Source: Parcubacteria group bacterium
GTDB taxonomy: Bacteria > Patescibacteriota > Minisyncoccia > Minisyncoccales > JAGUVE01
Length of the DNA stretch: 26,190 nucleotides
Direction of reading: 5' to 3'
Assembly: GCA_020063075.1 (NCBI GenBank)
Contig: JAGUVE010000030.1
Coordinates: forward strand, 1 to 26,190
Part shown: piece by piece, positions 1-26,190 of the stretch
Position numbering within the stretch: the stretch's first letter is position 1
How the letters are laid out: every line of letters begins with the position of its first letter
Program-made: the position numbers and the translations under genes
The notes under the pieces: model-generated
What the model was told of the DNA's origin: nothing
The model's database searches: none
Seen by the model: the letters and a program-made list of their open reading frames with translations, nothing else

Positions 1-973
1 CCAAAGAAAGCAAGGCGATTAAATTAAAAAGTTCGCCCAAACCAATTTCTTGGATTGTCAGCTTGGTGATGGCAAAAATTCCGACTATTCCGGTTGTCTG
101 GCTTGCCAAAGGGGTGATTGATTGAGTCAAAAATGAAACTTTAATTAAATTGTACAGGGAAAAAAAACTATAATGAACGAGGTTTACCGAATGCAAAAAA
201 CCGGAAAAAATTTTTCCAAAAAACCCTTCGTATCTAATTTCAGCCACCTCTTGTATGCCTATTCCTATTTTGGCGCTGGTTTCTTTTGGTTCAACCCGAG
301 GCACAACGGTTATTTCCTTAACTTCTTTTGTTCTCAAATTCTTAACCAGCAATAAAACCGCCTTTCCTTCACTCTTTTTAATAATTTCAGTCAGCTCCCT
401 GGCGCTTTCTAATTCTTTGCCGTCTGCCCTTAAGACCAAATCGTGAGGAAGCAATTTTGCGGCTTCAGCCGGCGAGCCCTCTTTAATCTCAGCCACCATC
501 GGAAAATTATTCTGAGAACCAAAAGGAAACTTGTATTGAAAGAGCAGTCCTTGATAGGTAATAAAACCGCTGAATCCCAAAATAAAATAAAAAATAATGA
601 CGGCCACTAAAATACCGACCAGTATTCCTCCGGAAACAATCAAAGTGCGGGTTGGCAGCGACTTTGAGGCAAAGCTTTTTGGGTCTTTTAATTCTTTTCC
701 CTCTTTGACCTCCTCGTCGTAAATTTTGTTAAAGCCGCCAAAAGGAATCAGGTTTAGGGAATAAACGGTGGATTCGGTCGCTATTTCTCCCGAACCCAAA
801 ACGAATTTTCTTTTTCCCCGCTCCTTATAAACTCCAAAAAGCCGGGGCGGAAGACCCAAGCCAAACTCCTCAACTTTGACCCCGGAGAGTTTAGCCAAAG
901 CAAAATGCCCAAACTCGTGAGAAAGAATGAGAAAACTCAAAATTAAAAGAAATAATATAATGGCTATAATCAT
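1..973 (-). CDS. rseP: RIP metalloprotease RseP (M50 site-2 protease with PDZ domain); 3' end runs off the window, missed by ORF track
   Basis: Manual translation from ATG at 973: MIIAIILFLLILSFLILSHEFGHFALAKLSGVKVEEFGLGLPPR...YSLNLIPFGGF...PAEAAKLLPHDLVLRADG...NLIALLSL. Shows HExxH, NLIPFGGF and a PDZ-like segment; open to the window edge. Confidence 0.93.
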   Translation of the reverse strand, partial: MIIAIILFLLILSFLILSHEFGHFALAKLSGVKVEEFGLGLPPRLFGVYKERGKRKFVLGSGEIATESTVYSLNLIPFGGFNKIYDEEVKEGKELKDPKSFASKSLPTRTLIVSGGILVGILVAVIIFYFILGFSGFITYQGLLFQYKFPFGSQNNFPMVAEIKEGSPAEAAKLLPHDLVLRADGKELESARELTEIIKKSEGKAVLLLVKNLRTKEVKEITVVPRVEPKETSAKIGIGIQEVAEIRYEGFFGKIFSGFLHSVNLVHYSFFSLYNLIKVSFLTQSITPLASQTTGIVGIFAITKLTIQEIGLGELFNLIALLSL

Positions 974-975
974 AA

Positions 976-1533
976 TTACTCTGCTATCTCTTTTTTCTTC
1001 CTCTCCCCTATTTCCTCAATTTTCTTGTTATATTCGTCAACCAACTCCTGCAATCCGTCTTTCCCCTTAAATTTATCATTTTCCCTGATTTTACCCTCTC
1101 TAAAGTTTCTTTGAATTTCTTCCCAGGCCTCTTCTCTCCATCTTCTAATTGTCTTTTTTGCCTCCTCTTGTTTTTGGGAAATTAGCCGCAATAAATCCTT
1201 TCTGTATTCTCCAGTCAAGGGGGGCAAATTTATTCTAATTGCGTCTTTGTCAACAATGGGGCTGGCTCCGATTCCGGTTCTTTCCAAGGCCTTAACAATT
1301 CCCTCAATGTAGGATTTGTCCCAGGGCTGAATCAAAATCTGTCTCGGCTCGGGAATTGCGATTGTGGCTAACTGCTTTAAGGGAAACCTCTGGCCAAAGC
1401 ATTCCACAGAAACATCTTCAACTAAAGAGCTGGTCGCTCTGGATGGCCTGAATTTAGCCAACTCTCTTTCCAAAAAATTTACAACTTTATCCAATTCCGG
1501 CTTGATTTTTCCGATAATTTCTTCAGAATCCAT
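976..1533 (-). CDS. frr: Ribosome recycling factor
   Basis: 185 aa; RATSSLVEDVSVECFG, PLKQLATI, IQPWDKS, IRINLPPLTGEYRKDL match RRF motifs. Confidence 0.95.
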   Translation of the reverse strand: MDSEEIIGKIKPELDKVVNFLERELAKFRPSRATSSLVEDVSVECFGQRFPLKQLATIAIPEPRQILIQPWDKSYIEGIVKALERTGIGASPIVDKDAIRINLPPLTGEYRKDLLRLISQKQEEAKKTIRRWREEAWEEIQRNFREGKIRENDKFKGKDGLQELVDEYNKKIEEIGERKKKEIAE

Positions 1534-1543
1534 AATTTATTTA

Positions 1544-2476
1544 TTACAGCTCCAGCATTAAGTTTTCCAGCGCCAATCTTTGGTTGATGTTTGTGGTTGA
1601 GGTTAAAAAAATCGTTCTCTGCAATTCCTCAATGAATTTTTTTAATTTGGCTAAAGAAAAATTTTTAAAATTTTCGTCTTCCCTGCCCTGTATTTTTGAG
1701 AGAAGAATTTTCCTCAAATACCCGAGCCAGATTTCCAAAATCTCTTTTGCCTTGTTAGAAACGTTGTCTTTGGCGGAGTCAGAGATGTTTTTTACGTATT
1801 GAAAGCGAAAAGACAACCCGGTATTGAAAATTTTGAGCAAATCGGAAATTATTGCGCGGTACGTCTCAATTTTTTGGGGGTCCAAAAGAAAATCCAACGC
1901 CAGCCCGGGTCTGCCCAAAGAAATCTGAGCTATTTCTTCCGCGTCGGCTTTTCCCATTCCCTTTGAAATTAAATAATTTTCAATCTCAGGATATTTTACC
2001 GGGTAAAATTTGATTGTCTGGCATCTGGAAATAATTGTCGGAAGCAGGGTTTTTGGATGCTCGGTTACCAGAATTAAAACCGTCCTGCCTTTCGGTTCCT
2101 CCAGGGTTTTTAAAAGACAACCCTGCGCCTCTTGGTTCATTGAATGCGCCCGGTCTATAATCGCCGCTTTCAAAGGAGCAGAAACATTTTTTAAAGATAG
2201 CTTCCAGCTTAACTCTCTGATTTGGGAAATCTGTATCTCTTTGTTGGCTGGTTCCAAAAAAATAAAATCGGGATGAATCCCTTTTTCAATGTCCCGACTT
2301 TGTCGAGGATGCTCGATGAAATCGGCATCTTTTTCAAAGAGCCATGATATAAATTCAAAGGCAACTCTTTTTTTGCCCAATTTCTCTTGACCGGAAAATA
2401 AGAAAGCATGGGGCAGTTTTCCCGTCTCGGCTGATTTCTCCAAAATCTTCCATTGTTTTTGATGGCCAATAATCAT
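1544..2476 (-). CDS. holB: DNA polymerase III delta-prime subunit (clamp loader); Zn-finger cysteines absent
   Basis: IIGHQ, PHAFLFSG, HPDF, IQISQIREL, AQGCLLKTLEEP, LLPTIISRCQ (SRC motif). Confidence 0.9.
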   Translation of the reverse strand: MIIGHQKQWKILEKSAETGKLPHAFLFSGQEKLGKKRVAFEFISWLFEKDADFIEHPRQSRDIEKGIHPDFIFLEPANKEIQISQIRELSWKLSLKNVSAPLKAAIIDRAHSMNQEAQGCLLKTLEEPKGRTVLILVTEHPKTLLPTIISRCQTIKFYPVKYPEIENYLISKGMGKADAEEIAQISLGRPGLALDFLLDPQKIETYRAIISDLLKIFNTGLSFRFQYVKNISDSAKDNVSNKAKEILEIWLGYLRKILLSKIQGREDENFKNFSLAKLKKFIEELQRTIFLTSTTNINQRLALENLMLEL

Positions 2477-2491
2477 ACAAAATTTGAATTT

Positions 2492-3499
2492 TTATCTTTT
2501 ACTCATTATGGTTTTTTTATAGACATCTAAATTATCCAAAACCGCTCCGGTTCCTTTTGCCACGCAGGTTATGGGGTCATCAGCTAAAATAAAAGGAACG
2601 CCGATTGATTCCGATATTTTTCTGCTTAGGTTTCTGAGCAATGACCCTCCCCCGGCCAAGACCCCTCCTTTATCCATAACATCGGCTGATAGTTCGGGCG
2701 GAGTGTTTCTTAAAACGGTTTTTATCACTCTGATTACTTCAGATATAACGTCGGAAACGGCCTCTTGGGTTTCATTTGAGGATATTTTTAGGTTGCGGGG
2801 CAGACCTGAGATTAAGTCCCTTCCCCGAATCTCAAGATATTTTTCTTCCTTTTCAGATAAAGCGGTTCCAACCTTTATCTTTATTTCTTCGGCTGTTTGC
2901 TCGCCGATTGCTAAATTATATTTTCTCTTAACAAAATCGGAAATTGCCGAATCCATTTTGTCGCCGGCTATCCTGGCCGATTGCCAGGTAACTATTCCTC
3001 CTAAAGAAATCACCGCCACTTCGGTAGTCCCTCCGCCGATATCAACAATGAGGTTGCCGGAGCAGGAATTTATCGGAACTCCGGCTCCGATGGCGGCCAA
3101 AACCGGTTCTTTTGCCAAAAAAACGGCCTTTGCCCCGGCTGCTAAACCCGCCTCAATCACTGCCCTCTTTTCCGTGGAGGTGATGCCGGCCGGCACCCCG
3201 ATCATCAATTCCGGTTTAAATATCCGAAAATGGCCCAGGACCTTTTCAATGAAATATCTCAGCATCGCCTGGGTAACCCGATAATCGGCGATGACCCCGT
3301 CTCTTAGGGGCCTGTAAACCCTGATGGTGTCCGGAGTCCTGCCGATCATTTCTTTTGCCGATTTTCCGACTGCCAGAATTTTGTTTTCAGCTAAACTGAC
3401 GGCAACGACCGAGGGCTCCTGCAAAACAATCCCCTTTTTTTGAATAAAAACGAGAGAATTGCAAGTGCCTAAGTCAATGCCGATTTTTCGTATAAACAT
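2492..3499 (-). CDS. mreB: Rod shape-determining actin-like ATPase MreB
   Basis: IGIDLGT, EPSVVA, RPLRDGVIAD, IVDIGGGTTEVAVISLGG, LAGGGSLL. Confidence 0.96.
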   Translation of the reverse strand: MFIRKIGIDLGTCNSLVFIQKKGIVLQEPSVVAVSLAENKILAVGKSAKEMIGRTPDTIRVYRPLRDGVIADYRVTQAMLRYFIEKVLGHFRIFKPELMIGVPAGITSTEKRAVIEAGLAAGAKAVFLAKEPVLAAIGAGVPINSCSGNLIVDIGGGTTEVAVISLGGIVTWQSARIAGDKMDSAISDFVKRKYNLAIGEQTAEEIKIKVGTALSEKEEKYLEIRGRDLISGLPRNLKISSNETQEAVSDVISEVIRVIKTVLRNTPPELSADVMDKGGVLAGGGSLLRNLSRKISESIGVPFILADDPITCVAKGTGAVLDNLDVYKKTIMSKR

Positions 3500-3516
3500 A
3501 ATAACTTAAAATTTTT

Positions 3517-3635
3517 TAATTTTGAATTCTGAATTTTGAATAAATTTTGAATTTAAAAATTTTTAAAACCTTTTGGTTTCACAATTAAAGCATTAAGAAA
3601 TTCATTCAAAATTCAAAATTGGAAATTCAAAATTA
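3517..3635. repeat. AT-rich imperfect inverted repeat made of ~7-mer TTTTGAA / TTCAAAA units between murA and mreB
   Basis: Left arm taattttgaattctgaattttgaataaattttgaattt (3517-3553) pairs imperfectly with right arm aaattcattcaaaattcaaaattggaaattcaaaatta (3598-3635). Confidence 0.75.
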
Positions 3636-3676
3636 TTTTAGATCTTTGCTTTTTGATTTAAGACTGTAAAAATCAT

Positions 3677-4939
3677 CTATCCTTTAATCCTTCGTATGTC
3701 CGCCCCTAATTTTTGAAATCTTTCTTCTATTCTTTCGTATCCCCTGTCAATTTGCGAAATATTTTCAATTACCGTTTTTCCCTTGGCAGCGAGCCCGGCG
3801 ATAATTAACGAGGCGCCGGCCCTTATATCCCAGGACTCAATCCTTGAACCCCATAGCGGCGTCTTGCCGAAAATGAATGCCCGGTGAGGGTCAACGAGCT
3901 CAATATCCGCTCCCATTTTTCTCAATTCCTGGGTGAAATTCAATCGGTTCTCATAAAGCGGGTCGTGAATTACGCTTCTTCCTTCGGCTTGGGTCAAAAG
4001 AGGAATCAGAGGAGGAATTAAATCGGTAGGGAATCCCGGAAAAGGAAGGGCTTGAATTTTGACCGCCTTCATTTTCGGAAGACGGCTTACAAGTAATTCG
4101 CCCGGAGCTCTTCTTAATATAACGCCGATTTCTTCCAATTTGGTCAAAAATGAATCCAAGTGCTCGGTTCTTACGTTTTTTATTTTAACCTCGCCTTGCG
4201 TAATGGCTGAAGCAATAATGAAAGTACCCGCTTCCAGGGGGTCCGGAATAATTCGGTGATCGGCTCCTTTTAATTTCTTTACGCCTTCCAACTCAATTTG
4301 GTGAGTTCCCAAACCCTCTATCTTTACCCCCATCTCTTTTAAAAATTTTCCGACATCCTGAATCTGGGGCTCAGCCGCCGCCATTTTAATTACCGTTTTT
4401 CCTTCAGCCAAGACCGCGGCGAGCATCAAATTTTCGGTGGCGGTAACCGAAAATTCCCGCAAGACCACTTCTTTTCCCAGAATTTTCTTTGCGCGAAATT
4501 TATAAAATTCGCCTTCCTGAGAAATTTCCGCCCCTAATTCCTTCAGGGAAAGAAGGTGGGTTGAAATCGGCCTTAGCCCGATCTTATCGCCGCCCGGATG
4601 AGAAAATTTGAAATTTTTGAATCTCCCTAAAAGCGGCCCGATTAACAGAACCGAAACGCGGCTCTTCTTAATTTCGTCAAAGTTTAATCTTGCAGGGTCT
4701 ATTTTACGGTTATTTATTTTAATTTTCCGCTTTCCAAGCCATTCAATTTTCGCTCCCATCCCCTCTAAAATTCCGAGCAAGCTTAAAATATCGGAAACCA
4801 AAGGAAGATTATCAATGACGCAATCTTCCTCGCAAAGCAAAGTCGCCGCCAAAATGCCGCCAGCCGCATTTTTATAACCCCTGACCTCAATTTCTCCTTT
4901 AAGCTTTTTACCCCCCCCAATTACGAAACTTTCCGGCAT
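3677..4939 (-). CDS. murA: UDP-N-acetylglucosamine 1-carboxyvinyltransferase (Asp in place of the active-site Cys)
   Basis: GYKNAA (Lys22), PGGDKIGLRP, SVTATEN, AAAEPQI, FPGFPTDL, DIRAGA, IDRGYE. Confidence 0.96.
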   Translation of the reverse strand: MPESFVIGGGKKLKGEIEVRGYKNAAGGILAATLLCEEDCVIDNLPLVSDILSLLGILEGMGAKIEWLGKRKIKINNRKIDPARLNFDEIKKSRVSVLLIGPLLGRFKNFKFSHPGGDKIGLRPISTHLLSLKELGAEISQEGEFYKFRAKKILGKEVVLREFSVTATENLMLAAVLAEGKTVIKMAAAEPQIQDVGKFLKEMGVKIEGLGTHQIELEGVKKLKGADHRIIPDPLEAGTFIIASAITQGEVKIKNVRTEHLDSFLTKLEEIGVILRRAPGELLVSRLPKMKAVKIQALPFPGFPTDLIPPLIPLLTQAEGRSVIHDPLYENRLNFTQELRKMGADIELVDPHRAFIFGKTPLWGSRIESWDIRAGASLIIAGLAAKGKTVIENISQIDRGYERIEERFQKLGADIRRIKG

Positions 4940-4945
4940 GTTTTG

Positions 4946-4974
4946 ATTATATTTTTTTTGGGATTTTATGTCAA
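4946..4974 (-). promoter_or_regulatory. Perfect-consensus sigma70 promoter of murA; probably leaderless
   Basis: Minus strand TTGACA (4974-4969), N17, TATAAT (4951-4946), 6 nt, ATG (4939). Confidence 0.85.
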
Positions 4975-5000
4975 ATTAACTTTTAATCTAAAACATAACT

Positions 5001-5009
5001 TGCTAAAAT
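5001..5009 (+). promoter_or_regulatory. Extended -10 element (TGn-TAAAAT) 5 nt before the PEGA gene ATG
   Basis: TGCTAAAAT at 5001-5009, ATG at 5015; no clear -35. Confidence 0.5.
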
Positions 5010-5014
5010 GGAAT

Positions 5015-5965
5015 ATGGTCAAAAAAACGAGAGTAATTTTATTTTTGTCTTGTTTGTTCCTGTTTTTTTTTATTGCCTCGGCTTCTATTTTTTATTCTCT
5101 CGGCTACCGATTTGATTTAAAGACAAAAAAAATCGTACAAACCGGCGGGATTTTTTTAAAAGTTGAACCAAAATCGGTAAATGTTTTTAGCGATGAAAAA
5201 TTGAGCGAGAAAACCGATTTTTTATTCGGCACGGTTCTGATAAAAAATTTACTGCCGGGAAAACATAAAATTAGGGTGGAAAAAGAGGGTTTCTATCCCT
5301 GGGAAAAAGTTTTGGAAGTTAAAGAAAAAGAGGTGGCTGAGGCGAAGAATATTATTTTAATTAAAAAAGAGCTTAATTTTGAGGTCTTAGCTAAAGAAGT
5401 AAAAAATTTTTGGCCGTTTCCGGACGGCAAAAAAATTCTTTTGGAGATTGAAATTGACGGCGACTTTAAAAAAAACATTTTGGATTTGGATAAAATTCCG
5501 CCGGCTTTGATTGATGCCACAACTTCGGTTCTGGAAAATGCCTCCACTTCTCAGAAAATTAATGGCGAACTTTACTATTTGAATAAATCGGGGTATCTTT
5601 TTAAAGATAAGGAAAAATTGATTGATCTGCCATTTGGAAATTTTAAGATTTCTCCCGAGGCAAAAAAAATAGTTCTTATTAACGACTACGAAATTTGGGT
5701 TTTATTCATCGAATCTTCTGAAAAACGATTTTTAACCAGATTCTCAAAAAAAATCGGAGAAATTTTTTGGTATAATTCCGACTATTTGCTCTTCAGGATT
5801 GGAAACGAAATAAAAATAACCGAAATTGACAACCGGGACCGGCTGAATATAGTTAACTTGGCTGATTTTAAAGAAACGCAGAAAATTTTCTTCAATCAAA
5901 ATGATAAAAAACTCTATATTTTAAACAAAGATAATTTCCTTGTCTCAGAAAAACTTTTACCCTAA
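5015..5965 (+). CDS. Membrane-anchored PEGA-domain protein (start moved to ATG 5015)
   Basis: N-terminal hydrophobic anchor, then GYRFD...QTGGIFLKVEPK...LLPGKHKIRVEKEGFYPWEK typical of PEGA; C-terminal beta-rich region. Confidence 0.75.
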   Translation: MVKKTRVILFLSCLFLFFFIASASIFYSLGYRFDLKTKKIVQTGGIFLKVEPKSVNVFSDEKLSEKTDFLFGTVLIKNLLPGKHKIRVEKEGFYPWEKVLEVKEKEVAEAKNIILIKKELNFEVLAKEVKNFWPFPDGKKILLEIEIDGDFKKNILDLDKIPPALIDATTSVLENASTSQKINGELYYLNKSGYLFKDKEKLIDLPFGNFKISPEAKKIVLINDYEIWVLFIESSEKRFLTRFSKKIGEIFWYNSDYLLFRIGNEIKITEIDNRDRLNIVNLADFKETQKIFFNQNDKKLYILNKDNFLVSEKLLP

Positions 5966-5991
5966 TTAGATCGAGTAACTCTTGCAAAGAT

Positions 5992-6253
5992 TTCAATCGC
6001 TCGGCAAGCTGGTTTTCAGGGATATGGAAAAAACGAGTTTTAGAGCGAAGGCAGAATTGTCTTAGGTTGACACTTCGCAGCCGAGCCCATAACTTTATTT
6101 TGTATTTCAGCGAATGCTCTGGGCGGCTCGGCGAGAAATAGCAACTGCGGAAAATAACTCGTTTTATCCACTTAAGCCGATTGCGTGTCAACCTTAGGCA
6201 ATCTGCCGAGCGATTGTTAAACCGTTTGAAAACCAGCTTGCCGAGCGATTGAA
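5992..6253. mobile_element. 262-bp MITE-like or structured element with perfect 27-bp terminal inverted repeats
   Basis: ttcaatcgctcggcaagctggttttca (5992-6018) is the exact reverse complement of 6227-6253; further internal helices; no transposase, no clear target duplication. Confidence 0.65.
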
Positions 6254-6301
6254 GGCGGGGTTTACTTTTTTAGAAAATCTGGTAAAAATTAAAGGTGTTA
6301 A

Positions 6302-7171
6302 ATGACCTTTAAAATATCTGTGCCTTTGCACCTAACCGGTTTTTTTAGCCCCAATTTTGCGGATAATCCCCTGCTAGCCGGGTCAAAGGGAACCGGATTA
6401 GTAATAGTCCCGGGGCTTACCTGCATCTGTAAATTTTCGGAAAAAAAACAAGGAAGAAATAAAGTAATCTATAACGGCGTTAAAACAAAAATAAAACCCG
6501 TAGAAAAACTCTTTGAATTAACCGATTTCAACAGAAGGGTTTTATGCAAAATATCTTCTCCGGTTCCTCTGGGCTTTGGTTATGGCGCAAGCGCCGCCTC
6601 AACCCTGGCCGTTTCTTTGGCTCTTCACAGATTTTTGAAAAAACCCGACTCGGCGGCGGCTCGACTCGCGCACATCGCCGAGGTCAAGTCCTTAACCGGC
6701 TTGGGAGATGTGATTGCGCTGTTTGAAGGCAAGGACTTAACGATAAGAACTAAAACGGGAACGCCGGGAATCGGCCTGACTAAATCATTTTCGCAAAAAG
6801 GAAATATCAGAATTGTTGCCGTTGATTTAAAAAAAATAAGCACGCGAAAGATGCTAAAATCAATGAGTCCTGCGGCATCGCGCTTTGGTTTAAAACTCCT
6901 CAAAAAATTTATTAAAAATCCTGACCTTGAAAATTTCTTTAAATATTCTCAGTTGTTTGCTAAAAAAATGAAATTCGCAGATGAAAATTTTTTTGATAAA
7001 TTGGAGCCGCTCAAAAAATACTGCATCGGATTTACGGTTAAAAAGGGCGTTTTATTTGCGGCTGCCGAACAAAATAAACTAAAAAATGCCGTTTCTATAT
7101 TGAAAAAAATTTCGCCGGCAATTCATATTTTTAAATTCGGCGGAGGAATTAAAAAAATGTATGCCACATAA
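6302..7171 (+). CDS. Archaeal-type pantoate kinase (PoK, GHMP kinase family)
   Basis: [22 protein letters not shown] loop [28 protein letters not shown]; overlaps the downstream phosphopantothenate synthetase gene. Confidence 0.85.
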
Positions 7172-7911
7172 TTTTACAATACCCAAATCGCACCCGAGAT
7201 ATTTTTCGCTCGTCCAAAGAGAAAAATTGGTTGATGGTTTTAAAAAAGGAATTGTTGCCGCGGAAGGATTAATCGCCCAAGGCCGGGGAGAAGCGTTTGA
7301 TTATATTTTGGGCGAAAAAACCTTGAAACCGGCAATGGAAGCCGGTAAAGCGGCGGCTGCCTTTCTTTTGCTTGCGAAACGCCCGGTAATCTCGGTCAAT
7401 GGAAACGCCGCCGCCCTGTCGGCAAAAGAAATCGTTAAATTGGCTAAAGTTGTTGGCGCAAAAATAGAAGTCAATCTATTTTATCGCACCGAAAAACGGA
7501 AAAAAAAAAATAAAGGACTTGCTAATTTTAGCTGGCGCAGATAATGTTTTAGGAGCGGGAAAAGACGCTTCGGCCGTTATACCCGAATTAATGAGTGAAA
7601 GAAGAAGGGTTGACCCGAGAGGAATTTTAATCGCCGATGTTGTCTTGGTTTTTCTGGAAGACGGCGATAGAACCGAATCCCTGCTCAAAATGGGGAAAAA
7701 AGTAATTGCCATTGACTTAAATCCTTTCTCAAGAACGGCTCAAAAAGCGACGCTCACCATTGTTGACAATATTGTCAGAGCAATGCCGCTTCTTATTAAA
7801 ATGAGCAAAGAATTCAAAGAGTATAAAGAGCAAGATTTGAAATCAATTTTTAAAAACTACAACAATAGAATAATGTTAAAAGAAATGGTCAAAATAATAA
7901 GGAAAACATAA
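7161..7911 (+). pseudogene. Archaeal-type phosphopantothenate synthetase (4-phosphopantoate--beta-alanine ligase, PPS), frameshifted at an A11 tract; 249 aa if one A is removed
   Basis: ORF 7161-7544 ([37 protein letters not shown]) and ORF 7519-7911 (LEDGDRTE, IDLNPFSRT, IVDNIVRA) join in frame by deleting one A from 7500-7510. Confidence 0.88.
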
Positions 7912-8081
7912 GATCGACAAATGGTTTCAGAGCGAGGGCATCTCGCCGAAGGGTGCATCCCAGTAGTAGAAGCTTCGCTTCACTACGGGACTTCGCTTCG
8001 CAGCCGACGGCGTGCCTGCCCCGTAGGGAAACCGAAGGTTTCTCCTTCGGGGCTCCCTGAGGCAAGATGACCGAGCGATTG
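7912..8081. repeat. Structured intergenic element with two nested CCC(A/C)GTAG hairpins; shares three sequence blocks with the 5992-6253 element
   Basis: Hairpins at 7959-7989 and 8019-8052; shared blocks GTTTYAGAGCGARGGCA, CTTCGCAGCCGA and CCGAGCGATTG in the same order. Confidence 0.7.
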
Positions 8082-8089
8082 GAAAAATT

Positions 8090-8635
8090 ATGTCTGTGAA
8101 AAATAAAAAAATTTTAGTTGGTGCGAGCGCCGGAATTTCAATTTACAAAACCTGCCTTTTGGTAAGATTATTTATGAAGCAGGGCGCCCAAGTAAAAGTG
8201 GTGATGACCGAATCCGCGGCAAAACTCATTTCGCCGGTTGTTTTTCACTCCTTAACCCAATCCCCTGTTTGTGTCTCAATGTTTGAGCCAGAACTGGGCT
8301 TGGAGCACATAAATTTGGCAAAGTGGGCCGATGCTTTTGTTTTGGCTCCAGCCACCGCCAACACCATCGCAAAAATAGCCCAAGGCATTGCCGACAATCT
8401 TTTAACCACGATTATTTTAGCACTGCCTGAAAAAACGCCTTTGATTGTCGCGCCGGCTATGAACGACAATATGTGGAAAAATGTTTTTGTCAAAGAAAAT
8501 GTCGCCAAATTAAAAAAAAGAAGAAATTGTTATATTGTCGGCCCAAAAACCGGTGTTCTGGCTGACGGAAAAGAGGGCGAAGGAAGAATGGCGGAACCCG
8601 AAGAAATTTTTAAGGTTGCTAAAAAAAATATTTAA
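8090..8635 (+). CDS. coaC: Phosphopantothenoylcysteine decarboxylase (stand-alone CoaC half of CoaBC, HFCD flavoprotein)
   Basis: KILVGASAGISIYK, VKVVMTESA, EHINLAKWAD, APATANTIAKIAQGIADNLL, APAMN, GEGRMAEP. Confidence 0.9.
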   Translation: MSVKNKKILVGASAGISIYKTCLLVRLFMKQGAQVKVVMTESAAKLISPVVFHSLTQSPVCVSMFEPELGLEHINLAKWADAFVLAPATANTIAKIAQGIADNLLTTIILALPEKTPLIVAPAMNDNMWKNVFVKENVAKLKKRRNCYIVGPKTGVLADGKEGEGRMAEPEEIFKVAKKNI

Positions 8636-8638
8636 AGT

Positions 8639-10858
8639 ATGGAGGAAAGCATTGAAAATATTTTAAAAAAAACGGAAAAACGGATAGAAGAAAGAATAAA
8701 AGAGGAAAAATACGAGCAGAGGTATTTGAAAAATTTGGACATAAACGAACCCGTAAGTGTAAGCGATGACGCTTTTCCTGACGCAAGCAGAGTTAGAGTA
8801 AAAGATGTAAAGGCCGGGGAAACGGCATTTTGGAGCGCGGTTTATTGCGAAGCAGACAAGGTTGAAGCAGAAAGGGCGTTTGAACACGCAGGGGATTGCC
8901 GGGCAAAAGAAGTGAAGGCAGGTGTGGCATTTTCCGAGGCGAAAAACTGCCAAGCGGAAAAGGTTGTTGCAGATTCCGCATTTTATGGTGCAGAAAATTG
9001 CCAAGCAGACGAGGTAGATGCTGATATAGCATTTCCCTTTGCGATAGATTGCCAAGCAAATAAAGTTAAAGCTGAGGGTGTTTTTGCGAGAGCAAAAAAT
9101 TGCCAAGTAAATAAAGTTGAGGCTAAATTTCATGCTTTTGAAGAAGCCGAAAAATTTCTTGTGAAAGAAGAAATTAAATCCGGAAAGATGGGCGAACGAT
9201 CTCGGGGTGGCGTGATGCTTGGTGAAATTAAAAAGGGTGAAATTTTTCCTTCGGTTATTTTAATGAAAGATAAGGTAAAAGACGACCCATCTAAAGTGAA
9301 AGAATTCTTTGAAAACGAAATGGAAAAAGCCCGCAACAAAGAGGGTAATATCTTTGATAAACTTTCTTATTTTAACTGGGAAGGAAAAACTTTAGAAGAG
9401 GGGGAGAAAAAACTTAAAGAACGTTATGACGGGTTTATTAATGTCTTATTCAATAGATTTAAAGATGAATATTACCTTGCTTTCTTGTCAATGACCGAAA
9501 CTAAATTCAAGAAAAATTTTTATTTAATGCTGGATAATACTTTAAAAAAGGAGGGTTTAAAAGATTCATATTTTTATTATCTCGTTGATGATAATTCCAA
9601 AAGACAAGAAATTTTTGAGGGATTTTTTAAATCAGAGAAGGTAGAAAAAAAATCTCTTCAAGAACTAAATGATTATTTACCAAAATTTAAAGAAACAAAA
9701 GAACACCTTAATCTTCTCTCTTTGAAGAACTGGGTAAAATTAGGAAATCTGGCTGAGTTTTTGAATTTTGATAAAAAAAGAATTGATAACATTAAACAGG
9801 ATATTGAAAAAGTTGAGCTCGGCAAAATGGTTGAAAACCCCGACGAATTTAATAATTGGAAAACGGCGAAAAAGATAAAACAATTTGAGCGTTTGGGGAA
9901 AAGATTTAACACTCAGCAATTAATTAAGGAGTTTGAAAAAGAAAAAGAAGGCAAAATAAATTCAGGCATCAAAGAATATATTTTAAATTCTCCGGAAAAA
10001 AATCTTGATAATTATTTAAAAAAAATCGGCTGGAAAGGCGAGGAAAACGAAGACATTATTTTTGCCGCCAGATTGCATAAGGTCTTAGCAAATAAAGGCG
10101 AAACGAAAAACAAAGAGGTTTTGGAAAAATTGCTCAAGGGCAAAAACCCTCTTGACTTTAAAGAAAATAAACTTTGGTTAGATGAAATGAAAGACAAAAT
10201 CAACGCTGAAAAATGGCTTTCTCATAAGCAAAAGGATTATGTGCCAATCGGCAAAAAAGATTATTCGGTTTCTCTGGAAAAAAGCAGAGCAGAACAACTT
10301 AATGAAGTAGTAAGGCATTTTAAAGAAATCGGCATAGAAATTAACCCGGAAATACAGGAAATTGAAAAAATTTTTTCTGAAAAAATAAAAGATATGCCGC
10401 AAAATATAATAAAAGATATAAAGAATCATATTCAGGCATATAAGTCAGGTTTAGGTATAGAAAAAAGCGCTTTGCCCAAAAAAATTATTTTGGAAACCGA
10501 AGAAAATCCGCTAAAAATAATTCAGATGGGCGAAAAAGTGGCAGGTTCCTGCTTGGCAATCAGAGGAGGACATGAAGAAAGCGCGGTCTGCAACGCGGCG
10601 GACATTAACAAAAAAATCATCTGGGCAAAAGATGAAAAAGGAGAGATATTAGGCGGGATTTTGGTAGGCATTACCGACGAAGGAAAATTAGCCCAGTTTA
10701 GGGTTTTTAATAATAACCCCCGTTTAGACGTGGAATCTTGCTATAAAGATTTTATTTCTGAATTTGCCGGCGAACTCAAAACCGAAATTACATCAAAAGG
10801 AAATATAAAAGAACTCGTTGGCGAGAATTGGTACGATGATAGAGTGGTGAAATTATAA
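8639..10858 (+). CDS. Hypothetical 739-aa protein: N-terminal 17-aa Cys-ladder repeats, helical middle, C-terminal MG..SCL..G...NAAD.NK domain
   Basis: Long ORF 3 nt after the coaC stop and 5 nt before the coaB start; no signal peptide or TM segment visible. Confidence 0.85.
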   Translation: MEESIENILKKTEKRIEERIKEEKYEQRYLKNLDINEPVSVSDDAFPDASRVRVKDVKAGETAFWSAVYCEADKVEAERAFEHAGDCRAKEVKAGVAFSEAKNCQAEKVVADSAFYGAENCQADEVDADIAFPFAIDCQANKVKAEGVFARAKNCQVNKVEAKFHAFEEAEKFLVKEEIKSGKMGERSRGGVMLGEIKKGEIFPSVILMKDKVKDDPSKVKEFFENEMEKARNKEGNIFDKLSYFNWEGKTLEEGEKKLKERYDGFINVLFNRFKDEYYLAFLSMTETKFKKNFYLMLDNTLKKEGLKDSYFYYLVDDNSKRQEIFEGFFKSEKVEKKSLQELNDYLPKFKETKEHLNLLSLKNWVKLGNLAEFLNFDKKRIDNIKQDIEKVELGKMVENPDEFNNWKTAKKIKQFERLGKRFNTQQLIKEFEKEKEGKINSGIKEYILNSPEKNLDNYLKKIGWKGEENEDIIFAARLHKVLANKGETKNKEVLEKLLKGKNPLDFKENKLWLDEMKDKINAEKWLSHKQKDYVPIGKKDYSVSLEKSRAEQLNEVVRHFKEIGIEINPEIQEIEKIFSEKIKDMPQNIIKDIKNHIQAYKSGLGIEKSALPKKIILETEENPLKIIQMGEKVAGSCLAIRGGHEESAVCNAADINKKIIWAKDEKGEILGGILVGITDEGKLAQFRVFNNNPRLDVESCYKDFISEFAGELKTEITSKGNIKELVGENWYDDRVVKL
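8771..9183 (+). repeat. Intragenic tandem repeat, 51-bp (17-aa) period, about 8 units, consensus xAFxxAxxCxAxxVxAx
   Basis: TGC codons at 8846, 8897, 8948, 8999, 9050 and 9101 (exact 51-bp spacing); TGCCAAG conserved in the last four. Confidence 0.85.
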
Positions 10859-10863
10859 AAATT

Positions 10864-11532
10864 ATGGTTAAAAGTTTAAAAAATAAAAAAATTTTAATCA
10901 CGGGGGGGCCGGTCTGGGTTCCGCTTGATAAAATAAGGGTTATTACCAATGTTTTTACGGGCGCTTTGGGTTTATTAATTGCCAAAGAAGCCGCTAAAAA
11001 CGGGGCGATGGCAACCCTGCTTTTGGGGCCCAGTCCCCTGCCCCTTCCAACAAAATTGCCTAAAAATTTGAAAATAATTCGCTTCAATTTTTTTGAGGAA
11101 CTCTGTAAATTAATGAAAAAAGAAATATCTTCTAAACAATATGACATTGTTATTCATTCAGCCGCCGTAGCTGATTTTATTCCCAAAGAGAGCCGAGCGG
11201 GAAAAATAAGCTCAACTAAAAATAACCTGACCGTAAGATTAAAACCGACCCAAAAAATAGCGGATAAAATCAAAGTTTGGGCAAAAAAAGCGTTCCTGGT
11301 GAATTTTAAACTTGAAGTTAATTCAGCCAAAAAAGAACTAATAAAAAAAGCCCGGAAATGTATGCTTGCGTCAAGGGCTGATTTAATGGTGGCTAATGAT
11401 TATAAAGATATAAATATAAAAAAGGGCGGACACAAGGCGTTTATTGTGGACCGCGCGGGAAATATCATCTCCTGCCGGACAAAAAAAGAAATCGCCGAAA
11501 AACTTTTAGAGGCGATTTTAGAAAAAATCTAA
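10864..11532 (+). CDS. coaB: Phosphopantothenate--cysteine ligase (stand-alone CoaB half), divergent
   Basis: KILITGGP..PLD..RVITN, HSAAVADF, GKISS, L.PT.KI, FKLE, DLMVAND. Confidence 0.82.
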   Translation: MVKSLKNKKILITGGPVWVPLDKIRVITNVFTGALGLLIAKEAAKNGAMATLLLGPSPLPLPTKLPKNLKIIRFNFFEELCKLMKKEISSKQYDIVIHSAAVADFIPKESRAGKISSTKNNLTVRLKPTQKIADKIKVWAKKAFLVNFKLEVNSAKKELIKKARKCMLASRADLMVANDYKDINIKKGGHKAFIVDRAGNIISCRTKKEIAEKLLEAILEKI

Positions 11533-11533
11533 T

Positions 11534-12217
11534 CTAAATTTCTAATTTTTGAATTTTACTTTTAAAACTTTCCCAACCTATTTCTTTCTCTCCGGCTGAA
11601 CGGCAAATATCCTTAAACTGACAATATCGACACTGCCAGTTGTCCGGATAATCGGGCAACCGCAAGGGAACTATGTCGCCCTCAATTTTTGCTTTAATTT
11701 GAGCTAAATCGTTTAAAAGTTTTTGACAACGAAGCGGGTCATAATTTATTACAAATTCTTTTAACTGGGAAGTATTTTTATTCATATATAAAAGAATCCC
11801 TTTTGGAATTTTGAAAAAATGCAAATAGAGCTGGATTTGATTGATGTTTTCTTCTTTCGCCGCCTCTAATTTTTGAAAAATCATACTGTTCATACTCTTG
11901 AAATCAACCACATAAAGTTCGTTGTTTAAAGTAATGATAGCGTCGGCTCTGCCTGAAATCATTTCTTGGGGCGGGATATTTATTTCCGAAGCCCTAACTA
12001 CGCCCAAACTAAACAAGGTATTTAAAATCTGCATTTGGACATAGTCGCCGTGGTCAAACATTCTCAGAACCTCGGGCGTCATTTTCTCTCTCGGCACATT
12101 TTTAAACTTAAAAAAAACCGCCCGGCCGCATTTTCCGGCATCGGTAATGTAAAAACGGTGCTGTTCTCTGTCTCTTTCCCGGTCAGAATAAAATTTATCA
12201 ATAATTTCTTTTAGCAT
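11534..12217 (-). CDS. Solo Cas4-like PD-(D/E)XK nuclease with predicted 4Fe-4S cysteines
   Basis: KCGR (Cys1), SGRADAII...VVDFKS, QIQLY, C-terminal CRYCQFKDIC; no other cas gene or array in the window. Confidence 0.8.
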   Translation of the reverse strand: MLKEIIDKFYSDRERDREQHRFYITDAGKCGRAVFFKFKNVPREKMTPEVLRMFDHGDYVQMQILNTLFSLGVVRASEINIPPQEMISGRADAIITLNNELYVVDFKSMNSMIFQKLEAAKEENINQIQLYLHFFKIPKGILLYMNKNTSQLKEFVINYDPLRCQKLLNDLAQIKAKIEGDIVPLRLPDYPDNWQCRYCQFKDICRSAGEKEIGWESFKSKIQKLEI

Positions 12218-12225
12218 TATTTATC

Positions 12226-12254
12226 ATTATATATATCTTCGTTGTTTTTTGCAA
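12226..12254 (-). promoter_or_regulatory. sigma70 promoter of the Cas4-like gene
   Basis: TTGCAA (12254-12249), N17, TATAAT (12231-12226), 8 nt, ATG (12217). Confidence 0.75.
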
Positions 12255-12279
12255 ATAAAAAATCGCCATTTTGGCGATT
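12253..12279 (-). terminator. Intrinsic terminator after the TA operon; left copy of the island-bounding direct repeat
   Basis: AATCGCCA-AAA-TGGCGATT hairpin followed by TTTTATTT on the minus strand. Confidence 0.75.
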
Positions 12280-12324
12280 AATCTTTATAAAACCACGGGT
12301 CTCTAATTGTAATCCCTTGAATTT

Positions 12325-12585
12325 TTAACAATCTTTATAAATATTTTTCCGATGGCCAACTTTTAAAATAGTTATTTTATGATTTTCTACATCAAAAAGT
12401 ACTCTATAATCCCCTATCCGAAATCGATATTCCCCAAATCTATAATCTTTTAATTTCTCAGCGAATCTTAAGGGATTTTCTTGGAGAGAATAAAATTTGA
12501 GTTTCTTTAAAATTCTTTGGCGAATTTGAAGCGGTAACTTATCTATTTCTTTTGCCGCTTTCTTTTTAAATTCAAAAATGAGCAC
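12325..12585 (-). CDS. RelE/ParE-family type II toxin
   Basis: 86 aa, GTG start; YRFRIGDYRVLFDV and ILKVGHRKNIY are RelE hallmarks. Confidence 0.88.
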   Translation of the reverse strand: MLIFEFKKKAAKEIDKLPLQIRQRILKKLKFYSLQENPLRFAEKLKDYRFGEYRFRIGDYRVLFDVENHKITILKVGHRKNIYKDC

Positions 12586-12600
12586 AAATTTACACTGGCT

Positions 12601-12822
12601 TTAAACGCGATGCTTTTTAAGTAGTTTTTCTAAAGATACGGCTTTCTTTTCTTTTCTTCTTTTATTAATTTCTCTAGCTAAACTCTCCGAACGATACATC
12701 TCTAAATCTTCTAATTCCTCTTCAACTTTCTTCCATTTTTCTAAAGGTAAAATCACTACGCCTTCTTTCTCTCTAATGGCAGATTTTGGTAAAGTTATGC
12801 TTTTTGTATTTTGAACAGCCAT
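12601..12822 (-). CDS. Putative cognate antitoxin
   Basis: 73 aa directly upstream of the toxin; VVILPLEKW...LEDLEMY...VSLEKLLKK pattern. Confidence 0.7.
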   Translation of the reverse strand: MAVQNTKSITLPKSAIREKEGVVILPLEKWKKVEEELEDLEMYRSESLAREINKRRKEKKAVSLEKLLKKHRV

Positions 12823-12830
12823 ACAAAATT

Positions 12831-12858
12831 ATTGTAGCAAAATAAAACATTATGTCAA
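12831..12858 (-). promoter_or_regulatory. sigma70 promoter of the TA operon
   Basis: TTGACA (12858-12853), N16 ending in TGC, TACAAT (12836-12831), 8 nt, ATG (12822). Confidence 0.75.
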
Positions 12859-12931
12859 AATCTACAAAAGTAGAAATTGGATATATCTATTAGACAAAAA
12901 AATGCACAAAATTTTGCAAAATATATTATGA

Positions 12932-13025
12932 TTATTTAAACGATTTATTTAAAGCGCTTTTCAAAAATTCTTTGAGCTTTGATTTTTACCTCTCCTAATT
13001 TTTTTGTTAGCTAATTCGTTTTCAT
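12932..13025 (-). pseudogene. Remnant of a type I R-M specificity gene (hsdS): 5' end joined to a probable 3' end
   Basis: ATG at 13025 overlaps the TGA of the 198-aa ORF and reads MKTN*LTKKLGEV (TAG where HsdS has W in W..KKLGEV); a second frame gives KLKEFLKSALNKSFK*. Confidence 0.55.
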
Positions 13026-13618
13026 ATAAGGGTATTGGATATACTGAACACAAACAACAAAAGGCCTAAACCAAAAATAAATAGAAATAAATAATACAAT
13101 TTATTTAGCAGAGCAGAGTGTTGGGTAATTGGTTTAACTTCCTGTCCGTAAACTTTTTTACTTTCTTCTTTAATGTTGAGATAATTTTCAATATGTTCTC
13201 TTTTGAGCGTTCCGTCTATTGCCTGTGAATAGATGCCAACCACTTCTTTTAGTTGCCGATTAAGAAGCTTTTGCTCGGCATCGTTTTGCAATTTACTATG
13301 CACCCCTCCTTTTTCGTTAGAAAAAATAATTAAGCCAATACCATAAAAAGCGCTCACCATCAGTAGAGCAACTGATACGATAGAGAGATAATCCGCCATT
13401 TCATTGCTTGCATAAATCGGAAATACTATAGCGACCATTGCGATTGCTAGTGATGAAAAAGCAACTATTGATGCATGCTTGCGCTCTATAATACGGTTCT
13501 CCCTATTCTCAAATTCAAACATCCGTTGAATTGAAAGACTGGTTAAAACATCTCGGGTCGTTCTAAATTCATCCTGTGCTAATTTGAGTTCTTTTCCGTC
13601 CATAAATTTATTTTCCAA
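13022..13618 (-). CDS. Hypothetical membrane protein (about 3 TM segments); start may be ATG 13603
   Basis: 198-aa ORF with hydrophobic stretches IVAFSSLAIAMVAIVF, LSIVSVALLMVSAFYGIGLIIF and YYLFLFIFGLGLLLFVFSI. Confidence 0.7.
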   Translation of the reverse strand: MENKFMDGKELKLAQDEFRTTRDVLTSLSIQRMFEFENRENRIIERKHASIVAFSSLAIAMVAIVFPIYASNEMADYLSIVSVALLMVSAFYGIGLIIFSNEKGGVHSKLQNDAEQKLLNRQLKEVVGIYSQAIDGTLKREHIENYLNIKEESKKVYGQEVKPITQHSALLNKLYYLFLFIFGLGLLLFVFSISNTLI

Positions 13619-13645
13619 TTTTTGTTGGCAAAGTCATAATCAACC

Positions 13646-14503
13646 CTACTTTAATTTAAGTTTGAATTTGTTATGGTACTGATAATTATATAACTTTTCT
13701 ATAAAATTCGTTTTCTTCTCGCGAGATTCTTTTGCGAAAAATTCTTTTATCTTCTTATCCAGCCAAATCGAGGACTTTTCGCACGAAAGCAAAATTAAAA
13801 AGAAAAGCAAAACAATGGATGGGTTTGATAATGAAAATTCTCCAAAGGCCCAAAGATGTCCTAGAAAAACAGCGGAAGGAAAGGCCACCAATAGAATAGC
13901 GAAAAGTATATTCTTTGATATGTAAAAGTATTTGAAGAATGGCTCTATATTCTTTTCTTCATCTTTTACGGGTTGGTTCTCGCGACTAAAATGATACTTA
14001 TCAATCGATACTCTCACTCTTTCGTAATGTTTTTCTGATAGCCAAAATAAAATTTTCAATACTAAATTGATCAGCGTATTTAGTTTTCGTTTGAAAAAAA
14101 GTCGATCAGCCAAATGATTAGCTGCTAAAATTTCTACAAACTCGTTAAGGGTAAAACTTTGATTCCTTTGCCGATAGACTACTCTCCTGGTTGTGCTGTC
14201 GAAAACGATTGGTTCTTCGCTGTCGGAGAAAAAGTTTGTGATTTTTCTTTTATACTCATTTCCATCGGAAATAATATAGCTCGTTGATTCTTCTCTTTTT
14301 TCGGGCCTGGTCATATTTACCGAATAGAAAAAATCCCGATCAAGAACGGCGACCTTGATAAACATCCGCCTTCTATCCTTGAAATAAATGGTATCTTTGG
14401 GGTAATAGCGAATCAGCGAAAAACCAGTTTCGTTCGCAAATGAGGTGATTGATTCATCTACGCCTTGACGGATGTAGAGTTTTGTAAATTCTTCACTGTT
14501 CAT
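13646..14503 (-). CDS. Hypothetical protein with soluble N-terminal domain and about 2 C-terminal TM segments
   Basis: 285-aa ORF; ATGA overlap with the upstream hsdM-like remnant. Confidence 0.72.
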   Translation of the reverse strand: MNSEEFTKLYIRQGVDESITSFANETGFSLIRYYPKDTIYFKDRRRMFIKVAVLDRDFFYSVNMTRPEKREESTSYIISDGNEYKRKITNFFSDSEEPIVFDSTTRRVVYRQRNQSFTLNEFVEILAANHLADRLFFKRKLNTLINLVLKILFWLSEKHYERVRVSIDKYHFSRENQPVKDEEKNIEPFFKYFYISKNILFAILLVAFPSAVFLGHLWAFGEFSLSNPSIVLLFFLILLSCEKSSIWLDKKIKEFFAKESREKKTNFIEKLYNYQYHNKFKLKLK

Positions 14504-14583
14504 AACAATTTTTTAATTTCACCCAGCGCCGAGTTGAGCCTTTTCTCTCCAGTTTCAATCTCCTTCAAAATTTCTTCCGGCTC
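14500..14583 (-). pseudogene. 3' remnant of a type I R-M modification gene (hsdM C-terminal helix)
   Basis: Reads EPEEILKEIETGEKRLNSALGEIKKLL*; TGA overlaps the next ATG; the upstream codon is a stop. Confidence 0.55.
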
Positions 14584-14627
14584 TCAACAATTTTTATCTC
14601 CCCTGGCGTTAGGCCGTAGAGTTTATA
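14565..14627 (-). pseudogene. 3' remnant of a type IIG/Eco57I-like R-M gene
   Basis: Reads YKLYGLTPGEIKIVE, matching the recurrent C-terminal YxLYGLTxEEIxIVE motif of these enzymes; no upstream gene body. Confidence 0.6.
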
Positions 14628-14637
14628 ATCCCTTAAG

Positions 14638-14684
14638 TTATCCACAGTTGACTACTACTCTGCGTTCTAAAAATGTTCTATAAT
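14638..14684 (+). promoter_or_regulatory. Upstream region of lexA-MTase: perfect DnaA box, GTTC-N7-GTTC direct repeat and TATAAT
   Basis: TTATCCACA 14638-14646; TTGACT 14648-14653; GTTC 14664-14667 and 14675-14678; TATAAT 14679-14684 (too far from TTGACT for one canonical promoter). Confidence 0.45.
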
Positions 14685-14720
14685 ATAATTGTAGCATATA
14701 AAAGCGAACCGTCAATAATT

Positions 14721-16580
14721 ATGCTTACAAAAAGACAAAAACAGATTCTTGATTACATAAAGAAGTTTATAAAAGACAAGAACTACTCTCCTTCTTTTGA
14801 AGAAATAAGAAGGCATTTTAGATTCGTTTCAAAATCTACCGTTCATCACCACATAGAAACACTAAAAGAAAAGGGATGCCTTAACCGCGCACGGACTATA
14901 GAGTTGTCTAAAGATGAAAAATCTTCTGGCCTTGTGGAAATTACCCTGCTCGGCACCATTGCTGCCGGCCAACCAATTGAAGCGATAGAAAATCCAGAAA
15001 CGATAACTATTCCTTCTAGCGAATTGGGAAGGTATAACAATTATTATGCATTAAGGGTTGAGGGAAATAGCATGATTGATGATGGAATATATGATGGCGA
15101 CATTGTAGTTATAAAACAACAAAGCACTGCGGATAATGGTCAGACTGTCGTGGCTATTATCAATGACAATGAAGCAACACTTAAAAAAATATACCGAGAA
15201 AAAGACAGATTTAGGCTACAACCAGCAAATCCTACTCTTTTTCCAATTTATCCAAAAGAATTAGAAGTAAGAGGCGTGGTAGTAAAAATTATTAGAAATT
15301 TTGAAAAACAAATTGTAAGAGAAAAAATATCAGACCATAAATTACAAAGAAGAATTGATTATTCGTGGGATTTCAATGGTGCAAAAACAAAACCTTATAC
15401 ACATGGATTTCATACCTATCCGGCGATGTTTATTCCTCAAGTCGCAAGACGACTCCTTTTAACTTATAGCCAAAAGGGCGATACTATTTGCGATATATTC
15501 TGTGGTTCTGGAACCGCCTTAATTGAAAGCAGATTACTCGGCCGTAATTCTTATGGCATAGATCTTAATCCTTTGGCTACATTTCTGGCCAAAGCCAAGA
15601 CCATACCCATTGATCCAAAAATTCTTTCAAGAGAATATTTAAAACTTTTGGACAAAATCAAAAAAATTAAAAATAATGAAATAGAGAAGCCGCAATTTTA
15701 TAATATTAACTTCTGGTTTAAAGATAAAATTATTATTGAACTGGCAAAAATAAAAAAGGCAATTAGAGAAATTAGCAATAAAAATATCCAGAATTTCTTT
15801 TTAGTCGCTTTTAGCGAGACAGCGAGAAAGTCATCAAATACAAAAAGTGGGGAATATAAATTGGTAAGAATGAGAAAAGAAGAATTGGAAAAACATAATC
15901 CGAATGTTTTAGAAATCTTCAGAAAAAGGGTTGAAACGAACCTTAAAGGAATGGAAGAATATTATAAAGATGTTGATAAGAAAACATGGGCTAAGGTTAT
16001 CTACGGGGATTCATCCAAAGATAATAGCATAAAAGAGAATTCAATTGACTGCATAATAACTTCGCCGCCTTATGGAGATAGCAGAACAACTGTTGCTTAT
16101 GGTCAATTCTCTCGTCTTTCTGCCCAATGGATAGACATCTTTGATAATCCTGATGATGCCTCTGGCGTAGATAAAAAATTATTGGGTGGCAATGGCATAC
16201 CAACTATAAACCATTATTTGCCTTCAAACTACCTAAAAGAATCTTTGCAAAAAATACAAAAGAAAGATGAAAAAAGAGCAAAAGAGGTCTTAAGTTTTTA
16301 TATTGGATTGAATGATTGTCTCAAGAATGCCTACGAAATATTAAAACCAAATAAATACTTTTGTTTAGTAATAGGAAACCGCCTCGTAAAACAAGTAAGA
16401 ATCCCTACCGATTTTATAATTGCTGAATTAGCCGAAAAAATCGGGTTTGTTTGCGAAGATATTATGGTTCGTAATATTCCTGGCAAAAGAATGCCAATTA
16501 AAAACTCACCAACTAATATTGCCGGCGAATTGGAAGAAACGATGACTAAAGAAAGTATAGTGATATTAAGGAAAACCTAA
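14721..16580 (+). CDS. LexA repressor fused to an alpha-class N4-cytosine DNA methyltransferase (619 aa from ATG 14721)
   Basis: LTKRQKQILDYI/SPSFEEI/STVHHHI HTH; IAAGQP cleavage site; GNSM Ser and TLKK Lys; then HTYPAMFIPQ, DIFCGSGT (motif I), TSPPYGDSRTTVAYGQFSRLS (motif IV), KRMPIKNSPTN; one uninterrupted frame. Confidence 0.92.
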   Translation: MLTKRQKQILDYIKKFIKDKNYSPSFEEIRRHFRFVSKSTVHHHIETLKEKGCLNRARTIELSKDEKSSGLVEITLLGTIAAGQPIEAIENPETITIPSSELGRYNNYYALRVEGNSMIDDGIYDGDIVVIKQQSTADNGQTVVAIINDNEATLKKIYREKDRFRLQPANPTLFPIYPKELEVRGVVVKIIRNFEKQIVREKISDHKLQRRIDYSWDFNGAKTKPYTHGFHTYPAMFIPQVARRLLLTYSQKGDTICDIFCGSGTALIESRLLGRNSYGIDLNPLATFLAKAKTIPIDPKILSREYLKLLDKIKKIKNNEIEKPQFYNINFWFKDKIIIELAKIKKAIREISNKNIQNFFLVAFSETARKSSNTKSGEYKLVRMRKEELEKHNPNVLEIFRKRVETNLKGMEEYYKDVDKKTWAKVIYGDSSKDNSIKENSIDCIITSPPYGDSRTTVAYGQFSRLSAQWIDIFDNPDDASGVDKKLLGGNGIPTINHYLPSNYLKESLQKIQKKDEKRAKEVLSFYIGLNDCLKNAYEILKPNKYFCLVIGNRLVKQVRIPTDFIIAELAEKIGFVCEDIMVRNIPGKRMPIKNSPTNIAGELEETMTKESIVILRKT

Positions 16581-17333
16581 CGACAAAATCTCTCTAAATC
16601 TTTGGTAATCTTTGAAAATATTTTTATCTTCCCGTATTCCTTCACATCTTTATTGCAAACATATACTCCTTCTAATTCTTGCACTCTTTCTCTATTAGCT
16701 CCGCTTTCAAATGTCTCCCAAGCCGTAACTAACAACACTTTTATTTTAAGATAACGAGACCAGGTGATTGTCTGCATTATCCTTTCAGCTAAAGTTGTCT
16801 TGGCAGATATTATCGCCATTGGTTTATTCCCTTTATCGGTTCTGACCAAAATAATATCAATATCTGGCCTGTAATCACGCACCCCCTTTTTACCCACTTT
16901 TGTTTTAAGTTTTTGCTCTAATTCTCTTTTAATCTTTCCGCTTGTAATTGCTTCAAGCGGAATCTTTTTTTTGTAAAAAATAAGTGTTTAAAATTTTAGC
17001 AACCCACAGAGCAAAATTATTACCAGCCAATGGACGCATTGTATTGGCAATACTCCTGCCTATCACTCGCAATTCCAAAAGCATTCGAGGATCCCCAAGT
17101 ATTTTTTCCCATTTTGGCAATGTTTGTGGGCTTGCCCATTTTTTAACAGCTCTTGGGGTAATAATTTTAACGACATCTTCATCGGAATTTTTCAAAATTG
17201 TAGCTAAATCGTCTCCTATTTTTAGAGGATTATCTGATTTTTTCAAAGCAGAATCTATTTTATCATCAAAAAACTTTTTAATAACTTCTTTAAATTCACT
17301 TTCTTGATTTTTATTCCAATTAGTATGAAGCAT
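16577..17333 (-). pseudogene. Type II restriction endonuclease, BsaWI/CCGG-family-like, frameshifted at an A8 tract; 251 aa if one A is removed
   Basis: ORF 16953-17333 and ORF 16577-16897 join by deleting one A from 16965-16972, giving ...FLQKKIPLEAITSGKIKRELEQKLKTKVGKKGVRDYRPDIDII...SAKTTLAERIMQT..W; PD..D..K core; convergent with the MTase. Confidence 0.75.
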
Positions 17334-17356
17334 AAAGTTATAGGTTTGTCTTTTTT

Positions 17357-17384
17357 AATATATCAGTAAAATTTATTTTTGCAA
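17357..17384 (-). promoter_or_regulatory. sigma70-like promoter of the endonuclease gene
   Basis: TTGCAA (17384-17379), N16 ending in TGA, TATATT (17362-17357). Confidence 0.55.
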
Positions 17385-17464
17385 ACCCAGTAAGACAACT
17401 TTGACTCGCTACGCGACAATTTGTCCCGAAGAAGTCGGGACAAGGCAAAGTTGCTCTACTGGGT
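17385..17464. mobile_element. 80-bp REP/MITE-like branched palindrome with apparent 2-bp AA target duplication
   Basis: ACCCAGTA...TACTGGGT ends; CAACTTTG/CAAAGTTG stem; hairpins TCGC-TAC-GCGA and TTGTCCCGA-AGAAG-TCGGGACAA; removing it restores the 12246-12279 sequence. Confidence 0.65.
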
Positions 17465-17499
17465 AAATAAAAAAATCTCCATTTTGGCGATTTTTTATT
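17465..17499 (-). terminator. Terminator after the SAM-methyltransferase gene; right copy of the island-bounding direct repeat
   Basis: aaataaaaaaatctccattttggcgatt differs from 12253-12279 by one substitution and one extra A. Confidence 0.7.
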
Positions 17500-17508
17500 C
17501 CTTAATTA

Positions 17509-18225
17509 TTAACTTCTCCCCCTCCCCCTCCCCGTGTTTGATTTCCTTGCTTTAAATTGAATAAAACCCATAACTCTGCCATCGGGAGGAAAAAATATTC
17601 TTTTTCCGGTAACTACATCTTCTACTCTAAATCCAAATTCAGAGAATCTTTTTTCTAAATATTCCCTGGAAAAATAATGAAAAAATTTTCCATTCCTCAA
17701 AAAAGTATCTTTTTCTATTTCCTTGCCTTTACCGAAAGTTTTATCGCTATAATCTTTGTCGCTAACAGACAATGCAATTATATATATGGCGCCGTTCGGC
17801 TTTAAAACGCGGCGTATTTCTTTAATGGCCTTGACAAGATGGGCATCGGTAATAAAGTTTAAACTTAAATGAGAATAAACCGCATCAAAAAATTCGTCCC
17901 AAAAAACAAATGGTTCAGCGATATCCTGAACTTTTGCTTTCAAATTAGTTATCTTCTCTTTTTTAATCCGCTCATTTAACTCGTTGATGGCTGATTCCAG
18001 AAAATCGGTGGCGACAACGAAGTGTCCTTTTTTTGCAAAAAATATTTCATCTAATCCCGCCCCGCATCCGAGCGAAAGAATTTTTGACTCGGGTTTTAAA
18101 TCTTTTACTACCTCTTTTGCAAATTGGTGGACTTTAATCTGTTTGGCTTTTTTAGGGTCTTTTAAATCTTTTTGCCAGATGCGATGTTGATTCGACACAT
18201 AAATATTTTCATTTAATGAACGCAT
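17509..18225 (-). CDS. Class I SAM-dependent methyltransferase, substrate unknown
   Basis: ILSLGCGAG motif I, VVATDF, VQDI, FDAVYSHLSL, EIRRVLKPNG. Confidence 0.85.
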   Translation of the reverse strand: MRSLNENIYVSNQHRIWQKDLKDPKKAKQIKVHQFAKEVVKDLKPESKILSLGCGAGLDEIFFAKKGHFVVATDFLESAINELNERIKKEKITNLKAKVQDIAEPFVFWDEFFDAVYSHLSLNFITDAHLVKAIKEIRRVLKPNGAIYIIALSVSDKDYSDKTFGKGKEIEKDTFLRNGKFFHYFSREYLEKRFSEFGFRVEDVVTGKRIFFPPDGRVMGFIQFKARKSNTGRGRGRS

Positions 18226-18230
18226 AATTG

Positions 18231-18260
18231 AATAAAACAGGTCTTTTTTAAAGACCTGTT
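18231..18260 (-). terminator. Intrinsic terminator at the end of the ribosomal operon
   Basis: AACAGGTCTTT-N3-AAAGACCTGTT perfect 11-bp stem (18236-18260), 5 nt after the rpsI stop, followed by TTATT. Confidence 0.75.
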
Positions 18261-18265
18261 AATCG

Positions 18266-18721
18266 CTATCTCTTTTGCCATTGAGGGGCTTTTCTTGCTC
18301 TTTTTAAACCGAATTTTTTTCTTTCTTTCATCCGAGGGTCTCGGGTTAAATAACTCAGTCGCTTTAGTCGTTTGCCGAAATCAGGATTAAACATAATCAG
18401 CGCCCGAGATATTCCCAAGCGAAGGGCTTGGGCTTGACCATAAAGACCTCCGCCCTTTACTTTGGCTGAAATCCCGAATTTATCAAGGCAATTCATTTTT
18501 TCAAGGGCGCTTTTTGCCATACTCTGGAGTTCGGGCGTAGAAAAATAATTTTCAAAATTTTTGTTATTGACGAAAAATGTTTTTTCTCCTTCGGTCAAAA
18601 GCCGAACTCTGGCTATGGCCGTTTTTCTCCTGCCAACCGCTTCAAAATATTTAACCGGCTTTTCTTTGGCAGCGGTTTTTTTCTCCGTTTTCTCTTTTTT
18701 TGTTTTGGTTTTCACCTTCAT
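18266..18721 (-). CDS. rpsI: 30S ribosomal protein S9 (start moved to ATG 18721)
   Basis: GRRKTAIARV, VKGGGLYGQAQALRLGISRAL, RDPRMKERKKFGLKRARKAPQWQKR. Confidence 0.96.
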   Translation of the reverse strand: MKVKTKTKKEKTEKKTAAKEKPVKYFEAVGRRKTAIARVRLLTEGEKTFFVNNKNFENYFSTPELQSMAKSALEKMNCLDKFGISAKVKGGGLYGQAQALRLGISRALIMFNPDFGKRLKRLSYLTRDPRMKERKKFGLKRARKAPQWQKR

Positions 18722-18728
18722 AGGTCTA

Positions 18729-19076
18729 TTATTCAACGCTTAGCCGCTTTAACCTTATTTTTCTCAGTCGGTTTTTAGGCAGCATTCCCGAAACGACCCT
18801 CTTTAAAACTTGTTCCGGATTTTGGGCCAACATTTTTTTAATCGGTGTTTCTTTCAAGCCGCCCAAGTATCCTGAATGGCGATAATATTTTTTCTGACTG
18901 ATTTTTTTACCAGTCAATTTAATTTGAGCGAAATTTTTAACAATAACAAAATCGCCCGTATCTTTATAGGGCAAATAATCGGGCCTGTGCTTTCCTTGCA
19001 AAATTATGGCGATTTGACTTGCCAGTCTGCCCAAAACTTTATTACTGGCATCTATGGTATTGGTTTTACGTTCCAT
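18729..19076 (-). CDS. rplM: 50S ribosomal protein L13 (short form)
   Basis: IDASNKVLGRLASQIA..LQGKH, DTGDFVIV, YYRHSGYLGGLK, VSGMLPKNRL. Confidence 0.96.
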   Translation of the reverse strand: MERKTNTIDASNKVLGRLASQIAIILQGKHRPDYLPYKDTGDFVIVKNFAQIKLTGKKISQKKYYRHSGYLGGLKETPIKKMLAQNPEQVLKRVVSGMLPKNRLRKIRLKRLSVE

Positions 19077-19083
19077 AAATTAT

Positions 19084-19434
19084 TTATTTAACAAACTCTA
19101 TTATCGCCATCCTCGCTCCATCCGACTTTCTCTGCCCTAATTTAATAATCCTGGTATATCCTCCTTTTCTTTCTTTATATCTTTTTGCAATTCCGTCAAC
19201 TAATTTTTTAACGATTTTTCTCGGTAATTTCCGGGCTAATAAGCGCCGGGAACTTAAATTTTCCAACTTTGCCAAAGTAATTTGTTTTTCAACAAAACCG
19301 GAAACTTCTTTGGCTTTCGCCTCGGTTGTTCTGATTCTCTCTTTTAAAATAAGGGCGCTCTCTAAACTCCGCAAAAGCGCCTTTCTTTGGTCTGTTTTTC
19401 GGCTAAATTTTCGACCTCTTTTTCTCTTTTTCAT
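19084..19434 (-). CDS. rplQ: 50S ribosomal protein L17 (start moved to ATG 19434)
   Basis: GRKFSRKTDQRKALLRSL, IRTTEAKAKE, RKGGYTRIIKLGQRKSDGARMAIIE. Confidence 0.95.
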   Translation of the reverse strand: MKKRKRGRKFSRKTDQRKALLRSLESALILKERIRTTEAKAKEVSGFVEKQITLAKLENLSSRRLLARKLPRKIVKKLVDGIAKRYKERKGGYTRIIKLGQRKSDGARMAIIEFVK

Positions 19435-20116
19435 GTTTAAAATTTTCTCCAAATAAGGAAAAATGGTTAACTAAAATTTCAGAAGTCCTTGCAAAGGCTT
19501 CTTGCGGAGTTATTGTGCCGTCGGTCTCAATGTCTAAAAATAGGCGGTCAAAATCGGTCCTCTTTCCAACCCTCATATTTTCTACTCTAAAACTTACTTT
19601 TCTAATCGGTGTGAAAATGGCATCTAAGGGAATGGCGCCGACTTCTAATTTCTCCTTTTTTCTTCTTTCCAGGGGTTCATAGCCAATTCCTTTGTCAATC
19701 TGAATTTCCATTTCCAGTTCTTTTTTCTTATCGGTTACGGTGCAAACCGGGGCGTCTTTATTGACTAATTCCACTTGACCTGGCAATTCAAAATCCGAAC
19801 CTTTAACTTCTTTTTTCCCTTTAATTTTTAAGACGGCTTTTTGAGGTTCTTCTGAGAATAGTTTAAACCTCAGTTTTTTTAAGTTTAGGATGACGGTAAT
19901 CACATCTTCTAACACCCCGGGTATGGTTGAAAATTCGTGGTGAACGCCTTTTATCTTAACGTTCGTAACCGCCGCTCCTTCCAGAGAAGAAATCAATACC
20001 CTTCTCAGGGTATTTCCGATTGTAACTCCATAACCCGGATAAAGACCCTCAATTTCAAATTGGGCAAAATTTTCCTTTTTTTTAATAATTTTGGGCGGAT
20101 GGGGCAAGGGTATCAT
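19403..20116 (-). CDS. rpoA: RNA polymerase alpha subunit, N-terminal domain only (237 aa)
   Basis: GYGVTIGNTLRRVLISSLEGAAV, HEFSTIPGVLEDV, IPLDAIFTPI, RVGKRTDFDRL, TDGTITPQEA; stops shortly after the alpha-NTD. Confidence 0.95.
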   Translation of the reverse strand: MIPLPHPPKIIKKKENFAQFEIEGLYPGYGVTIGNTLRRVLISSLEGAAVTNVKIKGVHHEFSTIPGVLEDVITVILNLKKLRFKLFSEEPQKAVLKIKGKKEVKGSDFELPGQVELVNKDAPVCTVTDKKKELEMEIQIDKGIGYEPLERRKKEKLEVGAIPLDAIFTPIRKVSFRVENMRVGKRTDFDRLFLDIETDGTITPQEAFARTSEILVNHFSLFGENFKHEKEKKRSKI

Positions 20117-20117
20117 A

Positions 20118-20744
20118 TTATCTTGAATAATACTCGAAAATTGCCGGGATTTCAGCTGGCGGCGCTTCTTCCAAAGCCGGCTCGCCTATTACTTTCCCTG
20201 ACAATTTATCAATATCTAATTCTAGCCAAGACGGAACCTTTTGTTTTTTTAACATATTTTTGAGATTTTGAAAAATCGCCTTTTTCACCGAACTTTCTTT
20301 AAGGGAAATCTCCTGATTTTTTTTAACCTGAAAGGAAGGAATGTTAATTGTTTTTTTGTTAACCAAGAAGTGTCCGTGAGAAACCAGCAGCTTAGCGTGG
20401 GCTCGCGAAGAGGCAAATCCCAGGCGGAAAACAACGTTGTCCAGACGGCTCTCCAACTCTTTAATCAGCACAAAGGTTGCATCGTCCACTTTTCCTCTCT
20501 GCGATAGCGCTTCCGCTACATAGTTGGCGAACTGCCTTTCTCTTAATTGGTATAAATTCTTTAGTCGTTGTTTTTCTCTTAATTCCGAGGCATATTCAGA
20601 AACGGAAACCCTTCGCCTTTTCCGCTTAATCCCCGGGGGATAAGGCCTTCTTACTATTTGGCATTTTGGGGTAAAACATCTTTCTCCCTTTAAAAAGAGT
20701 TTTACGCCGAGCCGACGACAGATTTTACATTTTACATTTAACAT
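20118..20744 (-). CDS. rpsD: 30S ribosomal protein S4 (Zn-motif form)
   Basis: CKICRR..KLFLKGERC..PKC, EKQRLK, LESRLDNVVFRLGFA, LVSHGH, IFEYYSR. Confidence 0.96.
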   Translation of the reverse strand: MLNVKCKICRRLGVKLFLKGERCFTPKCQIVRRPYPPGIKRKRRRVSVSEYASELREKQRLKNLYQLRERQFANYVAEALSQRGKVDDATFVLIKELESRLDNVVFRLGFASSRAHAKLLVSHGHFLVNKKTINIPSFQVKKNQEISLKESSVKKAIFQNLKNMLKKQKVPSWLELDIDKLSGKVIGEPALEEAPPAEIPAIFEYYSR

Positions 20745-20750
20745 TATATT

Positions 20751-21203
20751 CTATACTCTTCTTACTTTTCGCGGACGGCAACCGTTATGAGGAATCGGAG
20801 TTATATCTTTGATTGAAACAATATCCAAACCTCTGCCAGCCAAACTTCTAATAGCTGATTCTCTTCCTGACCCAATTCCTTTTACTAAAACCGCCACTTT
20901 TTCAACTCCAATTTTTTTTACCGCCTGAGCCATAGCTTCGGCGGTCTTTGAAGCGGCGAAAGGAGTTCCTTTTTTTGTTCCTTTAAAACCGATGCTTCCG
21001 GCCGAAGTCCAAAATAAAACATTCCCTTGAATATCGGTTAGGGTTATTAGCGTATTGTTGTAGGAAGACGAAATATAAATCTTTCCCTCCAATACTTTTT
21101 GAGGAATTTTTAACCTGACTTCTTTTTGGACTTTTGAATCAACCTTTTCTCTCTCTTTTAGCAATTCCTCTTTACTCTTTTTAATAATGCGTTTTTTTCC
21201 CAT
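20751..21203 (-). CDS. rpsK: 30S ribosomal protein S11 with Lys/Glu-rich N-terminal extension (start moved to ATG 21203)
   Basis: [49 protein letters not shown]. Confidence 0.96.
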
Positions 21204-21216
21204 AGTGGTGGTATTA

Positions 21217-21606
21217 TTATGTCGGTTCGGCCGGCGGCTTTCTTCCTGAGCCAACTGTCTTTCTCACATTCCCCCTCACTGTCCTGGTGTTAGTCCTCGT
21301 TCTTTGCCCTCTCACCGGCAATCCTCTTATGTGGCGAGTTCCCCTCCAACAACTGATGTCCTTTAGCCGTTTTATATTCATAATAAGCTCTCTTTTCAAT
21401 TCACCCTCAACTTTGTAATTTTTCTCAATGTTTTCTTTTAACAGGTTTATTTCATCCTGCTTTAAGTCCTTAGCTCTCGTTGAAGGATTGATTTTGGTTT
21501 CGGTTAAAATTTTTTTTGCCGAAGGCAAACCAAGCCCATAAATATAAGTTAGGGCTATTAGAATTTGTTTATTTTCCGGTATATTGACGCCTGCTATTCG
21601 CGGCAT
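21217..21606 (-). CDS. rpsM: 30S ribosomal protein S13
   Basis: [41 protein letters not shown]. Confidence 0.97.
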
Positions 21607-21621
21607 ATTTTTATCTATTTA

Positions 21622-21738
21622 TTAGCCTTGCCTTTGTTTATGCTTTGGATTTTTTTTGCAAATTACATAAACTCGTCCTTTTCGGCGGACGATTTTACAA
21701 TTATTGCAAATTTTTTTAACCGATGCCATTACTTTCAT
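21622..21738 (-). CDS. rpmJ: 50S ribosomal protein L36 (38 aa; below ORF-track cutoff)
   Basis: Manual translation [38 protein letters not shown]. Confidence 0.96.
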
Positions 21739-21741
21739 AAA

Positions 21742-21954
21742 TTATCTTCCCCTATATACAATTCTTCCGCGCTTTTGGTCGTATTGGCTTACTTCAACCT
21801 GAACCCTGTCTCCGGGCAAAACTTTTATGCGATAAAGCCGGAGTTTTCCGGCTAAATGGCAGAGGATTTCTTCGCTCGAATCCAATTTTACCTTAAAATT
21901 AAGGTTTGGCAAGGCCTCTATAACTATGCCTGATTTTCTAATCCCCTTTGGCAT
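21742..21954 (-). CDS. infA: Translation initiation factor IF-1
   Basis: VIEALPN..FKVKLD, HLAGKLRLYRIKVLPGDRV, RGRIVYR. Confidence 0.96.
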   Translation of the reverse strand: MPKGIRKSGIVIEALPNLNFKVKLDSSEEILCHLAGKLRLYRIKVLPGDRVQVEVSQYDQKRGRIVYRGR

Positions 21955-21967
21955 TTAATAGATATTA

Positions 21968-21996
21968 ATGGTAGCAAAATTCATCAAATCAGTCAA
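21968..21996 (-). promoter_or_regulatory. sigma70 promoter of the infA-rpsI operon
   Basis: TTGACT (21996-21991), N17 ending in TGC, TACCAT (21973-21968); 13 nt to the infA ATG. Confidence 0.65.
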
Positions 21997-23194
21997 CCCT
22001 TAAGAGTATTTCTATTTTTTCATCATTTTGGGGAACTCTTTTTACCCAGAATGGCCAAAGTTTTATTTTGGCTTTTGAAATTCCCTGTTCTTTTTCCAAA
22101 AAATACTCCCCTTCAATCGCGGATTCGCCCTTAATTTTTTCCCTTAAATTCTGAAAATCCGGCTCTGAATAGATATCGGCTGAAATTTCCAGAAAAAGAA
22201 CGGCCTTCCCTTGCTCCAAGTCCTTTTCTTTAACCGAATAATTTAAATTCAAGCTTTTTTCAACTATTTTTTTGTTTCCTTCCGTTTGAGAATGTATATG
22301 GTCTTTCGCAAATTTCGCCAGGTCGGCTTTTTTGAATGTAAACCCGGTTGATTTAATTTTGGCTTTAAAAACGAATGACTTCAATTCTTGCCCAGCTTGA
22401 GCCAAGGGAAATTTTTCAATGATTTCTTGCTTTAATAATTCGTCCAATAAGACATCATCTTCCGCAGAGGATGTTTTCAAAGATTCTTTTCCCGCGCCGA
22501 ATAATTTTTCCGATAAAGTTCTTTCAGCGTTTTTCAAGTCCTCTTCCGTAACCCGGGATGACTTTCCAAAAAAACCGCCAGCAATTGGCAAAAATGACTC
22601 AGCCCAAATGTTGTAAAATAGCTCTGAAGAATATTTCCTGAGATTTGGGACCGAAAACTTGGAAGGCCCGATGTTATATTCATCTCCGGGACCATCGGCT
22701 TCAACATCAACTCCGTCCAAAAAACCCTTGGCAGGAACGGTTATTTCTTTCAATGAATGAAATTGTTTTCTTTCGTCAGACAGAAAACGGGTGTTTTTAA
22801 TCAGGGTTATTGCTCGTTGCGACTTATTATTAACCCGGATTTTCCCCCGGGCGAAATCCTTTTTTTCAATAATTCCCGAAGCCGGAAATTCCATTGATGA
22901 TTCATTTTCTTCTTCAATAAATTTACCGGGGATGTAACCTGCTTCTCCTGTCCTTTTGTCAATTTTAACTTCGGTTTTGAAATTTACATTTTTTGTTTCC
23001 GGTAAAATCTCCACCTCGGCTTTTGAAAAATAGAAATAAGAAAAAGTTCCGGCAGAAATCAAAATAACTAAAATTAGCCCAAGCTTAAAAACGCTTTTTT
23101 TACTTTCTTTCTCTTGATAAACGGGGGTAATTTTTTCTTCTTTTGCCCGAGCCATTTGCTTTGGCGCCGAAATATCAAAAAACTTTTTTGTCAT
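21989..23194 (-). CDS. Membrane-anchored protein with baseplate-J-like domain, function unknown
   Basis: Single N-terminal TM, then ARGKIRV.N, L.K.TRF, V.A..PG.EYNI, GG.; follows the FtsA-like gene. Confidence 0.55.
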   Translation of the reverse strand: MTKKFFDISAPKQMARAKEEKITPVYQEKESKKSVFKLGLILVILISAGTFSYFYFSKAEVEILPETKNVNFKTEVKIDKRTGEAGYIPGKFIEEENESSMEFPASGIIEKKDFARGKIRVNNKSQRAITLIKNTRFLSDERKQFHSLKEITVPAKGFLDGVDVEADGPGDEYNIGPSKFSVPNLRKYSSELFYNIWAESFLPIAGGFFGKSSRVTEEDLKNAERTLSEKLFGAGKESLKTSSAEDDVLLDELLKQEIIEKFPLAQAGQELKSFVFKAKIKSTGFTFKKADLAKFAKDHIHSQTEGNKKIVEKSLNLNYSVKEKDLEQGKAVLFLEISADIYSEPDFQNLREKIKGESAIEGEYFLEKEQGISKAKIKLWPFWVKRVPQNDEKIEILLRVD

Positions 23195-23285
23195 AGTTTA
23201 GATTATTTCGAAATTCGGAAATTTCGGAAAATTTAAATTTAAAAAATTTCTGAAAATTTATAGTGGTAATACTAAGTTAAGTCGC

Positions 23286-24506
23286 TCACCCCGACCCCCT
23301 TCCGATTTGTGAAGCGCAATAACATAACAAAGGAGAAATATATTGAGGAGATAAGTTTAAATTTTTAAATTGGAGAAGTTCTACTTTCGGAGAGGCGGCA
23401 AAAGAAATATCTTCCCAGTCGCCCTGCTCTAATATTTCTTCAATTTCCGGCAAAAGAGCGCCCCCGCCGAAAATAAAGAGCTCGGAAGGAAAAATTCCGG
23501 AACTCATTTCTTTTAATTTTTCTTTTAGATTTTTAAACCAGCTCCAAGCCCCAATTTCAAAGAATTTACTTATTCTTTTTCGCGAATCTTCGGTTACATC
23601 TCTTTTTGCATACTGGTGCTTCAATGCCCTGGCTGCGGGCTCATCCAGCCCCAATCTTTCTGAAAGCGCATTGGAAAAATCCTTTCCGCCCCCCTTGAAT
23701 TCGCATATTTTTTCAAGCAGACCTTTTTTTGCCAAAAAAATCTGGGTTACTTCTCCTCCTATATCAAGAAAAATACCCTCCGGCTCTTGACTTAAAAAAG
23801 GAATTAAACCTTCAACTTCATTGTTCACTCCTGAAATTTCAAAACCCAGCTCTTTAACTATATTCTCCTCTGAATAATATTTCGGAAGAAGGGCGGCTAA
23901 AAGACGAAATTCCAGATTTTTCCCGTCAAAATCAGAAATGTCGGGTACGGCGTATCCGTCTATCTTTGTCTCCAGAATTTTTAAACTGAGAAGTCGGAGG
24001 TCTTCCGGCAAAATCCCCCGTTCTTCGGCATGAATTTTTGCAATCTCTTTTCTTCCTTTTTCAAGAATTTCTTTCAAAATTTCTTCTTTTTCTTTTTTTT
24101 CAATGAGGCCCCCTTCTTTTCTTTTATGGGACTGAAAAATGACTCTGCTGACAAAGATGTTCGGCGGCAAGCCCAAAATAAGGGCTTTCTTTTTTATTCC
24201 GCTCTCTCTTTCCAAATCCGCAATTGATTTTAAAATAGTTCTTTTTATTACTTCTCTTTCAAACTGCGAAGTTGAGAAAGCGCTGAACCTGTCATAGTAT
24301 TCCAAAGAGCTTCCCAAAACAGATATTTTTTCTTCCTCGCCTGCCGCGGCTGAAGCTAAGGCGGGTTTCTTTTCTAAAATTAAACCTTTTACACTTTCCG
24401 TCCCGATATCTAAAACAAAATGAATTTCCGGTTTCGGAGCCCGGGAAAAAAAATTCAACAAGTTTTTATTTCTGAATTTTTCAAATCCCGAAATAAAGAA
24501 TCTCAT
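23286..24506 (-). CDS. FtsA/PilM-like actin-fold ATPase (start moved to ATG 24506)
   Basis: LDIGTESVK, FLDIGGEVTQI, GGKDFSNALSERLG..AEALK-like segment, IFGGGALL. Confidence 0.7.
   Translation of the reverse strand: MRFFISGFEKFRNKNLLNFFSRAPKPEIHFVLDIGTESVKGLILEKKPALASAAAGEEEKISVLGSSLEYYDRFSAFSTSQFEREVIKRTILKSIADLERESGIKKKALILGLPPNIFVSRVIFQSHKRKEGGLIEKKEKEEILKEILEKGRKEIAKIHAEERGILPEDLRLLSLKILETKIDGYAVPDISDFDGKNLEFRLLAALLPKYYSEENIVKELGFEISGVNNEVEGLIPFLSQEPEGIFLDIGGEVTQIFLAKKGLLEKICEFKGGGKDFSNALSERLGLDEPAARALKHQYAKRDVTEDSRKRISKFFEIGAWSWFKNLKEKLKEMSSGIFPSELFIFGGGALLPEIEEILEQGDWEDISFAASPKVELLQFKNLNLSPQYISPLLCYCASQIGRGSG
24340..24365. repeat. In-frame palindromic insertion in the FtsA-like gene (encodes PALASAAAG)
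   Basis: cctgccgcggctgaagctaaggcggg: CCTGCC/GGCGGG stem with an internal GGCT/AGCT helix. Confidence 0.5.
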
Positions 24507-24512
24507 TGCTAA

Positions 24513-24540
24513 ATTATACAAAAATTACCTATTTTTGCAA
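24513..24540 (-). promoter_or_regulatory. sigma70 promoter of the FtsA-like gene, overlapping the alaS 3' end; probably leaderless
   Basis: TTGCAA (24540-24535), N16, TATAAT (24518-24513), 6 nt, ATG (24506). Confidence 0.65.
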
Positions 24541-26190
24541 AACTGCCCTGATTCTCCTTACCCCGGCTCCCGAACTTTCCTCTTTTATAATTTCAAGATG
24601 GCCGATTTCCGATGTTCTTTTGACATGAGGACCGGCACAAATCTCTCTGGAAAAAACCCGCCCTGAAGGATCCGAAGGGTTGCCTGCGGAATAAACCGAA
24701 ACTCTCTCTGGATATTTTTCTTTAAAAAAGGCCAAAGCGCCGGATTTTATCGCCTCCTCATAACTCATTTCTTCTTTTTTTACTTCTAAATCCTCTTTTA
24801 TTTTTTGATTGACTAAATCCTCAACTTTTTTTATTTCTTCCTCGGTCATTTTTTGGGGATGAGAAAAATCAAATCGCAATCTTTGGGCTGTGATATCCGA
24901 ACCCATTTGCTTGACATTTACTCCTAAAATTTCTCTCAAGGCGGTATGAAGCAAGTGAGTAGCAGTATGAAGTTTTGTCGCCTCATAACTCGCCTCTTTG
25001 CCAACTCCGCCGAATTTTTTTTCTGCCCCGGCCCGCGAAATTTCCTGATGTTTTTTCAAAGCTTCGTCAAAATCTTTTCTTAAACGTTCTTTATCTATCT
25101 TTACGCCTTTTTCTTCTATTATTTCTATAATAAACGCTAAAGGCGTTCCAGAGCTTTCATATAAACGAAATGCTTCCTCTCCGCTGATACTTCCCTTAGC
25201 AATAATAAGCGAAGTAGCTTCTTTTATTCCTTGAACCAAAGTTTTCTCAAATTTTTCTTCTTCGTTTTGAATTGCAGTTAAAATATCAGTTTCTTTTGAT
25301 TTGATTTCAGGATAAACCTCTTTATAAATTTCAATCGCTATTTGAGATAAAGGAATCAAAAAATTCTTAGGTAAATTTAACAACTTGCCGTATCTAATCG
25401 CCCTCCTCAAAATTCTCCTTAAAACATATCCCCTTTCAACATTTGAAGAAAAAATACCTTCGGAAATCAAAAAAACAGCCGATTTTGTATGGTCGGCAAT
25501 AATGCGATAGGATTTAGAATTTAGAAGATAGGATTTAGGAGTATTTTTCTCGATTTCCTGAATGAGGGGTAAAAACAGGTCAGTTTCAAATACGCTCGGT
25601 TTATTTTGAACTGCCATCGTCAACCTCTCCAAACCCATACCGGTATCAACGCCCTTTTGTTTTAGGGGCGTTAATTCCCCTTTTTCATCTTGAAAATACT
25701 CGTTAAAAACCAAATTCCAAAGTTCGGTATCATTTATATGAAACTCAACTGTCGGGCCGCAGGGCCCCTCTTTGCCGGTTGGTCCCCAGAAATTATCGGC
25801 TCTTCCGCATTTTTTTATTTTGTTTTCCGGAACTCCCAGTTTTTTTAAGATCAAAAACGATTCTTCGTCAAAAGGAACAGCTTGCCCTGAGCCTGCCGAA
25901 GGGTCCCCGCCAAAAACCGTAAAGATAAAATCGTCTTTCTTTAACTTTAATTCTTCAAAAATGAACTCAAAAGCGAATTTTACCGCCTCTTCTTTAAAAT
26001 ACTCGCCGAAGCTGAAGTTGCCCAGCATCTCAAGAAAAGTCAAATGCGATTCGTCGCCAACCGACTCAATATCGGAAGTCCGAAAACATTTCTGGCAGGA
26101 AACAGCTCTTTTTCCAAAAGGAGATGGTTTGCCGATGAAATATTCTTTAAACTGCTGCATTCCGGCCGTCGTAAATAAAACCGAGGGGTC
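24529..26190 (-). CDS. alaS: Alanine--tRNA ligase, short form without C-Ala domain; 5' end outside the window
   Basis: Frame open to 26190: DPSVLFTTAGMQQFK; QKCFRTSD, HLTFLEMLGNFSFG, GPCGP, VDTGMGLERL, editing HTATH and EICAGPHV, ends GVRRIRAVLQK. Confidence 0.96.
   Translation of the reverse strand, partial: DPSVLFTTAGMQQFKEYFIGKPSPFGKRAVSCQKCFRTSDIESVGDESHLTFLEMLGNFSFGEYFKEEAVKFAFEFIFEELKLKKDDFIFTVFGGDPSAGSGQAVPFDEESFLILKKLGVPENKIKKCGRADNFWGPTGKEGPCGPTVEFHINDTELWNLVFNEYFQDEKGELTPLKQKGVDTGMGLERLTMAVQNKPSVFETDLFLPLIQEIEKNTPKSYLLNSKSYRIIADHTKSAVFLISEGIFSSNVERGYVLRRILRRAIRYGKLLNLPKNFLIPLSQIAIEIYKEVYPEIKSKETDILTAIQNEEEKFEKTLVQGIKEATSLIIAKGSISGEEAFRLYESSGTPLAFIIEIIEEKGVKIDKERLRKDFDEALKKHQEISRAGAEKKFGGVGKEASYEATKLHTATHLLHTALREILGVNVKQMGSDITAQRLRFDFSHPQKMTEEEIKKVEDLVNQKIKEDLEVKKEEMSYEEAIKSGALAFFKEKYPERVSVYSAGNPSDPSGRVFSREICAGPHVKRTSEIGHLEIIKEESSGAGVRRIRAVLQK
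24661..24679. repeat. In-frame mini-repeat CCCTGA-N5-CCGAAGGG in alaS (encodes PSDPSG)
   Basis: ccctgaaggatccgaaggg; 14/19 identical to 25885-25903. Confidence 0.55.
25885..25903. repeat. In-frame mini-repeat CCCTGA-N5-CCGAAGGG in alaS (encodes PSAGSG)
   Basis: ccctgagcctgccgaaggg inside VFGGD-PSAGSGQA-VPFDEES. Confidence 0.6.

Follow-up and report, generated by a model that had tools for sequence, protein, structure and literature searches.

In the 712-kb genome of a groundwater bacterium of the Patescibacteria (Candidate Phyla Radiation, CPR; assembly GCA_020063075.1, 87.5% complete in 118 contigs), five co-oriented open reading frames on the plus strand (positions 6302-11532) very probably constitute a working operon for the central steps of coenzyme A (CoA) biosynthesis, with an archaeal pantoate kinase (PoK) and phosphopantothenate synthetase (PPS) acquired once and the rest of the pathway encoded elsewhere in the genome. 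The window, that is, the whole stretch of 26,190 nucleotides analysed here (contig JAGUVE010000030.1), carries these reading frames in the order PoK, PPS, CoaC, a 739-aa protein and CoaB, with family scans assigning GHMP kinase/pantoate kinase, PPS_PS, Flavoprotein/CoaC and DFP/CoaB, respectively, to the four enzymes. The sequence-only reading had described four co-oriented genes; its enzyme identities and their strand hold, but it left uncounted the reading frame of the 739-aa protein at 8639-10858.

The product of pok (6302-7171, plus strand, 289 aa) matches the NCBIfam pantoate kinase models NF041122 and NF040725 with 105 and 77 bits (E 4.5e-30 and 1.2e-21) as compared to 22.6 bits (E 6e-5) for mevalonate kinase, although its scores lie far under the lineage-specific equivalog cut-offs of these models (105 against 500; the other cut-off is 380). 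PF00288 (34.5 bits, cut-off 22.3), matched over residues 75-142, indicates a GHMP-kinase fold including the phosphate-binding motif of the N-terminal part, and the sole PDB match is the Thermococcus kodakarensis (TK) PoK 6JBC (E 3.6e-23). Every one of the 30 columns with 90% or higher conservation among 75 non-CPR PoK sequences (72 archaeal and three other-bacterial) is kept, S28, S97, H124, E127, R149 and T181 included, which align with Ser28, Ser104, His131, Glu134, Arg155 and Thr186 of TK PoK, residues with functional roles in that enzyme. Membership of PoK in the archaeal family COG1829 is thus supported at the level of sequence, and the best homologues are not other GHMP kinases, as the sequence-only reading had considered they might prove to be. 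The motif AAGGTG (6292-6297, plus strand), 4 nt 5' of the pok ATG, is present as previously described, but is an ordinary Shine-Dalgarno-like sequence of no diagnostic value for an archaeal style; such a motif precedes two of the 24 gene starts in the window, those of pok and pps only.

The adjoining pps gene (7161-7911, plus strand), predicted to encode a 4-phosphopantoate-beta-alanine ligase of 249 aa if read through, overlaps pok by 11 nt (7161-7171), as a direct reading of the letters confirmed. In the window it is split into the two pieces 7161-7544 and 7519-7911, each of which is matched by PF02006, by a +1 frameshift originating from a homopolymer of 11 adenines (7500-7510, plus strand). 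The read-through product (P0002) reaches 317 bits with NF041123 (equivalog cut-off 300) and 361 bits with NF010324 (cut-off 227) and aligns continuously over the frameshift with PDB entry 3WDK (E 1e-74), which supports PPS, too, as a true member of its archaeal family. Two independent JGI metagenome assemblies, 99.95% identical to the window (L004 and L005), possess a run of ten adenines at this position and an intact 249-aa pps identical to the read-through product, and relatives read GAAAAAAAAATT (E-K-K-I) there. A second homopolymer difference, eight instead of seven thymines at 16965, breaks another gene in the window alone; these two are the only indel differences of the window from the JGI assemblies, both being +1 in homopolymers and both breaking genes that are intact elsewhere. 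Most likely, the frameshift reflects a homopolymer error or a minor variant peculiar to the present assembly. Sequencing runs considered as reads of the source strain hold just 5-10% of the sampled words, in groundwater metagenome contigs, and thus represent relatives and not the source strain.

Downstream, coaC (8090-8635, plus strand) encodes a predicted stand-alone phosphopantothenoylcysteine decarboxylase of 181 aa, matched by PF02441 (116 bits) and, over model positions 1-177, by TIGR00521 (201 bits), and similar to the Mycobacterium smegmatis CoaBC structure 6TGV (E 7.6e-32). It displays PATANT, PAMNDNMW and the histidine in LEHINL; a PASANT-type motif, PxMNxxMW and an active-site histidine are the hallmarks of CoaC, an HFCD flavoprotein, in the Dfp/AtHAL3a literature. 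The substrate clamp is of the bacterial/eukaryote type (G-x-L-A-x-G-x-x-G-x-G-R-M), whereas TACK CoaBC proteins lack it through a six-residue deletion. The clamp cysteine by which the ene-thiol intermediate is reduced (AtHAL3a Cys175) was not found in CoaC of the window or its nearest relatives, where the aligned residue is Asp; other CPR CoaC proteins show E, S, N or I at this position, and as M. smegmatis CoaBC has no cysteine there either, this residue is apparently not universal. The stand-alone phosphopantothenate-cysteine ligase predicted for coaB (10864-11532, plus strand, 222 aa) is matched by PF04127 over residues 5-183 (130 bits, cut-off 22), by NF005231 (130 bits) and, over positions 182-391, by TIGR00521 (124 bits), with 2GK4, 5INT and E. 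coli CoaB 1U7U (E 6e-14) as PDB matches. Its best 120 relatives are all stand-alone proteins of approximately 220 aa, the few named ones being from Patescibacteria, and CoaB occurs in 4% of the order. These comparisons assign CoaB to a family of stand-alone proteins found across the Patescibacteria and CoaC to the bacterial type, so that only PoK and PPS are shown to be archaeal. The evidence against descent of CoaB and CoaC from TACK archaea consists of the indel in the clamp and of best matches confined to Patescibacteria.

The plus-strand gene between coaC and coaB (8639-10858) is low in GC (0.30), and its 739-aa product has no match in Pfam, NCBIfam or PHROG. An AF2 model (pLDDT 89) shows a C-terminal GNAT-like fold, all of the top 50 VIA-align matches being GNAT acetyltransferases (Z 7.2-8.9) and the Foldseek PDB list comprising GNAT-fold or CoA-binding proteins, and the C-terminal domain is common to 1156 representative clusters. 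Participation of this protein in the pathway was considered and is unsupported, as its homologues are found in unrelated contexts and the slot between coaC and coaB is empty in two relatives (L007 and L019) and occupied by an agmatinase-like gene in a third (L006); the gene would rather be a later, lineage-specific insertion. Repeats are likewise interspersed: a dispersed modular element bounded by perfect inverted repeats of 27 nt (I1; 5992-6253, no strand assigned), modules of which recur on at least nine other contigs of the genome, lies 48 nt upstream of pok, and a second dispersed element (7912-8089, no strand assigned) forms the spacer between pps and coaC. The stretch from base 48 to 141 of this spacer recurs with 99% identity at positions 8926-9019 of contig C51, with other modules on C52, C118 and C7, the motif CCGAGCGATTG is common to both repeat spacers, and in relatives the pps-coaC spacer is different or missing. 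A riboswitch in these structured spacers was discarded as a candidate, since no Rfam family was matched in the window and the spacers are dispersed repeats. Promoter and terminator scans returned sites no more frequently than in shuffled sequence.

The operon is real and conserved, and its borders are not chimeric. Upstream of pok lies a gene for a PEGA-domain protein (4943-5965, plus strand; Pfam PEGA, weak), outside the pathway, a homologue of which is found directly 5' of pok in five relatives (L006, L007, L020, L021 and L121), while a PD-(D/E)XK/Cas4-like nuclease gene recognized by family scans (11534-12217, minus strand) follows the operon, as in L006, L007 and L019-L023. The chromosomal slot murA, PEGA gene, operon, PD-(D/E)XK nuclease, rpsI/rplM is kept in four further families of the order (GTDB), and synteny extends in L007, L019, L021 and L023 to murA/mreB upstream and rpsI-rplM-rpoA-rpsD-rpsK-rpsM-infA downstream. 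The junctions of the operon recur in two JGI (L004 and L005), three ENA and one NCBI assembly and in five GTDB genomes, which contradicts the chimeric assembly at the operon borders that had been raised as a concern. The GC content of the operon (0.41-0.43) is the same as in the core genes upstream, and dN/dS of its genes amounts to 0.16-0.26 (pok 0.16, compared with L007; coaC 0.21; coaB 0.26) versus 0.10-0.11 for flanking core genes.

Both PoK and PPS group inside archaeal (TACK) diversity. In 'quick' trees, which are unrooted and draw on the 80 best genome matches, a sample biased towards TACK archaea, the CPR sequences of PPS form one clade of 19 rows (SH-aLRT 99), with TACK archaea as neighbours except for three scattered bacterial rows (Spirochaetota, Hydrothermota), and those of PoK a clade of 23 rows (SH-aLRT 99) inside a 54-row TACK clade (99); support for the sister relations is weak (SH-aLRT 87 for PPS and 76 for PoK). 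The stem of the CPR PPS clade is short (0.15), placed among TACK sequences at 60-68% identity, and in TACK loci PoK is situated directly upstream of PPS. In the order, the PPS protein is encoded by six of 400 genomes (approximately 2%; one 18-bit match at chance level excluded), and PF02006 was detected in none of 40 relatives, none of 400 genomes of the class and one of 400 genomes of the phylum. As the CPR sequences of each enzyme fall into a single clade with strong support and with TACK archaea around it, the transfer appears to be old and followed by vertical inheritance. An ancestor of a small subclade of the order would have received PoK and PPS together, as neighbouring genes, from a TACK-type archaeon, and the pair would since have been passed on vertically, under purifying selection and without leaving its chromosomal slot, the operon being a probable mosaic in which the archaeal pair was joined with bacterial/CPR-type CoaC and CoaB. 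Of the horizontally acquired archaeal module proposed in the sequence-only reading, PoK and PPS remain, while CoaC with its bacterial/eukaryote-type clamp and the stand-alone Patescibacteria CoaB do not belong to it. A transfer from a present archaeal host or neighbour is not borne out either, the acquisition being neither recent nor host-specific with the same slot used in four other families; this vertical inheritance within the lineage had been named beforehand as lowering the novelty. That PPS entered several bacterial lineages by separate transfers is hinted at by the tree and is not claimed here, as a tree uniting all 24 bacterial PPS rows in a single clade is not rejected by the AU test (p 0.113).

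In the window, coaD, coaE, panB, panC and panD are absent, as originally observed, and PanC, CoaX and CoaE were not found in the source genome or in four relatives. An archaeal GTP-dependent dephospho-CoA kinase (DPCK; PF04019) is encoded by the source genome and all four relatives, as opposed to CoaE in none of these five. The source DPCK on contig C21 (PF04019, 94 bits) has the TK GTP-DPCK 8JVC as its sole PDB match and keeps three catalytic Asp positions, the equivalents of Asp48, Asp67 and Asp125 (PMC6650551); archaeal DPCK was further detected in 55 of 300 other genomes of the order (19%) and one of 90 elsewhere in the phylum. Phosphopantetheine adenylyltransferase (PPAT) is archaeal-type in both relatives that were typed (G812 and G831; NF001985, 190-195 bits, cut-off 104), and the other two relatives possess PF01467 matches. 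All four archaeal-type enzymes, PoK, PPS, PPAT and GTP-DPCK, come together in G812 and G831, and PoK, PPS and GTP-DPCK in the source genome. In the 87.5% complete source assembly, neither a PF01467 match nor panB or panD was found. A panE fragment is cut at the very start of contig C19 (C19:3) and relatives carry panB-panE, panD being present in two of the four; pyrH is cut off by the end of contig C8 and is followed by PPAT in G831, the one relative examined there, and two exact-pattern scans of metagenome contigs for an extension of C8 towards PPAT found nothing. An archaeal-type PPAT and panB are most likely located in the assembly gaps beside the truncated pyrH and the truncated panE. AcpS was found in none of the five genomes, and a PLP-dependent aspartate decarboxylase (PF00282) gave just a 16-bit sub-threshold match. 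HMG-CoA reductase is encoded in the genome, and a thiolase gene adjoins that for DPCK. Several archaeal-type genes coexist in these genomes, namely those for CoA enzymes, UMP kinase and thiolase. The proposal that the organism relies on scavenged pantoate is rendered doubtful by the panE fragment, by panB-panE in relatives and by panD in some, and an end of the pathway at 4'-phosphopantetheine by the archaeal GTP-dependent DPCK; on this gene content, both notions are probably too narrow.

Could the kinase serve the mevalonate pathway instead of phosphorylating pantoate? PF00288 is common to all GHMP kinases, weak matches to mevalonate and homoserine kinase models occur, the PoK equivalog cut-offs are unreached and the genome contains a mevalonate pathway (HMG-CoA reductase, thiolase), but the scores of the PoK models, the single PDB match, the full set of conserved columns and an overlap or adjacency with pps that both the CPR clade and TACK archaea retain make this extremely unlikely. 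A decaying relic, with a genuine frameshift in pps and a pathway undergoing loss, as would suit a reduced symbiont genome, would be compatible with the A11 run, with PPAT, panB and panD not being found in the source assembly and with the invasion of the operon by repeat elements and a foreign 739-aa gene. Decay is unlikely given the A10 run and intact pps in two assemblies of the same population, the homopolymer nature of both indels in genes intact elsewhere, the integrity of the other four reading frames, the dN/dS values of the operon genes and the location at contig ends of panE and pyrH, which adjoin the 'missing' genes in relatives (two were checked for panE, and G831 for pyrH).

That an archaeal fragment was misassembled into, or misbinned with, a bacterial contig is hardly conceivable. 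Such an artefact might account for the near absence of the PPS family from class and phylum and for the label 'Methanomicrobia archaeon' on one close PoK homologue; against it, the operon is located mid-contig between murA/mreB on one side and bacterial ribosomal-protein genes on the other, its GC content matches the core genes upstream, its junctions recur in other assemblies and genomes, and a PoK only about 1% different from the 'Methanomicrobia'-labelled homologue (P0137) resides on a 184-kb CPR-type contig together with RRF, RseP and the PEGA gene. Very unlikely, finally, is ancient vertical inheritance, by which PoK and PPS were present in the CPR (or bacterial) ancestor and lost almost everywhere without any archaeal transfer: while the trees are unrooted, the AU test retains a single clade of all bacterial PPS rows and archaeal-type DPCK is found in 19% of the order, this reading is opposed by the restriction of PPS to about 2% of the order and to at most one of 400 sampled genomes of class or phylum, by the short CPR stem embedded among TACK sequences and by the separate placement of the G1100 and G500 PPS.

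In the favoured reading of a functional, once-acquired archaeal pair, the enzymology of which is derived throughout from family membership, PoK would phosphorylate pantoate and PPS would join beta-alanine to the resulting 4-phosphopantoate to give 4'-phosphopantothenate, an archaeal order of reactions that would stand in for PanC and pantothenate kinase. Addition of cysteine by the stand-alone CoaB and decarboxylation by the stand-alone CoaC would then yield 4'-phosphopantetheine, with CoA as the probable end product, needed at least by the thiolase/HMG-CoA reductase (mevalonate) pathway. On a wider proposition we are evenly divided: a subclade of one Patescibacteria order may make CoA de novo, using the archaeal version (PoK, PPS, PPAT and GTP-dependent DPCK) wherever archaea have their own non-homologous enzyme, in combination with bacterial-type PanB/PanE/PanD, split CoaB/CoaC and a link to mevalonate.

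The same two enzyme families in the same inferred reaction order are known from T. kodakarensis (TK2141 and TK1686; 6JBC and 3WDK; PMC6650551). The adjacency of pok and pps is shared with TACK archaea, but here the host is bacterial, the two genes overlap by 11 nt, PoK is just approximately 30-42% identical to archaeal PoK, and split, bacterial-type coaC and coaB replace the archaeal fused CoaBC. The GTP-dependent DPCK TK1697 (8JVC) belongs to a family (arCOG04076/DUF359) described as archaeal (Shimosaka et al., 2019, PMC6650551), whereas its CPR homologue, with the catalytic Asp equivalents kept, is encoded by a bacterium, outside the window. In sponge-associated Candidatus Poribacteria, archaeal PoK and PPS replace PanC and PanK, possibly by horizontal transfer, and bacterial DPCK, PPAT and a fused CoaBC are retained (Thomes and Lescure, 2020, PMC7883664). 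The Patescibacteria subclade resembles them as a bacterial lineage with archaeal PoK and PPS, and differs by a reduced-genome CPR host, by PPS neighbours that are TACK and not euryarchaeal, by archaeal GTP-DPCK without CoaE in the source genome and four relatives, by archaeal-type PPAT in the two relatives checked and by the split CoaBC. Separate genes for CoaB and CoaC are also a feature of Streptococcus and Enterococcus; the corresponding models TIGR02114 (coaB_strep) and TIGR02113 (coaC_strep) score 120 and 153 bits, both under their equivalog cut-offs, and the best structure match of CoaB is S. pneumoniae 2GK4. In distinction from the Streptococcus type, the nearest CoaB relatives are those of the Patescibacteria-wide family of approximately 220 aa, and the 739-aa gene separates coaC from coaB.

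In the paper collection searched, none joins 'pantoate kinase' with Candidate Phyla Radiation/Patescibacteria or 'pantothenate' with Nealsonbacteria. Archaea have been told apart from bacteria by the PoK/PPS route as a marker, with the Entoporibacteria as the only published bacterial exception that we found, and the present operon adds a bacterial lineage to this exception already published for sponge bacteria (2020) and does not represent a new kind of system. At the level of annotation, products listed as 'GHMP kinase' and 'hypothetical protein' are corrected, and the broken pps together with the second broken gene flags likely homopolymer errors in GCA_020063075.1. Cross-domain replacement of CoA enzymes has happened more than once. 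If the de novo reading is true, the CoA pathway of this subclade would be more thoroughly 'archaeal' than that of the published Poribacteria case, and the nested distribution in the order (DPCK 19%, CoaB 4%, PPS 2%) would record stepwise gain or loss. De novo synthesis would also contradict the usual view of CPR bacteria as unable to make cofactors; CoA is probably synthesized, and not scavenged, by some ultra-small bacteria.

Five open reading frames lie head to tail on the plus strand from 6302 to 11532, among which family scans recognise a GHMP kinase of 289 aa (pok, pantoate kinase, PoK; from 6302), a PPS_PS protein split in two (pps, phosphopantothenate synthetase, PPS; 7161-7544 and 7519-7911), a flavoprotein of 181 aa (coaC, decarboxylase), a 739-aa frame without family (8639-10858) and a DFP-domain protein of 222 aa (coaB, ligase; ending at 11532). 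These scans bear out the co-oriented coenzyme A (CoA) genes of the sequence-only reading, whose 11-nt pok/pps overlap and AAGGTG 5' of pok are both seen as well; the 739-aa frame between coaC and coaB and a frameshift in pps must be added to its description. SD-like motifs precede two of 24 gene starts in the window, pok (AAGGTG) and pps (GGAGGA), and the remaining 22 starts examined, core genes among them, have AT-rich leaders without such a motif.

The pps frame is broken by an A11 run at 7500-7510. Skipping one base there gives a 249-aa PPS, which exceeds the NCBIfam equivalog cut-off and aligns with the T. kodakarensis PPS (3WDK) continuously across the shift (E 1e-74). Two JGI metagenome contigs of different sample origin encode exactly the same 249-aa protein; over 17.9 and 11.8 kb they match the window at 99.95% identity, the only indels being A11/A10 in pps and T8/T7 at 16965 (window value first), each of which disrupts a gene in the window's assembly alone; relatives have E-K-K-I and an A9 run at the pps position. 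On these alignments the frameshift is read as a putative homopolymer error or minor variant. T8 at ~16965, the second +1 homopolymer difference of the window's assembly, splits a BsaWI-like restriction endonuclease gene (16577-17333), which with T7 is intact (251 aa) in the two near-identical assemblies.

Both flanks of the operon are plainly bacterial, with RseP, RRF, the DNA polymerase III delta' subunit, MreB and MurA upstream and a PD-(D/E)XK nuclease, followed further on by ribosomal-protein genes, downstream. A chimeric assembly at these borders, the alternative named by the sequence-only reading, is contradicted by the recurrence of the junction order in L007, a contig related to 'Candidatus Nealsonbacteria', and in the relative G831, the syntenic genomes being spread over four further GTDB families of this order. 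L007 and G831 share the gene order of the window, namely MreB, MurA, a PEGA-domain gene, PoK, PPS, CoaC, CoaB, the PD-(D/E)XK nuclease and then rpsI-rplM-...-rpoA-rpsD-rpsK-rpsM-infA; locus variants are without coaC/coaB (G812 and G868) or without pok (G823 and G874, the pok of G823 being on a different contig). The GC content of the operon (0.41-0.43) equals that of the upstream core genes, and in a comparison with L007 the four CoA genes have dN/dS values of 0.16-0.26, where murA and the nuclease gene have 0.10-0.11. The operon is neither chimeric nor recently acquired.

Its distribution, counted with the own genome left out, is sparse for PPS (PF02006), which is present in none of the 40 nearest relatives, none of 400 genomes of the class sample and one of 400 of the phylum sample; the read-through PPS as query found 6 of 400 in the order sample, a seventh, 18-bit match being left uncounted. 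CoaB (PF04127, above cut-off) occurs in 11/300 and archaeal dephospho-CoA kinase (DPCK, PF04019) in 55/300 genomes of the order sample, the latter also in 1/90 from the rest of the phylum.

The nearest unnamed proteins of PPS are members of a CPR clade (71-81% identity), and the nearest named ones belong to Thermoproteota, Bathyarchaeia and Nitrososphaerota (60-68%). In an unrooted PPS tree (104 rows) the CPR sequences form a single clade (SH-aLRT 99), whose sister group (87) consists mainly of Bathyarchaeia/Nitrososphaerota, and outside the clade stand the genomes G1100 (with Methanocellales, 97) and G500, two Spirochaetota and one Hydrothermota genome. Multiple transfers of PPS into bacteria are suggested, no more firmly since a single grouping of all bacterial PPS rows is not rejected by the AU test (p 0.113). 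Contigs labelled Candidatus Hydrothermota, Spirochaetaceae and Sediminispirochaetaceae carry PPS with PoK adjoining, this PPS being placed apart from the CPR clade. In the PoK tree the CPR clade (23 rows, 99) lies within a 54-row TACK clade (99), sister (76) to a Methanomethylicia-containing group. At TACK loci PPS is directly downstream of PoK, an adjacency which fits a transfer of the pair as one block. A PoK labelled 'Methanomicrobia archaeon' at NCBI is near-identical to a homologue on a CPR-type contig of 184 kb, which also carries RRF, RseP, a PEGA gene and a split coaC-coaB pair, so that the label is probably wrong, a binning error.

The archaeal module of the sequence-only reading stands for PoK and PPS, whose clades lie among TACK archaea; CoaC and CoaB differ, and the transfer was not recent. 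The best 120 relatives of CoaB are all stand-alone proteins of ~220 aa, the few named ones from Patescibacteria, identity to TACK CoaBC is only 33-38%, and the CoaC clamp is of the bacterial/eukaryote type (G-x-L-A-x-G-x-x-G-x-G-R-M), the TACK CoaBC version being 6 residues shorter. Because of these CoaB relatives and this clamp, the operon is, as judged by protein sequence, a mosaic and not an archaeal module throughout. CoaC has Asp at residue 159 (~8564-8566), which aligns with the clamp Cys of the plant and human PPC decarboxylases; across CPR CoaC this position is D, E, S, N or I, and M. smegmatis CoaBC is likewise without the clamp Cys.

For the other steps, searches detected PanC, CoaX and CoaE neither in the own genome, a check that the sequence-only reading had asked for, nor in four PPS-bearing relatives, and all five encode the archaeal DUF359 kinase (DPCK). 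The own DPCK (C21:1216-1713) has as its only PDB match the T. kodakarensis GTP-DPCK (8JVC, E 1.9e-18) and conserves the counterparts of Asp48, Asp67 and Asp125, which have been shown to be important (PMC6650551). PPAT is of archaeal/eukaryal type in the two relatives checked, G812 and G831 (NF001985, 190-195 bits, cut-off 104), and shares a contig with pok-pps in G812. Three relatives have panB, with panE beside it in both examined, and two have panD. In the own genome (712 kb, 118 contigs, 87.5% complete, contig C15 being the whole window) a panE fragment was found, beginning at base 3 of contig C19, and PPAT, panB and panD were not; the archaeal-type pyrH, after which PPAT comes in G831, runs past the end of contig C8. 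Since panE and pyrH sit at contig ends, panB and PPAT most likely fall in assembly gaps. This UMP kinase fragment (C8:4332-4817) is 84% identical to pyrH_arch of G831. CoA consumers of the genome are HMG-CoA reductase and a thiolase whose gene adjoins that of DPCK, and no AcpS was found in the five genomes, so that the end product looks like CoA itself rather than holo-ACP. The HMG-CoA reductase gene (C111:2051-3025) belongs to the mevalonate pathway, and the thiolase (C21:92-1219) matches archaeal acetyl-CoA acetyltransferase models.

The 739-aa gene is AT-rich (GC 0.30) and is treated as a later insertion; in the related contigs L007 and L019 nothing lies between coaC and coaB, and in L006 this slot is occupied by a split agmatinase-like gene. 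Its product is no orphan but part of a large unnamed family: homologues have unrelated gene contexts, and the C-terminal domain is common to 1156 representative clusters, in none of which is there a Pfam family. An AF2 model of residues 495-739 (pLDDT 89) resembles GNAT acetyltransferases only (Foldseek E 6e-3; VIA-align Z 7.2-8.9, all top 50 rows), a likeness which may serve as a fold-level lead and nothing beyond. The domain has an invariant S-C-L motif, and the N-terminal part contains some six degenerate repeats, each roughly 20 aa long. Repeat spacers precede pok (5992-6253, with 27-nt perfect terminal inverted repeats) and coaC (7912-8089); their modules, which include four copies of CCGAGCGATTG, are found on at least 10 further contigs as well (e.g. 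C51:8926-9019, 99% identical), and Rfam gave no family match for them. They resemble MITE- or REP-like elements rather than regulators specific to the operon. Near the Cas4-like PD-(D/E)XK gene downstream, a ~36-nt repeat is present as a single copy (12856-12894), and in L006 (7088-7323) it forms a CRISPR-like four-copy array with 62-67-nt spacing.

The operon enzymes are, by their sequences, assigned to known families, and archaeal PoK/PPS in a bacterium have been published for Entoporibacteria, in which DPCK, PPAT and CoaBC are bacterial (PMC7883664); here, by contrast, DPCK is archaeal-type too in the own genome and all four relatives, as is PPAT in the two relatives checked. A literature search found no report of archaeal PoK/PPS in CPR, and automatic JGI annotation already names some members of the CPR clade correctly. 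The finding is solid and the earlier reading of the genes correct: the operon adds a new lineage to a known exception, the archaeal enzyme set here being fuller than in the published Entoporibacteria case.

Follow-up and report, generated by a model that had tools for sequence, protein, structure and literature searches.

Remnants of a probable type I restriction-modification operon around two intact membrane-protein genes in a Patescibacteria bacterium

In phase-variable hsdS shufflons, inverted or direct repeats swap hsdS halves via a linked recombinase. PrrC, a soluble ABC-ATPase/anticodon nuclease, is held latent by a type I restriction-modification (R-M) enzyme. It is released once EcoprrI is blocked (bioRxiv 10.1101/2023.04.06.535777). 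Ronin, a decoy type I system, is composed of RonA, HsdM, and HsdS and has no HsdR. RonA is a small transmembrane (TM) effector of 61 aa that is lethal alone, is restrained by HsdMS, and needs intact HsdMS for triggering (bioRxiv 10.1101/2023.04.06.535777).

We analyzed a 26,190-nt stretch of DNA (the window) from a small groundwater-type Patescibacteria bacterium. The window very probably preserves the ruins of a type I R-M operon once arranged as hsdR-hsdM-[cargo]-hsdS, a fossil operon whose cargo is still live (Table 1). Nearly the whole R-M operon is gone, and both membrane-protein genes inside it are still intact.

Table 1. Features of the locus, with positions in the window (asterisks here and in the text are stop codons)
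Feature	Position	Strand	Basis or sequence
Variable 6-kb island with the fossil operon	12218..18265		rpsI and Cas4-like gene adjacent in relatives
Collapsed hsdS, head and tail	12932..13025	-	Matches to L018 hsdS start and L020 hsdS 3' end
Intact cargo gene 2, 193 aa	13022..13603	-	13 homologs
Decayed hsdS-head copy, cassette junction between the cargo genes	13604..13645	-	ATG 13637, MTLPTKIGK*
Intact cargo gene 1, 285 aa	13646..14503	-	Full-length ORF; 161 homologs
hsdM fossil, last 27 codons and stop	14500..14583	-	62/84 nt vs L010 hsdM 3' end; tblastn
Type IIG (Eco57I/TaqI_C-type) R-M enzyme fossil, last ~22 codons	14580..14645	-	VDNLRDYKLYGLTPGEIKIVES; nt identity to L023, L074
Promoter-like site TTGACG-16 nt-TACAAT, upstream TG	14688..14715	-	10/12 consensus matches, pattern match only

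Remnants of the hsd genes and their surroundings

On the minus strand, the hsdM fossil reads EPEEILKEIETGEKRLNSALGEIKKLL*; its TGA stop and the start codon of the 285-aa ORF overlap in the four letters ATGA. The intact HsdM C-terminus of the L010 type reads GPKEILGEIEDGEKKLGSALGEIRKLI*. The alignment of the fossil with the 3' end of the L010 hsdM is gapless, covers 18/27 identical amino acids, and includes the same ATGA overlap; none of 100,000 shuffled sequences reached its 62 matches (best, 42). For the hsdM tail, tblastn against the window gave 73% over 26 aa (E = 1.7e-6), and the blastn match to L010 extends without a break from the 285-aa gene into hsdM for 77 nt. The fossil also matches one in L001 at 58/84 nt. 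An in-frame TGA lies directly upstream of it, and it has no conserved start codon. The reading frame of the fossil can be followed upstream past 14583 as TLRPNARGDKNC*, an extension that we rejected because the DNA there matches type IIG tails at 39/44 nt. A conserved mini-ORF within the stub was likewise rejected, as at the place of a start codon the window offers only TTG and the L001 fossil lacks one altogether.

At the other end of the operon, hsdS has collapsed to a head of 13 codons (13025-12987, MKTN*LTKKLGEV), in which TGG has become TAG with the loss of Trp, and a tail of about 17 codons in a shifted frame (12985-12932, KSKLKEFLKSALNKSFK*). The two meet near 12986, and both target-recognition domains (~1 kb) are deleted. 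The stop of the 193-aa ORF (13022) overlaps the ATG of the head. Against the L018 hsdS start, the head matches at 33/42 nt and 11/13 residues, and blastn aligned it to the L010 hsdS start with 92% identity over 25 nt (E = 7e-5). For the tail, the alignment with the 3' end of the L020 hsdS spans 47 columns and includes two 1-nt indels. The same head-to-tail collapse was considered in L093, where the evidence was not significant.

All three stubs showed homology to intact genes at the DNA and protein levels. The operon has lost hsdR, hsdM as far as its last 27 codons, and about 1 kb inside hsdS, an internal deletion followed by a nonsense mutation and frameshifts; both cargo genes were retained intact. 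With no intact HsdM catalytic domain, HsdS target-recognition domains, or HsdR, the locus does not qualify as a functional type I R-M system, and beyond the stubs the window holds no further Hsd fragments. The assembly to which the window belongs (712 kb, completeness 87.5%) yielded no Methylase_S match and has no HsdS and no hsdM, its sole N6_Mtase match being weak (24.6 bits) and on another contig (C93).

Relatives hold the same passengers between intact hsdM and hsdS genes, the 285-aa gene in L010 to L012 and the 193-aa gene in L018 to L022. L010, L011, and L012 encode the nearest homolog of the 285-aa protein (P0002, 72% identity) and have the layout hsdR(partial)-hsdM(507 aa)-288-137-205-hsdS(389 aa), with the hsdM stop overlapping the 288 ATG. 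Homologs of the 193-aa gene are placed directly before hsdS in relatives such as L018 (hsdR-hsdM-177-141-257-193-hsdS), where the 193 stop overlaps the hsdS ATG; the layout of L020 is hsdR-NYN-hsdM-RT-193-151-hsdS. A preliminary description of this DNA had proposed that the R-M genes were deleted almost to their ends while the passengers were retained. Stub homology and the intact layouts support this reading. The three peptides it reported read exactly as claimed, and tblastn, blastn, and shuffle tests found their similarity to HsdM and HsdS ends; the relatives it called for, with homologs between intact hsdM and hsdS, exist for both ORFs. The 198-aa ORF it listed is really 193 aa long: its start is ATG 13603, the one used in all homologs.

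The hsdM fossil overlaps, by the letters GAGC, the tail of a type IIG enzyme that forms a second fossil. This second fossil is identical to L023 at 39/44 nt and to L074 at 38/44, with a local score of 68 against a shuffle mean of 14.5 (SD, 2.0). Intact enzymes with the same tail, carrying Eco57I, N6_Mtase, and TaqI_C domains, occur in L041 (903 aa), L054, and L074 (1164 aa), and the type IIG tails ahead of 285-family genes comprise six fossil and three intact examples. The promoter-like site lies in a region shared with a divergent LexA-methylase gene. This block is 79% conserved with G007, where it recurs together with the type IIG fossil before an unrelated gene. Judging from its sequence, the candidate sigma-70-like site is likely the present-day promoter of both cargo genes. 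A leader starting there would cross two stacked gene-tail fossils, first the type IIG tail and then the hsdM tail.

The fossil operon lies in a 6-kb defense island inserted between rpsI (18266-18736) and a Cas4-like gene (11534-12217). In at least 12 relatives from other families of the same order, the site is empty and these two genes are adjacent, 3-90 nt apart. Pfam searches identified ParE/Phd-like toxin-antitoxin genes, a LexA-N4/N6 methylase fusion, and a SAM methyltransferase in the island, and its BsaWI-like endonuclease gene is frameshifted. Two copies of a 23-nt hairpin lie at 12257-12279 and 17470-17492.

Because the window is a whole contig of a 118-contig metagenome-assembled genome, we considered whether the junctions are artifacts of a chimeric or collapsed assembly or of chance similarity between short peptides. 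However, the shuffle and E-value tests exclude chance, and assembly collapse would not create the point lesions in the hsdS stub. An equivalent fossil locus is also present in three independent assemblies (L001, L002, and L003), in which genes of 288 and 137 aa are kept together with an hsdM tail and two orphan hsdS heads, and the type IIG-LexA block is found again in G007. Artifact is therefore an extremely improbable explanation.

The two retained membrane-protein genes

The 285-aa protein has an N-terminal β-rich soluble domain (residues 1-118, pLDDT ~90), a disordered linker, and two TM helices (~195-245), as predicted by AF2 and hydropathy. It has no match in Pfam, NCBIfam, or PADLOC. In a profile search of 1.84 billion representatives, its family formed 92 clusters at 50% identity with the same architecture throughout and no informative fusions. 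The fold of the AF2 model (pLDDT 70.6) could not be named: Foldseek against the PDB gave a best E of 0.18, an ESM-atlas shape search gave TM scores of at most 0.29, and an Atg10/UBC-like fold for residues 1-130 reached only Z ~5-6 in a wide VIA-align search, which was insufficient. The best language-model atlas score, 0.78, was uninformative. No family member was found in IMG/VR viral contigs, so the gene does not stand out as a phage gene. Other R-M types (IIG, ISP, type II, and GmrSD) precede most members; the family is therefore not hsd-specific and is an R-M-associated orphan. Decapitated R-M tails recur before its genes, which outlast many R-M types. The protein may be a cytoplasmic β-domain sensor anchored by its two TM helices.

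The 193-aa protein shares 58-82% identity with its homologs. It is all-helical in the AF2 model, with a 2-TM hairpin (~residues 45-95; hydropathy peaks at 42-67 and 71-96) and a C-terminal TM helix, and the two adjacent TM helices of the SLATT (SMODS- and SLOG-associating 2TM) core are present. SLATT_6 matched 9 of 12 family members (best E = 0.11, 12.6 bits against a cut-off of 27.1), the PADLOC 2TM effector model 10 of 12 (best E = 0.0044), and the PADLOC RTasSLATT (DRT) model 4 of 12, every SLATT match lying below curated thresholds. Language-model atlas matches scored 0.91-0.93 and included a PycTM cluster. An atlas fold search with the model returned no SLATT cluster and was uninformative. 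No SMODS, SLOG, cyclase, or reverse transcriptase (RT) partner was found in the window; an RVT_1 gene precedes the 193-aa ortholog only in L020 to L022. The protein is weakly SLATT/2TM-effector-like by sequence and may act as a SLATT-like 2-TM effector.

Both cargo ORFs are full length and keep all invariant columns of their families. The pN and pS values were 0.155 and 0.79 for the 285-aa gene (against L010) and 0.11 and 0.56 for the 193-aa gene (against L020). By this measure, which spans the whole divergence and not only the time since the deletions, both genes are under purifying selection. The hsdS stub has three disabling lesions in 94 nt, compared with none in 1,440 nt of cargo. That the passengers were kept while the R-M operon was dying argues that they work on their own. 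Independently of HsdM and HsdS, the two proteins could provide membrane-acting defense or abortive infection, roles to which we give roughly even odds on sequence grounds.

Alternatively, the cargo could encode suicide effectors guarded by HsdMS, as in PrrC or Ronin, which here would be non-functional leftovers awaiting decay. Both families do occur within intact hsd operons, and RonA and the release of PrrC are precedents (bioRxiv 10.1101/2023.04.06.535777). If the cargo were toxic without HsdMS, however, the deletions would have been lethal; moreover, both ORFs are intact beside the damaged hsdS stub, cargo is likewise retained in L001 to L003, and the 285-aa family sits mostly behind R-M genes that are not type I. 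Neither protein has the PrrC ABC-ATPase/anticodon-nuclease domains or the RonA peptide in Pfam, NCBIfam, or PADLOC searches. We consider guarded effectors improbable. Collectively, the locus is a clean sequence-level record of an R-M operon dying while its defense passengers are kept, and the two uncharacterized, strongly conserved families are candidate defense genes in the poorly studied CPR bacteria.

Copies of the hsdS start at cargo junctions

In these operons, a ~35-nt hsdS head (M..WPTKKLGE) is repeated before every later cargo gene. The decayed copy in the window is followed by ATTT and the ATG of the 193-aa gene; the corresponding junction is better preserved in L020 (MPWPTKKLGE*, then ATTT ATG) and L018. 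As in an integron-like array, the boundary site recurs in a single orientation, with heads preceding successive unrelated cargo, and the riders appear from sequence to occupy cassette-like slots bounded by hsdS-start copies. We found no description of cargo bounded in this way in open-access literature text. The preliminary description had also stated that translational-coupling junctions were retained. The ATGA overlaps are real; it missed that they are part of a wider pattern of repeated hsdS heads and gene tails.

The stubs may persist since the gene ends supply start contexts for the cargo, through the ATGA overlap with hsdM and the KKLGE codons of the hsdS head (TTAGGAGAA), which would place a Shine-Dalgarno-like sequence 8-9 nt upstream of the following ATG. 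Deletions reaching further would therefore be selected against. In the window head before the 193-aa gene, the Shine-Dalgarno-like part has decayed to TTGGAAAA, so the argument that it is kept as a ribosome-binding site is weaker here.

The stubs might instead be a working gene-capture platform, a possibility we regard as somewhat doubtful, in which the hsdS head is an adaptor for both recombination and translation. The first ~35 nt of Patescibacteria hsdS (ATG..TGGCCAACAAAAAAATTAGGAGA) would then be portable, bounding cassettes and supplying a ribosome-binding site and start context. Tentatively, a unit of cargo plus head would excise head-to-head and integrate Campbell-style into another hsdS head, so that cassettes are gained, lost, and exchanged with no need for a dedicated integrase; upstream, the conserved tails of hsdM and type IIG genes could conceivably play the same part and provide the second homology arm. 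The joint GGAGA(A/G)TAA(A/G)TTTATG stands in near-identical form before unrelated genes of 193, 201, 205, and 137 aa and an NYN gene of 209 aa, and in G006 and G007 the head runs in frame into other ORFs. A scan of 301 genomes of the order located the head in 17, always on the gene strand (reversed control, one match). Both L018 heads carry the same three variants, and contig C75 of the window's genome has another head-plus-cargo joint beside a Tsp45I endonuclease. If true, this reading would explain why decapitated R-M tails recur at 285-family genes, and the window would be a platform with a rotted R-M chassis whose cassettes are still used. Against it, no recombinase is consistently linked (we noticed no site-specific recombinase among the tabulated genes of L010, L018, and L020), no circular intermediates were seen, and a homology of 24-35 nt is barely enough for RecA-dependent recombination. 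The pattern, sampled at ~20 loci, could equally have arisen if tandem hsdS copies replaced one another serially and selection kept the coupling/ribosome-binding part alone. The head junctions and tail stubs suggest a simple and testable way in which hsd and type IIG loci could serve as docking sites for new defense genes.

Comparison with described systems

Like PrrC in the EcoprrI hsd locus and RloC, the cargo here consists of candidate accessory defense genes among hsd genes, presumably co-transcribed with them. In contrast to PrrC, the products are TM proteins without a Pfam match, and the genes were kept after hsdM and hsdS were destroyed. With Ronin, the locus shares the tight linkage of a membrane effector to hsdM/hsdS and a type I locus partly stripped of its R-M function; here, however, HsdMS is gone, and the 193- and 285-aa proteins are unrelated to RonA. 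The 2-TM hairpin of the 193-aa protein and its consistent weak matches recall SLATT, PycTM, and the RT-associated SLATT of DRT systems, from which it differs in scoring below the curated cut-offs, in having no cyclase, SLOG, or RT partner in the window, and in its extra C-terminal TM helix.

Conserved hsdS segments repeated within a locus are also seen in hsdS shufflons and target-recognition-domain swapping, and in shufflons they are the recombination substrates. Here, the repeat covers only the first ~10-12 codons, is in direct orientation, and has unrelated cargo genes between its copies. Finally, R-M decay and orphan methylases in defense islands show a similar rapid turnover, with truncated R-M genes beside newer modules. 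Unlike ordinary R-M decay, the loss described here is patterned: only tails of 17-31 codons or heads of 10-13 codons that abut an intact passenger survive, and this pattern recurs in independent loci.

Retained ends of a type I restriction-modification operon

The preliminary description had proposed that the region from 12932 to 14583 is a fossil type I R-M operon in which cargo genes lie between the retained ends (stubs) of hsdM and hsdS. The peptides on which it relied are as it gave them, including the hsdM-like tail whose TGA overlaps the ATG of the 285-aa ORF, the ATG overlapped by the stop of the following ORF, and the shifted frame beyond it. The length of that following ORF is revised from 198 aa; it starts at the ATG at 13603 and encodes 193 aa, as in all homologues.

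Features of the decayed operon and its surroundings
Feature	Position	Strand	Description
hsdS tail	to 12932	minus	shifted frame, ends KSKLKEFLKSALNKSFK*
hsdS head	13025-12987	minus	MKTN*LTKKLGEV; 13 codons
193-aa cargo gene	13022-13603	minus	
Decayed hsdS-head copy	13637-13608	minus	reads MTLPTKIGK*
285-aa cargo gene	13646-14503	minus	
hsdM stub	14583-14500	minus	reads EPEEILKEIETGEKRLNSALGEIKKLL*; 84 nt
Type IIG-tail fossil	14645-14580	minus	reads VDNLRDYKLYGLTPGEIKIVES; frame other than that of the hsdM stub, just upstream of it
Promoter-like TTGACG-16-TACAAT	14715-14688	minus	cargo-gene strand; pattern match only
LexA-methylase fusion	14721-16580	plus	complete LexA (HTH + S24 peptidase; TIGR00498, E 4.7e-53) + N4/N6 DNA methylase
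BsaWI-like endonuclease	16577-17333	minus	two frames, split at A8 run near 16955-16965
23-nt palindromic hairpin	12257-12279 and 17470-17492	direct repeat	AAAAAATCGCCATTTTGGCGATT; 96% identity between copies

The closest relative of the 285-aa protein (72% identity) is encoded in loci L010, L011 and L012, arranged as partial hsdR, hsdM (507 aa), 288, 137, 205 and hsdS (389 aa). In these loci the hsdM stop overlaps the ATG of the 288-aa gene, and HsdM ends in GPKEILGEIEDGEKKLGSALGEIRKLI*. The DNA alignment of the window with L010 starts inside the cargo gene and reaches 77 nt into hsdM; 62 of the 84 nt of the stub are identical, compared with 42 in the best of 100,000 shuffles. When whole HsdM proteins were compared with the window using tblastn, this stub was the sole match (E = 1.7e-6). 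At the other end, the stop of the 193-aa gene in L018 overlaps the ATG of an hsdS whose product begins MKTNWPTKKLGEV. These 13 codons recur in the window head (33/42 nt identical), where TAG replaces TGG. Two 1-nt indels interrupt the alignment of the tail with the 3′ end of hsdS in L020 (KSKLKELFDSALHKS...), and the junction of head and tail near 12986 marks the loss of ~1 kb. Three disabling lesions fall within the 94-nt hsdS stub, compared with none in the adjoining 1,440 nt of cargo. Across the assembly to which the window belongs (712 kb, 87.5% complete), there was no match to Methylase_S and only one weak match to N6_Mtase, on another contig. Taken together, the homology of the stubs, the intact operons of relatives and the lack of a Methylase_S match in the assembly support the fossil-operon interpretation, and the alignments show that the stubs are real gene remains.

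Two cargo families and their R-M partners

Judged from sequence, both cargo genes appear to be alive. Each is full length and keeps every invariant column of its family, and pN/pS is 0.155/0.79 (285-aa gene) and 0.11/0.56 (193-aa gene). The 193-aa family (13 matches) occurs as hsdR-hsdM-177-141-257-193-hsdS in L018/L019 and as hsdR-NYN-hsdM-RT-193-151-hsdS in L020-L022, and one orthologue comes after a reverse transcriptase. The protein has a 2-TM hairpin and a C-terminal TM helix; its matches to SLATT_6, the PADLOC 2TM effector, RT-associated SLATT and PycTM are consistent but all sub-threshold, and we lean toward a SLATT-like membrane effector.

The 285-aa family is well conserved (161 matches), with an identical architecture across all homologues and none found in IMG/VR. 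The protein has no Pfam match. Its predicted model combines a confident beta-rich N-terminal domain with two TM helices, and structure searches returned no convincing fold match; gene context suggests a sensor-plus-membrane-anchor role in defense. Among ~37 distinct loci surveyed, the family gene lies immediately after an R-M gene or R-M stub in ~22 (tallied from gene tables). Its partners are type I hsdM or hsdS, type IIG and type ISP genes, as well as ResIII helicase, GmrSD-HNH, DUF6996/6997, Dam and MvaI/BcnI. The type IIG tails are fossil at six loci (8-62 open codons) and intact at three, and another hsdM-tail fossil, THRDPKKILGEIETEKKKLGSALEEIKKLL*, has a different breakpoint and lies downstream of a type II system (L001-L003). 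In the family tree, contexts are scattered except for one GmrSD clade. The varied partners, fossil tails and scattered contexts indicate that the 285-aa gene has repeatedly changed its R-M partner and tends to outlast it.

The window contains one of these type IIG tails. Its fossil is identical at 39/44 nt to the sequence preceding the family gene in L023 (local score 68; shuffle mean 14.5, sd 2.0) and corresponds to the C-terminus of enzymes with Eco57I, N6_Mtase and TaqI_C domains, intact examples of which occur in L041, L054 and L074. The type IIG and hsdM stubs have GAGC in common at their joint, which would fit a microhomology junction. The same fossil and LexA promoter block recur at 79% identity in a relative, G007, upstream of an unrelated 295-aa gene and another head-bounded array, and the rpsI site of G007 is empty; thus, the order of replacement in the window cannot be fixed.

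Two further observations concern the 285-aa family. In L024 and L044, its gene comes after one for a different class of HsdS (473 aa), and the L044 hsdS has an in-frame stop, making it another decaying R-M neighbor. A possible partner is a 209-aa family without a Pfam match, whose gene is placed before the 285-family gene in L004 and after it in L042 and L054.

Repeated hsdS heads

The spacers preceding later cargo genes repeat the start of hsdS (its first ~35 nt, the head). The spacer 5′ of the 193-aa gene in L020 reads ATG CCT TGG CCA ACA AAA AAA TTA GGA GAA TAA ATTT ATG; L018 has the same element, copies precede the 137-aa and 205-aa genes in L010, and a decayed copy lies between the two window cargo genes. 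In a pattern scan, the motif occurred in 17/301 genomes of the order, compared with one match for the reversed control, and in the loci analyzed it was found on the gene strand only. Among heads examined, eight start an intact hsdS, seven run into a stop ahead of an unrelated cargo gene, two to three continue in frame into other ORFs (including a muramidase in G007), and five are orphan or collapsed. The cargo proteins so bounded have no relation to each other. The genome to which the window belongs has a second such fossil, MTWSTKKLGE*, directly 5′ of a 201-aa gene on contig C75 (L095, 3925-6947), with a Tsp45I-type endonuclease on its upstream side and an NYN-like gene downstream.

The joint from head through stop to cargo is almost constant, GGAGA(A/G)TAA(A/G)TTTATG. 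Heads may be kept for their KLGE codons, which would serve as the ribosome-binding site and coupling signal of the next gene. Alternatively, they may be recombination sites used in cassette exchange.

On G007 contig C4 (L085/L080), the fused product is a 270-aa N-acetylmuramidase-domain protein, and a second, frameshifted head precedes a 97-aa ORF; as in the window, this array lies downstream of the type IIG-tail fossil and a divergent LexA-methylase. Orphan heads in two unrelated loci, L001 (8130-8190) and L093 (~1650-1680), are followed by a common short element, AAAGTCGAA(A/G)AATTAATTGAG(G/A)AATAA, reading ..KVE(K/E)LIE(E/K)*.

Island setting and comparison with known systems

At least 12 relatives, belonging to other families of the order, have rpsI next to a Cas4-like gene, so 12218-18265 of the window is an inserted island. 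It contains a ParE/Phd-like toxin-antitoxin pair, the LexA-S24-N4/N6 methylase fusion, the BsaWI-like endonuclease and a SAM methyltransferase. The split endonuclease could reflect a pseudogene, phase variation or a homopolymer sequencing error. Hairpin copies lie near both island ends; since the empty-site boundaries from relatives are 12218 and 18265, the right-hand copy is inside the island. The ~110 nt upstream of the LexA-methylase are conserved better than its coding sequence; in G007, this LexA with its upstream block is joined to another methylase, of 519 aa.

The fossil-operon finding is correct and well supported, and by itself it amounts to ordinary biology, the decay of an R-M operon. 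The locus further brings to light two new families of R-M-associated genes, together with an architecture, patterned and cassette-like, of hsdS-head repeats and retained R-M tails, of which we found no prior description in open-access literature. The nearest known logic is that of PrrC and Ronin, in which an effector is restrained by HsdMS. However, it fits poorly here, because the window cargo has been kept after the loss of HsdMS.

Follow-up and report, generated by a model that had tools for sequence, protein, structure and literature searches.

A gene of an ultra-small groundwater bacterium of the Patescibacteria encodes a LexA repressor fused in frame to a DNA methyltransferase, and this design is widespread in the group. 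The gene (P0001) lies in the window, a 26,190-nucleotide stretch of DNA analysed here as a whole. The explanation that we favor, with a probability of roughly 0.6 for the whole, is that the LexA head serves as a portable, cleavable autorepressor for the methyltransferase that performs modification in a small, mobile type II restriction-modification (R-M) cassette. In the mechanism that we propose, the protein, dimerized through its S24 domain, would place its winged helix on the tandem repeat at its own −10 box, shutting off its own transcription and setting the level of the methyltransferase. On RecA–ssDNA filaments, formed after damage or after the cell's own restriction enzyme has broken the DNA, the S24 domain would cut between Ala82 and Gly83; with the DNA-binding head lost, the promoter would open and more methyltransferase would be made until the damage subsides; in effect, restriction would be alleviated in a type II system. 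If the S24–methyltransferase fragment were degraded after cleavage, this boost would turn into its opposite. The predicted autorepression of the fusion gene is well supported by comparisons of sequence, from which we infer operator binding, cleavage, its dependence on RecA and its physiological purpose, as well as RecA-triggered derepression of the gene.

For only a few control schemes, namely C proteins, methylation of promoters, antisense RNA and short fusions of an HTH to a methyltransferase, is it explained how type II R-M systems spare their hosts after DNA damage or during establishment. A self-cleaving LexA head would be a new control scheme, in which the RecA damage signal is linked directly to self-protection. 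Such fusions are common in these unculturable bacteria, with thousands of proteins whose enzymes belong to four or more methyltransferase families. Literature searches returned no published description of them, the key paper on LexA in Patescibacteria being represented there by its citation only.

That the fusion is genuine follows from its recurrence. An earlier note on this DNA had described a LexA running directly into a methyltransferase, and a single open frame on the forward strand (14673/14721–16580) indeed spans both parts with no stop between them. Among 8,000 scored candidates of 340–1083 amino acids, 7,447 match P0001 at E ≤ 1e-5; of these 7,447, the best 120 share at least 70% identity with it over the full length and have an identical Pfam set. 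Each of the 43 long LexA clusters that were examined proved to be a LexA–methyltransferase fusion, with the head on N6_N4 (beta and permuted), N6_Mtase/Eco57I, D12 and C5 enzymes. An artefact of assembly or gene calling, in which the stop codon between a lexA and a methyltransferase gene was lost, found no support, yet separate neighboring lexA and methyltransferase genes do occur in some relatives (G001 and G007). This reading, which we give a negligible probability, is refuted by the database matches, in which the same continuous protein appears on thousands of independent contigs from many studies, and by 17 full-length orthologues in genome assemblies, all without a stop.

Table 1. Positions in the window of the fusion gene, its control region and the neighboring endonuclease gene, with the basis of each assignment.
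Feature	Position	Strand	Basis or remark
DnaA-box consensus TTATCCACA	14638..14646	+	directly 5' of TTGACT hexamer 14648-14653
Predicted LexA operator GTTCTAA-N4-GTTCTAT	14664..14681	+	overlaps -10 hexamer TATAAT 14679-14684
Antisense promoter-like site TTGACG-16-TACAAT	14688..14715	-	10/12 match
LexA-methyltransferase fusion gene P0001, 619 aa	14721..16580	+	ORF and profile matches
LexA winged-helix DNA-binding domain, residues 1-62	14721..14906	+	PF01726, 59.4 bits, residues 2-57
Peptidase S24 domain	14946..15284	+	PF00717, 96.6 bits, residues 76-188
Ala82-Gly83, predicted self-cleavage site and module breakpoint	14964..14969	+	conservation, DNA identity profile
DNA methyltransferase domain, permuted N6_N4 order	15300..16577	+	PF01555, 75.3 bits
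BsaWI-like (PD-(D/E)XK) endonuclease gene, 3' part	16577..16963	-	PF18643, 38.1 bits vs cut-off 26.2
BsaWI-like endonuclease gene, 5' part, other frame	16965..17333	-	comparison with intact orthologue
Promoter-like site ahead of endonuclease gene	17357..17385	-	no LexA operator

The LexA head is complete and, judging from its residues, apparently self-cleaving. The three profiles proposed as a check in the earlier note (LexA_DNA_bind, Peptidase_S24 and N6_N4_Mtase) all match P0001, and the protein scores 179.6 bits against TIGR00498, the NCBIfam lexA equivalog, for which the cut-off is 110.95 (182.8 bits in a six-frame genome search). The helix-turn-helix, the Ala82–Gly83 pair, Ser117 (codon 15069–15071) and Lys155 (codon 15183–15185; numbering from the ATG at 14721) are all where the note had placed them, and P0001 has the N-terminal winged helix, the C-terminal S24 domain and the fold of a LexA. 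Its best fold matches are LexA structures (3k2z, 3jso, 1jhh and 8trg, the last being the RecA-bound form), with lambda repressor (8gmu and 2hnf) also among the matches. LexA proteins dimerize as a family property. The Ala–Gly site and the Ser–Lys dyad, whose conservation across fusion homologues the note had proposed as a test, are present without exception at all 28 loci and in all 43 clusters (clustered at 50% identity, with an overall identity of only ~27–43%).

The winged-helix domain is the most divergent region among the orthologues (39–57% identity), and its recognition helix carries K38 and H43 in P0001. Its wing, suspected earlier of being too short for proper DNA binding, is indeed four residues shorter than in the paralogues. 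Impaired binding is nevertheless unlikely, because one relative (genome G007, locus L070) combines an identical short wing with a wHTH that is ~89% identical and an operator that is nearly the same.

The direct repeat reported upstream of the gene was also recovered. GTTC-N7-GTTC at 14664–14678 abuts TATAAT at 14679–14684, and a survey for a conserved upstream motif, as the earlier note had suggested, found the operator on the promoters of fusion homologues in 26 of 28 loci, at the same position and period across methyltransferase classes. The bare GTTC-N7-GTTC pattern occurs 18 times in the genome. When the whole assembly was scanned with an 18-nucleotide matrix built from the sites of relatives, the operator in the window ranked third, at 18.8 bits, behind only the promoters of the other two LexA–methyltransferase fusion genes of this 0.7-Mb genome, which has three; ranks 4–19 all lie inside ORFs, and weaker intergenic matches appear only from rank 20. 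The same scan of the 87.5%-complete assembly detected no SOS regulon of DNA-repair genes. One high-scoring operator-like regular-expression match (C96:195), inside a C-protein gene and on the other strand, was treated as chance.

The LexA of Alphaproteobacteria binds the direct repeat GTTC-N7-GTTC, and the operator had at first been assigned to that type. It is rather of the Patescibacteria lexA type, the promoters of the phylum's stand-alone lexA genes having the same layout as those of the fusion genes. The LexA proteins of Patescibacteria, which also bind direct repeats, are the subject of Sanchez-Osuna et al. (2017, Environ Microbiol 19:3465), as cited in PMC7739468. The fusion promoter is not a textbook one, because its −35-like hexamer TTGACT lies 25 nucleotides from the −10 box. 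A perfect DnaA box is found within 140 nucleotides upstream, in either orientation, of 20 of 33 lexA or lexA–methyltransferase genes, and one with at most one mismatch upstream of 29, against 0.1% and 3.4%, respectively, of random 140-nucleotide windows of this genome. GTTATCCAC occurs only seven times in the genome, three of them at lexA promoters, and the DnaA-box consensus belongs to the promoter cassette.

Comparison with the L070 relative points to a boundary within the gene: DNA identity is 80–97% from −110 to +248 and ~60% or below thereafter, which marks an exchange of promoter, operator and wHTH as one unit with its breakpoint at the cleavage site. We propose that the head, comprising DnaA box, operator, promoter and wHTH, was derived from the phylum's own autoregulated lexA gene and would move from one methyltransferase gene to another through recombination at the conserved cleavage-site motif.

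Across the 28 loci, helix residues 38 and 43 co-vary with the operator bases. Lys38 goes with G at operator base 1 in 7/7 loci and Val, Ile or Phe38 with T in 20/21; Gln or Glu43 goes with CGG in 9/9 loci and Phe, Tyr or His43 with CTA in 16/17. The rule also holds for the stand-alone and fused LexA proteins within one genome (G191 and G209), and L087 is the one exception to its Lys–G part; because the recA promoters of G191 and G209 carry no such operator, we claim no SOS regulon for them. An independent-contrast test on an S24-only tree, in which row L018 was mis-coded as Lys, yielded three to four well-supported pairs, all concordant, with an underpowered p of 0.125–0.25. Although the hosts are unculturable, these rules of operator position, two-residue recognition and module boundary make the scheme testable in E. 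coli, and the helix–operator code could supply orthogonal, damage-inducible repressor–operator pairs. More speculatively, and at odds that we consider rather poor, a portable unit of ~360 bp and a two-residue code might give any R-M methyltransferase in Patescibacteria a private, damage-cleavable autorepressor, so that where a host lexA is mostly not found and recA is kept, the RecA signal would chiefly govern the R-M balance, in effect alleviating type II restriction, perhaps with DnaA as a further gate when replication initiates.

The enzymatic part of the fusion matches PF01555 (gathering cut-off 26.7 bits) in two stretches of permuted, alpha-like order, profile positions 113–213 aligning with residues 194–284 and positions 1–110 with approximately residues 442–619. 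This bears out the motif order reported earlier, with motif I (D258–T265, nucleotides 15492–15515) ahead of SPPY (S448–Y451, nucleotides 16062–16073). F260, G262 and G264 and the residues S448–Y451 are invariant in 52 sequences, and the long insert between motifs I and IV contains the presumed target-recognition region (approximately residues 300–440). In the predicted model the domain has a pLDDT of mostly 88–97 and residues 194–224 form a flexible, low-confidence linker. Unfused orthologues of the methyltransferase, 43% identical, occur in Ignavibacterium (L031 and L034).

The methyltransferase is probably an m4C enzyme that acts on a CCWGG- or CCSGG-like site. JGI labels three orthologues cytosine-N4-specific, and the best PDB sequence matches are cytosine-N4 enzymes, across motif I only. 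The likeness to M.MvaI that the earlier note mentioned is backed indirectly, because most orthologues adjoin an endonuclease gene of the MvaI/BcnI family. A fold search of the domain against solved structures returned no close DNA methyltransferase, the matches being Trm11-like or generic Rossmann enzymes, and specificity is not inferable from sequence or fold matches to solved structures. Reading the target site from palindrome avoidance was tried and rejected: the observed/expected ratios of CCWGG (0.82), CCSGG (0.98), CCGG (0.92) and WCCGGW (1.02) in this genome are too weak a signal beside those of GATC (0.20), TCGA (0.40) and GGCC (0.53).

The genes for methyltransferase and endonuclease converge, their stops overlapping by four nucleotides at 16577–16580. 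The convergent PD-(D/E)XK endonuclease described earlier and its overlap are real, but it is not one gene here: its two parts lie in different frames, separated by a +1 frameshift at a T8 run (16965–16972) with one extra base. The intact orthologue L011 (251 amino acids, ~83% identical) has T7, and 5/5 spanning metagenome contigs from four runs are one base shorter at 16964/16965, that is, T7; these are Logan contigs of relatives 85–95% alike, which show the relatives, not the source population, to be in frame. No sequencing run containing the source strain was found (best share of words 0.16). The extra T may have arisen by mutation, reflect one state of a phase-variable gene or stem from an error in the assembly. 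With its endonuclease frameshifted, this genome has no intact R-M pair at the locus, contrary to the system first proposed, and its methyltransferase is now probably solitary.

The convergent layout recurs at 16 orthologous loci, where the nuclease belongs to one of two families. In 14 of 17 orthologous cases the methyltransferase gene converges with one of the MvaI/BcnI family (PF15515; Pfam was run on two of these 14 neighbors), and in the window, L011 and L027 a BsaWI-family (PF18643) gene takes the same place, with a 4-nucleotide overlap in each. The mid-region of the methyltransferase is equally similar to the MvaI/BcnI-paired and BsaWI-paired groups, so that one specificity is probably common to the two nuclease families. 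The endonuclease promoter in the window carries no LexA operator and there is no C-protein gene at this locus; the endonuclease genes of relatives likewise have no operator in front, and many have a C protein of their own.

Several known systems resemble parts of this arrangement. In M.Ecl18kI, M.SsoII and M.EcoRII an N-terminal DNA-binding region represses the enzyme's own promoter (PMC12707154), and P0001 is like them in having a predicted DNA-binding head at the N terminus of a modification enzyme and, as proposed, in tying expression to the amount of methyltransferase. Those proteins, however, are C5 enzymes with a homologous N-terminal region, a short HTH without a protease, whereas P0001 joins a full LexA with its S24 domain to an N6_N4 enzyme; in them the endonuclease promoter, too, is controlled from the shared intergenic region, whereas here the genes are convergent and the endonuclease promoter has no operator. 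The same review does not mention LexA. In type IA/IB restriction alleviation, ClpXP degrades HsdR after DNA damage (PMC12707154). The purpose that we propose is similar, a shift from restriction to modification when repair creates unmodified sites, but proteolysis there removes the nuclease, whereas here self-cleavage would derepress the methyltransferase gene. P0001 has the domains, the fold and the catalytic residues of the SOS repressor LexA, and its own promoter likewise carries a tandem-repeat operator; unlike LexA, the fusion has a 420-amino-acid C-terminal DNA methyltransferase, no regulon detectable in this genome beyond the fusion genes, and a patchy distribution resembling that of mobile elements. 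For phage lambda CI and SetR of SXT elements, RecA-stimulated self-cleavage of the element's own repressor is the induction signal, and we propose that the fusion would likewise induce a mobile element by self-cleavage of its own S24 repressor. CI and SetR are separate proteins that control genes for lysis or transfer, whereas in the fusion the repressor is joined to the enzyme that it regulates; we know of no repressor of the CI/SetR type that is fused to an enzyme under its control.

Other readings of the head would leave cleavage idle or reverse its effect. The LexA part could be a mere dimerizing autorepressor in place of a C protein, its cleavage having no physiological part and the gene being under simple negative feedback, perhaps with a factor acting at the DnaA box. 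Autoregulation alone would explain the position of the operator; no proteolysis is involved in the action of the methyltransferase-repressors Ecl18kI, SsoII and EcoRII (PMC12707154); and the 87.5%-complete assembly yielded no recA. Were the head only a DNA-binding and dimerizing module, however, some lineages should lack the cleavage residues, and at the low identities given above none of the clusters or loci examined has lost them, which disfavors this account and leads us to consider it unlikely. Cleavage might also act as a kill switch: when RecA filaments arise as a phage replicates or damage is heavy, the protein would be split, the methyltransferase fragment would be degraded, phage DNA would stay unmethylated and the cell might be restricted too, in a manner resembling abortive infection. 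In E. coli the fragments of cleaved LexA are degraded by ClpXP and Lon, which lends this scenario some plausibility, as does the finding that excess methyltransferase lets phage evade restriction (PMC12707154). Loss of the repressor head, though, must also derepress the promoter and so work against depletion, the flexible linker suggests an independent, stable methyltransferase domain, and the fusion frame is intact here despite the broken endonuclease; we regard a kill switch as improbable.

There is still less to be said for the fused LexA being the cell's general SOS repressor with the methyltransferase as a passenger. In its favor, the head goes back to the lexA of the phylum, and a search of 41 genomes of the order, this one and 40 relatives, found LexA in only 13, mostly as fusions. 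Yet RecA is present in 39 of these 41 genomes, a contrast with the patchiness of LexA, and the strongest operator matches in the assembly are confined to the three fusion genes. A single genome also harbors several fusions whose heads differ, and elsewhere in the phylum a stand-alone LexA accompanies fusions. We therefore think it very improbable and retain the cleavable autorepressor of a cassette methyltransferase as the preferred reading.

Two further elements lie between the operator and the start codon. A degenerate inverted half-operator, GTTCGC, falls at 14704–14709 inside the antisense promoter-like site and is a remnant of a second, inverted operator copy that is found in full in some relatives (L013, L019, L024 and L030), and GTCAA is conserved 6–20 nucleotides ahead of the ATG in most loci.

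The window's LexA-methyltransferase gene (P0001) matched the LexA_DNA_bind, Peptidase_S24 and N6_N4_Mtase profiles within one open frame, starting at the ATG common to all homologues, and exceeded the cut-off of the NCBIfam lexA equivalog (179.6 versus 110.95 bits), in agreement with an earlier note, made from the sequence alone, that had read a complete LexA running into a methyltransferase. Ala82-Gly83, Ser117 and Lys155 lay at the positions named there, and motif I did precede the SPPY motif: the second half of the N6_N4_Mtase profile matched N-terminal to the first half, which followed ~190 residues later.

Coordinates of features in the window, and in compared loci where these are named
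Feature	Position (strand)	Remark
Terminator-like hairpins	12257-12279; 17470-17492	96% alike
DnaA-box consensus TTATCCACA	14638-14646	
GTTC-N7-GTTC	14664-14678	in operator, 14664-14681 (+)
-10 box TATAAT	14679-14684	
Open frame	14673-16580	
P0001	14721-16580 (+)	619 aa; starts MLTKRQ
LexA_DNA_bind	P0001 residues 2-57	profile match
Peptidase_S24	P0001 residues 76-188	profile match
N6_N4_Mtase	P0001, after Peptidase_S24	profile match, permuted order
Motif I	D258-T265	in profile's second half
SPPY motif	S448-Y451	in profile's first half
T-run at endonuclease break	16965-16972	T8
TehB-like class I SAM methyltransferase gene	17509-18225 (-)	between cassette and ribosomal-protein genes
Fusion on contig C57		476 aa; beta-class SPPY enzyme
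Fusion on contig C96		495 aa; DPDY enzyme
Xre-type C-protein gene, C96	L006, 111-371	ahead of candidate endonuclease
Decayed copy of C57 system, C105	L007, 962-2061	
LexA with palindromic operator, C79	L004, 1420-1920	runs past contig end
Gamma-type (NPPY) methyltransferase gene, C75	L010, 520-1692 (-)	5' end past contig end
Tandem nuclease locus	L027, 4860-6355	LexA-methyltransferase, BsaWI-like, then MvaI/BcnI-like gene

That the fusion is an artefact of this one contig is ruled out by its recurrence. Among 8,000 scored proteins of 340-1083 residues, a range that leaves out stand-alone LexA, 7,447 matched at E<=1e-5; the best 120 of these matches kept at least 70% identity over the full length and the same three domains (named sources were Nealson-, Portnoy- and Jacksonbacteria and other Patescibacteria), and genome assemblies yielded 17 full-length orthologues. 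Three such genes (window, C57 and C96) are encoded in the organism's 712-kb assembly, along with a fourth, divergent LexA interrupted by a contig end. When the LexA part alone was searched against 1.84 billion cluster representatives, 43 of the best 150 were proteins of 331-890 residues, and all 43 joined LexA_DNA_bind and S24 domains to a DNA methyltransferase (N6_N4 in 29, Eco57I/N6_Mtase in 7, D12 (Dam) in 5, C5 in 2). Such fusions are widespread in Patescibacteria. The scissile Ala-Gly, Ser and Lys were invariant in all 43 (overall identity to the first, 27-43%) and, in a separate alignment, across 28 loci. Some orthologues come from bins assigned to Lokiarchaeia, Methanosarcinales, Gammaproteobacteria, Omnitrophica or Brevinema; these are probably mis-binned Patescibacteria contigs, or reflect transfer.

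In the window's order (41 genomes, 40 relatives plus its own), RecA was present in 39 genomes and LexA in 13. High-scoring LexA matches lay mostly within frames of 451-667 residues, and all eight long frames of relatives, like the two others from the window's genome, were methyltransferase fusions. Stand-alone LexA or S24-type genes were examined in three cases, each with an R-M gene directly downstream (C5 methyltransferase, N6_N4 methyltransferase and HSDR_N nuclease-type protein). Across the phylum, 230 of 301 sampled genomes had a LexA, mostly as a stand-alone protein, and fusions were additional copies; the sample takes in one unpublished genome, G192, on which no claim depends.

The GTTC-N7-GTTC repeat lies against the -10 box as the earlier note had placed it, and a tandem repeat ([G/T]TTC[T/G][A/G]T-N4-[G/T]TTC[T/G][A/G]T) recurs upstream of orthologues and other fusion types alike, inside the promoter spacer or overlapping the -10 box; in some loci the interval from the -10 box to the start codon holds a further copy in inverted orientation. 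The residues at positions 38 and 43, in the recognition helix of the head, co-vary with this repeat; they correspond to residues that contact bases in E. coli LexA (structure 3jso). Lys38 accompanied G at repeat base 1 in 7/7 loci, and Val, Ile or Phe accompanied T in 20 of 21; Gln or Glu at residue 43 went with CGG (9/9), Phe, Tyr or His with CTA (16/17), and Lys with C(A/G)C. All four combinations occurred, and the rule held for any attached methyltransferase and also inside single genomes where a stand-alone LexA (Lys and Glu, box GTT(T/C)GGT) coexists with a fused one (Val and Glu, box TTTCGGT); one stand-alone LexA (L087) was an exception to the Lys-G rule. On a tree of the S24 part alone these traits change 5-8 times, and the formal test is underpowered because only 3-4 independent pairs have good support (all concordant, p 0.125-0.25). 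We count the co-variation as sequence-level evidence that the head would bind the operator, and we put the probability that it autorepresses the fusion gene at about 0.85.

A fused LexA might alternatively be a general SOS repressor. An operator matrix trained on 26 sites, most from other genomes and three being the fusion promoters of this assembly, ranked those three first (24.1, 21.7 and 18.8 bits), and ranks 4-19 all fell within ORFs; hence no wider LexA regulon was seen in the whole-assembly scan, which makes this role unlikely. Autorepression could also operate without cleavage, which the operator data would accommodate equally; given the invariant Ala-Gly, Ser and Lys, we consider it probable that self-cleavage is physiologically relevant. 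The full loop proposed earlier, in which damage boosts methylation, has roughly even odds. In an unlikely rival reading the same cleavage would serve a kill switch, with the methyltransferase fragment degraded. A 2025 review of R-M biology (PMC12707154) records methyltransferase-repressor fusions (Ecl18kI, SsoII, EcoRII) and damage-induced restriction alleviation in type I systems, and never mentions LexA. We found no description of LexA-methyltransferase fusions in the literature, although a 2017 paper on Patescibacteria LexA may mention them.

The head appears to be exchanged as a unit. Among orthologues the wHTH diverges most (39-57% identity; S24 domain 62-83%, methyltransferase 49-91%), and the head closest to the window's comes from another family (G007, locus L070), on a gene whose beta-class methyltransferase is unrelated. 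The DNA of the two genes is 80-97% identical between 110 nt ahead of the ATG and +248; beyond that, identity drops to about 60% and further on to about 45%, with a break at about 14970 that coincides exactly with the conserved cleavage-site motif. The S24 tree places the two genes in separate, strongly supported groups. These comparisons suggest that the stretch from promoter to wHTH is a swappable module. Both genes share a wing four residues shorter and nearly the same operator, so the short wing, suspected earlier of impairing DNA binding, is a trait of the lineage rather than a defect.

Of 33 lexA or lexA-methyltransferase genes, 20 have a perfect DnaA-box within 140 nt upstream and 29 have one with no more than a single mismatch (background rates, 0.1% and 3.4%); the box can face either way and accompanies both operator types. 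Because the phylum's stand-alone lexA genes also carry it, the fusion's promoter layout, with its predicted DnaA-box, was inherited whole from the host's lexA. In a second LexA type, found on C79 and in L075, L076 and L077, the operator is a palindrome (CCGACC-N4-GGTCGG) that lies between the -35 and -10 boxes, and the same DnaA-like box is present; genomes G029 and G034 carry this type as the head of a beta-class methyltransferase. The C79 gene may be a fourth fusion of the organism, and the C75 gene could be its other half. Upstream of recA, G191 (L092) has 11-nt-periodic TTGCAAA-like repeats and G209 (L091) a long inverted repeat, both unlike the lexA operator.

The endonuclease gene that the earlier note saw converging on the fusion is indeed convergent, with a 4-nt overlap, and, read through with X at the break, belongs to the BsaWI family (38.7 bits versus a cut-off of 26.2), but it is not one gene: an extra base in a T-run splits it into two frames. 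At this place the intact orthologue in L011 (251 aa, about 83% identical) carries T7, and all five spanning related contigs, from four groundwater runs, have one base fewer. In 14 of 17 cases the orthologous methyltransferase gene converges with a gene of 233-237 residues, mostly with the same 4-nt overlap; the L012 copy and the 238-residue L027 copy, the two searched against Pfam, matched MvaI_BcnI at 1e-44 or better, and the remaining ones align with them. A BsaWI-family gene stands here instead in the window, L011 and L027; L027 holds both types in tandem, as if one nuclease were in the course of replacing the other. The presumed target-recognition region is equally similar to MvaI-type loci (about 70%) and to L011 (72%), so both nuclease families probably act with one and the same specificity.

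The endonuclease genes are not preceded by the operator. An Xre-type C-protein gene of its own instead accompanies the C96 system and many of the MvaI/BcnI-type partners, so C96 combines a C protein with a LexA-headed methyltransferase, as do L013, L015, L019, L020, L022 and L024; L014, L016 and L029 keep truncated C-gene remnants. On C105, 194 residues of the methyltransferase are left, without LexA head or motif IV, convergent with an endonuclease-VII/His-Me-type gene like that adjoining the C57 fusion. We saw no link in the window between the TehB-like gene and the R-M cassette. The hairpin pair flanks an island containing a decayed type I remnant and the LexA-methyltransferase cassette. 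Genome-wide, the organism strongly avoids GATC, TCGA and GGCC (observed/expected 0.20, 0.40 and 0.53), a hint of systems, current or former, that use these sites.

Follow-up and report, generated by a model that had tools for sequence, protein, structure and literature searches.

A 24-nt repeat read in frame in alanyl-tRNA synthetase and other conserved genes of a Patescibacteria genome

In-frame colonization of essential genes by repeats has been described in Rickettsia and in a few REP-rich bacteria. The Rickettsia palindromic element (RPE) occurs in frame in unrelated conserved genes and is translated with them (Ogata et al. 2000, summarised in PMC10969869). The GTAG/CGTC REPs are stem-loops of 20-40 bp found as singles, inverted dimers and clusters, and some of them, RPE-4 and RPE-6 included, are intragenic and encode approximately 10-30 amino acids (Di Nocera, De Gregorio and Rocco 2013, PMC3733652). 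CGTC REPs have no dedicated transposase, and in recB of two Xanthomonas species REPs are located at about the same site (PMC3733652). Here, we describe a repeat that extends in-frame colonization to the ultra-small Patescibacteria, with a unit that is much smaller, at 24 nt. Our literature search found nothing on the core of this repeat, on the peptides read from it, or on in-frame palindromic repeats or RPEs in CPR/Patescibacteria.

The stretch of DNA that we analysed (the window, 26,190 nucleotides) corresponds to the full length of contig C15; the assembly comprises 118 contigs and 712 kb, with 39% GC and 87.5% completeness, and comes from a tiny groundwater bacterium. The names borne by homologues of its AlaRS (Minisyncoccales, Nealsonbacteria) place it in the Patescibacteria/CPR. 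A gene for alanyl-tRNA synthetase (AlaRS) at its end hosts two copies of a short motif, at positions that we call site A and site B:

24529..26190, minus strand: alaS, short-form alanyl-tRNA synthetase, host of both copies (open reading frame and translation, Pfam, 120 homologues)
25879..25902, minus strand: site A, canonical 24-nt unit, eight codons read as PSAGSGQA (DNA, empty sites, core match, structure)
24655..24678, minus strand: site B, 24-nt variant with a GGATCC-like centre, eight codons read as PSDPSGRV (cross-family DNA, empty sites, structure)

The alaS open reading frame (24529-26190) is matched by the Pfam families tRNA-synt_2c (E 4e-113) and tRNA_SAD (E 2e-13), and the contig ends before its 5' end is reached. 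The encoded protein has catalytic, tRNA-binding and editing domains and lacks C-Ala. A short AlaRS of 540-620 aa that ends directly after the editing domain, without C-Ala, is uniform in the order, both in the window and in 120 homologues.

The original prediction, made from the letters of the window, held that one mini-palindrome had been inserted twice into this gene in the same codon phase. The motif, CCCTGA-N5-CCGAAGGG, is exact on the plus strand at 24661-24679, in site B, and at 25885-25903, in site A. On the coding strand the two sites read N-PSDPSGRV-FS and D-PSAGSGQA-VP in one codon phase, which bears out the proposed peptides PSDPSG(RV) and PSAGSG(QA). Both sites are longer in the window than in the closest relatives and in the Aquifex AlaRS (3HTZ): the site-A unit occupies the place of two codons in non-carriers (net +18 nt) and site B is a net insertion of 24 nt. 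The Aquifex enzyme has no site-A segment. The GC content of each insert is 67%, compared to 39% in the genome. With up to two mismatches allowed, the window contains three matches to the motif, the third with two mismatches at 2088, versus 0.09 expected from shuffles. A gapped match of 6+8 bases picked post hoc in 26 kb is weak alone, so the repeat family was tested independently.

The strict pattern CCTTCGRC-N2-4-GCTCAGG has 11 matches in the window's own genome, whereas the reversed control pattern has none in any of 41 genomes. Fourteen of the 41 genomes are positive and 27 have no strict match; six of the 40 other genomes of the same order, from other families, have 19, 13, 8, 7, 6 and 3 matches. 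The own 0.7-Mb Patescibacteria genome has approximately 20 repeat loci, of which three quarters fall within conserved genes, and the copy number is between 11 and 22 in 712 kb, or about one per 30-60 kb. The predicted repeat of about 24-27 bp is thus a real family, and its unit length is 24 nt, both as the period of tandem arrays and as the length added to purL, to murD and to AlaRS at site B.

Within the unit, a conserved core of 13-14 nt (TGAGC-N2-4-KYCGAA, or TTCGRC-N-GCTCA on the other strand) is closed by a short stem, variable in sequence yet complementary, and is accompanied by a short GCAAG-like tail. Among 22 core matches the stem extends the core by a mean of 4.0 bp, whereas shuffled partners give 1.6 bp and none of 2000 shuffles exceeds 2.7 bp; the stem is of the CC/GG type in 11, of the GG/CC type in three and of other types in the rest. 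Site A matches the core, and site B does not fit the strict core pattern. Units are found singly, in inverted pairs and in tandem arrays, with inverted doublets in ligB, in a conserved 505-aa open reading frame (ORF505) and on contigs C1 and C10. Single units, both AlaRS copies included, fold no better than shuffles (z approximately 0), and only the inverted pair in ligB, whose units can pair with each other, does so (z -2.1). The word mini-palindrome is therefore too strong for a single unit, which is a weak palindrome with a stem of 4-5 bp and folds like its shuffles. At L300 (G017:C4, approximately 77249-77390) at least four tandem 24-nt units lie in a 982-aa open reading frame and are read as the 8-aa repeat LRLGSGQA.

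In-frame copies are present in at least 12 conserved genes of the own genome (G000), and the corresponding sites are empty in orthologues. The hosts supported by Pfam are PurL, a histidine kinase, RluA, a methyltransferase, MurD, a HAD hydrolase, LplA, LigB, a second Mur ligase, PCMT and a SHOCT protein; ORF505, supported by its orthologues, hosts a further copy. The purL copy adds 24 nt relative to orthologues, is read as PSAGSGRG in the same frame as site A, and shares an identical 19-mer with it. Alignment to orthologues from the closest genomes shows clean insertions of 24 nt in murD, 45 nt in ORF505, 57 nt in ligB and 72 nt in lplA, and the net gain is 9 nt in rluA and 6 nt in the second Mur ligase. 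All intragenic copies are free of stop codons and have lengths divisible by three, giving translated loops of 6-8 aa for single units and 15-24 aa for double units. The copies in AlaRS, PurL, MurD, LplA and LigB, with empty sites in orthologues, confirm the proposal of RPE-like read-through in essential genes. A phase bias, for which a test had been suggested, is not a feature of the family: all five stop-free combinations of frame and orientation are in use, so the phase common to the two AlaRS copies is no family property.

No target-site duplication is visible at the junctions in comparison with the empty orthologous sites of purL, AlaRS and the other genes. The word GAY precedes the AlaRS and purL copies, and the ligB copy alone sits within an AAATTCA-type microsatellite. 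In the open reading frame of the HAD hydrolase (C1:10159-11004, L037), which may not be intact, two units occupy codons 22-40, and there is no ATG, GTG or TTG upstream of the DxD motif. The 5' leader of groES contains one unit (C31:4895-4915, L042), approximately 45 codons before the Cpn10 domain. A weak match in rpsM (21467) was considered as a unit and rejected as chance, as S13 aligns there with no insert.

The distribution of AlaRS inserts among relatives is patchy. In 29 genomes of the order, a filled site A was seen in the window alone, and a filled site B in the window, L014 and L017. A tree in which the window and L014 form one clade was not rejected (p-AU 0.68), and one that unites the window, L014 and L017 was rejected (p approximately 1e-64). 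In a denser set of 120 AlaRS homologues (540-620 aa, 67-82% identity), 15 have a site-A insert of the P-S-x-x-S-G-Q type and 11 have the 8-aa site-B insert. The carriers are dispersed over the tree, with nine parsimony changes for site A and 11 for site B; a single gain would entail 27 losses at site A and 21 at site B. Instead of the lineage-specific insertions that had been predicted, the same two positions are filled in many dispersed lineages. The nearest relative of a carrier is usually free of the insert, with the ordinary two residues (KD, KE or EL) and no remnants of the unit. The site-A unit is also present in the window's two nearest AlaRS relatives, and within the window's small clade P0001 and P0004 have both inserts, P0006 has a decayed site-A insert and none at site B, and P0020 has neither.

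Site B is occupied in other lineages by unrelated loops of 4-20 aa. Five loci (L201, L202, L209, L211 and L235) have a Lys-rich insert of 19-20 aa there, the DNA of which starts with a reversed, core-like GAGCTTCCGAAGG; the site is empty in a relative with a 94% identical protein. Sequencing runs contained distant holders only (share at most 0.10). Contigs from these runs that are 90-93% identical cover site A with no gap, and no polymorphic insertion was directly seen in the sequencing-run contigs. One 94%-identical contig has 24 gap letters somewhere across 24575-24831; because their exact position is not displayed, this contig is excluded from the evidence, although it is the only hint of polymorphism. 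In run X1, contig depth at window position 25896 reaches approximately 620, with C>T, far above the neighbouring depth, which is probably explained by repeat copies of other organisms mapping onto the unit.

The DNA at these positions was read from 80 metagenome loci. At site A all carriers share the eight codons, except for two central ones that vary within the family, and the unit always replaces two codons. At site B most carriers have a variant centred on GGATCC, while L251 and L268 have canonical units at the same position. When the aligned codons are inspected, P (CCT) and G (GGG) are nearly invariant among carriers at both sites, although GGG represents only 19% of Gly codons. The fraction of identical codons is 0.75 over the site-B insert, compared to 0.33-0.39 for these residues elsewhere in the gene. 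Degenerate copies are present as well, for example HSASLGQ and L246. The site-B variant was found in four of 401 genomes, belonging to four families, once per genome and at AlaRS site B only. None of the 401 genomes has dispersed copies that could act as donors of this variant, so fresh insertion from a resident family does not explain it. The claim that the same element was inserted twice is therefore upheld for site A, which is a canonical unit, and has to be amended for site B, which holds a distinct, GGATCC-centred variant restricted to AlaRS; the two inserts are not simply one element present twice.

In an AlphaFold model of AlaRS (mean pLDDT 81), site A is predicted to form a loop of the catalytic domain that joins strand 88-93 to helix 109-117. 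Site B is placed in a beta-hairpin of the editing domain, in the turn that links strands 496-503 and 512-517, and precedes the Cys-x-Gly-Pro-His (C-x-G-P-H) zinc motif by a few residues. Both inserts thus lie between secondary-structure elements of the predicted structure, consistent with the suggestion that they create new loops in AlaRS.

The repeat resembles the RPE in being inserted in frame in conserved genes, in adding peptide segments to the proteins and in occurring in a small, reduced genome (PMC10969869). The RPE, however, is approximately 100-150 bp long and has its own conserved peptide in one frame, whereas the AlaRS repeat is 24 nt long and is read in five combinations of frame and orientation. 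The AlaRS repeat also differs from the RPE in combining a conserved core with variable stems, in belonging to a different phylum and in having a core common to many phyla. The short RPE-4 and RPE-6 carry a CGTC tag, whereas the AlaRS units contain neither CGTC nor GACG. Like the GTAG/CGTC REPs, the AlaRS repeat is short, is found singly, in inverted dimers or in clusters, and lies in part inside genes. Stems of 5-13 bp with small, variable loops characterise the GTAG/CGTC REPs, whereas in the AlaRS repeat it is the loop-like core that is conserved. The AlaRS-repeat units and their immediate flanks contain neither a GTAG nor a CGTC tag, and the peptides read from the repeat are absent from the intragenic REP lists of PMC3733652.

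Genomic placement separates the repeat further from classical REPs, which are predominantly extragenic and near the 3' ends of genes. Of the strict matches in four relatives, 30 of 42 lie within open reading frames of at least 150 aa, as do approximately 12 of 16 matches in the own genome, compared to 83% of random positions in the own genome. With 71-75% of its copies in genes, the repeat is only slightly depleted there, unlike classical REPs, and its placement relative to genes is close to random. As in REPs and REPINs, the repeat is a short imperfect palindrome that also occurs in inverted doublets, and its single AlaRS units fold weakly. MITEs are defined by terminal inverted repeats and a target-site duplication, and the junctions here lack duplication. 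Uptake sequences (DUS/USS) occur about once per kb and arise by substitution, compared to 11-22 copies of the AlaRS repeat in 712 kb, which are insertions of 24-72 nt.

Inverted doublets of a short hairpin, in a genome that also has RAYT-like Y1 genes, recall the REPIN-RAYT system (Bertels and Rainey 2011, PMC3116915). The genes in question, and a second family of palindromes in the same genome, are as follows:

Contig C108, 2348-3091, and contig C102, 2271-3011 (L044, L045): two paralogous Y1_Tnp (RAYT-like) open reading frames of approximately 246 aa, with HUH and Tyr motifs
Genome-wide, for example window 7959-8030, contig C1 20830-20950 and contig C27 3459-3520: second repeat family, GTAG palindromes of approximately 85-90 nt

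In contrast to REPIN-RAYT, the RAYT-like genes are not flanked by the AlaRS repeat, their distribution does not track it, and copies number in the tens and not in the hundreds. The AlaRS motif is absent from the flanks of both Y1_Tnp genes, where there are other inverted repeats. Across the own genome and 40 others, G018 has seven copies and no Y1_Tnp, and among the 34 genomes that have at most two strict matches, 15 contain Y1_Tnp. A RAYT link was therefore rejected, as neither the gene flanks nor the distribution in these genomes shows an association. The GTAG family has termini of the form CCCnGTAGTrGAA ... TTCyCTACnGGG and two inner hairpins and is commoner than the AlaRS repeat; the most over-represented 9-mers of the genome are pieces of its termini. 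Given their GTAG tag, these palindromes are the better candidate partner for the two RAYT-like genes.

Transposition of the IS200/IS605 type is hairpin-dependent, creates no target duplication, allows precise loss and inserts beside a short target word. The AlaRS repeat shows a circumstantial likeness to it in the lack of duplication, the clean junctions, the GAY before the AlaRS and purL copies and the presence of Y1 genes. Unlike IS200/IS605 elements, the AlaRS repeat has no left and right ends, guide sequence or linked TnpA that we could find, and its target word is putative.

We consider it probable that the AlaRS motifs are translated copies of a small, GC-rich Patescibacteria repeat that is inserted in trans and filtered by selection for loops; the repeat may be selfish and mobile. 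Units would enter DNA by insertion that depends on the hairpin or the core and acts in trans. The two likeliest routes would be a single-strand transposase of the HUH/Y1 type and a microhomology-guided template switch at GGN-GAY. Selection would then retain only the copies in tolerant loops, and the AlaRS loops themselves would have no required function. The recurrent filling of the two AlaRS positions could reflect a target preference combined with this selective filter. Counting against insertion in trans are the lack of a linked mobilising enzyme and of a target-site duplication, and single units that fold like shuffles. The geometry of site A is also constant, in that 24 nt always take the place of 6 nt, and independent transposition would hardly be expected to give this. 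This constant geometry, the AlaRS-only site-B variant and the codon conservation are left unexplained by simple transposition and leave room for a functional-signal or homing-like reading. One possibility, which we regard as tentative, is that a homing-like 24-nt unit repeatedly and precisely fills and vacates the same codons of an essential gene across lineages by an undescribed site-directed or templated-repair process. Such a process would recognise a loop motif common to the repeats of many bacterial phyla.

The units may instead be functional nucleic-acid signals, such as a protein-bound hairpin loop or an RNA signal, and not selfish DNA, a reading that we consider unlikely. It is equally improbable, in our judgement, that the AlaRS inserts are old, have been lost often and are conserved letter by letter through selection on DNA or RNA. 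A signal would account for a core that is kept while its stems covary, for insert codons that are far more conserved than codons elsewhere although the proteins are 62-76% identical, for a site-B variant present only in AlaRS, in one copy per genome and in four families, and for a core shared with repeats of many phyla. It is difficult to reconcile with the low and patchy copy number, including 27 of 41 related genomes with no copies, with the lack of a common context among positions in unrelated genes, and with degenerate copies such as HSASLGQ and L246. In addition, a single gain needs 21-27 losses, non-carrier sisters have ordinary residues and no remnants, and no Rfam family match was found: at E up to 1, none overlapped site A or B. 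Were selection to act on the protein, P-S-x-x-S-G-Q loops would have arisen repeatedly by ordinary indels and the DNA likeness would follow from the peptide. Both loops do lie at variable positions of AlaRS, at one of which other lineages have their unrelated 4-20-aa loops. Yet the same DNA is found in all other frames, on both strands and in unrelated genes and spacers, and this frame-independent occurrence contradicts selection on the protein; synonymous positions are kept (CCT, TCA and GGG) against a usage of 19-35%, and the purL copy has the 19-mer of site A. We therefore consider protein-level selection very improbable.

Uptake sequences such as those of Haemophilus and Neisseria occur inside genes in tolerated frames, and Patescibacteria are thought to take up DNA. 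A sequence of this kind, gathered by point mutation and biased uptake of DNA, would fit the tolerated intragenic frames known for such sequences, the presumed uptake of DNA by Patescibacteria and the wide occurrence of the core. The density of the repeat is about one per 30-60 kb and not about one per kb, its copies add 24-72 nt to the sequence of the orthologues instead of replacing bases in it, and most related genomes have none, all of which makes an uptake signal extremely improbable. Chance resemblance between two unrelated loop-coding stretches, alike at 14 of 19 bases, was also considered: a gapped 6+8 match chosen post hoc is expected about once among the approximately 3e8 position pairs of 26 kb, and site B does not fit the strict core pattern. 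For site A chance is refuted, as that site is an exact member of the family. At site B, other families have the same 24 nt, or canonical units in L251 and L268, and the reversed control pattern has no matches, so that we give chance a negligible probability.

Repeats of this kind create new surface loops even in enzymes as constrained as AlaRS, one of them beside the zinc site of the editing domain. That the same two codon positions are filled time and again, and by DNA more conserved than the protein requires, is left unexplained by ordinary transposition and drift, and this recurrent occupation makes AlaRS a concrete and testable case for target-specific or templated insertion. The units also have a practical consequence, in that they distort alignments, open reading frame calls and marker-gene trees in metagenome-assembled genomes.

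Outside the order, genomes from many phyla contain the canonical 17-mer, often in clusters of several copies in 8 kb and with flanks that are conserved. It was counted in at least 120 stretches, with a random expectation estimated at approximately 70 for 596 Gb; the raw count is near random, so only clustering and conserved flanks count as evidence. In Dehalococcoidia (L090), the 17-mer core adjoins tandem arrays of a 14-nt repeat. In Sphingomonadales (L081-L161), the 17-mer forms the two inverted arms of palindromic elements of approximately 100 nt with GAACGG-type ends.
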